Shown here in pieces: positions 1-64,000 of a stretch of 64,000 nt of DNA. The notes beneath the pieces were generated by a model. That model was not told where the DNA came from. It was given only the letters and a program-made list of their open reading frames with translations, and made no database searches. The translations under genes were made by a program, and so were the position numbers. Numbering within the stretch: position 1 is the first letter of the stretch; every line of letters starts with the position of its first letter. This DNA comes from Candidatus Bathyarchaeia archaeon (GTDB lineage Archaea; Thermoproteota; Bathyarchaeia; 40CM-2-53-6): contig JBEKSC010000006.1 of assembly GCA_049517415.1 (NCBI GenBank), positions 1 to 64,000 on the forward strand. The letters are read 5' to 3'.

Positions 1-2
1 GC

Positions 3-836
3 CTCATGTTCACTTCGGCCTTCGGATAGCGCTGCTACAAAGGCGCCGATGAATGCGTCCCCGCAGCCCACGGTGTTCACGGCTTTCATGCCTAGTGACT
101 TCAGGTCGAGGGCCCGAGATACTCTTTGTTCCTTCTTACTGTACATGATTGAACCCTTGGCCCCTAACTTGGCCACAACTTTCAGCTCACGGTTGGTCTT
201 CATCATCTTGCGGGCAGCTACACCAAGATTCTTTGTCCCAATCAAAAAGGCCATTTCAGATTCGTTAGCTAACACGTAATCGACTTTCCGTAACATTTCC
301 TCGGAATCTTTGAGGCCTCTTCTTGATTTTACGCCAGGGTCCCATACGATGACCTTGTCGAGTTTTCGTGCTTCACGGGCCAGGTTTAGAGCGGTTTCGA
401 GAGGAGGGTCCATTATGGTGATGACTGACGATTTCGTGATTAATTCACGCCATATTGGATCATCCAGGTAATCTGCGGTGATCTGGGCGTTAGCTCCAAA
501 GTGCGTGTGTACGATGTTTTCTCCCTTTGCGTCGATGATGATGTATGCTTGCCCTGACTCTGTGTCGTTGAAGAACTTCAGGCCTGATACATCCACGCCT
601 TCGTCTTTGAAGATCCTAACCTGGTCGGATGCTACCGCGTCATTCCCCAACCCACCCATTATCGCGACCTGGGTTGGGCCAAGTAGCCTTGCGGCGGCGA
701 CCGCAGCGTTACCTGCTTTCCCGCCTGGGACACGTATGATCCGGCGAACAACTACTTCCTCGCCCCTTCGAGGAAACCTATCAATGAAGAGGTTGAGGTC
801 CCAGTTTATAGCGCCAATGACGATTGTCTTTGCCAA
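3..836 (-). CDS. PfkB/ribokinase-family carbohydrate kinase, runs off the window start
   Basis: Manual translation: AKTIVIGAINWDLN...PGGKAGNAAVAAARL...VNTVGCGDAF; absent from the ORF track because it has no stop in the window. Confidence 0.85.
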   Translation of the reverse strand, partial: MAKTIVIGAINWDLNLFIDRFPRRGEEVVVRRIIRVPGGKAGNAAVAAARLLGPTQVAIMGGLGNDAVASDQVRIFKDEGVDVSGLKFFNDTESGQAYIIIDAKGENIVHTHFGANAQITADYLDDPIWRELITKSSVITIMDPPLETALNLAREARKLDKVIVWDPGVKSRRGLKDSEEMLRKVDYVLANESEMAFLIGTKNLGVAARKMMKTNRELKVVAKLGAKGSIMYSKKEQRVSRALDLKSLGMKAVNTVGCGDAFIGAFVAALSEGRSEHE

Positions 837-1106
837 TGGCAACCACGAGCTTGTAGTCTAATGGAATCTAGATTTACACCTGATATTTGCGTGTTCCACA
901 TCCTCTCTTTTCGAGGTGCAATGCGCCCGATGTTTGGGTGTATGCCACCTTATGATTGGGTGGATGCCACCCTGCGGGAGCGGCGTGTATAACCACCAAA
1001 TTTCTGATGTTATGCCGACATGACTGGCAAGAATCGACACGCCCGATGATTGGGTGTGTCCACTTTTCCCCAATCCGTAATGCGACCGCTGGAATTTGAA
1101 CCGTTG

Positions 1107-1205
1107 TTATTTCTCATAGCAGCTGCACTTTCTTGCCCGGTGGTTTGAACAACCAATCAACCTATGATCCCTGCAACCACAAATAATGCACCTTTTCTCT
1201 GACAT
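1107..1205 (-). CDS. Putative 32-aa Cys/His-rich microprotein
   Basis: MSEKRCIICGCRDHRLIGCSNHRARKCSCYEK; 6 Cys and 2 His, lies in an intergenic gap. Confidence 0.4.
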   Translation of the reverse strand: MSEKRCIICGCRDHRLIGCSNHRARKCSCYEK

Positions 1206-1482
1206 CCTAATCGTCACGTGTCAATCGCTTCTTGAACTGTCGCCTCTTGAAAGTTATGCCTCCTACGGTTTAGAGTTTCTCTGCAAAATGTCCTAAGTAA
1301 CCGTCCCATCCAGAACTTGCGTAGGTAGATCGGCTGAGATTTACCTTCGAATCCAAAGAAAACTGCCGGTATATCTGCCCACAACAAACTTGAAACCGGA
1401 ACAGACACAGGAAAAGCCTCTGTGTTTTTATGTATAATGCGGGTGCGTTAGCGTTTGGCCAACCTATACGGATTCGTTTGAG

Positions 1483-3021
1483 TTGACATTGTCTTCTAAA
1501 ATATTCCTCAGAGAAGCCACTGGACTAACAAAGAAAGTTTCGTTACTAGACGCAGTGGCCATCAACGTTAGTTACATGTCTGTTGGGGCAGCTCTCGCTC
1601 TCGTTGGGTTTACGATGCTAGCCCTTCCGACGGTGTCAGGTGTCAACCTCGTTTTCGGTTCCGCAATTGCCGCATTACTGACTATCCCTCAAATGATCGT
1701 ATACACTATGATGTCGCGTCGCGTGTCAAGGACTGGAGGGGACTATGTGTGGATGTCGCGGTCGCTTGGTGGTTTTCTCGGAAGCACTGTAACGTTAATG
1801 GGTATCACACTCGAAACGATGCCCTACCTCGCGCTTATCGCATTGTCAGCCGTGTTCGCTGTTGGATCTGTCGGGCTATCCCTTGGTTACTCAAACATGT
1901 TGGGTCTCGCGTTACCAGGTAACATAACGGGCTCCGATCCCCTCTCGCAGTTCCTGTTAGCCTCTATACTCGTGTTTACGCTAATCGTAATCAACATACT
2001 GAAGCCTAGGCTTGGATTCAAATTGATCTCAACGTTCTGGATTATCGGCATGGCTGCCGTAGCCCTTGCCGTTGCAACAATACTCACGGCTGGCACGGCG
2101 GGTGTAGAGAAATACGTAAACGGACTGAACATTCCGAATACGACGTACGCCTCTCTCGCCAGCTCATACTCGGGGCCCGCTTTCGATTTGAAATCAACTC
2201 TCTTAATGATGCCTTACTTTGCGCTCTTCACGTATCCTTGGTTTAACGCGGCGCCCTCAGTTGGTTCCGAGTTGGCGGGCAGAGCATCGAAGTGGAACGT
2301 TCCAATCTCGCTCCTTCTAGCCTTCCTCGTCGTTACTATTCCCTTTGGATCGATGTACTATGTTGGAGGGTTCCGGTTCATGACCGCAGCATTCTCAAAC
2401 CCAACTCTAGTGAACAATTACTCATTCAATTTCTGGACTTTGGCTATGGGCGTATCGTCGAATTACGTGCAGGCTTGGATAATAGGCATCGGCTGGGTCG
2501 TGCTGACCGTTGCGATCTTAGCCTTCGGCATAATCACCATCTCCAGGTACATGCTGGCACAGGCTTTTGATCGATACCTTCCGTCACAGCTTGCCTACGT
2601 AAGCCCGAAATACGGCTCGCCCGTGGTCGCGCATGTACTTGACCTTGGAGTAACCATAGGCCTAATCGGCCTAGCGGCCTTTCTATACGGAACGCTTTCC
2701 TCGCTCTACGGTGCCGTAATGGCTTCAATGATTTACTTCGCTTTCGTCGGAATTGCAGCCGTAATCTATGCTGTGAGGAAGGAGAGGGGAGGCGCCAAGG
2801 TCCTACTTGCAGCCTCAGGGGTCCTACAGTCCCTTGTCTTCGCCTATTTGACCTACGAATTCCTAAGCTATCCAAGAGTTTGGGGAGGTAACCCGTTAGC
2901 CTACGGCTACATCGCCGCCACTTTCATAGTGGGCGCCTTACTATACGTAATCACGAAGAACAAGCTTCGGAATGAGGGCTTGAACATATCACTAACGTTC
3001 AAAGATATTCCCCCGGAGTAG
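1483..3021 (+). CDS. APC-family amino acid permease
   Basis: FLREATGLTK N-terminus, RTGGDYVW, many TM segments, FKDIPPE C-terminus. Confidence 0.9.
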   Translation: MTLSSKIFLREATGLTKKVSLLDAVAINVSYMSVGAALALVGFTMLALPTVSGVNLVFGSAIAALLTIPQMIVYTMMSRRVSRTGGDYVWMSRSLGGFLGSTVTLMGITLETMPYLALIALSAVFAVGSVGLSLGYSNMLGLALPGNITGSDPLSQFLLASILVFTLIVINILKPRLGFKLISTFWIIGMAAVALAVATILTAGTAGVEKYVNGLNIPNTTYASLASSYSGPAFDLKSTLLMMPYFALFTYPWFNAAPSVGSELAGRASKWNVPISLLLAFLVVTIPFGSMYYVGGFRFMTAAFSNPTLVNNYSFNFWTLAMGVSSNYVQAWIIGIGWVVLTVAILAFGIITISRYMLAQAFDRYLPSQLAYVSPKYGSPVVAHVLDLGVTIGLIGLAAFLYGTLSSLYGAVMASMIYFAFVGIAAVIYAVRKERGGAKVLLAASGVLQSLVFAYLTYEFLSYPRVWGGNPLAYGYIAATFIVGALLYVITKNKLRNEGLNISLTFKDIPPE

Positions 3022-3074
3022 CACATCGCCTCAACCGGAGTAATTGTAAGCGTAGAGGGTCGCTGTTGGAGACT

Positions 3075-3809
3075 TTACTTTTTCTTGTTGGGGTACGGGC
3101 ACAGATTCTCTACCGGACAGGTGGAGCAGAGCGGCCTCCGTGCTCTGCAAGTCTGTCTCCCATGCGCCATCATATACAACGGGACGAAACGCGCATCCTC
3201 TTCACGAAACAGCTGCATCAAGAACACTCTAACCTTTTCATACCCAGCTTTCCTTGGGGCGAAGCCGAGCCGTTTCGAAACGCGGTCTACGTGTGTATCC
3301 ACAGATATTGTGGGACGGCCTAAAACACCTAGTAGAACGTCCGCTGTTTTTGGTCCCACTCTCGGCAATTCCTGGAGTGCAACCCGCACTTCTTCAACCG
3401 AGCCGTTCAGTGCGGTTTCAACGTTACCCGAATATCGTTCAGCAATGACTTTGGCGAGCTGCTTTAGGCCTCGTGCCTTTTGCTTATGCAAACCTGCAAC
3501 GTGGATAGCTTTCTCTATAGTCCGCACGTTTGCTCCGCTTAACCCAGTTACGGTTACGCCTACTCTCCGGTCAAGGTTTCTGAAGGCTCTGAGTGCAGCC
3601 ACATCTGTACAGTTCTGTGTAAGAACGGTTACGACAAGAATACGGAAAGGATCTGGTGTTTCTTTTGTCACAGTCAATGTGGCGAAGTCTTTCTCACGTA
3701 TGACGAGCGTAGCGCGGAGGATATTGAGAATTTTCTGGGCCCGGTCTCTCTCAGATTTGAGAACTATATTTTCCAATTGTGATTGTTCTTCAGGCGAGTG
3801 CGTTCGCAA
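3075..3809 (-). CDS. nth: Endonuclease III (HhH-GPD, 4Fe-4S)
   Basis: LPRVGPKTA HhH motif, VDTHV, C-x6-C-x2-C-x5-C. Confidence 0.9.
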   Translation of the reverse strand: MRTHSPEEQSQLENIVLKSERDRAQKILNILRATLVIREKDFATLTVTKETPDPFRILVVTVLTQNCTDVAALRAFRNLDRRVGVTVTGLSGANVRTIEKAIHVAGLHKQKARGLKQLAKVIAERYSGNVETALNGSVEEVRVALQELPRVGPKTADVLLGVLGRPTISVDTHVDRVSKRLGFAPRKAGYEKVRVFLMQLFREEDARFVPLYMMAHGRQTCRARRPLCSTCPVENLCPYPNKKK

Positions 3810-4146
3810 TCAGAATTGTTCTCGTGCCGTAAACTAGCAGTAAGATCCCTGCAACCGCTAAAATCCATGAAACGCCACGTTCCCATCTTTGGCCTTGGTG
3901 GAATTCTATGAGAATCACTCGAATTCCGTTCAAAGCGTGATAGTCGACGAAGACTAGAAGGAGTTCCAAGGTGGTGGCAAGAATCAAGTTTCGGTAGACC
4001 TCGATCACAGAGTATGCGCCGCCGCTGAATGCAAGGTTCTGAAGGTATGGGCCGGTCAAGAAAACGGTGAAGAGGTGGAGGCCTCCAGCAATGACGATGC
4101 CAAGTCCCGTGATGTAGTGGAAAAGCATCTTAGTGGATTCTTTCAT
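3790..4146 (-). CDS. sdhD: Succinate dehydrogenase membrane anchor subunit
   Basis: 3 TM segments, HYITG and YHALNGIR heme motifs, follows the sdhC-like gene. Confidence 0.75.
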   Translation of the reverse strand: MKESTKMLFHYITGLGIVIAGGLHLFTVFLTGPYLQNLAFSGGAYSVIEVYRNLILATTLELLLVFVDYHALNGIRVILIEFHQGQRWERGVSWILAVAGILLLVYGTRTILIANALA

Positions 4147-4149
4147 GCC

Positions 4150-4635
4150 TCAAACCCCGAAGAAGACGTTTAGAGCGTACACGGCTGTTGCCACTGCGAA
4201 GATTACGCTCAGCCAGAATAGAGCTCTCTGCGACTTTGTGAAGGATTTTGGTTCATAGGGAAAGTCAGGCCTGGTGGGCCGGCCCTGCAACAATCCGAAC
4301 TCAGTCAGCGTGAGCCTGATTCCGTTTATTGTGTGGTATGCGAGCATGAAGCCGATGACAACTAGGCCGGTGTCGAAGACGGGGTTATCTAGGAATTGGA
4401 AGGTTGCTGTCCAAACATCCTTCGCTGAATTGAATGAAGGTACGCTCCAAACGGCCATGCCGCCAACTACGTTCCCGGTTTCCACAATATGTGCCAAGAA
4501 GTAAGCGGTGACGGCGATGCCGGATATCCTCTGCAGAGCATAGGCCCACCTCTCTAGGTTGTACCTTGCGGGGTACAGCCAACCGAGCAATGCTTTCTTC
4601 AGTTCAGAGATGAGGGGTTCGGCCACCCGAACCAC
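4150..4635 (-). CDS. sdhC: Succinate dehydrogenase cytochrome b subunit
   Basis: ERWAYALQRISG, YHTINGIRL. Confidence 0.8.
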   Translation of the reverse strand: MVRVAEPLISELKKALLGWLYPARYNLERWAYALQRISGIAVTAYFLAHIVETGNVVGGMAVWSVPSFNSAKDVWTATFQFLDNPVFDTGLVVIGFMLAYHTINGIRLTLTEFGLLQGRPTRPDFPYEPKSFTKSQRALFWLSVIFAVATAVYALNVFFGV

Positions 4636-5027
4636 TACTGCGCCTTAGTTTCCCAGAGGCCTACCACGTTCCCTTCACTGTCTTGAAAGTAAGCTGCGAA
4701 GCCCATGTCGCTTACGGGCATTTTCTTCCGGATCATTTTTCCGCCGTTCTTCTGGATGCGCTTTTCGGCTTCGTCGATGCTGACCACGTTGATCGTGACG
4801 GTCGTGTGTTTGACTGGATCTTCGCGTTCAAGCATGCCGCCGTTTATTGCGCCAGGTTGAGTAGGGCGGCCATCTTCATCTGAAGGAGTAGTCCCAACGA
4901 TCGTGTAACCCATTTCAGGGATGGCGTTGATTGACCAGTCAAAAGTTTCCTTGTAAAACTTCTGTGCCCTTCCCAAGTTATCAACAGGAATTTCGAAGTG
5001 CACAACGCTATCTGGCATAGGACTCAT
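4635..5027 (-). CDS. VOC/glyoxalase-family protein
   Basis: VVHFEIP, GAINGG, AYFQDSEGNVVGLWE. Confidence 0.9.
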   Translation of the reverse strand: MSPMPDSVVHFEIPVDNLGRAQKFYKETFDWSINAIPEMGYTIVGTTPSDEDGRPTQPGAINGGMLEREDPVKHTTVTINVVSIDEAEKRIQKNGGKMIRKKMPVSDMGFAAYFQDSEGNVVGLWETKAQ

Positions 5028-5194
5028 CTCGGGCTGGAACTGGCGAGGTTCATAAAAGCGTTTGGGGAAGCGATTGAATCCACATCGAGTCGGGCCTTTT
5101 CAGCCAAACGACATCACTCATCTCTCCGTGGGAACGCTTGCTCCTCGTTCGGATATTTTGTGCACGGCGTTTTAGTGCATTGGGCGAATCTGCA

Positions 5195-5779
5195 ATGCGA
5201 AATAGTGCACTCGCCGCTAGACCTCGTGCACGTAGGAGGTCATTCAACATTACGCTTCGGCTGAGTCCAGCTATTGCTTATACTCTTCTGGTTCTGGCCA
5301 AGTCGGAGGATAGAACACGCACGCATATCGTTAACCGAGCCGTAAAACACTACTTGGAAAGCTACTACCCGGGTACCCGAATCCTCAGGAGTCGAGTGGG
5401 GACGATTAATGTTGATTTGAAAATGTGGGCCGTTGGAGTTCGATCCGAGGCGTTATGGGGAGACAAGAATGTTCGCTATGATTCATCTAACAAACTTGAT
5501 GAGGCCTTCGAGGAGGCTCTCAAACTTGCCCTCTACGCCGGCAAAAGAATGAAGCTTGAGATGGGGTTTCACACGTACATGTTGGCGTCCCACCTAGCAG
5601 AAGCAAAAGCCTTGACGCTCCAAGACGCGGAAAGAACAGTATTGCTAGAAATCGCACTTAACGCAGAAAAGGAACTCGATGCTCTCGAAGGGATGGTAGC
5701 AAGCGGAAAAGGAGATGCAGACGATGAGGCTAAGACGCAACCTGACGAAGAGCGTGAGTCTCAGAGCTCAGAGTTCTGA
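5195..5779 (+). CDS. Hypothetical protein with N-terminal RHH-like segment; start uncertain (5138-5195)
   Basis: FNITLRLSPAIAYTLLVLAKSEDRTRTHIVNRAVKHYLE has CopG-type strand-helix-helix spacing. Confidence 0.6.
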   Translation: MRNSALAARPRARRRSFNITLRLSPAIAYTLLVLAKSEDRTRTHIVNRAVKHYLESYYPGTRILRSRVGTINVDLKMWAVGVRSEALWGDKNVRYDSSNKLDEAFEEALKLALYAGKRMKLEMGFHTYMLASHLAEAKALTLQDAERTVLLEIALNAEKELDALEGMVASGKGDADDEAKTQPDEERESQSSEF

Positions 5780-5800
5780 AGGCTTCACGTTCACTCATTG

Positions 5801-6409
5801 TTAGACTGGGACGCTTCCCAGTCCCTTGTGCCTAACGTGCTTCCCGCCTTGGCCTTTGAAGCGTTCTTGGTCCCAAATGTTCCCTCGCTCATGGTAACCG
5901 AAATTCTCCCAATACCCGTCCTCGTACTCGCGTATGAATTCAACGCCCGTCAGCCACTTTGCGCTCTTCCACCCGTAGAGGTGTGGAATGAAAGGGCGCG
6001 CGGGGAACCCTTGCTGAGTTGGAATCGGTTTGCCATTCATTTTGAAAGCAATTAGGGAATCTTCAACCATCGCGTCCTCAAACGGGACAGGTGCAGTGTA
6101 ACCGTCCCCACAGTGGAACATGATCCACTGCGCGTCAGCCTTGACGCCTGTTAACTTCGCGAGTTCGCGAAATGGGACGCCTTCCCAGACAACGTCCTTT
6201 ACGCTCCAAGAAGTTACGCAATGAAAGTCTCTCTTGAGTTGAACTTGAGGTAGCTTCTGCAGATCATCGAAGCTGAGGCTCAGTTCTTTCTCGACCAGGC
6301 CCTTTGTTGACAAACGCCATGTGTCGAGTTTGATTTCAGGCACACCAAGGGTCGCGTAGATCGCCCAACGTTTGGCAAAGGATTGTCCCGGTGGAATCGA
6401 AGTTTGCAT
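5801..6409 (-). CDS. Sulfite oxidase-like molybdopterin oxidoreductase
   Basis: PPGQ, DFHCVTSWS, GFPAR, YGWKSAKW, GYWE-x2-GYH. Confidence 0.9.
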   Translation of the reverse strand: MQTSIPPGQSFAKRWAIYATLGVPEIKLDTWRLSTKGLVEKELSLSFDDLQKLPQVQLKRDFHCVTSWSVKDVVWEGVPFRELAKLTGVKADAQWIMFHCGDGYTAPVPFEDAMVEDSLIAFKMNGKPIPTQQGFPARPFIPHLYGWKSAKWLTGVEFIREYEDGYWENFGYHERGNIWDQERFKGQGGKHVRHKGLGSVPV

Positions 6410-6579
6410 TTTTCCTCTCCCAAACGATTCTTGCGATTCTAATATGTGAATGGGCTAGGTCCGCTAAAAAAGGCGCCCTTTAATGATGCCTTGGAACAGT
6501 CTAATCGGAGCACAGAAGCGGAAAGAGCGTTATTTCGCAGGCGAATAGGCCACATTTCAATCATAGGGGGACTTGGTCT

Positions 6580-7158
6580 TTGAAAATGTTAGATCTCACC
6601 GCTGACCTTTCTCTCGATCTCTTCGTTCGCGACATCCACGCCGGGACGCACATCGAGGCTCCGGCTTACCTTTTCGGTGGCGGAAAGCGGATCGACCAAT
6701 TTGGGTTAGAATCGTTCGTAGCAGAATCGATCCTTCTCGATCTCACGGATAAAGAGCCTGGGCAGCCGATTGATGATGAGGATTTGGAGGGTGCTGAGGA
6801 ACGTGCGGGGATAGGATTGCGCGAGGGCGAGGTTGTTCTTCTCCACACAGGTAGGGATGATTCCAAACACGATGATACCGTCCCAATGCCTCATCCTTAC
6901 TTGAGCGTGAACGGGGCGGAATACCTAGAATTCAAACGCCCGTTCATGGTTGGAACCGACGCGCCGAGCATAGACCCGAATGGCAGTAAGCAATTATCAG
7001 CGCATTCGATCTTGATGAGGGCCGGAATTTTAGTCTTGGAGAGCCTGTGCAATTTGGACAAGATTCAGCAATCGAGGTTTCGGCTGCTTGCGCTTCCGCT
7101 TAAGCTAAGGGGGTCGACTTCACCTGTACGCGCCGTGGCAATCCTAGAAGAAATTTAG
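6580..7158 (+). CDS. Cyclase (kynurenine formamidase-like) family protein
   Basis: HAGTHIEAP, VGTDAPSID, ALPLKL...SPVRAVA. Confidence 0.85.
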   Translation: MKMLDLTADLSLDLFVRDIHAGTHIEAPAYLFGGGKRIDQFGLESFVAESILLDLTDKEPGQPIDDEDLEGAEERAGIGLREGEVVLLHTGRDDSKHDDTVPMPHPYLSVNGAEYLEFKRPFMVGTDAPSIDPNGSKQLSAHSILMRAGILVLESLCNLDKIQQSRFRLLALPLKLRGSTSPVRAVAILEEI

Positions 7159-7177
7159 GTGCATTGCTTCCGTTCTT

Positions 7178-8068
7178 CTAGCGTGGGTAGTATCGGCCGG
7201 TTCCCATGGTTTCCGCGATGTGTTCTAGGCGGGAGATGCGTTTCTGTGTTGAAGGGTGGGTTGAGAAGAGCTCTCCGATAAGTGAACCTCGAAATGGGTT
7301 GATGATGTACAGCGTGGAGAGTGCGGGGTTTGCGTTTTTGCGAGCGGGCCTTTGTTTCGCGTAGGCGTCTATTTTTTCAAGTGCGCTTGCCAAGGCTATT
7401 GGGTTCCTCGATAATTTTGCGCCCCCTTCATCAGCTGAGTATTCGCGGGTTCTGGAGACTGCAAGTTGCACGAGCATTGCAGCAAAGGGGGCTAATATCA
7501 TCATTAGGAGGAGGCTGATTATGTTCCCCTGCTGTCGGTCGCGGCCTCCATATCCTCCACTATAGCCGAAAGCGCCTCCGAACAGCCATCCCCATTGGGC
7601 TAAGTAGGTGATGGCACCCGCTACTGTGGCTACGATCGTGGTCGTCAGCGTATCCCAATTCCTAACATGGGTCAATTCGTGCGCGAGAACAGCTTCGAGT
7701 TCTTCGTCGTTCAGGATGTTCAGAAGGCTTGTGTGAACAGCCACGGTGGCGTTGTTGGGGCTGCGGCCGGTTGCGAACGCGTTTGGAATGGGGCTGTTGA
7801 CAAGTGCAACTTTTGGCATCGGGGTTCCAGTTTCCGCTGTAAGCCTACTCAGTGCAGAGTAGACTCGAGGAGCCTCCTGTTCAGTGACTATGTGGGCGCC
7901 GCCCATGCGTAAGACGAACTTGTCGCTGAACCAATAGATTATGAGGTTCATGAAAGCGGCGAAGCCGAGTGCAAGAAGTGGTGAGAGGCCTAACAAGTAT
8001 GCGATTACAAAGAGGATGCCCGTAAGAACTCCGATGAGGAGGGTCGTCTTGATGAACGTCCAAACCAT
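7178..8068 (-). CDS. htpX: Zinc metalloprotease HtpX (M48)
   Basis: PNAFATG, HELTH, SRTREYSAD, FSTHP. Confidence 0.92.
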   Translation of the reverse strand: MVWTFIKTTLLIGVLTGILFVIAYLLGLSPLLALGFAAFMNLIIYWFSDKFVLRMGGAHIVTEQEAPRVYSALSRLTAETGTPMPKVALVNSPIPNAFATGRSPNNATVAVHTSLLNILNDEELEAVLAHELTHVRNWDTLTTTIVATVAGAITYLAQWGWLFGGAFGYSGGYGGRDRQQGNIISLLLMMILAPFAAMLVQLAVSRTREYSADEGGAKLSRNPIALASALEKIDAYAKQRPARKNANPALSTLYIINPFRGSLIGELFSTHPSTQKRISRLEHIAETMGTGRYYPR

Positions 8069-8279
8069 GGCTTACACGTCCTATTTTGTTACCTCAAGTA
8101 ACAAGTGCTATAAATTCTTACCGCTATGGTTCTGTTGCGATCAAGGCTCACATTCGAAAAATCGGCTCAATTTTATGGGTGTTGCATCACGGCTCATTTG
8201 GGGCTTCTATTAACATCACGGGTTCTGTTACCTCTGTATCGGACGGGAGAGCCTGTTACCTTTCGGGAAGAAGGTAGGT

Positions 8280-8483
8280 CTACTTCTTCGTCAAGCCCTT
8301 TGCGTTCAGATACATTAGATGGGCTGAAAATCGCGGACATTCTTTGAATTGCGTTGAGTTGTTGCAGAGATTCTTTCGTTCTTCCCTGGTTGGCTTATAG
8401 TATCCAGCAGCAGAGACTGCTCTGTTCGCGACAACCTTTGCTTGCGCTGTACAATAACCCTGTAGCAAATACACGCAATCCAT
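8280..8483 (-). CDS. Small Cys-rich hypothetical protein (67 aa)
   Basis: ATG start, four spaced Cys (C-x7-C...C-x8-CPRF), fills an intergenic gap. Confidence 0.6.
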   Translation of the reverse strand: MDCVYLLQGYCTAQAKVVANRAVSAAGYYKPTREERKNLCNNSTQFKECPRFSAHLMYLNAKGLTKK

Positions 8484-9180
8484 CGGGTTTTCCTCACATA
8501 GAATTTCCGTATATCAAACATAAGACTTTGCCAATGACTGTTTTCACCTCACTCTAGCGTTCCAAAATTACGGTTGCTAGAGTAATCCGACGGTTTTTTA
8601 CAGCCCCAAGCGTCCGACAGAAACTTTACAGAGCCTTTAGAGGTGCCCAAAAGTCCCGACATGTAACACCAAAAGGCAGAACCCTAAGACGTAACAGAGC
8701 CTTCAGCCGTATCTGGGTCTTAAACTTTGAAGCTTGGATTCTCGGATTCCTCGGTCTAGTCCTCGATAAGGAACTGTTGCGTTCACGGCTCAGTCCGCTA
8801 TTGTCAGAAATTGTTTGCTACAGTCCCAGGGAGAATTTGATAGAGCGTAACGTTCGCCAGGCCGAATATCCTCCGAATCAATGACCGAAGTTTCCGAAAT
8901 CCCCTCTTAACGTAGAACAGAATGCGTGCCCAGACGCTTACGATCGCTGCGATTATTTCCATATGGAGCATAGGATCCAAGATAAATCCCACGTAAACGT
9001 GGCCAATACCTCATCTTATCTCTTAGGTCAAGACACCAAACAAGGACTTGACAAAACCAAATCTAGGACACCAGACGGTTGGTCTTCTCATACCACATGA
9101 CAAGGACCCGTTACCCACACTGTTTTCGCCTGTAAGCTGACGGTTCTTGAATGCATGTTTCTAGGATGTTGACTTTCGTG

Positions 9181-9813
9181 TCATACTGGCAGAAGTGTGG
9201 TCGTGATTATGAGGGTAGAGCCGACGATAAGAAAAACGACGAGCGAGAGAAGCCTAATCCTTGCTAACGAGAGCACCTTAGTTAACCGATTTCCAATAGA
9301 AGTTTCAACTGCCGTTGCTGCCACGAGGCCCGTTAAGGCTCCGACAAAAACGAGGAGCGCATTTCCGAATCGGGCAACGAAGACGATTGTTAGAATTTCG
9401 GTCGCGTCACCAGCAAGGTCGAGGATAGCCAGCATAGACACCATGCCTGCGAATGCGGAAAGTAGGTTCCTTCTGGAAGAATAAGCCAAGAGCCTGTTCC
9501 TATCCTTCGCAAGCTCCTTTTCCTGCTTCTTCTTGCTGACCTTGAAGAACTCCCATAATCCATAGCCAATCATAATTACGCCGCCCGTGATCTTGATCCA
9601 GAAGACTGGGAAGGAGCTTACCAGAAACTGGCCTATTGTGACGATTATTGTGGTCGTGATCGTAAATGCGGTTACCCCAGCCGCGAACACCAACGATTGT
9701 TTGGTTCTTGTCGCTAGGGCAATCAAGAGAAGAGCGTCCTTATCGGTCAGCTCTGCAACGAAAATTGCTGAAGCCATTAAGGCTAGGGCTGAAGCTACTT
9801 CCAATCTCCACAC
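9181..9813 (-). CDS. TMEM165/GDT1-family cation transporter
   Basis: Repeated ELTDKD / DLAGDATE motifs, about 6 TM segments. Confidence 0.8.
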   Translation of the reverse strand: MWRLEVASALALMASAIFVAELTDKDALLLIALATRTKQSLVFAAGVTAFTITTTIIVTIGQFLVSSFPVFWIKITGGVIMIGYGLWEFFKVSKKKQEKELAKDRNRLLAYSSRRNLLSAFAGMVSMLAILDLAGDATEILTIVFVARFGNALLVFVGALTGLVAATAVETSIGNRLTKVLSLARIRLLSLVVFLIVGSTLIITTTLLPV

Positions 9814-9911
9814 TCACGTTTTCATGTCTTCGTATCAGTGAACTCATTGGAACCAGCGCTGAGAGGCGCCGGCGTCACACAGGTTTATGATCTCCGCGGT
9901 TTGGTTTGACC

Positions 9912-10835
9912 CTATCTGCGCGCCACGATTCGTTCAGTTTCTTGGTAGATTGGCAGCCCGTCCTTGGGGTCTGCTCGTACCTTTACGAATGCTTCCATAA
10001 TCTTTCTTGTTATAGGTCCTACTTTGCCGTCCGCGATTTCTATGCCCCTTACTTTAACGAGGGGGACTACTTCGGATAGCGTTCCGGTCAGGAAGGCTTC
10101 GTCGGCGTTGGTTACGTCGTATGGCGTAAGGCCTTTTTCGACCATTTTGTACTCTAAATCCCTAGCCAGCCTGATTATTCGCTTCCTCGTAACGCCCGGC
10201 AGAATGCCAGCAGTGGAAGGAGGTGTGAATATTTCGCCCTTTTTCACAATGAAGAGGTTCGTTGTCGTAGCCTCTGAGACGAATCCGTTTCGGTCCAGCA
10301 TGATCGCGTCGTCGGCACCAGCATCGACGGCCTCAAGTTTAGCGAGGACGCTGTTGAGATAATTCAAGGACTTTATCTCGTGCGTAGTGGCGTCGACGGC
10401 GTCGCGTCGAACCGAGGAGATAATTACTGATATTCCCCTTTGTTTTGCAATCGTGCCAAAGGCGGGGTCCGCATACTGGGTTATAATTATAACCGAAGCT
10501 CTGCGGCACTTTCTCGGGTCGACTCCCAAGTCGCCAACGCCTCTTGTAACGACCAAGCGAATGTATGCGTCCTTCAGGCCGTTCCGTTTGAGCGTTTCAA
10601 CCACCGCCCGCGTCATGTCTTCGGGGGTGAGCGGAATTTGGAGCCTGATCGATTTCGCGGAACTGTAGAGTCGTTCTAGGTGTTCTTTGAATTGAAAGAT
10701 GACACCATTGTACGCTCGTATTCCTTCGAATACTCCGTCACCATAGAGTAAACCGTGGTCGAAGACTGAAATTGAGGCGTGGGATTTCGGATTCCATTCC
10801 CCGTCTATGTACACAACGGGTTCCTTTACTACCAA
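9912..10835 (-). CDS. ilvE: Branched-chain amino acid aminotransferase
   Basis: LLYGDGVFEGIRAY, IKSLNYL, ILPGVTR. Confidence 0.95.
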   Translation of the reverse strand: MVVKEPVVYIDGEWNPKSHASISVFDHGLLYGDGVFEGIRAYNGVIFQFKEHLERLYSSAKSIRLQIPLTPEDMTRAVVETLKRNGLKDAYIRLVVTRGVGDLGVDPRKCRRASVIIITQYADPAFGTIAKQRGISVIISSVRRDAVDATTHEIKSLNYLNSVLAKLEAVDAGADDAIMLDRNGFVSEATTTNLFIVKKGEIFTPPSTAGILPGVTRKRIIRLARDLEYKMVEKGLTPYDVTNADEAFLTGTLSEVVPLVKVRGIEIADGKVGPITRKIMEAFVKVRADPKDGLPIYQETERIVARR

Positions 10836-11030
10836 GAACGGTCCCCGCCGGCCTACCCGTAGGATCGTATAAAATGGTTCCTTCGGCAGGTTTCAACGGC
10901 AAAGCATCAACCCACTGCCCGGTGGGCTAGGGGGCTGGTTTAACTCGCATTCAACCTTCGGGCGGAGTGCCGCGAAGAGAAGCTTCAATAAGGCAAATTA
11001 TACGGGCCAATGAACGTTCTCGGAACAAGT

Positions 11031-11128
11031 GGGCCGGTAGTTCAGCCTGGTTAGAAGACGAACGGTCTGGCCTGAACGTTGCCCTTACACGGCAAAGGTC
11101 GCCGGTTCAAATCCGGTCCGGCCCACCA
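11031..11128 (+). tRNA. tRNA-Val(TAC) with a 20-nt intron at 11055-11074 (D-arm, about 22/23); CCA encoded
   Basis: GGGCCGG/CCGGCCC acceptor stem, TTGCC-CTTACAC-GGCAA anticodon arm, GTTCAAATC T-loop; removing the insert restores D-stem GTTC/GAAC. Confidence 0.93.
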
Positions 11129-11164
11129 CACGACCAGTCCGGCCCATTCTCAGAGCAACGATAA

Positions 11165-11362
11165 GGATACCGACACTCAACAATCGAATCTCAAGTCAGC
11201 GCCCTGAGAAGCATAGCCCATCACGCAGACATAAACAATCCAGACGACGTAAAGAAATATCTAGCCAGACTACAGGTAACCGAGTCAAGAAAAGAAACAT
11301 TAGTGATTAGACTCAACCGATTCTTTAGGTGGAAGGGAATCAGGTGGGCACCGAACCGATAA
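11165..11362 (+). pseudogene. Probable N-terminal remnant of a tyrosine integrase beside tRNA-Val
   Basis: Start-less frame GYRHSTIESQVSALRSIAHHADINNPDDVKKYLARLQVTESRKETLVIRLNRFFRWKGIRWAP; resembles archaeal tRNA-linked integrase N-domains (from recall). Confidence 0.5.
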
Positions 11363-11436
11363 TTGCCCTGAGATACTTCCGGAGAGTATACATTCGAAGA
11401 CGAAAACACACTTCAGAAAGCGAAGATAGTTTCAGT

Positions 11437-11934
11437 CTATTGAACTTGATGAAAGTTCACAGGGAATATTATGGGAGGGCAAGCAGGCACGTCCAACTCC
11501 ACGACTGCGTTGGCCGCTATCACTCTCTCAGTCTGGATTTCGGAAATTAGGGACTCAGTTTGACCAACAGCGAAAAGGCGATTCACTGATGTCGTTTTAG
11601 AGAGGTTCTTGGTCACGACCGTGCCGTTCGGAAGGGTGACATTGACCAACGTTAACCTAACTTCATTGATAGCAAATTGTCTGCCCAGATTATTCGTAAA
11701 GGTGATGTTGATTATCATCTCGTATCCACTGTTGGTTAGCCGGACGGTGTTTTTGGTCGTCCAATCCCAATTCATCCGAGGGTCGTCAGATTTCGGACAT
11801 GCTTCTGGGATTTGTGTGGAGCTAATTGGACTGATTGTGTTGGTATTGCTAGTTGGTGTCTGATTTGATACGGAGTAGACCCCCCAAAGTGTGACAAGAA
11901 CTATCACAGCAAAGATGATGTATTTCTTCCTCAA
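11437..11934 (-). CDS. Hypothetical N-terminally anchored or secreted protein
   Basis: MRKKY plus hydrophobic helix, S/T/N linker, beta-rich body with many N-x-T/S sequons. Confidence 0.7.
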   Translation of the reverse strand: MRKKYIIFAVIVLVTLWGVYSVSNQTPTSNTNTISPISSTQIPEACPKSDDPRMNWDWTTKNTVRLTNSGYEMIINITFTNNLGRQFAINEVRLTLVNVTLPNGTVVTKNLSKTTSVNRLFAVGQTESLISEIQTERVIAANAVVELDVPACPPIIFPVNFHQVQ

Positions 11935-12499
11935 GGCTAGGCCTCGGAACTGGCTATTGAAAACGATTAGACGTACCCATAGAGGCCACTTAAGATTTTG
12001 TCAACTTATCTCCTTACAGTTCCGCAGAGAACTAAGGAATTGTATCGAAAGGTTTCCTGCTCGAGAGTTTGACTTCATTCTTCAGAAGGATGAATTAGGC
12101 TACTTCCGCAAGAGGAAGTAAAGCATCTGGGGAGTCGCTACATAGCCTTTCATACCTAATCGCTTTAACTAAGACGGGAAGATAATCGTCCGAAGACATC
12201 CGCATTATGCGCCTCGCAGTCACAATTTGTCGAGACGATAATTGGACTATTCCTATATCCTGACACCGACCCGCTTTGTCCAAGAGATTAGAAACTCTCT
12301 CTTGTATGTGGGGGTCTCGATTTCTAGGATGAACAGTCTCCTACAGACTAGCCCCGCTCACCCTGAATCAGGATTGAAGAGGTATGCAAATACAGTTTAA
12401 GGCTTGTACCGAACTCCTTATTACATATGTCATACTATAGCGGGTTCATAACAAAGGAGTGAAAAGAACAATGATAAATTTCGTGCAAGTCGTACTAGA

Positions 12500-12595
12500 G
12501 ATAGCTCACTTGGGTGGATTACACTACTTCCAGCCACAAATGATAGCTCATTTGGGTGGATTACACTACTTCCAGCCACAAATGATAGCTCACTT
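12500..12595. repeat. 42-bp tandem repeat, about 2.3 copies
   Basis: GATAGCTCAYTTGGGTGGATTACACTACTTCCAGCCACAAAT at 12500 and 12542, partial copy at 12584. Confidence 0.95.
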
Positions 12596-12696
12596 AGGCG
12601 GACTTCGCAACTTTCTGCCTTTCTAGGTTGAGTAGGTAACCCGTAACGAAAGGGCGCGTCGCCCTCTCCAATATTTTTTTCGTTTGGTAACGATAC

Positions 12697-12864
12697 TTAG
12701 CCAAGTCTGAGAATGTATAGTGCCAATCTGTCCCTAACTGAACCCACGATGGTGAACCATTCAGGTTTAGCGTAAAGCGTAGCGTCATCTGGTCCGGTCA
12801 GATTGTTTATTCTGACAACAGGAGTCTTTCCAATCAAATCCGTAACACCGTTGGCAAGGATCAT
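12697..12864 (-). pseudogene. Cysteine synthase (CysK/CysM-type) 5' relic
   Basis: MILANGVTDLIGKTPVVRINNLTGPDDATLYAKPEWFTIVGSVRDRLALY matches the IGxTP...YAKLExxNPxGSVKDR pattern; PLP Lys is Arg; stop after 55 aa. Confidence 0.8.
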
Positions 12865-13043
12865 TGAGATTGCGCCTATTCGAAATTGGAATAGCGCATG
12901 GTCAGCGAGGCATTAATAGAGTATTGACATCCCTATTCCCGTTAGACTTGCATTGAGCTTGAATTATTCTGATTGGAATAATGTTCTCATTCATGCCTTA
13001 ATATCGCTCAAGCAGCTGAGCGCTCTTCAAAGTGGGTTGATGG

Positions 13044-14276
13044 TTGTCGATGGGAACTGTGCAGACGTTAACGTGCCGTCGATGCAATAAGAGCATTCAA
13101 CCAATAAAGACGATTTCATGTCCTGATTGCTTTGCTCCATTAGACGTTCGCTATGACTACGATTCTATAAGACTCTCGCATAGCTCATTCAATTCGCGGC
13201 CGCGCACGTTGTGGAGATATGTCGAACTCTTGCCGATTAAAGACCCGAGAAACATTGTTGATTTGAACGCAGGCTTCACTCCACTTCATCGTTGTAGAAA
13301 CCTAGAGCGCCTTCTGGGCCTAAGAGAAGTGTACGTCAAAAATGATGGGTTGAACCCAACCAATTCCTTCAAAGATCGGCCGGCTAGTGTTGCTGTTTCG
13401 AAAGCCATCGAATTTCAGTCAAGTGCGGTGGGCGCCGTTTCGACTGGTAATCTCGCGGCTGCAGTCGCTGCTCACTCAGCTAAAGCTGGGCTTCCATGTT
13501 ACATATTCATTCCTGAAGGAATCGAGAGCGGGAAGATCGCCCAGATAGAAGCTTATGGGCCTAACATTTTTTCTGTAAGAGGAACCTACGATGATGCAAA
13601 TCGGCTGGCGTATTTAGCGTCCGAGACCTATGGTTGGGCAATTGCAAACATCACTATGAGGCCATATTATGTTGAAGGCTCGAAGACGATGGCATTTGAG
13701 ATCTGCGAACAATTAGGTTGGCGGCCTCCCGATCACATAATCGTAGCTGTTGGTAGCGGTGCACTTATGCGGGCTATTTGGAAGGGCCTTAATGAATTCG
13801 AACGCGTAGGCCTTACCGGAGATGCGAGCACAGCCATCCACGGGGCTCAAGCGGCTGGCTGCGCACCGGTGGCGAACGCATTCGAAAACGGAAGCGACAC
13901 GATCCGGCCCGTGGCAAAGCCGGACACCATAGCTAAGAGCATAGCGATAGGTGACCCAGGCGACGGAGCCTACGCCATCGAGGTTGCTAAGAGAACCGGT
14001 GGCACCGTAGGGAAAGTGACAGACGCGGAAATTCAAGAAGCCATAAGACTTCTCGCTGGCAAAGAGGGAATCTTTAGTGAACCCGCTGGTGCCGTAACCG
14101 TCGCCCTACTGAAAAAGCTCGTTGACGAAGGACGGATTCTTCCCGATGAAAGCGTTGTTTGCTGTATAACCGGAAACGGCTTGAAGTCTGTCGAGGCCGT
14201 CCAAGCATCCAAGGCACAGTGGCATACTCTCGATCCTACCCTTCCAGCACTTAACGCGCTAATGGCGAATAGGTGA
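13044..14276 (+). CDS. thrC: Threonine synthase-like PLP enzyme with N-terminal CxxC...CxxC
   Basis: NPTNSFKDR, STGNLA, EGSKT, ITGNGLK. Confidence 0.88.
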   Translation: MSMGTVQTLTCRRCNKSIQPIKTISCPDCFAPLDVRYDYDSIRLSHSSFNSRPRTLWRYVELLPIKDPRNIVDLNAGFTPLHRCRNLERLLGLREVYVKNDGLNPTNSFKDRPASVAVSKAIEFQSSAVGAVSTGNLAAAVAAHSAKAGLPCYIFIPEGIESGKIAQIEAYGPNIFSVRGTYDDANRLAYLASETYGWAIANITMRPYYVEGSKTMAFEICEQLGWRPPDHIIVAVGSGALMRAIWKGLNEFERVGLTGDASTAIHGAQAAGCAPVANAFENGSDTIRPVAKPDTIAKSIAIGDPGDGAYAIEVAKRTGGTVGKVTDAEIQEAIRLLAGKEGIFSEPAGAVTVALLKKLVDEGRILPDESVVCCITGNGLKSVEAVQASKAQWHTLDPTLPALNALMANR

Positions 14277-14279
14277 TTT

Positions 14280-14564
14280 GTGATGGGAAAAGTGAACGTC
14301 AAATTCTTCGGCGCAGCCATTGAAGCGGCAAAACGACAATCCGAGACGGAGGTCGACGCATCAAACGTGCGCGAACTCTTGGATAGACTGTCTGACAATT
14401 TCGGGGACTCCTTCCGGAAAAAGGTTCTTGACTCTCAGGGGAGGCCCCAATCGTTCGTTAATGTCTTTGTCAATGACAAGGACATACGCCACCTAAACGA
14501 CCTAGAAACACCGCTGAACGATGGTGACGAAGTGTTGATACTTCCCGCTGTCGCGGGAGGTTGA
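14280..14564 (+). CDS. MoaD/ThiS/SAMP ubiquitin-like sulfur carrier
   Basis: VNVFVND, C-terminal PAVAGG. Confidence 0.92.
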   Translation: MMGKVNVKFFGAAIEAAKRQSETEVDASNVRELLDRLSDNFGDSFRKKVLDSQGRPQSFVNVFVNDKDIRHLNDLETPLNDGDEVLILPAVAGG

Positions 14565-14573
14565 GAATTCCTA

Positions 14574-15764
14574 ATGCAAGAAATCACGGAACTCGTCCAG
14601 CAATCCATCGATCAATCTCGAATAATTGAGCTATCGAAGGAAGAGTTTCGTCGGTACGGCAGACACCTAATCATACCCGAAGTCGGTATGGAGGGCCAGA
14701 AGAAACTCAAGGCCTCAAGCGTGCTTTTGGTGGGCACCGGAGGGCTTGGATCACCGCTCTGCCTCTACCTCGCAGCCGCTGGTGTAGGCCGCATAGGGTT
14801 GGTGGATTTCGATCAAGTCGACTACAGCAACCTCCAACGTCAAGTAATATTTTCCGTTCGTAACGTTGGCCGGCCCAAACTTGAAGGAGCGAAAGACCGC
14901 ATACTAGAAATTAATCCCAACACCCAGGTCGACAGTTATGAAACTAAACTGACATCAGAAAACGCCCTGGATATCATCGGAGGCTACGATGTCGTAGTCG
15001 ACGGCACGGACAACTTCCCTACCCGATACCTTGTCAATGACGCGTGTGTCCTTTTAGGGAAAGCGAATGTTTATGGGAGCATTTTCAGGTTCGAAGGCCA
15101 AGTTTCGGTCTTCGACGCCAAACGTGGCCCATGCTACCGATGTCTCTATCCTGAGCCGCCGCCCCCAGGACTTGTACCATCATGTGCTGAGGGTGGGGTG
15201 CTGGGGGTCCTCCCGGGCGTCGTGGGAACACTTCAGGCTACTGAAACGATTAAACTGATACTTGGTAAGGGCGTTCCTCTTGTTGGCCGGCTACTCCTCT
15301 TTGACGCTCTGAACATGAAGTTCAGAGAGCTCAAACTACAGAAGGACCCCGACTGCCCCATATGCGGCCGGAACCCGACCATTAAATCACTAATTGACTA
15401 CCAAGCGTTCTGTGGTCTTGGCGGCAGTGAAGCTGCGTCACTCAACGAAGAAGATGAGATTACAGTAACGGAACTCAAACGCCTGATAGACAAAGGAGGT
15501 GTCAATCTGATCGATGTTAGGGAACCACACGAATACGAAATCTGCAGAATCGAAGGAAGCAAGCTCATTCCCGTAAGTGAAATCCCAAACCGTATCAACG
15601 AATTCAACCTAACAGACGAGTATATCTTCCATTGCCATACCGGCGTAAGAAGCGCTCGGGCAGTGAATCTCCTACGTCAGCTCGGCTTCAAGAAAGTCAA
15701 AAACCTGAAGGGAGGCATCGACGCCTGGGCAGATGAAGTTGACCCCTCAATTCCCCGATACTAG
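14574..15764 (+). CDS. moeB: MoeB/MoeZ E1-like adenylyltransferase fused to rhodanese
   Basis: RYGRHL, GTGGLG, SNLQRQ, CYRC/CPIC, rhodanese CHTGVRS. Confidence 0.93.
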   Translation: MQEITELVQQSIDQSRIIELSKEEFRRYGRHLIIPEVGMEGQKKLKASSVLLVGTGGLGSPLCLYLAAAGVGRIGLVDFDQVDYSNLQRQVIFSVRNVGRPKLEGAKDRILEINPNTQVDSYETKLTSENALDIIGGYDVVVDGTDNFPTRYLVNDACVLLGKANVYGSIFRFEGQVSVFDAKRGPCYRCLYPEPPPPGLVPSCAEGGVLGVLPGVVGTLQATETIKLILGKGVPLVGRLLLFDALNMKFRELKLQKDPDCPICGRNPTIKSLIDYQAFCGLGGSEAASLNEEDEITVTELKRLIDKGGVNLIDVREPHEYEICRIEGSKLIPVSEIPNRINEFNLTDEYIFHCHTGVRSARAVNLLRQLGFKKVKNLKGGIDAWADEVDPSIPRY

Positions 15765-15990
15765 CAATCAAGCGGAACTTTGGGCTCTTCACCGTAGATC
15801 GTTCGCTTTCGAAATCAGGTTCTTTCTGCCGGCTACCCAATAGAAATTGAAAATGGTCCCGACCGACGTTCTTGAGGATGACTTTTCGGCCTACGTTTGC
15901 GAAACCTAGAAAACCGAATTTAACGCTGCTAGGTTTGGGAAGCGTCTAATGAGGTCCCCATAATTCTATTCCTCATTCTATGGCGTGCAG

Positions 15991-17619
15991 TTAGGTTCGG
16001 ATGTTCTGCAGTAAGAGCGTGATTTGACTGTTCGCTAGCTTTGATGCAACCACGAGGACCGCGAATGCAAATATGAAGCCAAGAATCGCTAGTTGTGGTA
16101 GAATGATGCCGTATTCCATAACCGAGATTAGGATCGGCGCGGCGGTTAACATCGCTGAAACGATCGCGATCAGCATTCCCATTAGGGACCCCCAGACACC
16201 GACGTAGCGGCTGCGTATCATCTCACGAAAGTCAGGAAACCTCGTCCCGAAACACATTCCAATCGCTGACTCCTCAAACACAACTGCTACTCCCAGCGCA
16301 AGAACAAGCCAGAAGTAAGTCGCAAGGGATCTTAGCAGAAAACTCAACACCACTAGCATCCCCACGCCAAACAGCATGCCTAGGAGTATTGCAAACAGCA
16401 TCTTCGCCCTCAGAAGCCTACCTGCTTTCACAGGGGCGACGTAAAGGTTCCACACGGCGTATCCCTCCTGGCCTATGCTAGTCATCGAGAGGAGTCCAAC
16501 GAAAATTGCTATGGGGAGCAAGTACAGAGGGATGATGACCAACAATCCAGGCGCTTCGGGCATCGATTGATCCCCCAGGGGGAAGAGTGAGATGCCCATC
16601 GAGATGGCTAGGACAAAGGGAATCGCCAAGAACCTAGCCATCTCCCTCCTCCTCGTGAGCGAACGCAGATCCTTCCGAAGAATCGCCGATTCAGCTACTC
16701 CAATCAAAGGTAACCGGGAACCTAGGCCGCGAGCGTGATAGTTCTGCGGGGAAAGTTTGATTGAGACTGGAATTGGAACCCAGAACCTTGCGCGCAACTT
16801 AGTTGCCGCCGCGAATAACACAAGCGTGAAGAGTGCTGAGAGACTTGCAAATTCAAGAAATGTGAATATGTTGCCTTGGGAGACGCCGAGCACTGCAACT
16901 GAGGGCCAGAGTACAGGAACGAACCATGCAATTTTCACCGTTTGAATCACGCTCTGGAGAAAGTAGCCGATTATTTGTCCGTTGAAGAGCAACTGGACGA
17001 AGACGAGCATGATTATCGTCAGGGCGAGGCGGAAGAATATTCCAGAGCGTCCGCTCTTTTTGTAAAAGCTTGATGAGATACGGTTGGTTATTGTGTCCAG
17101 AACTTCAACGACGCAGGATCCAATTGCTAGGGCGGTTGTCGCCATCAAAGCTGCAGCAAGCCAAGCAGGAGCCATCCCGAGGATTAGTGCAGGTCCAAGC
17201 AACAAGCCCAGAAGAAGGCTGAGCATGAATGAGTAAATGTAGGATTCAGATAATGTGGAGGCCGCAACATATTCTGCGGGTGAGATTGGAAGCCAATTCA
17301 CGGTATCTGTATTCAGCGATTGGATTGGTTGGCTAATTTCGTACAGAACTCCGAAAAGGATGACGGCGGAGGCAATGCCCACGGGTACTCCTGCCAAAGC
17401 GGTTGCTTCGATACCGGTGACGGCTTCTAGGAAGAGTGGGGGGCCCTTCGAGAGCAGTAAATAGCCGGCTAGGCCGAGACCAACAAGCAGCACTAAGTCC
17501 ACTGCTAGGATTGTACGGGGTTCTCCGAATATTCGGGCCAAGGTCTTGCTTCGTTGAGTTCCTCGAATTTGAGAGCGTGTCAAGACGACGGCAAGCTTGT
17601 ACACCGTCTTGATTCTCAT
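15991..17619 (-). CDS. ABC exporter permease
   Basis: Polytopic membrane protein overlapping the ABC ATPase stop. Confidence 0.8.
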   Translation of the reverse strand: MRIKTVYKLAVVLTRSQIRGTQRSKTLARIFGEPRTILAVDLVLLVGLGLAGYLLLSKGPPLFLEAVTGIEATALAGVPVGIASAVILFGVLYEISQPIQSLNTDTVNWLPISPAEYVAASTLSESYIYSFMLSLLLGLLLGPALILGMAPAWLAAALMATTALAIGSCVVEVLDTITNRISSSFYKKSGRSGIFFRLALTIIMLVFVQLLFNGQIIGYFLQSVIQTVKIAWFVPVLWPSVAVLGVSQGNIFTFLEFASLSALFTLVLFAAATKLRARFWVPIPVSIKLSPQNYHARGLGSRLPLIGVAESAILRKDLRSLTRRREMARFLAIPFVLAISMGISLFPLGDQSMPEAPGLLVIIPLYLLPIAIFVGLLSMTSIGQEGYAVWNLYVAPVKAGRLLRAKMLFAILLGMLFGVGMLVVLSFLLRSLATYFWLVLALGVAVVFEESAIGMCFGTRFPDFREMIRSRYVGVWGSLMGMLIAIVSAMLTAAPILISVMEYGIILPQLAILGFIFAFAVLVVASKLANSQITLLLQNIRT

Positions 17620-18389
17620 CGGGTGAGTGCCTCGACGATATCGCGGGTATCAGATGTTCCTGTTAGTTTCAGAAAGACTTCTTCAAGCGTTGAGCCAGAT
17701 GCCCCTCCTTTAGCCCTAAGTTCCTCCGAGGTCCCTTCGGCCAAGATCTTCCCGTCATACATGATTACGATTCGGTCGCAAATGGCATCGGCTATTTCGA
17801 GAACATGCGTACTGAAGATGGTTGGAATGCCATCGTCCTTCAGTTTATGGATCAGGTCCTTGACTATGCGTGCGCTGCGTGGGTCCAAGGCATTGAGGGG
17901 TTCATCCAGAACCAGAATTTGTGGGCGGTGGAGTAGGCCCGCTATAATTGCCAGTTTCTGTTTCATCCCCTGTGAGTAACCATGAATCAGCTCGTTTTCT
18001 CGACCTTCTAAGTCTAGGGCCTTCAGGAACTCCGAGATCCGCTCTTGTTTTGCCTTGGCCTCAAGTCCGTGGACGTCGGCAACGAAGTCAAGGTACTCTA
18101 TCCCAGTCAGAAACTCGTACAGCCTGGGGCTTTCGGGCACGAAGCCAACAATTTTCTTGACCGCGATCGGGTCTTCGGCAACATTCACCCCTTGAACCAA
18201 GATGCTGCCAGCGTCAGGTTTCATGATCCCTACAATAATTTTCATTAACGTAGATTTCCCGGAACCATTTGGGCCTAACAATCCAAGAACCTGGCCACTA
18301 TCGACGGCGAAACTGACACCCTTCACTGCCCTTATGGTGCCGAAACTCTTGGCTACGCTGTCAACCTGAAGTGCTTTCACTAACGCCAT
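17616..18389 (-). CDS. ABC transporter ATP-binding protein
   Basis: GPNGSGKST, YSQGMKQK, VLDEP. Confidence 0.95.
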   Translation of the reverse strand: MALVKALQVDSVAKSFGTIRAVKGVSFAVDSGQVLGLLGPNGSGKSTLMKIIVGIMKPDAGSILVQGVNVAEDPIAVKKIVGFVPESPRLYEFLTGIEYLDFVADVHGLEAKAKQERISEFLKALDLEGRENELIHGYSQGMKQKLAIIAGLLHRPQILVLDEPLNALDPRSARIVKDLIHKLKDDGIPTIFSTHVLEIADAICDRIVIMYDGKILAEGTSEELRAKGGASGSTLEEVFLKLTGTSDTRDIVEALTR

Positions 18390-18477
18390 TTATCATCCGC
18401 CACCCTACTGATCTGTCCTTCCCGGTGAAACCGAAAGAGCTTAGAAAAACCTCGCGTTCCACCCTCCCGACCCAACG

Positions 18478-18654
18478 TTGAGCACCGCAGCGGCGCAGGA
18501 TTCGGAAACCAAACCATTATGCAACATACCGTTATGCGGCAGGGAAGCTGATTGGCAGGTCGAAATGTTCGGTAAAGTCGAGTATTACTGTGAGAGGCAC
18601 CGACCAGGCGTCCCCGAGAAATTCATGAACCGCCTCAAAAATCAAAGCTCCTAA
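18478..18654 (+). CDS. Putative 58-aa zinc-finger microprotein
   Basis: TTG start; ...PLCNIPLCGREADWQVEMFGKVEYYCERH... gives C-x4-C...C-x2-H. Confidence 0.6.
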   Translation: MSTAAAQDSETKPLCNIPLCGREADWQVEMFGKVEYYCERHRPGVPEKFMNRLKNQSS

Positions 18655-18666
18655 TCCATTTTCTTG

Positions 18667-19821
18667 TCAAAGCTTTTCGAGAAACGTATCGATTTCGTGG
18701 TCGGTGTTGTAGAAGTGTGGTGAAACCCTTAACGTGTTCGCTCTTGGCGCGACAACTATGTGCTCTTGTAGAAGCTTCCTCGAAAGCTGTGTCGCATCTT
18801 CGACTTCGAATGTAACGATTCCACTCCTGCGGCCTGCTTCCAGCGGGGAAGTGATCTTCTTTTTCTTCTTTTCCAACCCTTCAACGAGTCGGTTGTTCAG
18901 GTGTTCTACGAGAGGTTCGCGTTCTTGTGGGGTATACTTGAGGGTGAATTCCAACGCGGCCTTCGCGCCCATGACAGCTATGACTGCCCATGTTCCCAAC
19001 TCGAATCGGGTGGCATCCTCCGCTGGGGTGACGCTACTAATATCGAAGGGGCGTTCGAAAATTCCTTGTTTGGAACGAACTCTGGCCACGACGGAGTCGG
19101 AGATTCCGTGCCATCCAACTACGCCTCGGTCGAGCTGCTTCAAGGTCTGGCGGCTTACGTAGAGAAACGCTGTTCCATGTGGGCCCATCAGCCACTTGTA
19201 TGTCCCACAGGTAAGAATATCGACGTCCATTTTGCGGACATCTACTGGTATGACTCCAGCGGAGTGAAACACGTCGACTAACATTAGGGCGCCGTGGGAA
19301 TGCGCGATCTGAGTGATAGCCCGTATATCTTCTCTGCAGCCGTTTATCCAAGAGACATGATCAAGTGAGACTGCGACCGTTTTGTCATCGATCGCTTTCT
19401 CAAAGTCTGAGGTGGGGACTTGACCGTTCTTCGCCTTTAGGACTCTTACTTCAGAAAGCAAGCCCTTCTGCTTCAAGGCGTGCCAAAGGTACACGTTGGT
19501 GGGGAAATTCAATTCGCTCACAACAATGTTCTGCCCAGGCTTCAGGGGAAGGGCGTCAGCGATCGCTGCTAGGCCTGATGAAACGTTCGGAATGCAGGCG
19601 ACCTCATCCAAAGTGGCATTGATGAGGCGGCCGAAGAGTTCGCGTGTTTTCACGATTTCTAGCAGCCAAGCTTCCCATTTTTCCCCATAATCTCTCCACT
19701 CGTCCAGAAACGACCGCATCGCAGCGTGTACGCTCATGGGTGGGGGGCCTGCTCCCGCATTATCAAGGTACACGTTGCCGGCTAGCAATGGAATCTGTTG
19801 CCTAACCTCTTCCACATTCAA
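18667..19821 (-). CDS. Class V PLP-dependent aminotransferase-fold enzyme
   Basis: YLDNAG, GTYKWLMGPHG, RVSPHFYN. Confidence 0.9.
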   Translation of the reverse strand: MNVEEVRQQIPLLAGNVYLDNAGAGPPPMSVHAAMRSFLDEWRDYGEKWEAWLLEIVKTRELFGRLINATLDEVACIPNVSSGLAAIADALPLKPGQNIVVSELNFPTNVYLWHALKQKGLLSEVRVLKAKNGQVPTSDFEKAIDDKTVAVSLDHVSWINGCREDIRAITQIAHSHGALMLVDVFHSAGVIPVDVRKMDVDILTCGTYKWLMGPHGTAFLYVSRQTLKQLDRGVVGWHGISDSVVARVRSKQGIFERPFDISSVTPAEDATRFELGTWAVIAVMGAKAALEFTLKYTPQEREPLVEHLNNRLVEGLEKKKKKITSPLEAGRRSGIVTFEVEDATQLSRKLLQEHIVVAPRANTLRVSPHFYNTDHEIDTFLEKL

Positions 19822-19912
19822 GCCTAGGCCATCCCGCGTTTCAAGCGGAAGTGGGGCCGGGTATTAGAGCTTACAGTAGGAAAGAGGCTGATGTGTTCAG
19901 CTTCAGTTCGAG

Positions 19913-21103
19913 TTATTCTGTTTTCTTTGTTTCTTCTTCTGTCTTCTTCTTCGTGTGGTCCGGATGGGAAGTGTGGGTAGTGGTAGAGGTAGTGCTAGTG
20001 TGCATCTCTGAAGCAGGTTCTAGTTGCGTCGCCTTGGGATTCGGAGGATTGTTGGCGCGGCCTCGGCCGACAACAGCGAAGGCGATGATTGCTGCAGCCA
20101 CGAGTATTGCGAGTATTCCAGCGGCAATTGTTAGGTAGAGGACCGTGGAGTCTGCGCGCCACGAAGCTACAGCCGTCATAGGCCGATTCACTTGTACGCT
20201 GGTCGTTTGGCTGTTGGATTGAACGTCACCCTGCCAACCGTTGAAGATTATGCTAACGCCATAGGACGTGCTGATAGGTGTTGAAACGGAGATTTGGGCT
20301 GTGCTACCTGCGTTGTACCAACCTTGCCCGGAGGGAACACCTTGGTCGCTCAACACGTTAAGGTAGTACTGCTGCGCGTATTCTGAAGTCACAGTGTGGG
20401 GCGCATTCATAGTGACTGATAACGAAGAACCGGATTGGTTGCTTTGTCCATCAACGTTCCATCCCTGGAATACGATTCTGCTTGAACTGTCTCCGACGGG
20501 CGGGCTTGCACTATTTACCGTCGCGGTGTCGCCTGCGTTGTACCACCCTCCACCTTGAGGTGCTGGTGCGCCTTGGGGTTGAGTTTGCACGCTGAGAAGG
20601 TACTGCAACTGGTAGACGGCAGTGACCTTCATCGCTGAATTCACAGTCACTGTCCCGCTATTTCCGACACCGGAGTAATCACCGCTCCAATGGGAGAAAA
20701 CATACCGCGTGTTCGCGGAGGACTGAATGGTGGTCTGAGTAACTGAGAACGACGCTGAACTCCCCTGGTTGAATGTTCCGCCACCAGTCACCGTTGCAAG
20801 ATTGGCTGGATCAGTTGCGACGGTCAAAGTATACTGGTACTGGTACGGGCTGCTATAGTAGCCATAGTAGTTGCATGAGTAGCCATAGTTGTAGTACCCA
20901 TAGTAACAATCATACGGGTAGTAGTAGCTGTAATAGTACGGGTAGTAGTAGCTGTAATACCACGAGTAGCCGGAATAGTTGTACGAATGATGATGATGCG
21001 GAGTATAAGCCGCTACTTGAGCTGTCTGCCCTGACAATACAACAACAAAAGCGGCCATCACGAGAACTGCAACTGCGAATTTAGGTAAGTAACTCGTTCG
21101 CAT
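19913..21103 (-). CDS. Cell-surface protein: signal peptide, Tyr-rich tract, three beta-rich (InlB B-repeat-like) repeats, C-terminal TM
   Basis: Repeats GGGWYNAG...VFxGW...TAxY/W; hydrophobic anchor near the C-terminus. Confidence 0.8.
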   Translation of the reverse strand: MRTSYLPKFAVAVLVMAAFVVVLSGQTAQVAAYTPHHHHSYNYSGYSWYYSYYYPYYYSYYYPYDCYYGYYNYGYSCNYYGYYSSPYQYQYTLTVATDPANLATVTGGGTFNQGSSASFSVTQTTIQSSANTRYVFSHWSGDYSGVGNSGTVTVNSAMKVTAVYQLQYLLSVQTQPQGAPAPQGGGWYNAGDTATVNSASPPVGDSSSRIVFQGWNVDGQSNQSGSSLSVTMNAPHTVTSEYAQQYYLNVLSDQGVPSGQGWYNAGSTAQISVSTPISTSYGVSIIFNGWQGDVQSNSQTTSVQVNRPMTAVASWRADSTVLYLTIAAGILAILVAAAIIAFAVVGRGRANNPPNPKATQLEPASEMHTSTTSTTTHTSHPDHTKKKTEEETKKTE

Positions 21104-21328
21104 TCTAATCCCGTAGAGTTGCGCTGTCCCTACTTATTTAGTTATTTGCTGATATGAAGCCTAACTACGCGCTGTAGTACGCGTAGCGAAAAACAGCGGA
21201 AATCCCTTGCCTCAGAGGATCGCTACACCCCCTAGGGGGGCCTCCGCGCGTGCGCGCCGAAGCGGTGACTGTTGGTATTTCAACTCCTTTTAAGTATGGG
21301 TGGGGGCCTCCTTGTTTTGGTGTTTTGC

Positions 21329-21559
21329 TTGGTTGTCAAGGCATATGTGTTGGTTCAAGCCCAGTTAGGTCGGGCTCGGTATGTAGCCAAAGCAGTCGCT
21401 AAGGTTCGGGGTGTGAGGATGGTTCATGCGGTAACCGGCATATACGACGTTATCGCATACCTCGAAATGCGTGACATGAATACTCTCTCCGAATTAGTGA
21501 TGAAGAAGATTCAATCAGTGAAGGGCGTTGAGCGTACTCACACGGCCATTGTCGTGTGA
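21329..21559 (+). CDS. Stand-alone Lrp/AsnC ligand-binding (RAM) domain
   Basis: KAYVLV...VTGIYDVIA...IQSVKGVERTHTAIV. Confidence 0.88.
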   Translation: MVVKAYVLVQAQLGRARYVAKAVAKVRGVRMVHAVTGIYDVIAYLEMRDMNTLSELVMKKIQSVKGVERTHTAIVV

Positions 21560-21560
21560 G

Positions 21561-22373
21561 TTAATCACCACTTTCCTCAAATTCCTCGTATACTCCGTTA
21601 CTGTTCCAGTTGGGCAAGGAATACTTCCGAGTGTATAAGCTCGTAAACAATCTCTCTTCATCAGCTCGGAGCCCATCTGCTTCTAGTTTTGCGTTTAGGA
21701 TTTCTTGAGCAGATTCCTTGAGTTTTGACTGAACCTCTTCTACGCTTACCTTCCTTCCTAGAGTTGCCTCCAGAGTGGTTACCGGAAGCCATCGGCTGCG
21801 CACGTAATGAGTTGCCTGCTTCTGCCTGCTCGGAGCAAGAACCGATTCCAGAATGTCAACATTGGTGGAAACCAAAAGTGAGCCATGCCAAAGTGCAAAA
21901 ACTTTTCCGGAAGCGGCGGCTCCTCCCGAGATTTTTCTCTCTCCGAGCATAATTGAGTTGGGTGCAAGAAAACTGCCTTTCAACCCGAAACTGCGTAGAG
22001 TATCGAGGACAATGGCGGATGCAGTCTCATTCAGCCTTAGCTTTGTGCATCTCTCTCCTTGTTGAATAACGATTGTGAAATTGAGGTTTCCTTCATCTTG
22101 GTACACGGCGCCCCCGCCTGTAAATCGGCGAGCGATTTGGATGCCGCTCTGCTGGCAGAGGGAAGTGTCAACTTCTGTTGATGCCATTTGAAAGCGGCCG
22201 AGAATGACGCTTTGTGGGTTAACCCATAGTCGTATCGTTGGTCTAAAGGTGGGAGAAAGCGCGCTGCGAGCCAATGCTTCCTCAATGGCTAAGTTCTGGA
22301 ACACGGAGCCGTAGCTCTGTTCCAGCAGCCTCCAATGATCTGAGGCCGTTGGTCCACCTACCAGGGACGGCAT
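21561..22373 (-). CDS. Lipoate-protein ligase A family; start uncertain
   Basis: NLAIEEAL, RRFTGGGAVYQD, KISG, HGSLL. Confidence 0.88.
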   Translation of the reverse strand: MPSLVGGPTASDHWRLLEQSYGSVFQNLAIEEALARSALSPTFRPTIRLWVNPQSVILGRFQMASTEVDTSLCQQSGIQIARRFTGGGAVYQDEGNLNFTIVIQQGERCTKLRLNETASAIVLDTLRSFGLKGSFLAPNSIMLGERKISGGAAASGKVFALWHGSLLVSTNVDILESVLAPSRQKQATHYVRSRWLPVTTLEATLGRKVSVEEVQSKLKESAQEILNAKLEADGLRADEERLFTSLYTRKYSLPNWNSNGVYEEFEESGD

Positions 22374-23125
22374 CGCGTTATGATCCTTCTTGGAATGAAC
22401 GGTTCCAGCCTTCGGTTCCTTAGGATTTTTCCTAGCTTCGGAATCAGCCCTACTGCGTCGGTACCGAGCTTGCATGCAAGGGACTGCAAGGTCAATGTCT
22501 CAGATTCTATAGATACCGTGTCCCTTTCAATCCTCGACTTTTTCACGGCATTTTCGGCTTCGTGGCGAAAACAGTCGGTAATTTGAATGCGGTCTAAGCC
22601 GGTTGCAAGCAACGATGAAAATCGTTCGATCTGGGAGTCTGCAAGCCAACCCTCAACTACTTGTATGTCCGGCTCTAGTCTCGTGAGTCGAACCGTTGTC
22701 CGGGTGCCGGGGACGAGGCAGTATGCGTTTATGATTTCGTTATTTCGTAGGGGTTTTCCATCTCCGAGTTGCGCGCGTAGGGTGGCGAGCCCTATTTTGA
22801 CGTTCATGGGCCTTGGTGTTTCTACGCCGATATCGATCTCGAGGCAATCATCTGTCTCTCCGCTGACAATTCCTTGGTAAACTCCTTGCGCCTCCAGATT
22901 GGCGGCGTTTGTGTGGGCCTGGCCAAGGTCACGACATAATAGCTCCCTTAGAATATCTGAATCTTCACCTTCCAAGTCCAACCTCGCCCAACCATTCCGC
23001 GAGAATCCATCAAGTCTGATAGAAGCACCCAGTTCACCCTTCACAGCGCGAATAGCCTTGTCTAATTCCGCCTGGAAATCTTTCGCGGTGAATTGGCCTG
23101 GTCTTTGCAGGATTATGAGTTTCAT
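22358..23125 (-). CDS. DUF2110-like conserved archaeal protein
   Basis: Follows TFE; C-terminal CKLGTDAVGLIPKLG. Confidence 0.7.
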   Translation of the reverse strand: MKLIILQRPGQFTAKDFQAELDKAIRAVKGELGASIRLDGFSRNGWARLDLEGEDSDILRELLCRDLGQAHTNAANLEAQGVYQGIVSGETDDCLEIDIGVETPRPMNVKIGLATLRAQLGDGKPLRNNEIINAYCLVPGTRTTVRLTRLEPDIQVVEGWLADSQIERFSSLLATGLDRIQITDCFRHEAENAVKKSRIERDTVSIESETLTLQSLACKLGTDAVGLIPKLGKILRNRRLEPFIPRRIITRCRPW

Positions 23126-23140
23126 TGGGCACAGCGTTTC

Positions 23141-23680
23141 TTATCTGCTGAGTTCGGCCTCCAGCCTTTCAATCTTGGATTCTAAGACGGAAACCATATC
23201 CGCATTCTCAGAGCTTTCCAACTGGTTCCCGCATTTTGTGCACTTGAAAGAAGTCTCCATCGCATCTTCAAAGGTGACGCGGACGTCGCTGTCGGTCTTA
23301 CATATGAAGAAGGTGTGAGCTCGTTCGAAGCTAAGCCTTTGCTTCAACTTGTCCAACGCTCGTTTCTTCCGGCTTCGGATAAACGCATCTAACTGGTCGG
23401 GCTGAAGCCTCCAGTAGAAAATGAACCAACCAGTCTTCTCATCTCTCACGCGTGTGCATGAAACCAAGCCGTGGTCGTAAAGCTTGTAGAGAATCTTTCT
23501 AACCGTGTTCAGCCTTACTTCTTTGTTGAAACGGGTCTTACAGTCGTTTGTAATTATTTCATCAGTTCCTTCACCGACTGCCTTTAGGCTGTTGACAACG
23601 GTGACGGCTTCCTCGCCTCCGAAGAGGTTTGCGACCTTAATGAGTTCCTCATCCAAGACTGACAATGCCATGACCGCCAA
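23141..23680 (-). CDS. tfe: Transcription factor E alpha
   Basis: LNTVRKILYKLY, RDEKTGWFIFYW, FKCTKCG. Confidence 0.92.
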   Translation of the reverse strand: MAVMALSVLDEELIKVANLFGGEEAVTVVNSLKAVGEGTDEIITNDCKTRFNKEVRLNTVRKILYKLYDHGLVSCTRVRDEKTGWFIFYWRLQPDQLDAFIRSRKKRALDKLKQRLSFERAHTFFICKTDSDVRVTFEDAMETSFKCTKCGNQLESSENADMVSVLESKIERLEAELSR

Positions 23681-23794
23681 GTGAATGTTTATGTTTCTAG
23701 CGTTTCACTTCGCATTAACTCTTTGTCGCGGTGTTTGACGCGTGGGCAACTTTTATACGAACCTGCCTCGTCTAGCCTTCGCGGGCCGTCTAGA

Positions 23795-23983
23795 ATGAAG
23801 GAAACGGTTGCCACATTGGGCTTCGTTCTGTTCTTCGTAGGCTCAATGATGGATATCGCTGGCTCAACCTCAGTAACACAAGGTGGAACCCCCGCACCGC
23901 TCTACTTTAGGGTAGGTATAATCGAACTATTCGGGTCTCTTATTTTTCTGGTCGGAATCTACCTCATCATAAAGACTCGGTAA
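23795..23983 (+). CDS. Small 2-TM hypothetical protein
   Basis: ATG start, two hydrophobic helices, ends 11 nt before trm56. Confidence 0.55.
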   Translation: MKETVATLGFVLFFVGSMMDIAGSTSVTQGGTPAPLYFRVGIIELFGSLIFLVGIYLIIKTR

Positions 23984-23994
23984 GCCGGGTTGAA

Positions 23995-24549
23995 ATGCCC
24001 ACAAAGAAGTCTCGACGGAAATCCCGCGTGATGGTCCTCCGACTTGGACATAGAATTCCAAGAGACGCCCGGGTTACTACCCACGTGTGTTTGACCGCCC
24101 GCGCCCTAGGCGCAGATGGCATCTACATCTCCGATGTTCATGATAGGGAGCTCGTTGAAGGAGTCAACAGAGTCGTCGATGGTTTCGGAGGGCGCTTCAT
24201 CATCGATGATGGGAAGCCATGGAGGTCAACCGTTAATGAGTGGAAGCGCGCGGGCGGGAGGGTTGTCCATTTAACCGCTTACGGTATGCCGCTACCTAAA
24301 GTCGTATCGAAGATTAGGCGTTCTAATGCGGACAAATTGGTCATAGTCGGGGCAGAAAAGGTGCCTGGCGAAATTTACGGTTTAGCAGACTGGAACGTCG
24401 CCGTGACAAATCAACCGATTAGCGAAGTCAGTGCATTGGGCATCTTCTTAGACTGGCTGTTTGGGCACCGCCGGCTTGAGGACCGGTACGCAAGCGCACG
24501 AATTCAGATAATTCCCACTGCGCATGGAAAAACTGTCATCGGGAATTAA
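23995..24549 (+). CDS. trm56: tRNA (cytidine-56-2'-O)-methyltransferase
   Basis: LRLGHRIPRDARVTTHVCLTARALGA, GAEKVP, VTNQP. Confidence 0.93.
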   Translation: MPTKKSRRKSRVMVLRLGHRIPRDARVTTHVCLTARALGADGIYISDVHDRELVEGVNRVVDGFGGRFIIDDGKPWRSTVNEWKRAGGRVVHLTAYGMPLPKVVSKIRRSNADKLVIVGAEKVPGEIYGLADWNVAVTNQPISEVSALGIFLDWLFGHRRLEDRYASARIQIIPTAHGKTVIGN

Positions 24550-25058
24550 TTGGTATCCGTAGGCTTCTGTTTTTCCTTTACCCGAATTATGTCGCCTAGG
24601 GTGAACTCCGCAGGGGCAGCCATCTTGAGAGCAGGCGTCGCCTTGCGTGGAACCAACAGCTTGATCCTAAGCTCATGCTCCAACTCTCTACACAACCGTG
24701 AGTCAGGAGCGATCTTGCCGGTCTCGATCTTCTGTATTACAGACAGTCTTTCCTTAACTCTCCCGGCAAGTTCCGCTTGGGACAATCCCATCTTCATGCG
24801 ACGGCTCCTAACCAAGTCTGAGTAGTTGTCTGCAACCTCCGACTCCTCCATTCCTCTTGGCAATTCTGGGGCTCTCCGATGAATTGCACGGGGCATTCGA
24901 AGCGTGCTGCGCGCCAATGGCCGCGTGGGAACCGGTCGTTCTTCTTGGTATGGTATGCCTAGGTGCTGGCAACTTGAGCAAACAAGCATCTTTGCTCCTT
25001 CAACACGCACCGTGAAAGCAGGACCAACGATCACATTTCCGCAGATATCGCAGTTCAA
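24546..25058 (-). CDS. mbf1: Archaeal multiprotein bridging factor 1
   Basis: N-terminal CDICG/CSSC Zn ribbon, HTH, TLGDII. Confidence 0.9.
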   Translation of the reverse strand: MNCDICGNVIVGPAFTVRVEGAKMLVCSSCQHLGIPYQEERPVPTRPLARSTLRMPRAIHRRAPELPRGMEESEVADNYSDLVRSRRMKMGLSQAELAGRVKERLSVIQKIETGKIAPDSRLCRELEHELRIKLLVPRKATPALKMAAPAEFTLGDIIRVKEKQKPTDTN

Positions 25059-25133
25059 GAGACAGCTACCACCGTCGCTTGCGCGAACTAGAAATTTAAA
25101 TTGGCTTATTTGTATAACGTCGAAGCAGAGAAC

Positions 25134-25652
25134 ATGTATCCTCCCTCCCTAGCTGAACTTCGAAAATTGATTGGTATAGCGAACTACCAATTTGGAGAGG
25201 GAGTAGGTCACGCTCTGTTCAATAATCAGGTTCGGATCGAACGCTCAAGGCGGACTGGAAGGGTTCGGCACATCTATCGAGATGGACATTTGATTGCAAC
25301 CCTGCGCCCTACGGACGGCTACCTCGCCTTAACCCCCAATGGCGCACGTATACTATTATCAAAAATCAAGACCCTAAGGAACCTAGTCGTAGTCCAAACG
25401 GACGTCTCCGACGTCGTTAGAAGTGGCGGGGACGTTTTCGCAAAACATGTTGAACGTGGTGATTCGAGCATTAGACCCGCGGAAGAGGTTATCGTTATTG
25501 ACGAACAAAAAGCGTTGGTCGGCGTCGGAATTGCTGTTCTGAATGGGCATGAGATGATGCACTTTAGGAGGGGGGTTGCTGTGAAGCTGCGGAGAGGAGT
25601 TGATGAGTCTTCTGAGAGCCAGGCGACTAATGGCTCAGGGGTCCTCGACTAG
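25134..25652 (+). CDS. PUA-domain protein (archaeosine TGT C-terminal-like)
   Basis: IANYQFG, SRRTGRVR, DVFAKHV, GVAVKLR. Confidence 0.8.
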   Translation: MYPPSLAELRKLIGIANYQFGEGVGHALFNNQVRIERSRRTGRVRHIYRDGHLIATLRPTDGYLALTPNGARILLSKIKTLRNLVVVQTDVSDVVRSGGDVFAKHVERGDSSIRPAEEVIVIDEQKALVGVGIAVLNGHEMMHFRRGVAVKLRRGVDESSESQATNGSGVLD

Positions 25653-25848
25653 CTTCGCTTAGGGGTCTTGTGCCTGACAATAAGGGAAACTGCAATCGAG
25701 AAGGTTAGTGCGAATACAAATCACGTAACGTTCGCAGCAGTGTAAGCTCCATGCGTTGAGTTTGCTAGAGGCCGTTGAGTCTTCAAACTCGAGTAATTCG
25801 CGAAACTCTTATTGTGTTGCGCTAATCAAGCTTTAGCGATGAGAGGAA

Positions 25849-26238
25849 TTGGCGTATAAAGCATTGAAAGCAGCCCGCGGTGCGCCGAGCGGCCGTGATG
25901 CGATGCGCATGATGCAGAAAATGGGAATGAAAGTTGATGAGGTTCCGGCAGTTTCTGCAGTCATCATAAAGACAGCTGGGAGGGAAATCGTAATCGAGGA
26001 ACCCAACGTAACTTTAGTCACAGTCCAGGGACAGGCGATGTATCAGATAGCAGGCGGCCGAGTGTCAGAATCCTCGATTGAAACGCCCATTCAAACGGCT
26101 CCGTTGGAATCGGACGTTCAGCTAGTGGCACAGCAGACAGGGAGGTCGTTAGAGGAAGCCAGGAAGGCTTTAGCAGAAGCTGGCGGAGACCTGGCGAAGG
26201 CAATCTTGACTCTTAAGGGTCAGACATCTACGGGCTAA
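25849..26238 (+). CDS. nac: Nascent polypeptide-associated complex protein
   Basis: RMMQKMGM, DVQLVAQQTG, GDLAKAIL. Confidence 0.9.
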   Translation: MAYKALKAARGAPSGRDAMRMMQKMGMKVDEVPAVSAVIIKTAGREIVIEEPNVTLVTVQGQAMYQIAGGRVSESSIETPIQTAPLESDVQLVAQQTGRSLEEARKALAEAGGDLAKAILTLKGQTSTG

Positions 26239-26906
26239 GGCGCAAGTATTGGCGCTTCGATGACTTCAACTTTAGCCATTCTACTTTTAATTCGTTTCAA
26301 TCTGAAGAAGTCTTCGCGTTCCGCTTCTTCAAGGTGCATTTCAATATACCGTATTGTGCCCACCATTCGTGGGATTACAACGTATTCCAATGAATTTACG
26401 CGTCTCTTAGTCGCAGCTATCGCTTCGGCCAGCTTTTTGACCGCGGCTTCGGCACTGGATAGTTCCGCTATTGCTTTGATAGCCTCAGCCATTCTCAGCG
26501 TTGCTTGATCAAGTTCTATGGATGTGTCATAGGCATTGTACGGGAATCCATTTAGGGGCTTTACATTCACTTGGATATATGGGATTGTGACGCCAATCAC
26601 ATTTCTTGTCTTCGTCTCTATTGAAAATCTATCATCAACACCAATTGAAGACTGCTGAAGTCTGGTGTAACCCATTGCCATTTGAGCTGCAACGAAATCG
26701 TCGTAGGCCTCGGCCAACAAGTTCTGTGCTTTGCTTCGGAGGGCAGTAATGTCGCGGACGAACTGAAAGAATTCAATCATCAAGGCGTCGAGCTTCTCTC
26801 TAAGAAGGTCGCGTCCCCTTTCTGCAATCTTCCTTCTCTTCCGTAGCGTGAGAAGTTCCATTCGGGTTGGGTGGACGCCGGCAATCAGTTCGGGGATCAC
26901 GTTCAC
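26235..26906 (-). CDS. atpD: A/V-type ATP synthase subunit D
   Basis: [25 protein letters not shown]. Confidence 0.95.
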
Positions 26907-28297
26907 GCTCCGGTCCGGTATTTGGGATGATACTGTTTGATTGTTGCTGGGTCGACGCGTTTAAGCTCATTTTCAGGCAGCGCGGCTAGAAGGTTCCATC
27001 CTATCTCTAGCGTTTTCTCAATGTCGCGGTTCTCGTACTCCCCTTGCCCTATAAAGCGTCGCTCGAAGTCGTCAGCAAATTTCAGGTACATTTTATCCCT
27101 AGCTGAGAGTGCTTCTTCTCCGACTACGGCCACTAGGTCTCTGAAGGCTCTACCCTCGGCGTATGCGTAGTAGAGCTGGTCGGAAACTTCCCTGTGGTCC
27201 TGCCGTGTCCTTTCCTTCCCAATGCCTTCGCGCATAAGTCGGGAGAGGGATGGAGATACGTCGATTGGTGGGTAGATGCCTTTTCTGTGTAAACCTCTGT
27301 CCACGATCAATTGGCCTTCGGTGATATACCCAGTGAGGTTGGGGATGGGATGCGTGATGTCGTCGTGGGGCATTGTCAGAATGGGCATTTGGGTTATTGA
27401 TCCCTTTGCACCACGGATTCTTCCGGCGCGTTCGTATATCGTGGATAGGTCAGTGTATAAGTAGCCGGGGTAGCCTCTCCGTCCGGGGACTTCTTCACGG
27501 GCCGCCGAGATTTCCCGTAAGGCTTCAGCGTAATTCGTCATGTCCGTGATGATGACGAGTACGTGCATGTCCAGTTTGAAGGCGAAGTACTCTGCCGCGG
27601 TTAGGGCCATTCGCGGAGTGAGAATTCTCTCTATCGCTGGATCGTCAGCCAGGTTTACGAACATTGTAACATGTTCGAAAGCGCCTTGCTTTTCGAAGTC
27701 TTCTCTGAAAAATCTTGCTTCATCCGCAGTAATTCCGATCGCAGCGAATACGGTCGAGAACGGTTCGCCTGTCCCCCGGACCCTTGCTTGCCGCGCGACC
27801 TGAGCAGCCACGCGATTATGGGGGAGCCCCGCGCCAGAGAACAATGGGAGTTTCTGTCCCCTAACGAGGGTATTCATTCCATCTATAGCCGAAACACCGG
27901 TCTGAATGAACTCGCGGGGGTAAGTCCTTGCGTAAGGGTTAATGGGCGAACCGTGGACGTCCCAGTAATCCTCCGGAATGATCCGAGGGCCGCCATCTAT
28001 CGGGTTCCCGCTTCCATCAAGAATTCTGCCTAACAGATCGCTTGATACGGGAAGCTTAACGGTCTCGCCCAGGAATCGCACGCTTGTGGAAGAAACGTCA
28101 AGCCCAGATGTTCCTTCAAAGACTTGCACAACGGCTAAGTCACTGCGAACTTCGAGAACTTGACCGCGTCTTTCTTCGCCTGTGGGGGTCCGAATTCTGA
28201 CTAGTTCGCCGTAACCAACGCCTTTGACGTTTTGAACGAAGAGAAGTGGGCCTGAAATTACATTAACCGTTGAATATTCGCGAACGATAACGGACAT
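26903..28297 (-). CDS. atpB: A/V-type ATP synthase subunit B
   Basis: [29 protein letters not shown]. Confidence 0.97.
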
Positions 28298-28306
28298 TCT
28301 CTCAAC

Positions 28307-30097
28307 TCATTTTGCGACTTCAAGAAGTTCGCTGTTTAGTTTCTCGAATTCGTGGTCCATCTTGGTCGTAAGTTCTTTTGCAAAGGCGCCAAACGTCTGG
28401 GATGGTTGAATCTTGGCTCTTGCAATTTCCTCTTTAACCGGGATTTCAAGGGTTCTCTGAAGTGGAACGCCCTTTTCCGTGGATTCTTTCATCTTCTCAT
28501 AGAACTTCAAGATGAGCGACATTAAGCCGAAGGTCTTTTCGGGAGAGCAGTAACTGTCGACTGGGTGCAGGGCGCTCTGAATGAGGAAGTCTTCCTTAAT
28601 CATACGGGCCGCCTCCAGGACCACCCGTTGGCTCTCGGAGAGAGCGTCAGGCCCGACGAGCATCACAATTTCCCGAAGTTCCTCATCCCGCTGAAGCAGT
28701 GCCATGCCATCTTTTCGAAGATTGGACCATTCCGGACTAATGTCGGTCCGGTACCAGTTTTCAAGTGAATCCAAGTAAAGGGAGTAGCTGGTCAACCAGT
28801 CAATCGCGGGAAAGTGTCTCCGCTCAGCTAATGGTTTGCTTAACGCCCAGAATACCTTCACGATCCTAAGCGTATTCTGAGTGACTGGTTCTGAAAAGTC
28901 ACCCCCAGACGGGGATACCGCGCCCACGATAGAAACTGAACCAAGCTTGTTCGAGTCGCCACCGATTACTTTGACCCTGCCCGCCCTCTCGTAGATTTGA
29001 GCTAATCTTGAAGCCAAGTAGGCAGGATAGCCTTCCTCGCCAGGCATTTCCTCCAGCCGGCCGGAGACTTCTCGTAAAGCCTCAGCCCATCGTGAAGTAG
29101 AATCAGCCATCAATGCCACATCGTAGCCCATGTCTCTGAAGTACTCAGCCAGTGTCACGCCCGTGTACATACTCGCCTCGCGGGCGGCGATGGGCATATT
29201 TGATGTGTTCGCCACCAGGATTGTCCGTTCCATCAAAGGTTGGCCGGAACGCGGGTCCTTGAGCTCTGGAAATGTTTCCAGAACCTCGGTCATCTCATTT
29301 CCACGTTCACCGCAGCCGACGTAAACGATCACATCCGCATCAGCCCACTTGGCAAGCTGGTGTTGGGTTATCGTTTTCCCGGTCCCGAAATCGCCAGGAA
29401 TTGCGGCTGTACCACCTTTTGCGATTGGAAAGAAGAAGTCGATGATTCGTTGGCCAGTTATGAGGGGCGTGTCGGAGGGGACCTTTTCGCGGGTGGGGCG
29501 AGGAATGCGGACTGGCCAGGAATGCATCAAGTACAACTTGATTACGCCGTGGCTTGTTTCAACTTCAGCTATCGGGTCTTGGACTGTGTACGATCCTTTC
29601 GAGACAATTGATTTGAGCGTCCCGTTCACGTCTGGGGGAACCAGAATCCTATGCTTCACTAGAACAGTTTCGGGAACTTCACCGAGGGCATCTCCGCCGG
29701 TAGCTTTGTCTCCCTTTTTCATAGCCGGAGTAAATTCCCATTTCTTCTTTCGATCAAGCGCTGGTGCTGTTATGCCTCTTCGGATGAAAGGTCCTCCCTC
29801 TTCGAGGAGAAAGGGTAAGGGTCTTTGTGTCCCGTCGAAAAACTGATTCACCAATCCCGGCCCGAGTTCAACTGAGAGGGGTTTGCCTGTTCGCTCTACG
29901 ATTTCGCCAGGTTTGATTCCCGTAGTCTCTTCATAGACTTGGATTGTGGCAGTGTCTGCTTCGACCCGGATAATCTCACCAATAAGTCCTGAGCTGCCCA
30001 CCTTGACAAGTTCGTACATGCGGGACCCAAGCATGCCTGATGCTACGACGACTGGTCCGGCTACCCGTTCAATTTTCCCGGGTTTGAAGCCTGACAA
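28307..30097 (-). CDS. atpA: A/V-type ATP synthase subunit A, no intein
   Basis: GDFGTGKT, GCGERGNE, EEGYPAYL. Confidence 0.97.
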   Translation of the reverse strand: MSGFKPGKIERVAGPVVVASGMLGSRMYELVKVGSSGLIGEIIRVEADTATIQVYEETTGIKPGEIVERTGKPLSVELGPGLVNQFFDGTQRPLPFLLEEGGPFIRRGITAPALDRKKKWEFTPAMKKGDKATGGDALGEVPETVLVKHRILVPPDVNGTLKSIVSKGSYTVQDPIAEVETSHGVIKLYLMHSWPVRIPRPTREKVPSDTPLITGQRIIDFFFPIAKGGTAAIPGDFGTGKTITQHQLAKWADADVIVYVGCGERGNEMTEVLETFPELKDPRSGQPLMERTILVANTSNMPIAAREASMYTGVTLAEYFRDMGYDVALMADSTSRWAEALREVSGRLEEMPGEEGYPAYLASRLAQIYERAGRVKVIGGDSNKLGSVSIVGAVSPSGGDFSEPVTQNTLRIVKVFWALSKPLAERRHFPAIDWLTSYSLYLDSLENWYRTDISPEWSNLRKDGMALLQRDEELREIVMLVGPDALSESQRVVLEAARMIKEDFLIQSALHPVDSYCSPEKTFGLMSLILKFYEKMKESTEKGVPLQRTLEIPVKEEIARAKIQPSQTFGAFAKELTTKMDHEFEKLNSELLEVAK

Positions 30098-30172
30098 TTT
30101 AGTTTCCTCTAATTTAGAGCCGCTGTCATATTGAAGGTTCTTACTTATTGCTTTCGTTACGAGTACGCCGGA

Positions 30173-31192
30173 CTAATCCGGTGAGCTGATTAGGTGTTCT
30201 CCCTCTTCCATTATTTGCTTGTCGTCAATCCAGATACTGCACTTCAGCATTATGCCATCAACATGTGTCTTCGCGCTCCAATCTGCACCCGTCTCTTCGG
30301 CGTAGGGGTCGCCGAATGCACAATGAACTGAAGGGAATTTTTCATCTTGTAGCAAATTCCCCGTCAGCCGTTCCAGAAATGTGTTTGTGCCGATTGCAAA
30401 TTCTCCTAGCCGTGTCCCGTTGGGATCCTCGCTGAGATATCCCTGAAATTCGCGACGCAATTGCTCGTTTGCGCATGTGATAGAGGCGAGCTCAACACGA
30501 GAATCTTTTACGTGCAGTGTTACAGGGGTTTTTGAGAGAATACCATACTTCGGGCTGAACCAGTCCCCGAGCTCATCGATCACCATCTTGCCATTTGCTT
30601 TGTAGGCTGCGGTGAATATCTCACCGTCCGGAAGATTCCCCCACATGCCCTTTTCAGCGTTGAGCCCGTCGGACACTTTCCATCTCCATGATGGATGAAA
30701 CTCGACGTTAAGTTCAGTTCCTGCCTTGTTAACTACCCTTGCCTTCTTACAACCCTTCACAACTTGATCTATTTTATTTGTGAGCTCAGAGATCTTTCTG
30801 TAGTCAGCACACATTCCAGTTTCCATGAGTTCTCTTGTAATACCGGGCATGTGTGCGTGCCTAGCGTATTTTATCGCTGTCCGGATGAACGGCCCTCTAA
30901 CCGATAGCTCTCCCTTCTGACTAGCCGCCGCGTAGAACGTAACATTTGCCCATGGAACTAGGTCAAGTATGGGTTTCGGTAATTCCTTCGCAGGGCGCTC
31001 CGTATAATCTTCGAGGATTAGCAGTTTTACGTTCCCTTTGGATCTCTTGTCGGCAGCCTTGGAAATGGCATCGCCAACCTCGAACGTAGCACGGTCAGTC
31101 AAAATCAATACGTGCTCCCCATACTTTACTGCCATACAAACGTCTACAGCGTTTCTCGCACCTTCTGCTAAAGTTCCCATAGCTTGGATCAC
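30173..31192 (-). CDS. M29-like (thermophilic) aminopeptidase
   Basis: NLPDGEIF, LGEFAIG, DEK, HCAFG, THVD. Confidence 0.85.
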   Translation of the reverse strand: MIQAMGTLAEGARNAVDVCMAVKYGEHVLILTDRATFEVGDAISKAADKRSKGNVKLLILEDYTERPAKELPKPILDLVPWANVTFYAAASQKGELSVRGPFIRTAIKYARHAHMPGITRELMETGMCADYRKISELTNKIDQVVKGCKKARVVNKAGTELNVEFHPSWRWKVSDGLNAEKGMWGNLPDGEIFTAAYKANGKMVIDELGDWFSPKYGILSKTPVTLHVKDSRVELASITCANEQLRREFQGYLSEDPNGTRLGEFAIGTNTFLERLTGNLLQDEKFPSVHCAFGDPYAEETGADWSAKTHVDGIMLKCSIWIDDKQIMEEGEHLISSPD

Positions 31193-31926
31193 TTCGAAGT
31201 CTCTGACCTACTAATTCTCCTTCGAGTTATGACAATGATGAAGAACCCTTCTGCGATCAGTACGATGCCGAATATTGCCAGATTTAGTGGAAGCAAATAT
31301 GTTACTTCAAGTCTGGGGTAGTAGTTTTCACTCGGAACTTGGTCATGCGTGAAGAATTGGGTAGTATAGAGGCCGGTTGCATATTCTTGGGTGTCTTTCA
31401 CCACGAGCCCATCGTTATTCACGCCTGATTGCCAGTCTCTCATTATGTCGGTTACGTCCCAACTCATATACACCAGAGGCCCGTACCACCCACCTTGGCC
31501 TGGCGGAACTGGAGATATGGCGTGGTGCTCATCCGTGAAGTTGGGTTGGTTAACCCAGTTGACCCCCGTTTCATTCCAAGGCTGTTCGAGGCGGTAAACT
31601 CCGTAAATTCTGCTCGTTGAATCTTCAGTGCCCAATGCTGGGTCGCCTTTGGACCACAACCGTAGGCGAAACTCGGCTGAAACAACCCAAGCCTCTGACG
31701 GAATCGAGCTCACATTGAATTCTATCCAACCTCTCATGTTGTATGGCGGCTTGTTGTAAGAGGTGATCTCAAAATTATCAGAGTGGCCGTTATTGGCCAG
31801 TGGAACTGATTGCCAACTGTAACTATCCTTATCCGGATAGATTGTTGTGACCTTGACTGATGTCATCCAAAACGTACCGGCCGTGGAGACGACAAGAATG
31901 AGGATTAGTAGGAGGCTGCGTTTCAT
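31189..31926 (-). CDS. Membrane-anchored DNRLRE/CBM96-like domain protein
   Basis: Signal peptide, WNETGVNWVNQP, WDVTDI, PRLEVTY, C-terminal TM. Confidence 0.7.
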   Translation of the reverse strand: MKRSLLLILILVVSTAGTFWMTSVKVTTIYPDKDSYSWQSVPLANNGHSDNFEITSYNKPPYNMRGWIEFNVSSIPSEAWVVSAEFRLRLWSKGDPALGTEDSTSRIYGVYRLEQPWNETGVNWVNQPNFTDEHHAISPVPPGQGGWYGPLVYMSWDVTDIMRDWQSGVNNDGLVVKDTQEYATGLYTTQFFTHDQVPSENYYPRLEVTYLLPLNLAIFGIVLIAEGFFIIVITRRRISRSETSK

Positions 31927-31996
31927 TGAAGGAAACCTATTGGGTAGAGGAAGAACAAATGGTCAAAGCCATAAAACCTACGTTAATGTGATAATT

Positions 31997-32339
31997 ATGG
32001 GCACAATAAGCGAGACGCAATTGAAAGCCAGCCGGGAAGCCTCCGGAACCGTCAAAGAGAAGCTTATCGCATTCGAGAAAATTCCTGAAATCAAGAATTG
32101 ACTTGACGGCAGCGACCTCAAACCGTCCACGCGCGATTATTATGCAAAGAGACTCTTAGAGTTCATCGAGAGGGCTCCCAAGAATCCTAGGCCAGTTGCC
32201 ATAGAGATCAACGGAAAAGTAGCTGAGACAACTACCAACCATGGACCTCCTCTCTTTTCACATGAGGGCCGCCGTGAAATCCTTTCTCGACTATTACGAG
32301 GCAGGAGTTCCCGTGTTTGAAAAGTTGCCATCGTATTGA
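31997..32339 (+). pseudogene. Degraded fragment resembling an integrase N-terminal domain
   Basis: EIKN*LDGSDLKPSTRDYYAKRLLEF, then after a frameshift AAVKSFLDYYE. Confidence 0.35.
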
Positions 32340-32446
32340 TGGGAGCAGTGAAATTTGGATACGTGATTCTCACTTGTGTGGATGCCACGAAGGCCTATGT
32401 AAGCCCGATTGCGGAGTTCGAAGCGAGTCGCGGACGGTATGGGTTC

Positions 32447-33318
32447 ATGGAGTTCTGGTTCGTTCTTGCTATACTCTCCGTGTTTCTATGGGGGTTTCGC
32501 CAACATTTTTGTCAAGCTGGGCACCCCGAAGCTTGGAGTAACTCGGATGGCCGGCCTCGTAGCAGTCATTGAGGGCATGATCTACTTTGCAGGCTTCTTC
32601 TTTTGGCACTACAACGCAGCTATTGACTTGGAGTACGGTGTGCTTGCAGCGGCTTCAGCATTCGTCGGAACAATTGCTTACCTCTGCTTCTTCGAATCAG
32701 TGGTGGAGGGTCAAGTCGCAATCGTGGGAACCATATGAGCCGCCTATCCTAGCCTGACCGTTATCGGCGCACTGGCATTCCTATCGGAGTCTCTGACGGC
32801 TACGCAGTTGGTCGGGGTCGCCGCTATAATCTGCGGCATCGTAGCCTTAACGTACGAGCGGAGCCCACATTCACGGTATTCCATCCCAAGAAGATCCTTG
32901 CTCTTCGCGCTGTTGGCGTTCGCGCTTTGGGGTTTCTGGAGTCTGACCGCTAAAATTGCGGTCAGCAAAATCGGTCCAGGAAATGTCTTCGGCTTCTACG
33001 TAATCTCATCAGTGACCGGGCCTTTGGTTTACATGTGGTTTCGAAGAATTAGACCCGGGCCTTTGAATGTTGAGAAACCATCATGGATCTCTTGGTTTTT
33101 CGGAGCGGCTGGGCTTGCTTAATGTCTCTGGCACGCTGGTTTTCTCATTTGCGCTGAGTTTGGGGTTAGCGTCACTTGTGGTCCCCATATCAAGTGCCTA
33201 CCCGCTTGTCACCGTGACGGTAGCCATGCTATTGCTCGGTGAGAAATTGAATCGGCTTCAACTGACTGCTCTCGCCTGTGTGATAACGGGCCTACTCATG
33301 ATCGCGTTTATTGGATGA
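32447..33318 (+). pseudogene. EamA/DMT transporter pseudogene
   Basis: MEFWFVLAILSVFLWG / GFANIF frameshift near 32495; in-frame TGA at 32736 (GTI*AAYP); second frameshift near 33115; PISSAYPLVT. Confidence 0.85.
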
Positions 33319-33413
33319 TCGTAATGGTGGGCTCGATTACTAACTTATCTCACCTTTGAGAGGTGTAGCGACACTATATGGATAGGGCTGTGCATGGAAG
33401 TATTGGTTGACTA

Positions 33414-33872
33414 TTGATGATCGTTGAGGATGAAGTGAGTCGCGTCTTTGATTCTGGTTTGAACTGTGCGGAATCTCTGCTGCTCGTCGTAAGCAAGTAT
33501 ACAGGATTGGAGAAAGACAGTGCTCGATTTATCCCAAGAGTCGCTACGGGTTTTGGTGGAGGCATCGCAAGAAACGGTGACATGTGTGGAGCTCTTTCTG
33601 GTGCGGTGATGGCGATCAGTCTGGCGCTGGGCCGAGACCGCCCAGATCAAAGCGGCGATCAATGCTATACAGCCATCGATCAATTCTACAATGATTTCGT
33701 GAAGGCCTTTGGGTCATCTAAGTGCCGTGAGCTTACTCATGTCGATTTCAAGACGCCCGAGGGAAATGCGATTTACCGTGAAAGGGTTCATCGTGAGCGT
33801 TGTACGCCTATCGTGGAATGGGCAGCCAAGACGGCAAGTAGAATTATCAAGGAAAAACAAACGACAAATTAG
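33414..33872 (+). CDS. C-GCAxxG-C-C family putative redox protein
   Basis: NCAES, GFGGG, MCGALSG, CREL, RC. Confidence 0.88.
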   Translation: MMIVEDEVSRVFDSGLNCAESLLLVVSKYTGLEKDSARFIPRVATGFGGGIARNGDMCGALSGAVMAISLALGRDRPDQSGDQCYTAIDQFYNDFVKAFGSSKCRELTHVDFKTPEGNAIYRERVHRERCTPIVEWAAKTASRIIKEKQTTN

Positions 33873-34102
33873 ACCGGTAAGTTGCATCAAGATTACTCTG
33901 AAAAACTTTCACGAAGAGGTTGAGCGGTTTTCAACCGAGAAGAAGCAATCTTCGGACTCTTAGGCGCGGTGGTTCATACCTTGAATTTAGGCGAAGCGAC
34001 CTACTTTATCAACAGAGCGCAAGCAGTGTGGCTTATCCTTTCCACGACCATCTGCTTCATTTTCTAATAGTGCGAAATACCCGCGTTCGAACCCATGAAC
34101 AT

Positions 34103-34930
34103 CTACTTCGCCTGCGGATATGATCCTAAGACTTTGAGAAACGTGGTTGACTTCGCCAGTGCCTCAAGAGCTTCGCCACACTTGCCCTCTGAACGATGCC
34201 CTTCAAAATCCACGAAGAAGTGATATTCCCACGGAACGGTTCTGACGGGCCGTGACTCAATTCGCGTGAGGTTAATTTCTCTCGAAGCTAGTTCACCAAG
34301 GACTCTTTGAAGTGACCCTGGTGTATGTGGGGTTCCGAATACAACCGATGTCTTATCTTTGCCTGTCGCTGGCGCGTCTTTCGGACCTATTACAAAGAAA
34401 CGCGTGAAATTCTCTGGAAGGTCTTCTATGTTACGCTGAAGAACCTTTAAGCCATAAATCCCAGCCGTACGTTCGCTCGCGATCGCCCCTGCTTCGCGGA
34501 GGTGCCTCTCCTTTATCATTTTAGCACTCCCAGCTGTATCGTAGGCTGGTTCAGTCGCAATTTTTGATCGCTCAAGGAATTCTGCGCATTGAGCTAGCGC
34601 TTGCGGGTGAGAGTAGACAACTTTCAGATCCTCCAGCTTTGTATCAGGCAGCGCAAGCAAGCAATGATTAATCCGTATCTTCACTTCGCCAGATATCTTC
34701 AGAGCCGTTTGAAGCAGCAGGTCATAAGTATCATTAACGCTTCCCTCTAACGAGTTCTCGGCAGGTACGATTCCATACTGAGCACGTCCATCTTCAACTG
34801 CCTCGAATACTTGGCGCAGTGTGAGACATGGTAGTTTTGCTGTCTTGGTTCCAAAATGGGTCGCGGCAGCTTCCTCACTGTAAGCGCCATGTTCGCCTTG
34901 GAAGGCAATAACGTGAATCGTTTCCTTCAC
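34103..34930 (-). CDS. pheA: Prephenate dehydratase
   Basis: GAYSE, ENSLEG, SHPQALAQC, NFTRF, ACT-domain IESRP. Confidence 0.95.
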   Translation of the reverse strand: MKETIHVIAFQGEHGAYSEEAAATHFGTKTAKLPCLTLRQVFEAVEDGRAQYGIVPAENSLEGSVNDTYDLLLQTALKISGEVKIRINHCLLALPDTKLEDLKVVYSHPQALAQCAEFLERSKIATEPAYDTAGSAKMIKERHLREAGAIASERTAGIYGLKVLQRNIEDLPENFTRFFVIGPKDAPATGKDKTSVVFGTPHTPGSLQRVLGELASREINLTRIESRPVRTVPWEYHFFVDFEGHRSEGKCGEALEALAKSTTFLKVLGSYPQAK

Positions 34931-35510
34931 AATTGTACCCTCGACTAATTCACAGTAAATTGACCGCTCAACCAGTTAGAAAATCTCACTTTACTCAGGC
35001 GCAAGGATTTCTGGACTCTTGCTCAGAGCATTTGAGCATATATCCGATATATCAAGACACCTTAGTTCTTCTAAACCTCTAAACCAGACCAAGTGAGCCT
35101 AACCGCAAGAAACCCTAGCCACGGCTGAGATGCGCATCACATCCGCTTTCTCATCCTCTGTTATGGAAATCGCGACTGCTGGATTCGCGTATCACGTGTT
35201 GGTGAGAGATACATTCTTGAGTCAACAAGAAAGCCTGTGCGCCAGAGTTCCTCAGTTTCTCCAACTATCCGACAATTCCTAGCTAAAATGAAATTGGCAA
35301 TGAGTGAAATGAGGTATTCCTCAAGGCGCTCGTCATCGGGATTCGTCAAGATCAACGCGCCCTGAAACTAATCTCGTCTCGATACTCGTGCTGGGACATA
35401 TGGATTCGAAGTTGATTGCAATAGTCCCACTAGCACACGTATCACAAATCGTAGAACTAAAATCGTTGCACGCATATCTCTACTGGAATAGGGTCACGGA
35501 GATATAGGGT

Positions 35511-35771
35511 GTGAGCAAAGTTTTACGAAACAGTGCTAGTGTTGTCAGGGCCTGTGTTTTGATTCGCGTCCGGCCAGGGCAGCACTATCAAGTGGCCAAG
35601 GAAATAGCTTCCTTCGAAGGCGTGAACAGCGCCTTTGCTGTTATGGGCGCGGCAGATGTCGTGGCAAGGATCCATGTGGAGGACATGAAGGCGCTTGCGG
35701 CTCTTGGAACTAGGATGGGGGACTTGGCGGATGTCGTAACAACTGAAACATTGGTTGCCGCGGAGGTCTGA
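35511..35771 (+). CDS. Stand-alone Lrp/AsnC RAM domain
   Basis: ACVLIRV...AVMGAADVVA...TTETLV. Confidence 0.8.
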   Translation: MSKVLRNSASVVRACVLIRVRPGQHYQVAKEIASFEGVNSAFAVMGAADVVARIHVEDMKALAALGTRMGDLADVVTTETLVAAEV

Positions 35772-35774
35772 TCT

Positions 35775-36053
35775 ATGGTCCATGCTGTGATGTTTATCAA
35801 GAGCGGGGGCAAAGTTCCAGACGCGGCTAGGCTCGCTGCGGAACTTAAGCGCATACCTTATGTCACGGAAGCATATGCGGTCTTCGGTAGATTCGATGTC
35901 GTCGCATTCTTCGAAGGCAAGGACGTCAGGGAACTCTTCACGTCAGTTTCTGAGGCCACCAAGCTTGAGGGGATAATGAGTTCGGAATCTGTCGTTGAGA
36001 CCCAGGCGAATCAGGAAACGCCCGACTATGGGAAGGGATCCTTCTTTGGCTGA
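35775..36053 (+). CDS. Stand-alone Lrp/AsnC RAM domain
   Basis: AYAVFGRFDVVA...GIMSSES. Confidence 0.8.
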   Translation: MVHAVMFIKSGGKVPDAARLAAELKRIPYVTEAYAVFGRFDVVAFFEGKDVRELFTSVSEATKLEGIMSSESVVETQANQETPDYGKGSFFG

Positions 36054-36081
36054 TCTGCTTATTGATTTTGAAGCTGCGTCT

Positions 36082-37461
36082 CTATTTCTGTGAAACTAAA
36101 TCAAAGAAGCGGATGTAGGATTCGATTCCACGATAATAGGTGGGCAGGTGCTGTTTCTCGTTAGGGGCGTGGATATTGTCGTCAGGTAGGCCGAATCCCA
36201 ATAGAACTGAGTCAACGCCAAGTTTGGTTTTGACCATGTTCACCACGGGAACGCTACCTCCTTGGAGTTGAAAGAGCGGCCTAACTCCAAAAGTCGCTTG
36301 TAGGGCTGACGCAGCTGCTCGCATAGCTGGCGTGTTTCGATCAACAAGAACAGCCGGGGAGCTCGTGAGATTCTTGACCTCCCAGGTCACGGTTTGAGGC
36401 GCATTCTTGCGCAAATACTCTTTCAACTGATTCTCCACAGCCCTATTGTCCTGTTCGGGAACAAGCCGCGTTGAAATCTTTGCCATGGCCTTTGCGGGCA
36501 AGACGGTCTTCGATCCCTCGCCAGTGAACCCGGAGAGGAGCCCGTTTACTTCGAGAGTAGGTCGGCCCCCAATCCGCTCAACAGTCGTGAATCCTTTCTC
36601 TCCGTACAGCAGCTTTGTCCCGGTCATCTCTTGCCAAGCTTGGTCGGAGATTGGTATGCGCGCCAATTCAGCGCGTTCTTCTGTTGAGAGAACACGGACC
36701 TTATCATAGAATCCAGGCAAAGTGATATGCCCATTTGCGTCGTGCATTCCTGCAATTAATTCACAGAGCACTTGCGCCGGGTTATGGACTGCTCCCCCAA
36801 AAACTCCTGAGTGCAGGTCACTCTTCGCCCCATAAACCCAGACCTCGAAGTATCCCAAGCCACGAAGCCCGTATACAAGGGAAGGCAAGTCAGCTCTTAG
36901 GATCTGTGAATCGCAGTTTAGGACAACATCACATTTCAGTTTGCTCTTGTACTTTTCCACAAATGGTTCGAGGTTTCGCGAACCAATCTCCTCTTCACCC
37001 TCGAAGAACATCTTCACATTGACCGGCAAGCCCCCTGATTTTAGCCATGCCTCCAAGGCCTTCAGAACTGCATGACCCTGTCCCTTCATATCAGAAGCCC
37101 CACGAGCGTAAATATTGTCTCCCCGCACCGAAGGTTCAAACGGAGGTGAAGCCCACTCGTTCAAAGGATCAACTGGCTGAACATCATAATGGCCGTACAC
37201 TAAAACGGTGGGTTTGCCTGGAGCGTCAAGCCACTCACCGTAGACAACTGGATGTCCAGCGGTGGCAAGAATCTCAACTTTCTTGAAACCTATGCCGTTC
37301 AACTGATTTGCAAACCATTCAGCGCAACGTTGAACGTCTTGCTTATGTTCGGAAAGTGTAGAGATACTCGGAATTGAGAGGTACTCTCTGAATTCCGCTA
37401 GATAACGATCGTGATCACGTTTTGAGGATTCGATAACTTGCTGGACAGAGGTCATGGACAC
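36082..37461 (-). CDS. M20 dipeptidase
   Basis: YGHYDVQP, RGASDMKG, EGEEE, DLHSG, HAPNE. Confidence 0.92.
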   Translation of the reverse strand: MSMTSVQQVIESSKRDHDRYLAEFREYLSIPSISTLSEHKQDVQRCAEWFANQLNGIGFKKVEILATAGHPVVYGEWLDAPGKPTVLVYGHYDVQPVDPLNEWASPPFEPSVRGDNIYARGASDMKGQGHAVLKALEAWLKSGGLPVNVKMFFEGEEEIGSRNLEPFVEKYKSKLKCDVVLNCDSQILRADLPSLVYGLRGLGYFEVWVYGAKSDLHSGVFGGAVHNPAQVLCELIAGMHDANGHITLPGFYDKVRVLSTEERAELARIPISDQAWQEMTGTKLLYGEKGFTTVERIGGRPTLEVNGLLSGFTGEGSKTVLPAKAMAKISTRLVPEQDNRAVENQLKEYLRKNAPQTVTWEVKNLTSSPAVLVDRNTPAMRAAASALQATFGVRPLFQLQGGSVPVVNMVKTKLGVDSVLLGFGLPDDNIHAPNEKQHLPTYYRGIESYIRFFDLVSQK

Positions 37462-37646
37462 TCACAGGTTAGATAGATTAAGTGATATTTCATCTTTGCA
37501 TTCTAGGTTGAGGCCAAAGTAGCGGGCTGTCGCAAAGCAAAAATCCTTGAATCCTCCTCTCCGGGTTCTCAGACAATAATGACGTCTACCCGACGAGGCG
37601 GAACCTGTTAGGGTAACTTGAGGAGGCGAAAACAATCTTACCATTC

Positions 37647-38249
37647 GTGCTTAGCTTGCCCAGGATGAAGTCCATTCCAAGAAGCGGGTGGATTACACAC
37701 GGAATATCATTGCAGGATGTTGAATCAGTTGCAGACCATTCATTTTCAACTTGTTCGCTCGCCCTCCTCATCTCAGATCTCGAAGCGCAGCGAGGAGAAC
37801 ATGTGAACATAGAGCGCGTGTTGCGATTAGCCCTTCTACATGATTTGTCCGAATCCTTAACCTTCGACATTAGCAAGGCGTACTTAGAATACTTAGGTCC
37901 GAGCGGCGCGGCTATCAAAAGGGATCTGGACCACTCAGCTTGGAGGCACATAGTCGACGGCTTGCAGAATCCTAAGCTCCATCAAAGCTATTCAGCCCTT
38001 CAGAAAGAATTCGAAGCGGAAAAAACTTTTGAATCTAGAATTGTCCACGCCGCCGACAAGTTGGACATACTCCTCCAGATAATTGAATACCACCGCAGAG
38101 GCTACCCAGAATACATGTTAGCGGACCTATGGAGTGGAACGGTCAAGAAGCTCCGTTCCTGTAGGATCCAGTCGGCCGTAAAGATTCAAAGGATCCTAAT
38201 CCGCGAAGCCAGAAAGAAGCGCACTCGAAAATATCACGGTCTCAAATGA
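37647..38249 (+). CDS. HD-domain phosphohydrolase (YfbR-like)
   Basis: RSGW, ESVADHS, LLHDLSE, ADKLD. Confidence 0.88.
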   Translation: MLSLPRMKSIPRSGWITHGISLQDVESVADHSFSTCSLALLISDLEAQRGEHVNIERVLRLALLHDLSESLTFDISKAYLEYLGPSGAAIKRDLDHSAWRHIVDGLQNPKLHQSYSALQKEFEAEKTFESRIVHAADKLDILLQIIEYHRRGYPEYMLADLWSGTVKKLRSCRIQSAVKIQRILIREARKKRTRKYHGLK

Positions 38250-38673
38250 TGTGAATGTAGTTAATGGGTAGCTGCACCACGCCTACTCCGTTCTCGTATA
38301 TCCAAATGCCAAACTCCCCAGAACTTGGTTCTGCAACTAGGGACAACGCGTAGGGCGAGAATTGGTAGAAGCCCATGTGAGTTTGGAGGTCCGTCTGTGA
38401 GAGAAAGAGGCCGTGACCAGGATGAGAATGGTACCATCCCACAATGCGTCCCTCTATTTTTCCTTCAACGATATCGCTTGCGACCTGTGCAAGGCGCTGG
38501 GGCGGAAAAACGCAGGAAACTTCATTTGTTTCGTTCCCTCCGGCTATGATGTCATTGACCCAAAGCGAATCGTCCTCTAAGGCTCCCATTAGCAGGCCTA
38601 TTCGCTCGAAGGGCCGGTTCACGTCGCGTGCAATTCGCTCGATTACACGGTTCGTTATGAATACCTTAAACAA
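38242..38673 (-). CDS. JAMM/MPN+ metalloprotease
   Basis: ERIGLLMG...VGWYHSHPGHGLFLSQTD. Confidence 0.9.
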   Translation of the reverse strand: MFKVFITNRVIERIARDVNRPFERIGLLMGALEDDSLWVNDIIAGGNETNEVSCVFPPQRLAQVASDIVEGKIEGRIVGWYHSHPGHGLFLSQTDLQTHMGFYQFSPYALSLVAEPSSGEFGIWIYENGVGVVQLPINYIHII

Positions 38674-38895
38674 CTTTGGTCACGGAACTAAGGGCAACCT
38701 CGAGGGCGTCAAGATAAGATTTCAACCCTAAACTCCAAAGGATGCAGTCTTCCACGACGGCTTATTCACCATGAACCTGTCCATTAAAGACGCCTGTGTG
38801 CTGCTGACCTCTGTTCTAAACTGTGAACGGCTTGTTCAAAAGCGCGGCATTAATGCGAGGGTGCTCATCATGCAGCTGAGTCAGAAAAGCAGGAG

Positions 38896-39636
38896 GTGCA
38901 ATGCATGAGTGAAATTGTGAGTAGAAGGCTCTACTATTTGGCCGCTGTCGCTATGGTCGCGATTGTCCTCATCAGTGCGATAGCCCTTGTTCGGCCTCCA
39001 ACCGTTCAAACTATCGGTCAAAACGCGACTCCGAAGACGATTGAAGTTACTGGTACAGCAACCCTAAGTGCGCCGCCCGATGAGGCAATATTGGTTTTGG
39101 CCGTCCAAACACAAGCGACATCTGCGACTCAAGCTGCTGCCGACAACGCGGCAACTATGGCAAATGTCTTCGCGGCCCTAACCAACCTGGGAATTGACAA
39201 GAACTCGATTGAAACAGTGTCATACACGTTGTCACCGGTTTACGATCAAACGACCTCCTCTAAGGTTGTCGGGTATACCGCACGGAATGCGATTCAAATC
39301 ACGTTGAAAGACTTCAGTTTGGTCGGCAAAGTGCTGGACGCCGCTGTCTCTGCCGGAGCAAACGAAGTGCAGGGAATCATGTTTACCCTCTCGAGCACGG
39401 CACTAACAACACTTCAGGAACAGGCATTAGGACAAGCGCTTCAGGACGCAAATGGTCAAGCGCGAGCGATGGCTTCGAATCTAGGCGTCAGCATAGTCGG
39501 TCCAATATCAGTGTCGCCCGGCTACAGCTACCAACCAAACTCCTTAACCTTCAATGCCGCTTTACAACCAACACCGATACAACCAGGCACGTTACAAGTA
39601 ACAGTCACAGTGCAAGTAACTTACCAATTCGCGTAA
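38896..39636 (+). CDS. SIMPL (DUF541) domain protein
   Basis: TIEVTG...PDEA, LDAAVSAGAN, PIQPG...VTVTVQVTY. Confidence 0.88.
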   Translation: MQCMSEIVSRRLYYLAAVAMVAIVLISAIALVRPPTVQTIGQNATPKTIEVTGTATLSAPPDEAILVLAVQTQATSATQAAADNAATMANVFAALTNLGIDKNSIETVSYTLSPVYDQTTSSKVVGYTARNAIQITLKDFSLVGKVLDAAVSAGANEVQGIMFTLSSTALTTLQEQALGQALQDANGQARAMASNLGVSIVGPISVSPGYSYQPNSLTFNAALQPTPIQPGTLQVTVTVQVTYQFA

Positions 39637-39644
39637 GCCTAGAG

Positions 39645-40277
39645 CTAAAGGCCTAAGAAACGTGGCGTCACGTACGATTCAAAGTAGGCGGCGATGGCGA
39701 ACAGAACTACCGACAACAATGAGAGCAATAGCGTATCGCTAACTCCCTCCTTTAGAAGCGGCCGGTTCACGCTACGGCCGCTCAACTTTTCATATAACGA
39801 CCGCGTAGTCGTAATGTGCCAGCGTGCAAGTCCAGCAAACTCCAGTATGAACGCCGGGATCTCGAAGACCCCATGAGGCGTTAAACCAGCGATCGTGTAC
39901 ATTGCACCTTTTGTGATATTAGTAAAAGAGATAACTGCACCTATCACGACAGCATTTGCAAGCAGTTCGTAACCCAAACTAAAGGCGCCGATGAAAGGGG
40001 CCCAAACCCATATTCTAAGAGGATTCCAGAAATGTCCGATGTTGTTTAGAAAAATCAAAAAGTAAAGGCCCTTCGTATAGGGTGGGGGTATTGCAACATA
40101 AGCCCTAGTCGAGCCGACTAGATCTTCGAGGCCTTTCATTAGTTCCGGAGATGTCAAGAGAACGGCGTATGCAATTACCGCCGTCAGAATGATTATTGCG
40201 AAGAACGTTATCGCGACCGCTGAGATCAAAAGCTTGTTTCGAACGAGGGCCCCGCGTATGGCTGCGGTAATTGACAT
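39645..40277 (-). CDS. SpoIIM/DUF95-like membrane protein
   Basis: IFLNN, PHGVFEIPA, AAYFESYVTP. Confidence 0.85.
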   Translation of the reverse strand: MSITAAIRGALVRNKLLISAVAITFFAIIILTAVIAYAVLLTSPELMKGLEDLVGSTRAYVAIPPPYTKGLYFLIFLNNIGHFWNPLRIWVWAPFIGAFSLGYELLANAVVIGAVISFTNITKGAMYTIAGLTPHGVFEIPAFILEFAGLARWHITTTRSLYEKLSGRSVNRPLLKEGVSDTLLLSLLSVVLFAIAAYFESYVTPRFLGL

Positions 40278-40285
40278 TGAAGGCA

Positions 40286-41191
40286 CTAACTCGCTTGCTG
40301 CGTCCCGCAGTGAGGGCAGAACTTCGCGCTTTCCGGTACAGCCCCGCCACAAGTTACGCATTTTCTAGTTGGTGACTGAGGCCTCAGAAGGGCAAGAATC
40401 TGGTCTTCATATAGCGCTTGGTCTTGGAAATGTTGATTATAGTCTTTCAAAAGTGTGTAGAACCAATATATCCAAAAAAGCCCGCCCGTTATCGCGGTCA
40501 ATATCATGAAAAGTAACGGGTCTCTCTTGTGAGGCCTAGACGGAGGAAGGGTTGAAGGTACGATGCCTGCCTCGTTTAGGGCTCCGAGCAGGGTTGTTTG
40601 GTAGTTGGCCTGAAGTTCCTCGTGTCTGCGCAAGTCCTGGGTAAGGTTGAAGGCCACAATCAGGCCGACAACTGGTGTCACAAACAGGTACAGTACAGAC
40701 CAAAGACCGGCAGGCCGATCGCGCTCTTCTAATATTGATTCCTCCGACGATTGCCAGAGGCGGAAGGCATTTTCGTTCCCCGCTACGCTTGTCTTCGAAG
40801 TTAAGTATTTTTGAAGAGTCGAAAAGAGTCGTTGCTGTCTCCTGAAATGGCCGTTTCTTCTTTCAATCATGTAGTAGATAGCAAAAGCTCCAAACGCGAG
40901 TATGATGTAAAATGACACAATTGCGAAACCGTATAGCGCAAGAATTTCGCTCGCAGCTGTAATGGCACCTTCAGGTTGCTGAAGGCTGCCAATTCTTGAG
41001 ACAACCGAGACAAGGATTCCGATGAATGAGACTGCAAGGCCAATCCCCATCAAAATCGGCAGTATGGGCACAACCATCCATAGGTAGCCCATCCTTCGGT
41101 CGGTCGAAGAACGCCTCCGTATCAATTCCTCTACCTGTTGAATCAGTAATTGGGGCTGTATTGGCGTCTTTATACCCCCAACCTTGACCAT
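40286..41191 (-). CDS. DUF4234-like membrane protein with C-terminal zinc ribbon; start uncertain
   Basis: ITGGLFWIYWFY, CVTCG...FCPHCG. Confidence 0.75.
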   Translation of the reverse strand: MVKVGGIKTPIQPQLLIQQVEELIRRRSSTDRRMGYLWMVVPILPILMGIGLAVSFIGILVSVVSRIGSLQQPEGAITAASEILALYGFAIVSFYIILAFGAFAIYYMIERRNGHFRRQQRLFSTLQKYLTSKTSVAGNENAFRLWQSSEESILEERDRPAGLWSVLYLFVTPVVGLIVAFNLTQDLRRHEELQANYQTTLLGALNEAGIVPSTLPPSRPHKRDPLLFMILTAITGGLFWIYWFYTLLKDYNQHFQDQALYEDQILALLRPQSPTRKCVTCGGAVPESAKFCPHCGTQQAS

Positions 41192-41252
41192 AATACCTCT
41201 AGGGATAATCTCATAATGCTCATCGATAGTATTCTTGGTGAGGTTTAAGTCA

Positions 41253-41489
41253 TTGCCAAAGGCTTTCGTCTTCATGAATATTGACGCTGGCTCAGAGAAT
41301 GAGATTTTAAAAGACCTACGTCAAGTTCCCGAGGTTAAAGAGTCCTATTTCGTATACGGCGTCTACGACATAGTGGCAAAGATTGAAACAGATACAATGG
41401 ATCGCCTGAAAGAAGTCATCACCTGGAAAGTCCGCAGGCTGGACAAGATTCGGTCCACCCTAACTACCATTGTCAGCGAAGGCAAATAG
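41253..41489 (+). CDS. Stand-alone Lrp/AsnC RAM domain
   Basis: PKAFVFMN, VYGVYDIVAK, IRSTLT. Confidence 0.9.
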   Translation: MPKAFVFMNIDAGSENEILKDLRQVPEVKESYFVYGVYDIVAKIETDTMDRLKEVITWKVRRLDKIRSTLTTIVSEGK

Positions 41490-41536
41490 TAATTCCGAGT
41501 TCCGCCTCGAACCGATTCTAGGCGGAGGGCTTAGAG

Positions 41537-42694
41537 TCAGCGGTAGGGGAGGAACTCTTTGCCAAGCAATTCGCGGGCGACAACGATTTTGTTAATGTCC
41601 GTCGTTCCGTCCCCGATCATTGCTCCACGTATTTCTCTCAATCTGTATTCGTCCAGGCATTGAGTCGTGAAGCCGATTGCGCCTCGATTTTGAAGGCAGT
41701 CGTTTACGATTTCGAAGCATAGTTCCGGCACGTACCATTTGATCATAGCTGAGTACTTCGTTATCTTCTCACCTTTGTCTTTAGACCAAAGCGTCTTGTA
41801 ACAGAGCAGCCTGGCGGCTTCGAGCCTCGTGTAACCTTCAACAATTCGGGATTGGACTGATTCATATTTCCCGATAGGTCGTCCAAAGGCTGTACGTTGC
41901 TTCACGTAATCGATATTTTCGTCTAGGGCCGCTTCGGCCATGCCAACGCACCATACTGCTATTAGCGATCGCATGAGGTCGAAAGTTTCCATCACGTAAT
42001 AGAATCCTTTTCCTTCCTCCCCAATCAAGTTGGCAACTGGAATCGTCACGTCCTTCAACACGAAACCTCCGAAGGAGAACAACTTCCACCCAAGTGCATC
42101 GAGGTCATACCTTTCTATTCCCGACCTGTCCATCTCAACGAAAAACATGCTAACGCCCTTTGCTCCACCCTCTGGGTCCGTCTTAGCGAGAACACAATAC
42201 GCTCCACATTCGTTTATGCCAGTGATGCATTGCTTCTCGCCATTAAGCACATAGTTATCCCCTTTCCGAATTGCACGCGTAGTAATGGAAGCAGCATCCG
42301 ACCCCGCGGAGGGTTCCGTGTTCGCGATTCCAAGCAATCTTTCACCCTTCGCCATCGCCGGCAGCCACTCCCGTTTCAAGTTCTCCGGCCCATGCAACGA
42401 TAGAATCTCCCCCATGATATCGCCTAGCGGAATCTGCCATCCTGCACGCGCGATTTCCTCGACGAGAATTCCCATAGTGACTGCGTCAGCTTCCTGGCCG
42501 CCGAACTGCTTGGGGAACCTCAAACCCAAGAGGCCATTCTGGCCCATTTTACGGTAGAGTTCCCAAGGGAATTCGCCCTTTCGTTCCGCGTCTCTAATTT
42601 TCGGTGCGACTTCCTTCTTGGCAAATTCTCGAACAGTTCTACGGAAAAGTTCCTGCTCTTCGCTAAAACCAAAATCGAGAGGCATTTCACTCAC
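41537..42694 (-). CDS. Acyl-CoA dehydrogenase
   Basis: TEPSAGSD, LNGEK, RTAFGRPI, IGDGTTDI. Confidence 0.92.
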   Translation of the reverse strand: MSEMPLDFGFSEEQELFRRTVREFAKKEVAPKIRDAERKGEFPWELYRKMGQNGLLGLRFPKQFGGQEADAVTMGILVEEIARAGWQIPLGDIMGEILSLHGPENLKREWLPAMAKGERLLGIANTEPSAGSDAASITTRAIRKGDNYVLNGEKQCITGINECGAYCVLAKTDPEGGAKGVSMFFVEMDRSGIERYDLDALGWKLFSFGGFVLKDVTIPVANLIGEEGKGFYYVMETFDLMRSLIAVWCVGMAEAALDENIDYVKQRTAFGRPIGKYESVQSRIVEGYTRLEAARLLCYKTLWSKDKGEKITKYSAMIKWYVPELCFEIVNDCLQNRGAIGFTTQCLDEYRLREIRGAMIGDGTTDINKIVVARELLGKEFLPYR

Positions 42695-42941
42695 GGTTTT
42701 AGTTCCGGTTTACCATGCGTTGGGCTCTTAAGGTTGACTAGCAAACCAGTGAGCTCAAAGAGTTCACCTTCAGACGGCGCGAGGCCGTTCCCCTCGGTGG
42801 GGTCAACCGTTCACTAACTTTTCAGACCGTCTTGTTCTTGAATCATGGACTTGAAAAGTATTAGCTTAATTGGTTAGTTACGGGGTAGATTTATAACGAA
42901 AGAGAACGTGTTCGTTCTCGCTCGTGCGAGAGGTCCGAATT

Positions 42942-43331
42942 TTGGACGAGCTTGAGCAAATACGCGAAAAGAAATTACGTGAGCTGGTTGGGCGGATGTC
43001 AACACCGAGCATAGACAAACCGATTGTTATCAGTGATAGGAACTTTGAGCAAACGGTCAAGAATTACCCTCTAATTGTAGTTGATTGCTGGGCGGCCTGG
43101 TGTGCTCCGTGCCGCGCAATCGCACCCGTGGTGGAGGAGCTTGCGAAGGAGTACAGCGGGAAGGTCGTGTTTGGAAAGCTGAATGTTGACGACAACCCAG
43201 AGACTGCTGAAAAGTTTGGCATTAGGGCGATACCCACACTGCTTGTGATGAAGAATGGCAGTGAAGTGGACCGCATAGTTGGCGTACTACCTAAGAACCA
43301 ACTTGAAGCGCGGATAGGGTCAGTTGCTTAG
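42942..43331 (+). CDS. trxA: Thioredoxin
   Basis: WAAWCAPC, IPTL. Confidence 0.93.
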   Translation: MDELEQIREKKLRELVGRMSTPSIDKPIVISDRNFEQTVKNYPLIVVDCWAAWCAPCRAIAPVVEELAKEYSGKVVFGKLNVDDNPETAEKFGIRAIPTLLVMKNGSEVDRIVGVLPKNQLEARIGSVA

Positions 43332-43448
43332 AGTTAACTCAAAACGAAATCTGTTACAATTCGTTCCGCGCCACGCTCATTTGCTGGCGTGTCACCCAAA
43401 GCGCATCTTAAGAACAGCCATTCAAAGTAATACGTTAAGGTGGCTTAG

Positions 43449-43973
43449 GTGGGAATATACGAATTTGAAGGGCGTATTCCAACAATAGCATCCAACGCGT
43501 ACGTCGACGAAGACGCAAAAGTTCTAGGCGATGTTACAATAGGGCCGCAATGCTACATTGGTCCAGGCGCTAGAATCAGGGGAGATTACGGGACGATTAC
43601 AATAGGTGAAAAAACGAGCATACAAGAAAACTGTGTCCTCCACGCAAGGATCAATGAAAAATGTGAAGTCGGCAACCACGTTCAAATCGGGCACGGGGCG
43701 CTTCTTCACAACTGCACAATCAAGGACTATGCTGTGATTGGCGTTGGCGCAATCGTCAGCGATTACGGGACAGTTGGAGTCTGGAGCATCATAGGTGAGG
43801 GGGCAGTAGTGGCTAGCCATCAAACGATTCCTGACGGTAAAGTTGCCGTCGGGGTTCCCGCGAAAGTTATTCGAGACGTTGTAGACGCCGATAAACAACT
43901 TTGGACTAAGTACAAGGAAGCGTACGCTGACCTGGCATTGCGTTATCCTAAAGGCCTGAGGCGTATAAAGTAG
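43449..43973 (+). CDS. Gamma carbonic anhydrase-family hexapeptide protein
   Basis: RIRGD, IQENCVLH, IGHGALLH. Confidence 0.88.
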   Translation: MGIYEFEGRIPTIASNAYVDEDAKVLGDVTIGPQCYIGPGARIRGDYGTITIGEKTSIQENCVLHARINEKCEVGNHVQIGHGALLHNCTIKDYAVIGVGAIVSDYGTVGVWSIIGEGAVVASHQTIPDGKVAVGVPAKVIRDVVDADKQLWTKYKEAYADLALRYPKGLRRIK

Positions 43974-44034
43974 AAACGAATCAGGTCTTCGGCAATCTTA
44001 ATGTTTGAATTCCAGCAAGACATCCCGATGGGCG

Positions 44035-45573
44035 ATGCCCAAAGATCTAATAGCGGTTCTTGATTTCGGAGGCCAATATTCTCACCTCATCGCTCGCCGA
44101 GTAAGAGAATGTGAAGTCTATTCAGAACTACTGCCATACACAATGACATCGCAAGATATCCTGAAACTGAAAACGAATGGTATTATTCTCTCCGGCGGTC
44201 CAGCCAGCGTATACGACGAGAATGCTCCCAAATGTGACCCCGAGATTTTTCGGTTAGGGATACCTGTACTGGGGATCTGCTACGGCCTGCAGGTCATGGT
44301 TCAAATGTTGGGCGGTCGCGTGAAGGCGACAGAGCGCCGAGAATATGGAAAAACACAGCTGAACATAATTGACCACTCGGATCTGTTCCAAGGAATCAAC
44401 AGCCCCATCGCTTCATGGATGAGCCACGGGGATTATGCAGAAACTCTACCCGACGGCTTCGAGGTTATGGCCAGCTCAGAGAATTGCAAAACTGCCGCCA
44501 TACGGAATCCCTCACGCCGATTATACGGGGTGCAGTTTCATCCGGAGGTCGCACACACAGAGAAGGGCTTGGAAATCATAAGGAATTTTGCGACGAAAAT
44601 AAGCTCTTGTTCCCAGAGCTGGAATCCAAAGTCGATAATCGAAACCGCAGTCCAACAAATTCGCTCCGAAGTTGGCGATGCCGACGTCCTATCGGCTGTA
44701 AGCGGAGGAGTCGACTCAACAACTACCGCAGTTCTAGTACAGAGGGCCGTCGGCAAACGGCTAACGAGTATTTTCGTAAATCACGGCCTCTTGAGGAAAG
44801 ATGAGGAGAAGGTAGTCCTAAGGGCTTTGCGGGACAGACTCAAACTCGATGTACGCTATGTGGACGCTTCTGAAAGATTTCTCAAACGCCTCCAAGGTGT
44901 GGCTGACCCTGAACAGAAGCGGAAGATTATTGGTGAAGAATTCATCAAAGTCTTCGACGAAGAGAGTTCGAAAATCGGGACCTTTCAGTGGCTAGTTCAA
45001 GGAACGCTCTACCCAGATGTCATTGAAAGCGCGGGGACTGGTAGCATCGCGTCTCGGATCAAAACTCATCACAATGTTGGGGGGATTCCAGAGTGGTCGA
45101 GGTTTAGGATTCTTGAACCGCTAAAGTTTCTGTACAAGGACGAAGTTCGCAAGATTGCACGAGAACTTGGTCTCCCTGAGGCGATTGTGAAAACACACCC
45201 ATTCCCAGGTCCTGGTCTAGCGGTTCGGATTGTTGGAGATGTGACGGAGGAGAAGATTCGCATCTGTAGAAACGCTAGCGCAATAGTGGAGGAAGTCGTA
45301 GCCAGCCATGGCCTTTACGACTCAGTCTGGCAAGCATTCGCTATCGTAGGCGATGATCTAGTAGTCGGAGTGCTTGGCGATCAACGCCAATTAGGGCATG
45401 TTGTAACTGTCCGTATCGTCGAATCATCGGACGGTATGACCGCAGACTGGGCTAGAATTTCGTCTGATGTCATGGAGGAGCTCAGCAGCCGAATTACGGG
45501 GGAAGTGCCTGGCGTAACCTGGGTGACATACGCTATAACCTCGAAACCGCCCTCCACGATTGAGCCGGGGTAA
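44035..45573 (+). CDS. guaA: GMP synthase (fused GATase and ATPPase)
   Basis: LDFGGQY, GICYG, FHPE, SGGVDS, KTHHNVGG, PFPGPGL. Confidence 0.96.
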   Translation: MPKDLIAVLDFGGQYSHLIARRVRECEVYSELLPYTMTSQDILKLKTNGIILSGGPASVYDENAPKCDPEIFRLGIPVLGICYGLQVMVQMLGGRVKATERREYGKTQLNIIDHSDLFQGINSPIASWMSHGDYAETLPDGFEVMASSENCKTAAIRNPSRRLYGVQFHPEVAHTEKGLEIIRNFATKISSCSQSWNPKSIIETAVQQIRSEVGDADVLSAVSGGVDSTTTAVLVQRAVGKRLTSIFVNHGLLRKDEEKVVLRALRDRLKLDVRYVDASERFLKRLQGVADPEQKRKIIGEEFIKVFDEESSKIGTFQWLVQGTLYPDVIESAGTGSIASRIKTHHNVGGIPEWSRFRILEPLKFLYKDEVRKIARELGLPEAIVKTHPFPGPGLAVRIVGDVTEEKIRICRNASAIVEEVVASHGLYDSVWQAFAIVGDDLVVGVLGDQRQLGHVVTVRIVESSDGMTADWARISSDVMEELSSRITGEVPGVTWVTYAITSKPPSTIEPG

Positions 45574-45660
45574 GGATTAGGAAATCTGGTGAATACACAT
45601 AGGCCTCGCTCAGGTCTTGAGCGCAGAAAAAGAATCGGCGAAAAAGTTACGGTTTGTTGA

Positions 45661-46008
45661 TTACTTTGGTTTGAATGAGTGACCGCAACCACAGGTCTCG
45701 GTTGCATTCGGGTTGTTTACCCTGAAGCCCTCACCCATGACTGATTCAACATAGTCGACTTCAGATCCATCCACGTATTGCGCACTTTGTTCGTCAACTA
45801 GAAGTTTTACTCCGTGAGCTTCAATGACATTGTCGCCGTCGGTCTGGTTGTCGAAGGCCAAACCGTACTGGAAGCCGCTGCAGCCACCGCCCGAAACATA
45901 GAGGCGCAGCCCGACGTTCTCTTTGCCTTGCTTCTCCATCGCCGCTTTGACTTTCTCAGCAGCCTTCTCAGTCAACGTAATCTTCATGGTGGTTGGGGAG
46001 TGTAGCAT
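45661..46008 (-). CDS. A-type Fe-S carrier (ErpA/IscA family)
   Basis: GGGCSGFQY, CGCGHSF. Confidence 0.93.
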   Translation of the reverse strand: MLHSPTTMKITLTEKAAEKVKAAMEKQGKENVGLRLYVSGGGCSGFQYGLAFDNQTDGDNVIEAHGVKLLVDEQSAQYVDGSEVDYVESVMGEGFRVNNPNATETCGCGHSFKPK

Positions 46009-46137
46009 TCTAATGCACTATATTGCGGATATTACGTATGGATTATTTAAGTTTAGGTCACTGAAAAACAACCCAAACGCATAACAAACGCCCCATATCC
46101 AAAGTGGATGTAGGCGCTTTTCTGGAGGTTTACCTTA

Positions 46138-47274
46138 TTGACGCAGAGCCTCGGCATGGTTTACAGCGACGCCTTCCAGCAGTACAATTTTGGGCCGACT
46201 CATCCATTGAAACCTACTAGACTGAAGTTGACCTTCGAGCTGATGAGTTCAGTCAAGTTACTTGCTTCGCCAAACGTGGTGATTTGCGAACCACGTGAGG
46301 CGAGCTCTGATGAACTTATGCTCTTCCATGATGAAGATTATGTCAACCTAATCCATGAAGTTAGCAAGACGGGCGAAGGCTTTCTCGATTTAGGGGACAC
46401 TCCCGTCTTCAAAGGTTGCTATGAGGCGTCAGCACTCGCGGTCGGCGCGTCTCTGAAGGCGGTTGATATGGTAATGTCCGGTCAGGTAACTCATGCCATG
46501 AACATTTCTGGTGGGCTACACCATGCTCATCCAAGCCACGCTTCAGGTTTCTGTATCTTTAACGACCCAGCTATCTCGATCGCCTACCTGAAGAAAAAAT
46601 ACTCCCTGCAGAAGATCCTCTACTTGGACGTGGATGCGCATCATGGAGATGGAGTAATGTATGGTTTCTATTCAGACGCTGGGGTCTTGGACATAGACTT
46701 CCACGAAGACGGCCACCATCTTTTTCCTGGTACTGGCTTCACGGACGAAATAGGGGAAGGTAATGCCTCCGGACTTAAGATCAATATACCATTGTCCCCC
46801 TTAACGGGCGACGAGCCGTACATGGAGCTGTTCCGGGAGATCGTTCCCGCCGCAGTAAGGAAGTATAAGCCGAAAATCCTGCTACTCCAATGCGGAGCGG
46901 ACGCGCACGCAAACGACCTACTTGCTCACTTGCAGCTCACCACCAAGTCGTACGGAGAAGTCGGGAAGATCGTTCATGAATTAGCTCATGAGGTTGCTGG
47001 CGGCCGCCTCGTAGTTTTTGGCGGCGGCGGATACAATATAGCCAATGTTGCGAGAACGTGGACGGTTGTTGCTTCTGCTCTGATTGGGTACGCGCTCCCG
47101 AAAGAGGCCCCAACGGTCTGGCAGAAGATGTTTGAAGCTCTAGTCGGAGAAGAGGCTCCAGAATGTATCAGCAGTGAGGGGGAAGCGAAGCATGCACTTC
47201 CGTCCGACGTAATGCAGAATCAACAAGCCGAGATTCTAAAGGACCTGAAACGAAGAATATCCTATCTATCGTAG
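46138..47274 (+). CDS. AcuC/histone deacetylase-family protein
   Basis: GGLHHA, SGFCIFND, DVDAHHGDG, GGGGY. Confidence 0.92.
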   Translation: MTQSLGMVYSDAFQQYNFGPTHPLKPTRLKLTFELMSSVKLLASPNVVICEPREASSDELMLFHDEDYVNLIHEVSKTGEGFLDLGDTPVFKGCYEASALAVGASLKAVDMVMSGQVTHAMNISGGLHHAHPSHASGFCIFNDPAISIAYLKKKYSLQKILYLDVDAHHGDGVMYGFYSDAGVLDIDFHEDGHHLFPGTGFTDEIGEGNASGLKINIPLSPLTGDEPYMELFREIVPAAVRKYKPKILLLQCGADAHANDLLAHLQLTTKSYGEVGKIVHELAHEVAGGRLVVFGGGGYNIANVARTWTVVASALIGYALPKEAPTVWQKMFEALVGEEAPECISSEGEAKHALPSDVMQNQQAEILKDLKRRISYLS

Positions 47275-47295
47275 CCTTTCAAAGCGAGAAGAGTT

Positions 47296-48174
47296 TCAGG
47301 CGTTCTCTGCTATTGATTCCTGCGGCTTCAGGACTCCTGTGAGGAGGTCTTTTTGAACTCGCAGATAGTCCTCGGGTGTCCCAACGTCCGCCCAGTAGCC
47401 CTCATGCTTGTAACCGAAGATTGTGCCTTCCCGCGTGAGCTTAGGAAACACATCTAACTCGAGCGAGGTTCGCCTTCCCTTTGGAATCTTGGCGAAGACG
47501 GACGGGCGAATCACGTAGACGCCAGCATTTACCCAAACTTCACCAGTTGTTTGTTTCCGCGGTTTCTCAACGAAGCTTACAACTCTGTTATCGTTATCGA
47601 GTTCTACGGCGCCGAACCTTGTCGGTGTCTTCGTCTTCGCTAAAACAACTGTGGCAAGCGAGTTAGATTTCTTGTGAGCGTATATTAATTTGTCAAGGTC
47701 GAGTCCTGAAAAAATCACGTCGCCATTGAGGGCGAGGAAATCGGAGTTTATCAACTGCTCAGCATTCTTGATAGCGCCTCCTGTGTCCAGGGGTTCTTTC
47801 TCGAAGCTGAAACGCAATCGTATCCCAAGCCGGTGCTCGTCCAAGTAGCGCACAATTTGTTCCTGAAGGTAGCCTACTGCCAGTACAATCCTATCAAATT
47901 CGTATCGTTTCAGGTACTCAATTTGGTACTCAATCAATGCTTGGTATCCTATCGGCAGAAGAGCTTTGGGTGTCGAGAAGGAGGTTGGCCTGACTCGAGT
48001 TTCAAGCCCACCGCACAGGATTAATGCTGTCCTTTCCGGGCGAAATTGTTCCATTCCAAGTTTCAAAAGAAATTCTGCTGTCTGGGATCGGTTGGTAAAG
48101 CGTGCACCGTCCACAAGTAAGTCCACTTTATGCATGAGCAATGGGTCTATGGTCATACTGAAACGGCGTTTCAT
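47296..48174 (-). CDS. N-terminal RHH domain fused to a sugar-phosphate nucleotidyltransferase-like domain
   Basis: MKRRFSMTID...NRSQTAEFLL followed by ILCGGLETR...PK...GD...FVEKP...YWADVGTP. Confidence 0.85.
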   Translation of the reverse strand: MKRRFSMTIDPLLMHKVDLLVDGARFTNRSQTAEFLLKLGMEQFRPERTALILCGGLETRVRPTSFSTPKALLPIGYQALIEYQIEYLKRYEFDRIVLAVGYLQEQIVRYLDEHRLGIRLRFSFEKEPLDTGGAIKNAEQLINSDFLALNGDVIFSGLDLDKLIYAHKKSNSLATVVLAKTKTPTRFGAVELDNDNRVVSFVEKPRKQTTGEVWVNAGVYVIRPSVFAKIPKGRRTSLELDVFPKLTREGTIFGYKHEGYWADVGTPEDYLRVQKDLLTGVLKPQESIAENA

Positions 48175-48183
48175 GGCTAACTA

Positions 48184-48213
48184 GTAATACACCATATCCT
48201 TTAACTGTATTAC
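48184..48213. promoter_or_regulatory. Candidate operator GTAATAC-N16-GTATTAC around a TATA-like core
   Basis: Perfect inverted 7-mers immediately upstream of the RHH gene start. Confidence 0.65.
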
Positions 48214-48240
48214 GGTCAATTCGTACTCGGTTTATGTTCA

Positions 48241-48354
48241 ATGGATACATGCCCGGCTTGCGGAAGCAGGGACTTGGAATTCGTAATGTCTCAGGAGCAA
48301 GCAGCTCAGATCAAATGCGCGAACTGCGTGAACATTTGGTGGGACCAAAGCTAG
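48241..48354 (+). CDS. 37-aa Zn-ribbon microprotein (paralog 1)
   Basis: MDTCPACGSRDLEFVMSQEQAAQIKCANCVNIWWDQS. Confidence 0.8.
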   Translation: MDTCPACGSRDLEFVMSQEQAAQIKCANCVNIWWDQS

Positions 48355-48517
48355 TCCAGAGAACAAGTCGCAGCAAACTTAGCGCGCCCTATTGCCACAA
48401 AGAAGACTAGCCTACCTCTGCGTGTAATTACTCAAGCAGAGAGTAACTCGTTCACGAGTCCTGCGGATATGTGATGCGTAGAAGGTCATACTGCGACGAC
48501 TATTATTGGGTAGAGAA

Positions 48518-48547
48518 GTATTACCAGAAATCCTTTAATTGTATTAC
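48518..48547. promoter_or_regulatory. Second copy GTATTAC-N16-GTATTAC with the same ATCCTTTAA core
   Basis: Same spacing and core as 48184-48213; about 30 nt upstream of paralog 2. Confidence 0.65.
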
Positions 48548-48577
48548 ATTATTCTGTGAAGGCTAGCGGTCACCCAC

Positions 48578-48730
48578 ATGATGCGAGTTTGTCCGGCCTG
48601 CGGAAGTCGACGAATACAATTGAAACAGAGAAACACCTCCGAAGTGCGGATTGAATATTTGCCTGCGTTTGAAGAGTTCACCCAAGTTGTATGCGCTAAC
48701 TGCCACAACCTGTGGTGGGATCACAGCTAA
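48578..48730 (+). CDS. 50-aa Zn-ribbon microprotein (paralog 2)
   Basis: MMRVCPACGSRRIQLKQRNTSEVRIEYLPAFEEFTQVVCANCHNLWWDHS. Confidence 0.8.
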   Translation: MMRVCPACGSRRIQLKQRNTSEVRIEYLPAFEEFTQVVCANCHNLWWDHS

Positions 48731-48774
48731 TCAGGGAACACGTGAGAGCCCCATCGCTGTGGGGATATGAAGTC

Positions 48775-51135
48775 CTAACTCTTCTTCTCTGCGCATTGCT
48801 TTCTTGCAGCGTCTAGAACGACTCTCTGTTCGACTTGGGCAACCATCCTTCGTGTGTGGACTATGACGTCTGGGTTCACGGAGATGCTATCTATACCTGA
48901 TTCAACAAGAAACTTCGCGAATTCAGGATAGACGCTCGGCGCTTGGCCGCAGATGCTTACGGTCTTACCGTAGCTGTGAGCTGTGTCGATGAGTTCTTTG
49001 ATTGCTCGTTTAACAGCGAGGTTTCTTTCGTCAAATAATGGCGCCAAGACTTCATTGTCCCTGTCGGCGCCGAGTATCAGCATTGTTAGGTCATTGCTGC
49101 CGATTGAGAAACCGTCCGCACCAGCCTTGCAGAACTCATCAGCCAATATTATGTTGCTGGGAATTTCTGCCATAATCCAGAGTTTGAAATCCTCTGACTG
49201 CACCAACCCTTCCTGTCGGAGGAGCTCACGGATTTTCACAAATTCGTTCACCGTGCGGTTGAAGGGGATCATGCACCAAAGGTTTGTCATACCCATCTCG
49301 TTTCTGACTTTCTTGACCGCAGCAATCTCAAGCTTGAATGCTGGCTCGAACCTCGGGTCAGTGTACCGGCTCGCGCCTCTCCAACCGATCAGCGGGTTAG
49401 CTTCTTTGATGGCACCCTCATATTTTTCTCCGCCTTCGAGTGTTGCGTATTCGTTCGTTTTGAAGTCGCTGAAGCGCAAAACTACCGGTCTCGGGTAGAA
49501 TGCCCTACAGATCGTTTCAAGTCCTGTTGACAACTTGTCAACGAATTCTTCAGGGTGCTTTTGTTCAATAAGCATCATAGGATGCTTCTTGACATGATCG
49601 CTTACGATGAATTCCATCCGTAGTAGGCCCACGCCGTCGACTGGTAACTGTGCGATTCTGTTGGCTAACTCTGGTTCACCAAGGTTGACGAAGATCTTTG
49701 TTCCGGTAACAGTTGGGTCCTTGAAAGCCGCCAATCCATCTGCTGCCGGTTGAGGTTTCGTTTCGAGCTCCGGGCTTTCTAGCACTATTCCCTCGTACAC
49801 GAGACCCATCTTTGCGTCAACTGTCACCTCTTCCCCGGTATGTATCGTGTGAGTTCCAATTTTGGTTCCCGTTATGCAGGGGATTCCTAATTCGCGGCTC
49901 ACAATGGCGGCATGGCATGTCATACCGCCGGCATCGGTGACGATTGCCTTTGACTTCTTCATTGTCGGCACCCAGTCGGGTGTGGTCATTTCTGTGACGA
50001 GGACTTCACCGTTCTGAAAGTCGCTTACGTGATCTACTGTTAGGATAACGTGTGCCTTACCCGCTCCGCGCCCAGGCGATGATGGAAGCCCCTTAAGGAT
50101 AATTTTCTTCTCCGCCGCAACGAGAGGCGTGGGTTTCTTAATTGGGCTCTTCTTGAGGGACCAAACTGTTTCGGGTCTAGCTTGCAGTATTAGGAGTTTT
50201 CCGGTCTGTGAGTCAAGTCCCCATTCAATGTCCATTACATGGCCGTAGTGTTGTTCAATAGTCAACGCGTATTTGGCTAGTTCAATTACTTCTTCATCTG
50301 TGATTACTTGCCGATCCTTGAGATCGTCTGGAACCTTCTTCTCCTCTGTTCCCCCGATCTTATTTCTCACAAGCATGATAGTTTTCGTGGGTATTTCCTT
50401 TCGGATGATTTTCAAGCTCCCCTTATCTACGTAGTAGTCGTCAGGAGTGACAGTGCCCTTCACGACGTACTCTCCTAACCCATAGGATGCTTCAAGCAGG
50501 ATCAGGGATTCATCGCCATTGGTTGGATCCATGGTGAACATAACGCCGCTGGATTCGGAGTAACACATCATTTGCACTATTGCAGAAAGTGCGACGTCCG
50601 CGTGTTCGAAGCCTTTCTGAACTCTGTAGAAGATCGCGCGGTCTGTGAACAGACTCGCATAGCATTCCTTGACGCTCTTAATCACGTTGCCTACTCCAGT
50701 AACGTTAAGGTAGCTCTCCTGTTGACCTGCGAAGCTCGCGTCGGGCAGGTCTTCAGCAGTTGCAGAGCTTCTAATGGCGACGAACGGGTTCTTGACTTTC
50801 TCTCGTTCGGCGAGTTTCTCATAGCCGTCGACTATGACTTGTTCAAGTTCCTTCGGCATCGTTGCGGAACCAATCATCCCCCTAATTTCAGCACCAACCT
50901 TCTGAAGTGTGATCGTGTCGTTTGGGTCCTTCAAAACCTTCAGGGAAGTAGCGATCTTAGATTCCAGCCCATTCTTCGCTAGGAACAACCTGTACGCATC
51001 AGCAGTAAGGGCGAAGCCGTAAGGTATCGGAACCTTCGTCTTGGAAGTCATTTCGCCCAGGCTTGCAGATTTACCGCCTACGAGTGGAACATCTTGCTTA
51101 CTGATTTGTTCGAACCAAAGTAGAAGGGGACCCAT
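48775..51135 (-). CDS. ppsA: Phosphoenolpyruvate synthase
   Basis: VGGKSASLGE, RSSATAED, GGMTCHAAIVSRE, DFKTNEY, SIGSNDL. Confidence 0.95.
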   Translation of the reverse strand: MGPLLLWFEQISKQDVPLVGGKSASLGEMTSKTKVPIPYGFALTADAYRLFLAKNGLESKIATSLKVLKDPNDTITLQKVGAEIRGMIGSATMPKELEQVIVDGYEKLAEREKVKNPFVAIRSSATAEDLPDASFAGQQESYLNVTGVGNVIKSVKECYASLFTDRAIFYRVQKGFEHADVALSAIVQMMCYSESSGVMFTMDPTNGDESLILLEASYGLGEYVVKGTVTPDDYYVDKGSLKIIRKEIPTKTIMLVRNKIGGTEEKKVPDDLKDRQVITDEEVIELAKYALTIEQHYGHVMDIEWGLDSQTGKLLILQARPETVWSLKKSPIKKPTPLVAAEKKIILKGLPSSPGRGAGKAHVILTVDHVSDFQNGEVLVTEMTTPDWVPTMKKSKAIVTDAGGMTCHAAIVSRELGIPCITGTKIGTHTIHTGEEVTVDAKMGLVYEGIVLESPELETKPQPAADGLAAFKDPTVTGTKIFVNLGEPELANRIAQLPVDGVGLLRMEFIVSDHVKKHPMMLIEQKHPEEFVDKLSTGLETICRAFYPRPVVLRFSDFKTNEYATLEGGEKYEGAIKEANPLIGWRGASRYTDPRFEPAFKLEIAAVKKVRNEMGMTNLWCMIPFNRTVNEFVKIRELLRQEGLVQSEDFKLWIMAEIPSNIILADEFCKAGADGFSIGSNDLTMLILGADRDNEVLAPLFDERNLAVKRAIKELIDTAHSYGKTVSICGQAPSVYPEFAKFLVESGIDSISVNPDVIVHTRRMVAQVEQRVVLDAARKQCAEKKS

Positions 51136-51320
51136 GTTTCAATTCCTCTCTCAGTTTCTTTGAAACGTAACACTTCTGGGCGGAAACCTTCAGAATAAGT
51201 AATATCTACGTAGGGTAATTACGAGAATTTAGATTGATAGGCGGCCTTTAAATCGAACACGATTACCAAAGCCTATCGCCACTTCTGCGAGATGCGCACT
51301 AGAGCTCAGTATAGCAGTTC

Positions 51321-53990
51321 TTGAGGAGAAACGGTTTGTACGTTTACTTGTTCGAAGAAGGCAGCACGAAGCTCCGGAACCTCCTTGGCGGCAAGGGGGC
51401 AGATTTAGCAGAGATGACAGGCCTCGGCCTCCCTGTCCCACCTGGCATGACCGTAACAACCGAGGCATGCAACTACTACAATTCTCACGGGTCAGAGTTC
51501 CCAGATGGGCTTGAAGACGAAATCCGCGTGAAAATGAAAACCATTGAATCGAGAACCCAAAGAACCTTCGGAGACGCTGCAAATCCGCTGCTGGTTTCCG
51601 TTCGGTCCGGTGCACCAATCTCAATGCCGGGAATGATGGATACGGTACTTAACCTTGGTCTGAACGACAAAACAGTGAACGGGCTCATCCGACAGACGAG
51701 TAACGAACGATTTGCGTACGACGCCTACAGACGTTTCGTTCAGATGTTCGGCAAAGTAGTACTCGGAGTTAGGGGCGACGCTTTCGAATCAATCATTCGA
51801 CAAAGCAAAGAAAGGTTGGGTTTGAAATCTGATGTTGAAGTCGACGCGAAGACCTGGGCGACACTAGTTCAAGAATTCAAAGGTCTTATCGAAAAGGAGA
51901 CGGGACAGGCCTATCCCGAGGACCCCAGGATCCAGCTGCAGATGGCAGTTGCGGCAGTCTTCCGATCATGGAATGGGCAACGGGCGGTCTTCTACCGTCT
52001 GACCAACAAGATTCCTGAAACGCTTGGGACGGCGGTCAATGTTCAGTCCATGGTCTTCGGAAACATGGGCACTGATTCAGGGACCGGCGTTTGTTTCACG
52101 AGAAACCCTTCATCGGGTGAACCAAAGCTATTTGGCGAGTTTCTCTTGAACGCGCAGGGCGAAGACGTCGTTGCCGGAATCAGAACGCCTAAACCAATAG
52201 CCCAACTAGCCGATGAAATGCCCACCGTCTACAGCCAATTGCTCGATGTGTGCAAACTCCTGGAACACCATTTCAGGGAAATGCAAGATATCGAATTCAC
52301 AGTTGAAAGAGGAAGGCTATTCATCCTTCAAACCCGCTCAGGGAAGCGAACCGCCACTGCCGCCGTCCGAATCGCTGCCGATATGGTCAAGGAAGAGCTG
52401 CTTACGAAGCAACAGGCACTGCTTCGGATTCTGCCCTCGCATCTCGAACAACTTGTCCACAAGCAGATTGATCCAAGCTTCAATGCCAAACCGATAGCTA
52501 CTGGCTTACCAGCGTCGCCTGGTGCTGCAACTGGGAAAGTGATTTTCGATACTGACGAAGCTTACTCTTTGGGCTCCAACGGAGAGGACGTCATACTCGT
52601 TAGGGAGGAGACTACACCGGAGGACATTCACGGTATGGTTGCCGCTAAGGGAGTGCTCACGAGCAGGGGAGGGATGACATCTCATGCCGCGGTTGTGGCC
52701 CGAGGGATGGGAAAGCCCGCCGTCGTTGGTTGCGAACAGATAAGCATTGATCTGGCCACTGATTCCTTGCAGACGCGCAGGGTTACGGTAAACAAGAATG
52801 ACATAATCACAATCGATGGGACCACTGGTAATGTGCTACTCGGCGTTGTGCCCACAATTGAACCGAAGCTAAGTGATGAAGCCCAGCAATTGTTAACCTG
52901 GGCTGATGAGACTAGAAAGCTCGGAGTCAGGGGGAACGCTGACACTCCAGAAGGGGCTATCGTGGCTAGGCAGTTTGGGGCTGGCGGGATTGGCCTTTGT
53001 CGAACCGAACGAATGTTCAACGCACAGGACCGGCTTCCCATTGTCCAAGAGATGATCCTCTCGACAACCGAAGAGGAGCGGTTTCGCGCTCTGGAGAAGT
53101 TGAGGCCTCTACAGAAGGAGGATTTCAAACAAATACTGCGCAATATGCATGACCTACCAGTTACGATCCGATTATTGGATCTTCCACTCCACGAGTTTCT
53201 ACCCAAATACGAAGAATTGACAGCCGAAGTTGCCTCGCTGAAGGCGACAGGCGCCGACGCGGATTTGCTGGATTCGAAGGAACGAATGCTCAGGAAAGTC
53301 ATGACATTGGCTGAACATAATCCAATGCTAGGCCATAGGGGCTGCAGACTTGCGATAAGCCACCCTGAAATTTACGAAATGCAAACTCGCTCTATCTTCG
53401 AAGCCGCAGGCGAATTGCAACGCGAAGGAGTTAGAGTTCGGGTGGAGATCATGCTCCCCCTTGTTGGAGCTGCCAATGAGATTCGATTCCTGCGCGAAAA
53501 GATAACCTCCGTGGCCTCTAAGGTGATGGAGGAGAAGCGCATCAATATCGATTACAAGATAGGGACTATGATAGAAGTTCCTAGAGCTGCATTGACGGCG
53601 GACGAAATAGCCCGCTATGCTGATTTCTTCTCCTTCGGGACAAACGATCTCACGCAGGCGACATTTGCATTCAGCAGGGATGATGCGGAAGCGAAGTTCT
53701 TCAAGGACTATTTCGACAAGAAGATCCTGAACTCCAACCCATTCGAGGTTCTTGACAGAGAAGGCGTTGGTAGGTTAATGCGCCTGGCTGTGGAGGCGGG
53801 TAGGAAGAGCAATCCTCAGCTAAAGGTTGGCATTTGTGGTGAACACGGCGGGGAGCCAAGCTCAGTTGAATTCTGCCATCAACTGAACCTCGATTATGTT
53901 AGTTGTTCCCCATACAGAGTCCCCGTTGCACGCCTCGTCGCAGCCCAAGCAGAAGTCAAGGAGAGAATGATTTCAATCAGCGAAAACTGA
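51321..53990 (+). CDS. ppdK: Pyruvate, phosphate dikinase
   Basis: LGGKGA, SVRSGA-x-ISMPGMMDT, GGMTSHAAVVAR, GTNDLTQ, CGEHGG. Confidence 0.96.
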   Translation: MRRNGLYVYLFEEGSTKLRNLLGGKGADLAEMTGLGLPVPPGMTVTTEACNYYNSHGSEFPDGLEDEIRVKMKTIESRTQRTFGDAANPLLVSVRSGAPISMPGMMDTVLNLGLNDKTVNGLIRQTSNERFAYDAYRRFVQMFGKVVLGVRGDAFESIIRQSKERLGLKSDVEVDAKTWATLVQEFKGLIEKETGQAYPEDPRIQLQMAVAAVFRSWNGQRAVFYRLTNKIPETLGTAVNVQSMVFGNMGTDSGTGVCFTRNPSSGEPKLFGEFLLNAQGEDVVAGIRTPKPIAQLADEMPTVYSQLLDVCKLLEHHFREMQDIEFTVERGRLFILQTRSGKRTATAAVRIAADMVKEELLTKQQALLRILPSHLEQLVHKQIDPSFNAKPIATGLPASPGAATGKVIFDTDEAYSLGSNGEDVILVREETTPEDIHGMVAAKGVLTSRGGMTSHAAVVARGMGKPAVVGCEQISIDLATDSLQTRRVTVNKNDIITIDGTTGNVLLGVVPTIEPKLSDEAQQLLTWADETRKLGVRGNADTPEGAIVARQFGAGGIGLCRTERMFNAQDRLPIVQEMILSTTEEERFRALEKLRPLQKEDFKQILRNMHDLPVTIRLLDLPLHEFLPKYEELTAEVASLKATGADADLLDSKERMLRKVMTLAEHNPMLGHRGCRLAISHPEIYEMQTRSIFEAAGELQREGVRVRVEIMLPLVGAANEIRFLREKITSVASKVMEEKRINIDYKIGTMIEVPRAALTADEIARYADFFSFGTNDLTQATFAFSRDDAEAKFFKDYFDKKILNSNPFEVLDREGVGRLMRLAVEAGRKSNPQLKVGICGEHGGEPSSVEFCHQLNLDYVSCSPYRVPVARLVAAQAEVKERMISISEN

Positions 53991-54057
53991 TTACGCTCAT
54001 CAAAAGTGATCTGTTCAGTATCACCACACCATAAGTTGCGATTTCAGGTAAGGATCA

Positions 54058-55779
54058 TTGTCTGAGAGCCGACCAGTCGTCATGGGTACACGTGGTGCCA
54101 TTACCACTTCAAACTATATGGCAACATCGGCCGGATTTGAAATCCTTCTGGCCGGGGGAAACGCAATCGATGCTTCCATTGCTGCAGGATTGGCGCTGCA
54201 TGTTGTCGAACCACATATGAATGGAATCGGCGGCGAAACCCCAATACTTCTGTACTCTGCTAGAAAGCGTAGAATCTTTGCCATATCAGGGCAAGGGCCT
54301 GCCCCAAAGGCAGCGACTCTCGAATTCTTCGAAGGAAACGGAATCAGGTTAATTCCAGGCGACGGTCTTCTTCCCGCAACGGTCCCCGCGTCCTTTGACG
54401 CATGGATTACTTGCCTTAGGTTTTTTGGAACGATGACTCTCAGGGAAGTGATTGCCCCCGCCATTAGACTGGCCGAGGAAGGTTTTCCGGTGTATGCCGC
54501 GCTTCATGAGATTGTGACGCGACATGCCAAGCGTTTTCTCAGCGAATGGCCTACAACTGCAAGAATCTATCTTCCGCGAGGCAGAATTCCTCGAATTGGC
54601 GAGGTTCTGAGGCAAAATGAACTGGCGAAGACTCTTCGCAGCCTAGCGGAGGCGGAGCGCCGCGCTGGGAAGAACAGGGAGAAGGGGCTCGAAGCAGCGA
54701 GGCACTATTTCTACGAAGGGCCTATAGCGCGAGAGATCGCGCAGTTCGCGGCAAAACGATCATTCAAGGATGCAACCGGAAAATATCACAACGGGTTAAT
54801 CACCGCGGAAGATCTCGCCGACTACAAAACGAGAATAGAGAAAACTGTCAACATAGACTACAAAGGTGTAACCGTTCATAAATGCGGACCTTGGAGCCAA
54901 GGACCCGTTCTCCTCCAACAGTTACGATTGCTTGAAGACTACGATCTAAGACGACTTCGACACAACTCAGCCGACTATATTCATCTAATCACGGAAGCAT
55001 CAAAGCTTGCTTTCGCGGACCGGGAAGCTTTCTACGGTGACCCGCTTTACACCGACGTTCCTCTCACAAGACTACTTTCGCGGGACTACTCTAGGAAGAG
55101 AAAGGAGCTTATCGACATGAGAAAGGCGTCACTAACACTCCGGACAGGCAGCGGATCTCACATCCCAGTGTCAGAAGGTACTCGGCTCTATACTGGTGAC
55201 ACGACCCACCTTGATGCCGTCGACTCAGATGGTAACATGGTTTCTGCAACCCCTAGCGGCGGGTGGATTACGAGTTCTCCCGTAATCGAGGGTCTGGGGT
55301 TTCCTCTGGGAACACGAGGCCAAATGTTCTCATTAGACGCTGCACACCCGAATTGTCTGGCGCCAGGGAAACGCCCGCGAACAACGTTAACTCCAAGCCT
55401 CATCAGTTCGAAAAGACGACCTGTTCTGGCCTTTGGGACGCCTGGCGGAGACCAACAAGACCAGTGGGCACTTCAATTCTTTCTCAATTTCATGGAGTTC
55501 GGCATGGATCTCCAGGCAGCGATCGATGCTCCATCGTTCCATAATCAGCATTTTCCAAGCTCCTTCTATCCTAGGAAGGCCGAGCTTGGCAGCCTGTACG
55601 TGGAAGGGCGAATACCCAGAGGAATCGTGAACGAATTGAGGAGTAGAGGTCATAACGTGATTGTCCAAGGTGATTGGGTGAACGGCCGTATGACAGCAGC
55701 ACATTATGATTGGGAGAATAATGTAGTGAGTGCCGCCGCCTCGTCGCGATATCAGATAGCCTACGCATTAGCACATTAA
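54058..55779 (+). CDS. Gamma-glutamyltransferase-family protein
   Basis: GGNAIDA, GDTTHL, PGKRPRTTL, GTPGGD. Confidence 0.9.
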   Translation: MSESRPVVMGTRGAITTSNYMATSAGFEILLAGGNAIDASIAAGLALHVVEPHMNGIGGETPILLYSARKRRIFAISGQGPAPKAATLEFFEGNGIRLIPGDGLLPATVPASFDAWITCLRFFGTMTLREVIAPAIRLAEEGFPVYAALHEIVTRHAKRFLSEWPTTARIYLPRGRIPRIGEVLRQNELAKTLRSLAEAERRAGKNREKGLEAARHYFYEGPIAREIAQFAAKRSFKDATGKYHNGLITAEDLADYKTRIEKTVNIDYKGVTVHKCGPWSQGPVLLQQLRLLEDYDLRRLRHNSADYIHLITEASKLAFADREAFYGDPLYTDVPLTRLLSRDYSRKRKELIDMRKASLTLRTGSGSHIPVSEGTRLYTGDTTHLDAVDSDGNMVSATPSGGWITSSPVIEGLGFPLGTRGQMFSLDAAHPNCLAPGKRPRTTLTPSLISSKRRPVLAFGTPGGDQQDQWALQFFLNFMEFGMDLQAAIDAPSFHNQHFPSSFYPRKAELGSLYVEGRIPRGIVNELRSRGHNVIVQGDWVNGRMTAAHYDWENNVVSAAASSRYQIAYALAH

Positions 55780-55845
55780 TGCGAGTGACTCTCGAAGCGC
55801 CATTGAAGATAAGCACACACTGGTAGGATACCTATACAATTGTAC

Positions 55846-55878
55846 TGGTGGGCCGGGAGAGATTTGAACTCTCGAGCA
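55846..55878 (-). other. Orphan tRNA 3' fragment (variable loop, T-arm, acceptor 3' strand, ACCA); att-like
   Basis: Minus strand TGCTC-GAGAG-TTCAAAT-CTCTC-CCGGCCC-ACCA; 26/33 identical to the tRNA-Val(GAC) 3' end; no 5' half nearby. Confidence 0.8.
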
Positions 55879-55951
55879 GTCTTGAGTACTTTCATTCATC
55901 TCTGGTTCTTCTTGCTTTCAAGAAACTCTCTATATTCGGAAGAGTGGGCCA

Positions 55952-56725
55952 TTGATTCCGGAAGGAACGAAAATCGATATCATAACAAGAGTCCAGTCAG
56001 GTCAGTCGATTCGTCACGTTGCACAAGATCTTGGCATTCCACTTTCAACTGCTTACCATCACGGCCGGAGTTTCTGTAATCATCAATCGCGAATCGAGAT
56101 GAACATGCTGAGGCAAGGCCAGCTGGGTTACTTGCTAGGGATGTTCGTAGGAGACGGGAGTCTCATTCGGGATAAGCCTCGAGGGGAGTTCCTTGTCAAG
56201 ATTGCTTTGAACAGGAGAAGAGATTTGGACATTGTTCAATTCGTTACGCTAATGTTTGAAAAAGCAGGTAAGAAAGTCAACTTTCTAACTGAGCGAGGCA
56301 TGATCATAATTAGAGTCTGGTCTAAGATTTTCTATGAATTCATCGAAGATTACGTTAAGCTCGAAAGAAACCATCTATCCCATCATCACACGAAAATTCT
56401 CTTGCGCACCCAGCGATGGACTCGGGAGTTTGCTCTTGGTTTCATTGGCGGCCTAATAGACAGCGATGGCCATGTCGTTAGCAACTGGAAAGGCGGTCAT
56501 TACGGTGCGGTAGTGACTACGAGTAGTAGTTCTCTCAAACGACAACTCTGCAGTCTATGCGACGCTCTTGGTATCAATGTGACCAGCCATGTACAAGCGC
56601 GTGACCCCTTTCAGGGCAAGTCTCTTTATTCAGTGTATATCCGGTCGCCTGATTTGCATGCATTATGTGGAACACTACTTTCCGTAAAACATTCGAGGTT
56701 TCATGGTGGGCCGGGGCGGATTTGA
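55952..56725 (+). CDS. Free-standing double-motif LAGLIDADG endonuclease with N-terminal HTH
   Basis: YLLGMFVGDGS and FIGGLIDSDGH; SIRHVAQDLGIPLSTAY HTH; stop lies inside the antisense tRNA. Confidence 0.88.
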   Translation: MIPEGTKIDIITRVQSGQSIRHVAQDLGIPLSTAYHHGRSFCNHQSRIEMNMLRQGQLGYLLGMFVGDGSLIRDKPRGEFLVKIALNRRRDLDIVQFVTLMFEKAGKKVNFLTERGMIIIRVWSKIFYEFIEDYVKLERNHLSHHHTKILLRTQRWTREFALGFIGGLIDSDGHVVSNWKGGHYGAVVTTSSSSLKRQLCSLCDALGINVTSHVQARDPFQGKSLYSVYIRSPDLHALCGTLLSVKHSRFHGGPGRI

Positions 56726-56798
56726 ACCACCGACCACCTGTTTACAGTTTGTTGTCTCGTGTCAGGCAGGTATCCTAACCAGACTAGACGACCGGCCC
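56704..56798 (-). tRNA. tRNA-Val(GAC) with a 17-nt intron at 56741-56757 (about 39/40); CCA encoded
   Basis: GGGCCGG/CCGGCCC acceptor stem; CCTGC-CTGACAC-G[intron]CAGG; GGTGG-TTCAAAT-CCGCC. Confidence 0.9.
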
Positions 56799-56971
56799 AA
56801 AGTGGCGTTGAATGAAGAGCGCAGAGAAATAAAGACTACCCAATAGGTTGCACCCTTTCCGAGAGTTCCATGAGCCTGAGGTTGGGTCGAAGCGACTTTA
56901 GGGCGCCAACTTCGTTAAGAAATCGGAAGGTCTTTTTGTGAAGAGGAGAAATGTTGTAGGAGCTGGTAGGT

Positions 56972-57325
56972 TTGCCTAGACTTTACGACCAAATAATGCG
57001 TTTTGATAAACAGGTCCGCTTCGCTGCCATTGTGGATGGCCACGGCCGAATCTTGGAAGGGGGCATGCGTGAGGGCGTTGAGCCAATCGAACCCCTCGAA
57101 AAGACACCACACCTAATCGCGATGTTGGTCTCATTTCAGAAAGCTGAAGACCTGGCAGATTTCTTCGGCAGACCCGAGTATTCAATCCTGGTTCATGAGA
57201 AGATAATGGCCCTGCTCTTTCGTTCGGAGAAGAAATTCGTGCTTGTTACGGCCAGCAGGAAATTCAGCCTAAACAAAATTGCAAGGTTACGGAACTTGAT
57301 TATGAAAAGGCGCCAAAAGCGCTGA
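56972..57325 (+). CDS. Roadblock/DUF6659-like small protein
   Basis: VRFAAIVD-x2-GRILEGGMREGV. Confidence 0.7.
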   Translation: MPRLYDQIMRFDKQVRFAAIVDGHGRILEGGMREGVEPIEPLEKTPHLIAMLVSFQKAEDLADFFGRPEYSILVHEKIMALLFRSEKKFVLVTASRKFSLNKIARLRNLIMKRRQKR

Positions 57326-57340
57326 AGACGTTTAATCTGA

Positions 57341-58525
57341 TCAGTCGCTCGAAGGGGCGACTGTTAAGGGCAGAGCTGTTCGAGGTTCCGCTGGTTCCTC
57401 AACTGTGGTCGGCCGACCCTTATCAAAAATCCTACGAATCCATTGTGTCACGTATGTTGATGGTAGCTCCCAGAGCATGACCCTCTTGCTGTGTCGCATC
57501 GAATCATACATGAAACAGATGTGTGTGCAAAAACATTGATCGAGCTCCACCTGACGTACTTCCATCTTCCGTTCCAGTGAACCCCAAAACTCTTTGAAAT
57601 TCATCCCATAACGTCTTAGGTTTCCTATGGGTTTTCGGAGTTCGCAGACCCTTACATCCCCATTGTAATCAATGACTACTGAGGTTTGACCTGCTGTGCA
57701 TGGCATCTTCCACTTTGCGCGCTCAACATAATTCCGATATTGCGTCTCATAGCTGAAAGCGTACCCTGCCTTCCAATACGCCCTCATCAATGGATCCAGC
57801 AATGATTTCTTCCGCGAGGGTTTCGAGAGATATCGGAAATTAATCGGTAATACTTCTCGATAGATGCGTCCGAGCTTCTGTGGTTCTACTACTTGCAGCG
57901 CTGGGTCTTTTGGGTCTCCGCGTATGACTTGGAAGTAGTGCCCATCGAGATCGCTTTTCTCCTGGAAAAAGCGGACCATCATTGCAATTTCATTTTGATT
58001 TTCCTGTGTAATGACCGAATTTATGTAGAGTGTGAAGTTGGGCCAATGAGTTCTCAGAGCTTGAAGTTCAGCGATTGTGGCGAGGGCCTTCTCGAAGTTT
58101 CCTTGGACTCCCCTAATCTTGTCGTGCGTCTCGCCGAGACCATCTATTGAAACGTCGATTTCAAGGTGAAGTTCGGGGCATGTATGCAGAACTTCTTTCA
58201 CGACCTGGACAGTTTGGACGGTGGGGAGCCCATTGGTCGGGATGCGTACATCGCGAATCTTGTTGTTGCGGTAGAATAGTTGTATTATTCCAGCAAGGTC
58301 CTTTCTAAGGAAAGGTTCACCGCCGGATACCCAAAGGTCGTGAAATTCAGGCATCGTTGATGAGAGTTTAGTTAATTCCTCAAATGTGAGGTCGCCCTTG
58401 CGGTTTAGTTCAAGCCAGTAGAAGCATGTTCGGCATCTGGCGTTGCAGATAGAGGTTACAAAGAGGATGACTAGGTCAAGCTGTTTTACGAAGAGGGGTT
58501 TTACGAACGCTTCACGGTGAGGCAA
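57341..58525 (-). CDS. Radical SAM protein with SPASM-like C-terminus
   Basis: CNARCRTC, SGGEP, SIDG, CTAG...GDVRVCE, CFCTHIC. Confidence 0.9.
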   Translation of the reverse strand: MPHREAFVKPLFVKQLDLVILFVTSICNARCRTCFYWLELNRKGDLTFEELTKLSSTMPEFHDLWVSGGEPFLRKDLAGIIQLFYRNNKIRDVRIPTNGLPTVQTVQVVKEVLHTCPELHLEIDVSIDGLGETHDKIRGVQGNFEKALATIAELQALRTHWPNFTLYINSVITQENQNEIAMMVRFFQEKSDLDGHYFQVIRGDPKDPALQVVEPQKLGRIYREVLPINFRYLSKPSRKKSLLDPLMRAYWKAGYAFSYETQYRNYVERAKWKMPCTAGQTSVVIDYNGDVRVCELRKPIGNLRRYGMNFKEFWGSLERKMEVRQVELDQCFCTHICFMYDSMRHSKRVMLWELPSTYVTQWIRRIFDKGRPTTVEEPAEPRTALPLTVAPSSD

Positions 58526-59720
58526 GCGGTTTCATTTCCGTCAACTTGTAAATCCGACCGCGCCATTCGATTTTACGGGTTCGGGCCGAATTAATTATGC
58601 AGTATGTCATAACCCAAGGAACAATAAGGCTTGTGATTGCTTCTTTGAATTTCGCTCTCCGGAATTCTTCTTTGAATTGTGGCATGGCTCGACTGAAAGT
58701 CGAGTTGCGCTGGGTGCTTCGCATCATGCCTAGGAGGCATGGCGTGAAAAGCAAGGCTGATGGCACCAACCACAATGGGGCCATCATAACCCCACATACA
58801 AAGCTAATGAGGCCCAGCAGAAACACGAAATCGAAAAATGCGTAAGCTCCCGCCGCATAATTCCAGAGGCCCTCGTTGTAGACCTTAGTTAGAGCAGTCT
58901 GACGAGTCGTCCACCTTAGAAATTCGTGCCGGTCAGTTTGATTGAAAGTGGCGACGGTGCATTGGGGAAGAAATGTTGTTCGGTAACCATGCTTTCTTAA
59001 TGCGGCGTTCAGGGCCAAATCGTCGCTGATTGCGGTGGACCATATGCGCCTAATGCCAATCTTATCAAGCGTTTCTGCCCTTACAGCCATCGCTCCACCC
59101 CAAGGGAAATTGTACCGGTCGTTGAAGAGCAGGTTCGTTCCAGAAGCGTTCCACGCCGACTCAGCGTAGGACCAAAATCCGCCCCGAGAGGGGAAGAGCC
59201 AACGAAAACCAGTTGTAGCTCCCACAGACTCATCGCTGAGTGGATCAACTAGATTTCCAAGCCAAGTGGGCGTTACTCGTGCATCGCTATCTACAAAGGC
59301 GTAGACCTGCGCTTGTCCCAAATCTCGCGACAAAGCGGTTAGGAGCGCTGCAACCTTCCCACTAGCAGAGACCGCGGGATCTGAAGTGTAAATATGATCA
59401 TTTCCATCCGAGCAACGCGACAATACTGACTTGGCTACGGCGTAAGCTGGGTCTTCAGTTGAATCAACAACAATTGCAGTGTGATAGTCATCGTACTTTT
59501 GGTGTAACACGGCTGCTAGGTTTTCTTCTAGACCTGGTTCTTCTCCTTTACACGCCATGATCAGGCAGACCCGGGGGCGAAAACCTAGCTGCGGCCTCGC
59601 AAGCGCCTCTGAGGCTTTACGGTCAAATTCCAAACCCAAGTACAAAGAGTACAACGAAGCTGCGGCAGCCAGAAAACCAACTATGAGGAGGAAAACGTAA
59701 AGGCCCTCTCCAGGGGACAG
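58512..59720 (-). CDS. GT2/GT21-like (ceramide glucosyltransferase/HpnI-like) membrane glycosyltransferase; start may be CTG at 59720 or TTG at 59654
   Basis: N-terminal TM, CKG, FVDSD, WGGAMA, SDDLAL, WRGRIY. Confidence 0.82.
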   Translation of the reverse strand: MSPGEGLYVFLLIVGFLAAAASLYSLYLGLEFDRKASEALARPQLGFRPRVCLIMACKGEEPGLEENLAAVLHQKYDDYHTAIVVDSTEDPAYAVAKSVLSRCSDGNDHIYTSDPAVSASGKVAALLTALSRDLGQAQVYAFVDSDARVTPTWLGNLVDPLSDESVGATTGFRWLFPSRGGFWSYAESAWNASGTNLLFNDRYNFPWGGAMAVRAETLDKIGIRRIWSTAISDDLALNAALRKHGYRTTFLPQCTVATFNQTDRHEFLRWTTRQTALTKVYNEGLWNYAAGAYAFFDFVFLLGLISFVCGVMMAPLWLVPSALLFTPCLLGMMRSTQRNSTFSRAMPQFKEEFRRAKFKEAITSLIVPWVMTYCIINSARTRKIEWRGRIYKLTEMKPLASP

Positions 59721-59752
59721 AGGATATCCCCACTAATGCTGGATATATGTAA

Positions 59753-59947
59753 CTAAGCTTCGATAACTTCGCATCTAATCTGTTTCAGCAACACGGCGGC
59801 TTGTTCCGGATCAATCTTGATTGTGTACAGCTGACTAGCAGTTCTGAGCTTCAGTTTCACAATATCCTTCAGCCGTTTCACACGGCATTCTGTAGCTCGC
59901 TCTGAAATCTTCAAGAATTGTTCCGTGTCAGAAATCTCAGTCGGCAT
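59753..59947 (-). CDS. rpl38e: Ribosomal protein eL38-like
   Basis: MPTEISD...FL...RVKR...VKLKLRT-x3-LYTI matches the L38e pattern. Confidence 0.75.
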   Translation of the reverse strand: MPTEISDTEQFLKISERATECRVKRLKDIVKLKLRTASQLYTIKIDPEQAAVLLKQIRCEVIEA

Positions 59948-59998
59948 TCTAGCTCGGCTCTCTAAGAAAGGTTGGGAGAATATAAACCTGAACAGAAT

Positions 59999-60844
59999 TC
60001 AGGGCGTGAAAATCAGCAGCTCTTCTTCGTATCGCCTTCCATTAACTATTGAACCGGGAGGTCTTCTCTCAACATGCCTTTTGGCAAGTAGCTCACCGAG
60101 TTTTCTGTCAGCCTCCTCGCGCGAAATCGAGGGGTCGGTGAGCATCTTGAGTGGTACATCTACTCTGAGAGGGCGAGAGGGCATCACGTGGCGTGTTATT
60201 TTGTGAGGCAGGAGGTGCCCCGTGAGGCCGAATTCGCGAATTTGCTGTTTGCTGAAAATCGGCACAGAAATAATGAGATTCAGTTCGTTTGACTGCATTT
60301 TTTGCAGAGCAGTATCTTCCGGCGAGTAAGTCACAGCGTGTCCTTGCTTGACCATCGTTTTTTCGAGGCTTGCAGCCGTTCTTGCGAGTTGAACTGGGTC
60401 TATCGATTCAGGTAATGAGAACTCTGCACTGGTTCTGGTTAATATGATAGTTTGAGAATCGTTGTTCATTTTCCCCAGCTCAACCTTTCGCGATGAGTAG
60501 TGTAGCCCAGCGTCTTTTAGCAGTCTTTCCGCGACTGTTTCAGCGTCGTCTACCGCGAAAAGCCTGAACCATGCTCCTACTTTGATTAGGGGGTTGTCGT
60601 AGTCGACCAGGCAGCAAGGAACGAAACGACATTTTAGCAGCCTCAATGAGTTGAAGCGGTGCATTCCATCTAGAATCACATAATCTTCCTGATCAACGAT
60701 CAGTGGATCTCGTAGTTCTCCCACTCTCAGAACATCATTCGCGAGTGATCCAACAACAGGGTCTATGACTTCTTCGTGCGGCTTGAGCTCGTCAAGGTTG
60801 ACCATGGAAATTCTGAAACTCAGCTTTGACCCGCTAATTTCCAT
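59999..60844 (-). CDS. ParB/Srx-fold protein (SerK/SbnI-like)
   Basis: LKPHEEV, PLIVD, ILDGMHR, LPHKITRH. Confidence 0.7.
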   Translation of the reverse strand: MEISGSKLSFRISMVNLDELKPHEEVIDPVVGSLANDVLRVGELRDPLIVDQEDYVILDGMHRFNSLRLLKCRFVPCCLVDYDNPLIKVGAWFRLFAVDDAETVAERLLKDAGLHYSSRKVELGKMNNDSQTIILTRTSAEFSLPESIDPVQLARTAASLEKTMVKQGHAVTYSPEDTALQKMQSNELNLIISVPIFSKQQIREFGLTGHLLPHKITRHVMPSRPLRVDVPLKMLTDPSISREEADRKLGELLAKRHVERRPPGSIVNGRRYEEELLIFTP

Positions 60845-60986
60845 TCTTCAAGCCTCGCAGCAAGGTCGGTTGGAGTAGGCTGTAAGCGTTACTGACAAGT
60901 GTTCGGTTTGAAAAGGGCGGTAGGTCAGCAGAAGAAAGAGTAGGGGAAATAGTTCGAACTGTTCCAAACGCGTCCTAAGATGGATT

Positions 60987-61133
60987 CTACTTCGTGAACT
61001 TCGTCATCTTAGTGCCGCAAGTCGGGCACGTCGCACGCATCATGTTGCGGCCCTTGGCAGTCTTTTCCATCGTGGTTTGATCGTCGGGCACAGTCTTCTT
61101 CTCCTTACATTTCACACAAAACATTTCGGCCAA
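60987..61133 (-). CDS. 48-aa basic Zn-ribbon protein (DUF5679-like)
   Basis: MAEMFCVKCKEKK...KGRNMMRATCPTCGTKMTKF; purine-rich GGGGAGG upstream. Confidence 0.8.
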   Translation of the reverse strand: MAEMFCVKCKEKKTVPDDQTTMEKTAKGRNMMRATCPTCGTKMTKFTK

Positions 61134-61339
61134 TGAACATTCCCTCCCCTTTCTCAATCGACTTGATGTTAGCGGATGGCGAAGCCATAAAAGGCTTTGC
61201 TAATTCAGACTAGAAGTCGCAACATTTCTAAACGAGCTATGTAAGTTTTGATTAGTCAAAAGCAATCCTGAAATTGAAACTCGCCAGAAACGATGGAACC
61301 ATAAGCAAGTTAAGTTAAAACAGGGCGTTGGTTGATTGA

Positions 61340-62275
61340 ATGCCAGCTCGAAAGCTAATCTCAATTATCGGCACCGGAAAGTTGGGAAGCGCCGTCGCCC
61401 TGCAGGTCGCGCAGAGAGAACTAGGCGACCTGAGACTTGTTGACATAATTCAGGGTCTTCCACAAGGAGAAGCCCTCGACCTTGGACAGATGGCAGCAGA
61501 ACAAGGTGTAGATGTTGATGTTCTCGGGTCAAACGATTACAAAGACATTGCGGGCTCAGACGTCGTTGTCGTCATTGGCGGCTTAGGTAGAAAGCCGGGT
61601 ATGACGAGGCTCGATCTGCAGGAGAAGAACGAAGTAATCATCCGAAGCATTGCCGAAAAGATCGTGGAATACGCTCCCAAAACATTAGTCTTGATGGTGA
61701 CCAATCCGCTCGACGTGATGACCTACCTCGCTTGGAAAGTCACGGGATTCGATCCTTCTCGAGTCTTTGGCCAAAGCGGAATGCTGGACACGATGCGCTT
61801 CAAATATTTCATCGCGAAAGCACTGAGAGTCTCGACGAGTTCGGTTCAAGCCATGGTCATAGGTGAGCATGGCGATTCAATGGTTCCGCTGCCTAGGTAT
61901 TCAACTGTGAACGGTGTTCCGATAACCGAGTTGCTCTCAGCCGCGGAAGTCAATGATGCCGTTGACCATACCAGGAAGATTGCTGCTGAAGTCATTGCGC
62001 TGAAGGGAGCAACGATTTACGCCCCCGCGAGCGGAATTGCGCGAATGGTTGAGACCATCATCAAGGACAAGAAGATGTTGTTATGCATGACAGCCCACTT
62101 GAATGGTCAATACGGACTCAAGGACGTGTATGTTGATGTTCCGGCGATTCTGGGCGCACACGGTGTCGAACGCGTAATTGAACTGAAGTTGAACCATGAG
62201 GAATCTGAAGCCTTTCAGAAATCTGTGGAAATTGTGAAGGCAGCCTGTGGCAATTTGAAAACGGTCAAGCCTTAG
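61340..62275 (+). CDS. mdh: LDH-like malate dehydrogenase
   Basis: GTGKLG, RKPGMTRLDL, VTNPLD, GEHGDSM. Confidence 0.92.
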   Translation: MPARKLISIIGTGKLGSAVALQVAQRELGDLRLVDIIQGLPQGEALDLGQMAAEQGVDVDVLGSNDYKDIAGSDVVVVIGGLGRKPGMTRLDLQEKNEVIIRSIAEKIVEYAPKTLVLMVTNPLDVMTYLAWKVTGFDPSRVFGQSGMLDTMRFKYFIAKALRVSTSSVQAMVIGEHGDSMVPLPRYSTVNGVPITELLSAAEVNDAVDHTRKIAAEVIALKGATIYAPASGIARMVETIIKDKKMLLCMTAHLNGQYGLKDVYVDVPAILGAHGVERVIELKLNHEESEAFQKSVEIVKAACGNLKTVKP

Positions 62276-62277
62276 GT

Positions 62278-63051
62278 TCATTCCCGGCGAGCCCTAGCTA
62301 CTCGGTTTGCTATTTGCGCGGCGACAACGCCCGCGGCTATACCTGAGTCAATGTTTACAACCGATAGTCCAAGGGAGCACGCTTGAAGCATGGCCATTAA
62401 TGCCGCTCGCCCTTTCCCACCATAACCGTAGCCCGACGAACTAGGGACAGCAATGAGGGGTATGTCGACTAGCCCCGCCACTACTGTCGGTAACGCCCCT
62501 TCGCGGCCCGCTACGACGATTAGGCAGTCAACGTTGTTCTTTACCATACTCGCCACTGGTTCGACCAATCGGTGGATGCCAGCGACTCCCGCGTCTGCTT
62601 CAAGAAAAGTTTCGCAACCCATTTCTTCCGCAATCACTGCTGCTTCTTCAGCGACTGGAAGGTCAACAGTTCCGGCAGTTATGATGCCGACCCGACCGCC
62701 AGTCTCGATTTTCTTGTGACCAGTATCACTGATTACGATGGTTGCGGCGTGCGGTGGTTTTCTCACGTTATAATTACGGAAGTGTTCGCTTAATTTCTGT
62801 AGTTGCTGCTCGCTCACTCGGCTAACGATCGCTCGACCATTTCTCGTAACCATGAGGTCGCAAATTTGAAGCAGGTCCCCGGTAGATTTTCCTTCAGCGA
62901 ATATTATCTCGGGGACCCCGCGTCGAACCATCCTTCCAATATCCAGCCGAGCTATCTTGGCAATATTCTCGATAGTATTGACTTTCAACGCCCTCTCAGC
63001 ATCATCGACAGAGATTTCGCCCTTGTGTAGTTTCTCAAGAATTTCTCGCAA
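62278..63051 (-). CDS. larB: Nickel-pincer cofactor biosynthesis protein LarB
   Basis: GVPEIIFAEGK, AGTVD, AGVAGIHRL, GREGALP, VVNIDSG. Confidence 0.9.
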   Translation of the reverse strand: MREILEKLHKGEISVDDAERALKVNTIENIAKIARLDIGRMVRRGVPEIIFAEGKSTGDLLQICDLMVTRNGRAIVSRVSEQQLQKLSEHFRNYNVRKPPHAATIVISDTGHKKIETGGRVGIITAGTVDLPVAEEAAVIAEEMGCETFLEADAGVAGIHRLVEPVASMVKNNVDCLIVVAGREGALPTVVAGLVDIPLIAVPSSSGYGYGGKGRAALMAMLQACSLGLSVVNIDSGIAAGVVAAQIANRVARARRE

Positions 63052-63108
63052 GAATGTTCGCCAGCGTGGAAATGCCTAAGTACAAAGAGCTATGAGACGT
63101 AACATAAA

Positions 63109-63999
63109 ATGTTAACAGCAAACAAACCCAATCGATCGAGAGAACTAGACCAGGATTTGGCGGGAATCCCACCAGCTCTTCGCATTAAGGCGGAAGAAGC
63201 AGTTGGGATAATCAGAGGGTTCGGCAAAGTGCTCGTCGCCTTTTCGGGCGGAATAGACAGCACACTTGTTGCACGCCTAGCGATGCTCGCAGTGGGCAAG
63301 AATGCTGTCGCCGTGACGGCCGACTCCCCAAGCCTTCCAACGGCGGAACTGGGGGAGGCTAGAAGCCTTGCTAAGGAAATTGGGATAGAGCACATCGTGA
63401 TACGGACTGAGGAGCTTGACGATCCGAAATATGTTTCCAATCCAGCGAACCGATGCTACTTCTGCAAGAAGGAGTTGAGCGAGAAACTCAAATTGGTTGC
63501 AGCGGACCTTGGAATCTCGGTTATCGTTGATGGAACCAATGCGGATGACCTGTTCGCACATAGGCCAGGTGGAGCGGCACTAACTGAGGAAGGCGTTAGA
63601 AGGCCGTTGTCAGAGGTAGGGATGACGAAGATTGAAGTTAGGGAACTATCGAGACTACTCGGCCTGCCGAACTTCGATAAGCCCTCAATGCCATGCCTGT
63701 CTTCAAGAATCCAATATGGCCAACTCATAACGCCGGAAAAGCTTGAACGCGTGGAAAAATCTGAGAACCTCATTCGCCAGCTGACAGGCGTGAGAGAGCT
63801 GCGTGTCCGAGATCACGGAAACCTTGCTAGAATTGAAGTTGGAGTAAATGAGCGTAAGCTCTTCTTCGATGAGGCCCTCCTCGAGAAAATCGGGAATGCA
63901 TTGCGTGCCTTCGGTTTCAATTACGTCTCTTTAGATGTGTTCGGATATAGAACTGGAAGCATGAATGAGGCGTTGCTTTTCAAAAATAATGCCAAACAG
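63109..63999 (+). CDS. larE: LarE-family ATP-dependent sulfur transferase, runs off the window end
   Basis: Manual translation: VAFSGGIDS, NRCYFCK, DGTNADD, PCLSSRI, RVRDHG, GYRTGSMN. Confidence 0.9.
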   Translation, partial: MLTANKPNRSRELDQDLAGIPPALRIKAEEAVGIIRGFGKVLVAFSGGIDSTLVARLAMLAVGKNAVAVTADSPSLPTAELGEARSLAKEIGIEHIVIRTEELDDPKYVSNPANRCYFCKKELSEKLKLVAADLGISVIVDGTNADDLFAHRPGGAALTEEGVRRPLSEVGMTKIEVRELSRLLGLPNFDKPSMPCLSSRIQYGQLITPEKLERVEKSENLIRQLTGVRELRVRDHGNLARIEVGVNERKLFFDEALLEKIGNALRAFGFNYVSLDVFGYRTGSMNEALLFKNNAKQ

Positions 64000-64000
64000 G

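Follow-up and report, generated by a model that had tools for sequence, protein, structure and literature searches.

The fusion gene and its surroundings

The window analysed in this work, a stretch of 64,000 nucleotides, belongs to a Bathyarchaeia genome whose closest relatives are likewise labelled Bathyarchaeia. It carries on the minus strand a gene whose 292-residue product is most likely a one-component ribbon-helix-helix (RHH) regulator with a GDP-mannose-pyrophosphorylase-like domain, listed in databases as a plain enzyme. The features considered are the following.

47296..48174, minus strand: gene for the RHH + sugar-phosphate nucleotidyltransferase-fold fusion, 292 aa (ORF list, Pfam, AlphaFold2, fold matches)
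48040..48174, minus strand: RHH DNA-binding domain, residues 1-45; strand R4-x-S6-x-T8, helices 11-20 and 29-43
47341..48027, minus strand: PF00483 domain, GMPP/HddC-like, residues 50-278; R60, K70, E125, D152, E203, K204 and D263 kept
47995..48012, minus strand: signature loop GGLETR, residues 55-60; G58E, genus-specific
48184..48213, no strand: candidate operator 1, GTAATAC-N16-GTATTAC; a TATA-like TTAAA between palindromic GTAWTAC heptamers spaced by 23 bp
48241..48354, plus strand: zinc-ribbon micro-ORF 1, 37 aa, two CxxC
48518..48547, no strand: candidate operator 2, GTAATAC-N16-GTAATAC when read on the strand used for operator 1; local duplication of box and micro-ORF
48578..48730, plus strand: zinc-ribbon micro-ORF 2, 50 aa, paralog of ORF 1
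48775..51135, minus strand: ppsA, phosphoenolpyruvate synthase (above the TIGR01418 cut-off), candidate target
51167..51205, no strand: weaker candidate operator 3, GTAACAC and GTAATAT 32 bp apart, 2 mismatches, between the divergent ppsA and ppdK
51321..53990, plus strand: ppdK, pyruvate phosphate dikinase (above the TIGR01828 cut-off), sharing the candidate site with ppsA

Elsewhere in the window, the region 55851-56798 holds a tRNA-Ser(TGA) (56704-56798, minus strand), followed on the opposite strand by a 257-aa ORF with HTH and LAGLIDADG-like parts (55952-56725). Next comes what remains of a second, degenerate tRNA 3′ end, near 55851-55880, and the whole region looks like the relic of an integration or of a mobile endonuclease. 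ARAGORN also reported a tRNA at 11031-11128 with an ambiguous anticodon, perhaps containing an intron.

The N-terminal RHH domain

The first-pass annotation had read the N-terminus as NikR/CopG-type, and both profile searches and structure prediction bear this out. PF01402 gave no match against the single 292-residue sequence, and it matched 7 of 23 aligned family members, with a best E of 9e-05. A profile of 14 N-terminal family stretches matched E. coli NikR (1q5v) over residues 2-43 with an E of 3.4e-05 and CopG weakly (E 0.077), and it ranked the fusion protein first in its own genome (E 1.1e-07). The N-terminal strand reads R4-F-S6-M-T8, with the alternating polar recognition residues followed by two helices that define the superfamily. 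In the AlphaFold2 model built from 106 sequences (pLDDT 89.4; an earlier model from 16 close sequences, pLDDT 55, was set aside), the N-terminus is extended and helices 11-20 and 29-43 are placed at pLDDT 86-95, the recognition strand itself being uncalled in this monomer; homodimer prediction scored 0.32 against a mark of 0.42. Judged by homology, residues 1-45 are a NikR-type RHH domain, for which dimeric DNA binding is predicted.

The same N-terminal profile also retrieves small stand-alone proteins of 48-145 codons throughout the phylum. A 64-aa stand-alone RHH-like ORF lies at G000 C6:67032-67226, outside the window and ~19 kb from the fusion gene, and viral contigs gave two weak RHH matches.

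A conserved candidate operator that moves with the transcription unit

As had been noted from the sequence at first reading, a GTAATAC-N16-GTATTAC box lies directly upstream of the fusion gene; it ends 9 bases before the ATG and sits in the gene's own promoter, which is common to the divergent zinc-ribbon ORF 1. Each GTAWTAC heptamer is a palindrome by itself, a point overlooked earlier, and the TATA-like TTAAA in the spacer is located about 30 bases before the ATG. Within one mismatch the box matched twice in the window, compared with 0.00 expected from 100 shuffles, and in the 2.65-Mb genome no N16 pair other than these two sites, operators 1 and 2, stays within one mismatch. Operator 2 is present in the source genome and three close relatives. 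A small zinc-ribbon ORF follows each operator on the plus strand, box and ORF having been duplicated jointly. Equivalents of this ORF were detected at 7 of 15 loci of orthologs and the box is retained where none was detected, so the micro-ORFs look like passengers or minor targets; micro-ORF 1 may be decaying, because several of its orthologs lack an ATG.

The proposal that the motif should recur upstream of orthologs held: the self box occurs at -38 to -40 in 20/20 loci of the genus, 19 of them perfect. In families f4 and f7 a GTAATAT-N15-GTAATAY form was seen directly adjoining the start codon at 8 of the 10 loci covered, and its first half-site overlaps a TATA-like element. In family f2 the regulator is the third gene of a gapI-pgk-regulator run, and the box is found 2.4 kb upstream, at the operon head, in 3/3 genomes; in genome G002 a type II and a type I GAPDH gene diverge from either side of it. 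The site thus relocates with the transcription unit and behaves as an operator would. At one locus, L067 (G087:C372), the start of the fusion gene is damaged and in frame with an upstream ORF (an 822-aa open frame) and the self box is missing, which may reflect an assembly error or decay.

Full-length fusions were found in 37 of 401 Bathyarchaeia genomes, many of which are incomplete, with the best six candidates at most scored per genome; all belong to one order and are distributed over the source genus (20, the source genome included), f4 (12), f7 (2) and f2 (3). Across all 105 genomes of this order, the strict box is present in 36/37 fusion carriers versus 9/68 other genomes, counts that are not independent since the genomes are related, and a reversed control pattern is present in 11/105. 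Because this comparison partly reflects the self site, non-self sites were tested gene by gene, as described below. Five genomes have a strict box and no fusion found with the 106-row profile, namely the f8 genomes G206, G137 and G291 as well as G122 and G239, and they represent either evidence against specificity or chance. The f8 sites are G206:C1:768, G137:C45:3054 and G291:C105:11352, the first two being near-identical. In a tree of 100 rows computed by a quick method, the 13 Bathyarchaeia fusions form one branch (SH-aLRT 99); the unfused proteins on whose side this branch lies were selected by similarity to these fusions.

Candidate target promoters in Bathyarchaeia

When the 2537 ORFs of the source genome were scored with a matrix trained on the self-promoter boxes, the fusion gene came first; the next rank was held jointly by a second ppsA (C1:121849) and the divergent gene at the same site. 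A relaxed scan returned 7 of the 2537 ORFs; they fall to five sites, and the self site, the ppsA/ppdK site at 51167-51205 and the second-ppsA site account for three of these. The source genome encodes two PEP synthases and one PPDK.

The divergent type II GAPDH gene is, from its promoter sequences, the most consistent candidate target. Its promoter contains the box within one mismatch in 11/11 carriers versus 1/8 other loci, 5 of the 24 matches having been dropped as cut by contig ends, and the sole non-carrier with the box belongs to a carrier genus, its genome being 73% complete. The box-bearing carriers belong to two families, and the same gene lacks the box in a non-carrier genus. This GAPDH-II-like protein is ~25% identical to ordinary GAPDH-II, has no Pfam match, falls below the cut-off and keeps the catalytic VSCNT; the gene was not found in the source genome with the queries used. 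Members of the family (353 aa) are encoded at L212:2109-3170 (G335) and in 23 genomes of the order.

Paired half-sites occur in the tpi/fbpA-gapI intergenic region of 11/12 f4 carriers, spaced by 22 bp (2) or 33 bp (9), and in 1/15 non-carrier loci, that one being in the same 73%-complete genome; 30 of the 49 fbpA matches were covered. Upstream of fbpA in three carriers of the source genus there is one half-site only, and an FBP aldolase/phosphatase (fbpA) query gave no match in the source genome or most of its genus. Since lone half-sites precede fbpA in 8/15 non-carrier loci as well, single halves are not specific and were rejected as evidence.

The half-site periods of 32-33 bp were adopted after viewing the fbpA loci and were then tested on ppsA and gapI. 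A helical-period pair with at most two mismatches precedes ppsA in 13/25 carrier loci versus 1/21 non-carrier loci (49 of 87 matches covered), and also in 3/3 loci from incomplete genomes of the source genus, with none in the f2, f7 and f4 loci examined. Upstream of gapI (42 of 76 matches covered, f4 genes left out as operon-internal), a paired site occurs in 3/21 carriers, all of f2 and none of the source genus, and a perfect half in 7/21 carriers versus 0/19. Several strict sites stand before genes for secreted or unrelated proteins, or before nothing recognisable; among these, boxes at L075 and L078 (G010, G034) and at L226 and L233 (G149) lie ahead of large proteins that are secreted or anchored in the membrane. 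These might be surface glycoproteins, in which case a link to NDP-sugars would make sense.

The putative regulon is therefore centred on lower glycolysis/gluconeogenesis, and it is patchy and lineage-dependent. The own-promoter site described at first reading is conserved as a self box, but its predicted role is not autoregulatory alone, as the box marks carbon-metabolism promoters too.

Distant members and a second subfamily

Beyond Bathyarchaeia, a single RHH pattern retrieved at least 589 confirmed metagenome matches, and the distant fusions come from sources named Diapherotrites, Aenigmarchaeota, Nanoarchaeota, Woesearchaeota, Altiarchaeota and Patescibacteria, the same taxa being seen in ESM Atlas clusters. 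In the 60 dereplicated metagenome loci used (20 of 80 were dropped as redundant or short upstream), GTATGA is the most enriched upstream hexamer (37 versus 4.2 expected). A period-10 repeat of T[CA]ATAY, that is, tandem TCATAC-type half-sites, is found in 26/60 upstream regions versus 0.37 expected; the strict repeat is absent from the other 34 and present in 9/192 neighbouring-gene controls. The distant members have an R-x-T-x-T recognition strand. Their commonest neighbour is PGM/PMM (15/60 loci), followed by PGI/PMI (5/60). Further neighbours are PGK, PFK and RpiB (2 each) as well as GlpX, a PPDK-like domain, enzymes of NDP-sugars and a sugar transporter; the putative DPANN/Patescibacteria regulon is drawn from these gene neighbourhoods.

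A second subfamily, one member of which is named Nitrososphaeria, occurs in 17/401 genomes of the phylum, all of one family. Its recognition strand is R-x-S-x-E in 15/15, and the GTAWTAC pair is lacking. A different TATA-flanking motif, drawn by eye from the same 15 sequences and including the TATA element, is present in 12/15 (shuffle mean 0.05) and in 0/37 and 0/80 of the other groups. In 12/15 the gene faces a divergent gapI-like ORF, identified from the NGxGRIGR with which it starts. Because motif and recognition strand change together, the fusion itself is indicated as the binder.

It had been proposed at the outset that the protein is a transcription factor. With an operator that is conserved in orthologs, moves to the operon head, tracks the fusion and changes with the recognition strand of the RHH domain, this is now a well-supported prediction, and that the fusion is the factor binding these boxes can be regarded as very probable.

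The nucleotidyltransferase domain: enzyme or sensor

The NTP-transferase domain annotated behind the N-terminal extension was recovered as PF00483 at residues 50-278, the sole Pfam match of the protein. The NCBIfam scan reached no model's cut-off: the GMPP model NF052502 gave 187 bits against 440, and the HddC/MurU tests also stayed below (NF049965, 142 against 300; NF045761, 118.7 against 250). Foldseek groups the C-terminal part with GDP-mannose pyrophosphorylases and HddC. Neither Pfam nor the AlphaFold2 model has a hexapeptide (LbH) domain in the 292-aa protein. This absence had been noted at first reading and is correct as an observation, but the single-domain HddC and MurU (chains of 216-237 aa) normally lack it as well, so it makes a weak argument for a repurposed sensor.

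In Leishmania GMPP, R21 is assigned to the phosphates, D118 and D226 to Mg, K170 to the sugar-side phosphate and E88 to guanine (PMC9424295); in our alignment to that enzyme they correspond to R60, D152, D263, K204 and E125, all kept. The Mg aspartates and the lysine of the F(V)EKP motif are thus present (D152, D263, E203, K204). The GMPP signature GGxGxR(L)xPLx5PK is departed from: the protein reads GGLETRVRPTSFSTPK, in which G58E and the PL are changed and R60 and K70 kept. G58 is the only one of six catalytic positions that is changed. Position 58 is E in 15/15 rows of the genus and G in 12/12 other Bathyarchaeia rows and 78/79 other rows, with GGLGTR retained in 9 of the 12 other Bathyarchaeia rows. 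The GGLETR loop to which the first-pass annotation drew attention is therefore real, but it is genus-specific and accompanied by intact R60, K70, D152, E203, K204 and D263, so that it says little about inactivity, and the protein may be active.

The wider family is more informative. All of G58, R60, K70, D152, K204 and D263 are intact in 20 of the 49 full-length distant fusions (11 of the 60 loci, with partial proteins, were dropped) versus 125/138 unfused relatives, a set selected on its scores with the query profile, a choice that biases it towards intact motifs. Losses concentrate on the triphosphate loop (R60, 26/49), E203 and K204 are kept in 49/49, and 12 of 20 box-bearing distant members are not intact at the catalytic positions. 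In subfamily 2, Gly replaces R60 in 15/15, with the nucleoside, Mg and sugar contacts intact. The triphosphate residues erode repeatedly and the sugar-phosphate residues stay, which suggests that a pocket for a sugar phosphate or NDP-sugar is under selection. We infer that selection tolerates loss of NTP/PPi handling, a trend that the acidic residue in the triphosphate loop of the source genus would fit; catalysis may be dispensable for the family, though some members may be active. The earlier idea of a repurposed sensor is thus favoured by family-wide erosion, while the two arguments first offered for it need correcting.

Proposed mechanism and alternatives

Based on these findings, we propose that the fusion is a regulator of central sugar-phosphate metabolism which binds the boxes and uses its nucleotidyltransferase fold mainly as a metabolite sensor, a reading that, from comparative sequence evidence, we consider reasonably probable. 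Each RHH dimer would read one heptamer, and two dimers would bind cooperatively, on the same face of the DNA and in the manner of the NikR tetramer, held together by the C-terminal domains or by cooperative contacts; the half-site periods observed are 10, 22-23 and 32-33 bp. The nucleotidyltransferase-fold domain would mainly bind a metabolite and thereby alter DNA binding. As ligand, the best guess is an NDP-hexose, for example GDP-mannose, with which the gluconeogenesis-PGI-PMM route ends. It would act as a feedback co-repressor and report glycan-precursor supply; hexose-1-phosphate is the next guess. Since the pair flanks or overlaps the TATA element at the own and GAPDH-II-like promoters, repression by blocking TBP/TFB is suggested there, and since the f4 fbpA halves lie upstream of a BRE/TATA-like sequence, activation is possible at that promoter. 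For TrmB, the regulatory direction is set by the position of the site relative to TATA (PMC10817205).

The mostly intact active site of the 292-aa protein also suits a trigger enzyme like trifunctional PutA (the precedent, PMC5293562), that is, a working NDP-sugar pyrophosphorylase doubling as repressor of its own gene and of the supply pathway, its catalysis coupled to DNA binding. Besides the match of R60, K70, E125, D152, K204 and D263 to Leishmania GMPP R21, the signature K, E88, D118, K170 and D226, the full signature survives in most f4/f7 orthologs and in 20/49 distant members, and PGM/PMM and PGI neighbours would supply substrate. We nevertheless consider this rather unlikely, because the active site is eroded in many relatives: residues of the triphosphate loop were lost independently (G58E; R60G in 15/15 of subfamily 2; deletions in distant members) with the RHH domain kept, and 12/20 box-bearing distant members are not intact. 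The genome also has four other NTP transferases, one of them longer and GMPP-like, and the candidate targets include triose-level enzymes, far from NDP-sugar synthesis.

The extent of the regulon, and the identity of its reader, could be questioned as well. With the only two perfect boxes of the genome both at the fusion locus, GTAATAT overlapping the TATA element in f4 and occurring alone in non-carriers, and gapI sites missing in most of the genus, the protein might be mainly a local autorepressor of itself and the zinc-ribbon micro-genes, the sites at metabolic genes being lineage-specific recruits or partly TATA/BRE. The perfect pairs at the GAPDH-II-like gene in 11/11 carriers of two families and in none of the non-carrier genus, the independent gapI links in f2, f4 and subfamily 2, and the persistence of the self box where the zinc-ribbon ORF is undetected make this improbable. 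It is less probable still, to the point of being hardly credible, that the boxes are read by another protein, either a stand-alone RHH protein or NikR, and that the fusion is simply a regulated enzyme. The half-site does resemble NikR sites, and stand-alone RHH proteins are common in the phylum, including the 64-aa ORF on the same contig; however, the box tracks the fusion (36/37 versus 9/68), the motif differs where the strand of the fusion differs, the family RHH profile found no NikR-length protein in the genome, and the targets are not nickel genes.

More broadly, the sensor reading can be extended, with marked caution and somewhat more chance of failing than of holding, to a widespread transcription factor family of DPANN, Patescibacteria and parts of Thermoproteota, in which a retired pyrophosphorylase fold would read the pool of NDP-sugar, the precursor of cell-surface glycans, and feed back on glycolysis/gluconeogenesis. 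If true, much of uncultured microbial life would have in this family its counterpart of TrmB as a carbon regulator, concealed by enzyme annotations and caught at several stages of the enzyme-to-sensor transition. For lineages of which few or no cultures exist, the analysis names a candidate regulator, its operator and a list of targets in central carbon metabolism that can be put to the test. How an enzyme turns into a sensor can be examined directly on members with intact and with broken loops, and purified protein would suffice to probe the RHH recognition code across the three types of operator. As relatives are annotated as mannose-1-phosphate guanylyltransferase or NDP-sugar pyrophosphorylase, pathway reconstructions may over-count the enzyme.

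Comparison with known systems

No description of the fusion or its regulon was found in full-text literature searches; domain-architecture tables in supplements or closed journals could list it, and the available part of PMC6393860 makes no mention of the fusion. The parts and the logic, namely the NikR architecture, an enzyme-derived sensor and TrmB-like targets, are known; the combination is not.

The best sequence and fold matches are GMPP (VTC1 7x8j, GMPPB 7d72, Leishmania 7whr) and HddC (5xhw), with which the fusion shares the Mg-binding aspartates, F(V)EKP and the guanine-reading Glu; it differs from them in having an RHH domain, no beta-helix domain, Glu for the signature Gly and scores under every NCBIfam cut-off. 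GMPPA, a non-catalytic paralog that binds GDP-mannose, exemplifies the pyrophosphorylase fold as an end-product sensor (PMC11228364), but GMPPA controls an enzyme partner, whereas the predicted output of the fusion is DNA binding. Trifunctional PutA likewise joins an RHH domain to a metabolic enzyme and is an autogenous repressor (PMC5293562); it is, however, a flavoenzyme switched by redox and membrane binding, with an unrelated fold and pathway. The TrmB family (TrmBL1, Tgr, haloarchaeal TrmB) exerts sugar-responsive control of gapII, ppsA and fbp in archaea (PMC10817205), but its DNA-binding and sensor domains are unrelated, Pfam matching no TrmB winged-helix or sugar-binding domain in the fusion, so that it is a functional analog only.

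The closest architectural relative is NikR (E. coli, Pyrococcus horikoshii; PDB 1q5v, 2bj1), which shares the N-terminal RHH domain, the R-x-[ST]-x-T strand, the NRS motif and a two-part operator. The E. coli NikR site is GTATGA-N16-TCATAC (PMC7055735); its half-site is shared with the DPANN-type members, which also have NikR's R-x-T-x-T strand, and its N16 spacer with the source genus; deltaproteobacterial NikR uses GTGTTAC (PMC545781). Unlike NikR, the fusion carries a nucleotidyltransferase fold (PF00483, residues 50-278) in place of the nickel-binding tetramerisation domain, and its sites lie at its own, gap, fbpA/tpi and ppsA promoters rather than at nickel-uptake genes, with a spacing that varies by helical turns and with half-sites arranged as direct repeats in the distant members.

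What the first reader, a model, noticed from the sequence alone, without database searches (positions are those of the whole stretch)
55846..56798. Minimal tRNA-associated cassette: a lone HTH-LAGLIDADG gene between two tRNA 3' ends
Seen: a 257-aa two-motif LAGLIDADG ORF with an N-terminal HTH, not inside an intron or intein. Its last codons (GGPGRI*) are the antisense of the tRNA-Val(GAC) acceptor/T-arm, and a second same-orientation tRNA 3' end lies about 70 nt before its start. The ~860-bp interval has no integrase or transposase. Known: LAGLIDADG enzymes usually home via introns or inteins, and tRNA 3' duplications mark integrated elements. Inference: a recombinase-free selfish element that cuts a tRNA gene and is copied in with a replacement, cleavage-resistant 3' end.
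Basis: partly seen in the sequence, partly recalled or inferred. Interest (0 to 1): 0.8.

Follow-up and report, generated by a model that had tools for sequence, protein, structure and literature searches.

The report
Endonuclease cassette rewrites tRNA-Val end
A small selfish gene for a DNA-cutting enzyme has lodged in the only valine tRNA(GAC) gene of a peat archaeon, bringing its own slightly different copy of the tRNA's end and leaving the old end stranded. A second enzyme family appears to do the reverse swap, so the two may keep each other going.

Summary
A 257-aa I-DmoI-like LAGLIDADG ORF with an N-terminal helical (HTH-like) domain lies at 55952-56725 (+). Its stop codon is the antisense of the T-loop of an intron-bearing tRNA-Val(GAC) gene at 56704-56798 (-). 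A 30-nt orphan tRNA 3' end lies at 55846-55875.

The orphan carries the T-stem GAGAG/CTCTC, which 8 of 19 same-genus genomes use. The working gene carries GGTGG/CCGCC.

This layout (GAGAG orphan, about 0.87-0.9 kb holding one HEG, then tRNA-Val with a GCCGG or GGTGG T-stem) recurs in 16 of 20 homolog loci, at about 50% protein identity. The cassette is patchy in the genus. It is 90% identical to a copy whose flanks are only 72-75% identical. It occurs as pseudogenes and stumps, and dN/dS is 0.19 against an intact relative.

A second HTH-LAGLIDADG family does the converse: it installs GAGAG and displaces GCCGG or GATGG. Nested loci record both orders of invasion.

Best reading: a recombinase-free homing cassette of the fungal mitochondrial mORF type, here in an archaeal tRNA gene. 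Cleavage itself is untested. I found no published description.

The parts
55846..55875 (-). Displaced, dead 3' part of the resident tRNA-Val(GAC) gene: last 2 nt of the variable loop, T-arm GAGAG/TTCAAAT/CTCTC, acceptor strand CCGGCCC, discriminator A, CCA.
   Evidence: Read. The pattern is non-random. The same T-arm sits in the intact tRNA-Val of 8 congeners. An orthologous copy with the same GGT flank is in G014. It is the only GAGAG T-arm in the own genome.
55876..55951 (+). Cassette leader between the fragment and the ORF start. It holds a TATA-like ctatatt at 55930-55936, about 16-22 nt before the TTG; this is an inferred archaeal promoter for a nearly leaderless mRNA.
   Evidence: Sequence. 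The segment next to the fragment (agtactttcattcatctctggt) is shared with the G007-type and L069 cassettes. The promoter role is inference only.
55952..56725 (+). Free-standing HTH + two-motif LAGLIDADG homing-endonuclease gene (257 aa, 'family A'). Motif 1 is LGYLLGMFVGDGSL (D68) and motif 2 is FIGGLIDSDGHV (D172).
   Evidence: D68 and D172 are invariant in 15 aligned homologs. AlphaFold pLDDT is 84.7. The best PDB match is I-DmoI 2vs7_A, E 1.9e-10. It is single-copy in the own genome. dN/dS is 0.19 against L066.
56704..56725 (.). 22-nt antisense overlap of the ORF end (GGPGRI*) with CCA, acceptor strand, T-stem 3' strand and T-loop. The stop TGA is the antisense of T-loop TTCA.
   Evidence: The same overlap occurs in 16 of 19 homolog loci directly and in 2 more after a frame break or IS insertion.
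56704..56740 (-). 3' exon of the working tRNA-Val(GAC). The part from the T-stem onward (56704-56731: GGTGG/TTCAAAT/CCGCC + CCGGCCC A CCA) is the cassette-borne replacement end.
   Evidence: All four T-stem variants keep 5 pairs. GGTGG is found only with the window's own HEG clade (win, G007 type, L066, L069) plus G020.
56741..56757 (-). 17-nt tRNA intron after position 39 (boundaries uncertain by 1-2 nt). It is identical to the L069 intron and similar to G007's, but unlike that of the closest congener G014.
56758..56798 (-). 5' exon of tRNA-Val(GAC). It is the only copy of this 5' half in the genome.

Best explanation
This is an ~860-bp recombinase-free homing cassette that lives in the 3' part of the tRNA-Val(GAC) gene.

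Shown here:
- The cassette consists of a replacement tRNA end (T-arm with a changed but still base-paired stem, acceptor strand, CCA) and a single I-DmoI-like LAGLIDADG gene. That gene lies on the opposite strand, and its stop codon lies in the T-loop.
- The resident 3' end (GAGAG T-stem) is left 0.86 kb downstream as a decaying stump.
- The layout is conserved across about 50%-identical homologs.
- The cassette is patchy, shows signs of horizontal transfer, and is often degraded.

Inferred:
- The enzyme cuts HEG-less tRNA-Val genes of the GAGAG type at or near the variable-loop/T-stem junction (GGTC|GAGAG).
- The break is repaired by copying from a cassette-bearing allele. The tRNA 5' part serves as one homology arm, and the resident 3' end plus flank as the other.
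- The new T-stem (3 changed pairs next to the break point) makes the working gene uncuttable, and the stump lacks the left half-site. The host therefore keeps its only tRNA-Val(GAC) and the element is safe from its own enzyme.
- A second family (B) targets the GCCGG-type allele and reinstalls GAGAG, so each family regenerates the other's target.
For: Architecture:
- All 16 family-A loci that carry a stump (of 20, window included) show a GAGAG-type T-stem in it, in some copies partly decayed. The HEG-abutting T-stem is GCCGG or GGTGG in all 19 loci where that end is visible.
- The distance from stump to tRNA end is 868-915 nt, room for one gene only.

The stump is the resident end:
- GAGAG is the T-stem of intact tRNA-Val in G001, G002, G003, G004, G005, G006, G010 and G011.
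- The stump and the GGT flank are orthologous in G014 (90% over 1271 nt).

Mobility:
- G000 and G007 share 90% nt identity over stump + cassette + tRNA (998 nt), while their flanks are 72% and 75% identical. At the protein level the figures are HEG 90%, GGT 64% and RBL 75%.
- A relative at E<=1e-30 was found in only 2 of 60 other genomes searched.

Life-cycle stages seen:
- Intact: G000.
- Stop codons: G007.
- Split by an IS: L069.
- 5'-truncated: L078 and L062.
- C-terminal stumps beside GCCGG tRNAs: G015, G019, G016, G018 and G021.
- HEG-less 'resistant' alleles: G013, G014, G017 and G020.

Enzyme:
- Both catalytic Asp residues are invariant.
- The fold is I-DmoI-like.
- dN/dS is 0.19.

Host constraint:
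- The own genome has a single tRNA-Val(GAC) gene.
- All T-stem variants keep 5 pairs.
- The own genome holds no intact GAGAG site.

Reciprocity:
- Family B ends GGPGE[T/I/N]*, the antisense of a GAGAG T-arm, in 7 of 18 homologs.
- L071 reads stump(GAGAG)-A-stump(GCCGG)-B-tRNA(GAGAG).
- L076 and L079 read stump(GCCGG)-B(decayed)-stump(GAGAG)-A-tRNA(GCCGG).
- G004 reads stump(GATGG)-B-tRNA(GAGAG), while its close relatives G018 and G021 have the same intron but GCCGG plus an A stump.

Same break point with other DNA: G014 carries a G013-like ABC operon plus tRNA part (88.7% over 1969 nt, against 68-72% in the flanks) between the stump, which starts at GGTC|GAGAG, and the tRNA 5' end.
Against: - No cleavage, binding or homing was tested, so the cut site and the resistance of the variant T-stems are inferred from anatomy only.
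- Many loci are related. L061, L065, L067 and L068 are one type; L070/L072, L073/L074 and L076/L087 share flanks. Independent lineages number about 10, not 20.
- One intact-looking family-A locus (L077) has no stump.
- In public contigs of 4 runs the cassette allele is the only form of this strain. The joints that skip the cassette belong to other organisms, because their flanks differ. No segregating empty site of the same population was therefore seen, though contigs drop rare variants.
- G014's donor allele had no HEG, so who made that break is unexplained.
- All genomes are MAGs (G000 contamination is 6.86%).
- The reciprocal-target claim rests on 3-4 nested lineages.
Confidence: 0.78

Rival explanations
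1. The locus is the remnant of an integrase-type integrative element. The two tRNA 3' ends are attL and attR of an element that once carried an integrase, and the LAGLIDADG gene is left-over cargo.
For: Duplicated tRNA 3' ends are the classic footprint of tyrosine-integrase elements in archaea (general knowledge). The Caldiarchaeum tRNA-Thr locus holds a 1.8-kb element with a predicted recombinase next to a tRNA fragment (PMC3293823, abstract read).
Against: The interval is 858 bp with one ORF. The same minimal size (868-915 nt) recurs in all diverged loci. The two repeats are not identical cores but differ systematically in the T-stem, and the ORF's stop codon is built into the tRNA. The junction position varies by a few nt between lineages, and in G014 other DNA was joined at the same point.
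Confidence: 0.06
2. The protein is a domesticated DNA-binding protein (WhiA-like or a tRNA-gene regulator). It is kept for a host function at the tRNA-Val locus, and the stump is an unrelated relic.
For: It has an HTH + LAGLIDADG architecture. There is purifying selection (dN/dS 0.19). The allele is present at >=98% of sampled words in 20 of 24 listed runs from 19 studies.
Against: It is intact in only 1 of 23 genus genomes, with one pseudogene and several stumps. The catalytic Asp of both motifs is invariant. The cassette is far more similar between G000 and G007 than their flanks are. The HTH is N-terminal, not C-terminal as in WhiA (WhiA layout recalled, not tested).
Confidence: 0.05
3. The unit spreads passively by ordinary homologous recombination, using the tRNA 5' part and the stump or flank as arms. 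The endonuclease is now inactive or irrelevant, and T-stem differences merely mark donor lineages.
For: The G014 mosaic shows that HEG-less DNA (an ABC operon) entered the same site. tRNA genes are conserved islands that favour recombination. Conversion tracts differ between lineages: the intron was co-transferred in G000 but not in G004 versus G018/G021.
Against: This does not explain why the displaced end is GAGAG in every family-A stump seen (16 loci) and GCCGG/GATGG for family B. It does not explain why the break point is always at the variable-loop/T-stem junction, or why the ORF is under purifying selection with intact catalytic residues.
Confidence: 0.1

Closest known systems
Mobile ORF elements (mORFs) of fungal mitochondria: Allomyces macrogynus atp6; Glomus atp6, atp9, cox2, nad3 (PMC3630166, passages read)
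   Same: A free-standing endonuclease gene is inserted in a host gene without an intron or intein. It brings a foreign copy of the gene's 3' end that keeps the gene working, and the native 3' end is displaced downstream and matches relatives that lack the element. The paper states that the Allomyces endonuclease was shown biochemically to drive mobility.
   Different: Here the host is an archaeal chromosome and the target is a tRNA gene rather than a protein gene. The endonuclease is antisense to the host gene and overlaps it, with its stop codon in the T-loop. Immunity is achieved by compensatory changes in an RNA stem rather than synonymous or divergent codons. Two families also appear to swap alleles reciprocally.
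I-DmoI and other archaeal monomeric two-motif LAGLIDADG homing endonucleases (PDB 2vs7, 1b24; I-Tsp061I 2dch)
   Same: The predicted fold is the same (Foldseek E 1.9e-10, target-normalised TM 0.66), with two LAGLIDADG motifs carrying acidic residues.
   Different: By their PDB titles, I-DmoI and I-Tsp061I are intron-encoded. This protein is free-standing, has an extra N-terminal three-helix HTH-like domain, and shows only about 20% sequence identity.
Group I introns with LAGLIDADG HEGs in the T-loop of tmRNA genes (PMC11915505, passages read)
   Same: A LAGLIDADG element is associated with the T-arm region of a tRNA-like gene.
   Different: There the HEG rides inside a self-splicing intron that restores the RNA. 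Here there is no ribozyme intron; the gene is restored by a duplicated, altered 3' end.
tRNA gene disruption by a mobile element in Caldiarchaeum subterraneum (Sugahara et al. 2012, PMC3293823, abstract and outline read)
   Same: An archaeal tRNA gene carries an orphan tRNA fragment and inserted DNA beside a working copy.
   Different: [quoted passage not shown] No LAGLIDADG gene is reported in the abstract.

Membership tests
LAGLIDADG homing endonucleases (monomeric, two-motif, I-DmoI type) | Two LAGLIDADG motifs, each with a conserved acidic residue at its end | tested here: met
   GDG (D68) and SDG (D172) are invariant in 15 aligned homologs. Pfam LAGLIDADG_3 gives E 3.4e-12 with 2 stretches.
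LAGLIDADG homing endonucleases (monomeric, two-motif, I-DmoI type) | Pseudo-dimeric alpha-beta-beta-alpha-beta-beta-alpha fold | tested here: met
   The AlphaFold model has pLDDT 84.7 and pTM 0.81. The top 30+ PDB matches are I-DmoI chains, followed by PI-SceI and I-Tsp061I.
LAGLIDADG homing endonucleases (monomeric, two-motif, I-DmoI type) | Site-specific double-strand cleavage of the element-free allele | not testable with these tools
   Only indirect evidence: a constant break point, no intact GAGAG site in the own genome, and a patchy, transferred distribution.
mORF-type gene-end-replacing endonuclease elements | Endonuclease ORF inserted in a host gene, outside any intron or intein | tested here: met
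   The ORF is antisense to the tRNA and lies downstream of its 3' exon. The 17-nt tRNA intron is separate, and there are no extein-like flanks.
mORF-type gene-end-replacing endonuclease elements | The element carries a divergent replacement copy of the host gene's 3' end that keeps the gene functional | tested here: met
   The working T-stem GGTGG/CCGCC differs from the stump's GAGAG/CTCTC, and all 5 pairs are kept. The gene scores as a full tRNA (46.4 bits) and is the only tRNA-Val(GAC) in the genome.
mORF-type gene-end-replacing endonuclease elements | The native 3' end is displaced downstream and is identical to element-free relatives | tested here: met
   The stump's T-arm equals that of the intact tRNA-Val in 8 congeners. 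The stump and flank are orthologous in G014.
Integrase-mediated tRNA-integrating elements | An integrase or recombinase gene within the element | tested here: not met
   The single ORF in 858 bp has only LAGLIDADG and HTH matches. The homolog cassettes are 868-915 nt.
Integrase-mediated tRNA-integrating elements | Identical direct repeats (att core) at both ends | tested here: not met
   The repeats share the acceptor strand + CCA and the T-loop but differ at 3 T-stem pairs, systematically across loci.
WhiA-like domesticated LAGLIDADG DNA-binding proteins | Loss of catalytic acidic residues, and vertical, near-universal inheritance in the clade | tested here: not met
   The Asp residues are retained. 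Apart from G000, only 2 of 60 relatives give a match at E<=1e-30 (G007, broken by a stop codon, and G029, partial), and pseudogenes and stumps are common.

The most novel reading that the evidence does not exclude
Two LAGLIDADG families run a self-renewing 'ping-pong' on one site of an essential tRNA gene. Family A cuts the GAGAG T-stem allele and installs GCCGG or GGTGG. Family B cuts that product and reinstalls GAGAG. Neither can therefore drive its target to extinction, and both escape the usual invade-fix-decay fate of homing endonucleases. As by-products, the recurring breaks would turn over the tRNA's non-canonical intron, create the T-stem polymorphism seen in the genus (8 GAGAG, 8 GCCGG, 3 GGTGG), leave tRNA fragments, and import neighbouring genes by one-ended repair (the ABC operon in G014). 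If so, homing endonucleases, not integrases, would be a main cause of fragmented and oddly interrupted archaeal tRNA genes.
Probability: 0.45. Interest if true: 0.9.

Novelty: new variant of a known kind. Interest (0 to 1): 0.8.

Why it matters
It gives a concrete, testable case of a homing endonuclease that invades an essential non-coding RNA gene without an intron. It does so by overwriting the gene's end with a base-pair-compensated variant.

It bears on three questions:
- How homing endonucleases persist over long times. Reciprocal target regeneration is an alternative to constant horizontal escape.
- Where orphan tRNA fragments, T-arm polymorphism and non-canonical tRNA introns of archaea come from.
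- How double-strand breaks at tRNA genes import foreign DNA, as with the ABC operon in G014.

The paired enzymes, with natural target and immune sites that differ by three base pairs, would also be a clean system for studying LAGLIDADG specificity at the central bases.

Tried and rejected
- ARAGORN's anticodon calls for the window tRNA (Ser-tga, Tyr-gta) are rejected. Orthologs and direct reading give Val(GAC) with an intron after position 39.
- ARAGORN's 'tRNA-Val' calls at C1:94774-94896 and C4:117730-119008 are not copies of this gene. They have a different acceptor stem, or lie in coding sequence with a 1197-nt 'intron'.
- No RNA holder was listed among the sequencing runs, so nothing can be said on expression.
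- Laying the contigs of 4 runs showed no empty-site allele of this strain. The two joints that skip 883-897 nt have 26-37 other letters between them and unlike flanks, so they are other organisms' uninterrupted tRNA-Val genes.
- The genome-contig scan gave only 4 loci.
- A class-wide search of 401 genomes for family B at E<=1e-40 found only G004 and G001, so further family-B contexts could not be fetched.
- The search of earlier findings by place and by sequence returned nothing.
- The bacterial promoter/terminator scan was not used because the organism is an archaeon.
- Complex prediction was not used because no protein-protein claim is made.
- The idea that the stump is a trans-spliced or alternative 3' exon is rejected. 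Stumps decay: G014 has an acceptor mutation, the G007 type reads GAGAA, L073 and L074 have lost CCA, and L075 and L079 are eroded.
- Two literature calls failed on term format.
Full report
WHAT IS THERE

The window is contig C6 of a Bathyarchaeia MAG. The organism label comes from the titles of related records: 'archaeon RBG_16_50_20' and 'Candidatus Bathyarchaeia archaeon'.

An ORF of 257 aa with a TTG start lies at 55952-56725 (+).
- Pfam matches are LAGLIDADG_3 (E 3.4e-12) and Hom_end (5e-8).
- The N-terminal 40 residues give only sub-threshold HTH matches, but they fold as three helices in an AlphaFold model (pLDDT 84.7, pTM 0.81).
- The best solved look-alikes of that model are I-DmoI chains (2vs7_A, E 1.9e-10), then PI-SceI and I-Tsp061I.
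- The acidic residues that end both LAGLIDADG motifs (D68, D172) are invariant in 15 aligned homologs.

On the minus strand, 56798-56704 is a tRNA gene (Rfam 46.4 bits, E 3.9e-8).
- Read directly, it is tRNA-Val(GAC) with a 17-nt intron after position 39 and an encoded CCA.
- ARAGORN miscalls it, but it calls the orthologous gene Val(gac) with an intron at 37-41 in 15 of 20 same-genus loci.
- The ORF's last 22 nt are the antisense of CCA, the acceptor strand, the T-stem 3' strand and the T-loop. The stop TGA is the antisense of TTCA.

At 55846-55875 (-), 76 nt before the start codon, lies a 30-nt orphan: TC-GAGAG-TTCAAAT-CTCTC-CCGGCCC-A-CCA.
- A pattern describing such an end occurs 3 times in the window against 0.00 expected. 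The third copy belongs to a tRNA-Val(UAC)-like gene at 11031-11128.
- The working gene has GGTGG/CCGCC where the orphan has GAGAG/CTCTC. Both stems pair fully.

THE ORPHAN IS THE RESIDENT END

I fetched the locus from 19 further genomes of the genus.

Of the 19 genomes in which a whole tRNA-Val(GAC) is visible, the T-stems are:

| T-stem | Genomes |
|---|---|
| GAGAG | G001, G002, G003, G004, G005, G006, G010, G011 |
| GCCGG | G013, G014, G015, G016, G017, G018, G019, G021 |
| GGTGG | G000, G007, G020 |

- Seven of the eight GAGAG genes have no detectable endonuclease gene in the fetched flank (tblastn E<1). G005 and G003 have the same GGT...tRNA-RBL-rSAM synteny as the window; in G005 an EamA-type permease lies between GGT and the tRNA.
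- The closest congener, G014, matches G000 at 90.1% over 1271 nt on the left and 91.2% over 1897 nt on the right. It has the same orphan at the same distance from the GGT stop, with one substitution.
- In the own genome this is the only tRNA-Val(GAC) 5' half, and the only GAGAG T-arm is the orphan.

THE LAYOUT IS A PROPERTY OF THE GENE FAMILY

The protein has 27 homologs at E<=1e-3 in the 5.8-billion-protein collection.
- 23 of them end in HGGPGR[I/T/N]. This is the translation of the antisense of acceptor strand + CCA + T-stem + T-loop, and the last residue tracks the T-loop variant (AAAT, AAGT or AATT).
- The other four are one protein cut by a contig end (P0003), one divergent (P0021) and two distant (P0026, P0027).

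Scans of genome and metagenome contigs returned 27 loci, 19 of them at >=46% identity.

The 3' end:
- In 16 of these 19 loci the ORF ends directly at the T-loop TGA of an antisense tRNA-Val(GAC) 3' end.
- In L067 (frame break) and L069 (insertion of a 346-aa TnpB/IS605-OrfB-like ORF) the overlapping C-terminal piece is still there.
- L087 runs off its contig.

The T-stem next to the HEG:
- GGTGG in the window's own clade (79-100% identity: window, G007 type = L061/L065/L067/L068, L066, L069).
- GCCGG in all other loci.

The orphan upstream, counted with the window (20 loci):
- 13 loci have an orphan 3' end 106-143 nt before the match start, with at most 2 mismatches in acceptor + CCA.
- 2 more (L073, L074) have it with the CCA end changed.
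- 1 (L075) keeps only an eroded T-arm.
- L078 and L062 are 5'-truncated genes without it.
- L066 has only 66 nt of upstream sequence.
- L077 lacks it.

All 16 orphans are of the GAGAG type, some with one or two decay mutations. The distance from orphan to tRNA end is 868-915 nt.

Several loci are related. The four G007-type loci, L070/L072, L073/L074 and L076/L087 each share sequence, so roughly ten independent lineages support the pattern.

The orphan starts at slightly different points in different lineages: TCGAGAG, GTCGAGAG, GGTCGAGAG or GTGGTCGAGAG.

SIGNS OF A SELFISH, MOBILE LIFE

- Among 60 relatives searched, only G007 (90% identity, broken by an in-frame TAA) and G029 (a 116-aa piece) have a close homolog. 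The own genome has one copy.
- G000 and G007 share 90% nt identity across orphan + cassette + tRNA (998 nt). Their GGT and RBL flanks are 72% and 75% identical. At the protein level the figures are HEG 90%, GGT 64% and RBL 75%.
- The window's tRNA intron is identical to that of L069 and close to G007's, but unlike that of G014. The intron therefore came with the cassette.
- In contrast, G004 and G018/G021 share the 5' exon and intron but differ in T-stem. Conversion tracts thus end at different places, as expected for break repair rather than site-specific recombination.
- Stumps of the family-A C-terminus lie beside GCCGG tRNAs. Examples are ...ILSVKHQRCHGGPGRT* in G015 and weaker ones in G019, G016, G018 and G021.
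- G013, G014, G017 and G020 have variant T-stems and no recognisable HEG.
- Against the intact 84%-identical L066 gene, dN/dS is 0.19.
- Together these are the stages of the standard homing-endonuclease cycle: invasion, fixation, decay and loss. The cycle model is recalled knowledge.

A SECOND FAMILY DOES THE REVERSE

In L071 the family-A gene is followed by an orphan GCCGG end rather than a whole tRNA. Then comes a 308-aa ORF (1157-2083) and then an intact tRNA-Val(GAC) with a GAGAG T-stem.

That ORF ('family B') has these properties:
- It matches LAGLIDADG_3 at E 2.6e-16 and has an N-terminal HTH-like region.
- It ends ...DGGPGET*, the antisense of a GAGAG T-arm.
- It is only distantly related to family A.

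Other family-B contexts:
- G004 carries a 315-aa family-B gene abutting a GAGAG tRNA-Val, with an orphan GATGG/CCGTC end 1 kb downstream.
- In L076 the order is reversed: orphan (GCCGG, with a deletion), family B (frameshifted), orphan (GAGAG), family A, tRNA (GCCGG). L079 is the same, with B reduced to residues 2-58.
- Of 18 close family-B homologs, 7 end in GGPGE[T/I/N].
- One homolog (P0039) begins MVGRAGLEPAT. By my reading this is an antisense GCCGG-type 3' end taken into the called ORF.

So A entered GAGAG alleles in every lineage seen, and B entered GCCGG or GATGG alleles. Both successions (A then B, and B then A) are on record.

The B evidence is thinner, at 3-4 lineages. A 401-genome class sample found close B relatives only in G004 and G001.

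THE G014 MOSAIC

Between the orphan and the tRNA, G014 has an ABC ATPase and permease instead of a HEG.
- This 1969-nt segment, including the tRNA 3' exon (GCCGG), the intron and the 5'-exon SNPs, is 88.7% identical to G013. The G014/G013 flanks are 68-72% identical (amino-acid values).
- Homology to G013 starts about 10 nt after the orphan, which here begins GGTC|GAGAG. The junction sequence differs from that of the G000/G007/L069 cassettes.
- The simplest reading (inference) has three parts. The G000/G014 ancestor had an uninterrupted GGT-70 nt-tRNA-Val(GAGAG). Both lineages suffered a break at the same point. G000 repaired from a family-A cassette donor, while G014 repaired one-sidedly from a G013-like allele and dragged in the ABC operon.
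- Who made the break in G014 is unexplained, because the donor allele has no HEG.

MECHANISM

Shown here:
- The anatomy and its conservation.
- The resident origin of the orphan.
- The base-pair-preserving T-stem change.
- The patchy and transferred distribution, with stages of decay.
- Intact catalytic motifs.
- The reciprocal nesting.

Inferred:
- The enzyme recognises about 20 bp spanning the 3' anticodon stem, the variable loop and the T-stem 5' strand (GCAGGTGGTC|GAGAGTTCAAAT), and cuts near the junction.
- Repair copies the replacement end and the HEG.
- The three changed pairs next to the cut protect the new gene, and the orphan lacks the left half-site.
- The antisense orientation keeps the HEG out of the tRNA transcript and gives it its own promoter, possibly the ctatatt at 55930-55936.

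WIDER FAMILY

- A profile of family A finds 1319 cluster representatives at E<=0.001 and 284 at E<=1e-10 among 1.84 billion.
- Of the 150 listed, most match from the first profile positions at about 250 aa, so they have the same HTH + LAGLIDADG build.
- More distant clades are tRNA-linked in other ways:
  - L083 has a 30-nt tRNA 5' fragment, then the ORF, then a whole same-strand tRNA.
  - L063 (Aenigmatarchaeota) overlaps the 5' end of tRNA-Ala.
  - L082 abuts tRNA-Ile(GAT).
- Family-B relatives in congeners end antisense in tRNA-Pro(TGG), or lie against the 3' end of Trp-like and Arg(TCG) genes.
- A subfamily ending YVENWLRK* has no tRNA beside it.
- Earlier notes of this scan describe similar cassettes in DPANN archaea. 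They are unchecked leads, and I did not re-examine their loci.

COMPARISON WITH THE LITERATURE

- Four full-text searches found no paper describing a free-standing LAGLIDADG cassette that replaces a tRNA gene end in archaea. The term sets were: LAGLIDADG + tRNA gene + archaea + homing endonuclease; homing endonuclease + tRNA gene + duplicated + free-standing + target site; homing endonuclease + Allomyces + atp6 + C-terminal; and Bathyarchaeota + tRNA + intron + LAGLIDADG. The library covers open-access papers and bioRxiv only, so subscription journals are not covered.
- The closest known system is the fungal mitochondrial mORF, with an inserted foreign C-terminus, an endonuclease ORF and a displaced native C-terminus (PMC3630166, passages read).
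- Related but different:
  - LAGLIDADG-bearing group I introns in the tmRNA T-loop (PMC11915505, passages read).
  - The recombinase-bearing insertion at the Caldiarchaeum tRNA-Thr locus (PMC3293823, abstract read).

ECOLOGY

- 20 of 24 listed runs hold >=98% of the sampled words of 55700-56900. They are peat, wetland and soil metagenomes from 19 studies, and some may be the source of this assembly.
- Long contigs span the whole cassette in 1 of the 4 runs laid (X5); in X6 and X16 contigs cover most of it.

VERDICT

The thing is a new variant of a known kind (a gene-end-replacing homing cassette) in a new host and a new type of target. It has an unexpected two-family reciprocal structure that deserves an experiment.

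Noticed in passing
L041 (G014:C3:85500-90500) 1247-3204; compare window 55846-56798: The closest congener is a mosaic. Between the same GAGAG orphan and the tRNA 5' end it holds an ABC ATPase + permease + tRNA 3' exon/intron. This segment is 88.7% identical to G013, while the flanks are 68-72% identical to G013 and 90-91% identical to G000. Foreign cargo was apparently captured at the same break point.
   Followed up: partly
window 11031-11146: A tRNA-Val(UAC)-like gene (anticodon loop CTTACAC, same acceptor stem, T-stem GCCGG/CCGGT, internal insertion) has a 10-nt repeat of its acceptor 3' strand (GTCCGGCCCA) 8 nt after its CCA. This may be the scar of an old 3'-end event.
   Followed up: no
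L069 1176-3140: A family-A endonuclease gene is split after residue ~195 by a 346-aa TnpB/IS605-OrfB-like ORF with a zinc-ribbon motif. Its C-terminal piece still overlaps the tRNA.
   Followed up: partly
L093 (G018:C2), L095 (G016:C2), L090, L092, L101, L103: Family-B-like HTH-LAGLIDADG ORFs in related genomes end antisense in, or just before, the 3' ends of other tRNA genes: Pro-TGG (C-term GGAGRI*), a Trp-like gene (GAPGGI*, SPGRDLN..) and Arg-TCG. The habit is therefore not limited to tRNA-Val.
   Followed up: partly
L096, L102, L097: A subfamily of about 280-320-aa relatives ending YVENWLRK* has no tRNA next to it. It is possibly a different target or a domesticated branch.
   Followed up: no
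L083 454-1630; L081, L084-L086: The distant family-A clade (36-39% identity) has a mirror layout. A 30-nt tRNA 5' fragment comes first, then the ORF, then a whole same-strand tRNA with a long insertion 50-70 nt after the stop.
   Followed up: partly
L089 (G001:C26) about 2400-2580: A family-B-like ORF (362-aa open frame) reads on the same strand into two tandem tRNA 3' ends that lie 8 nt apart (..AAATCCGGGCGGGCCCACCA and GTCGAGGGTTCGAATCCCTCCCGGCCCACCA). The arrangement is unexplained.
   Followed up: no
L053/L054 (G009 contigs C134 and C154): The G009 assembly breaks inside tRNA-Val. The 5' part lies at one contig end, and a GAGAG 3' end preceded by non-tRNA sequence lies at the start of the contig that holds GGT. 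This is what a duplicated 3' end would do to an assembler.
   Followed up: no
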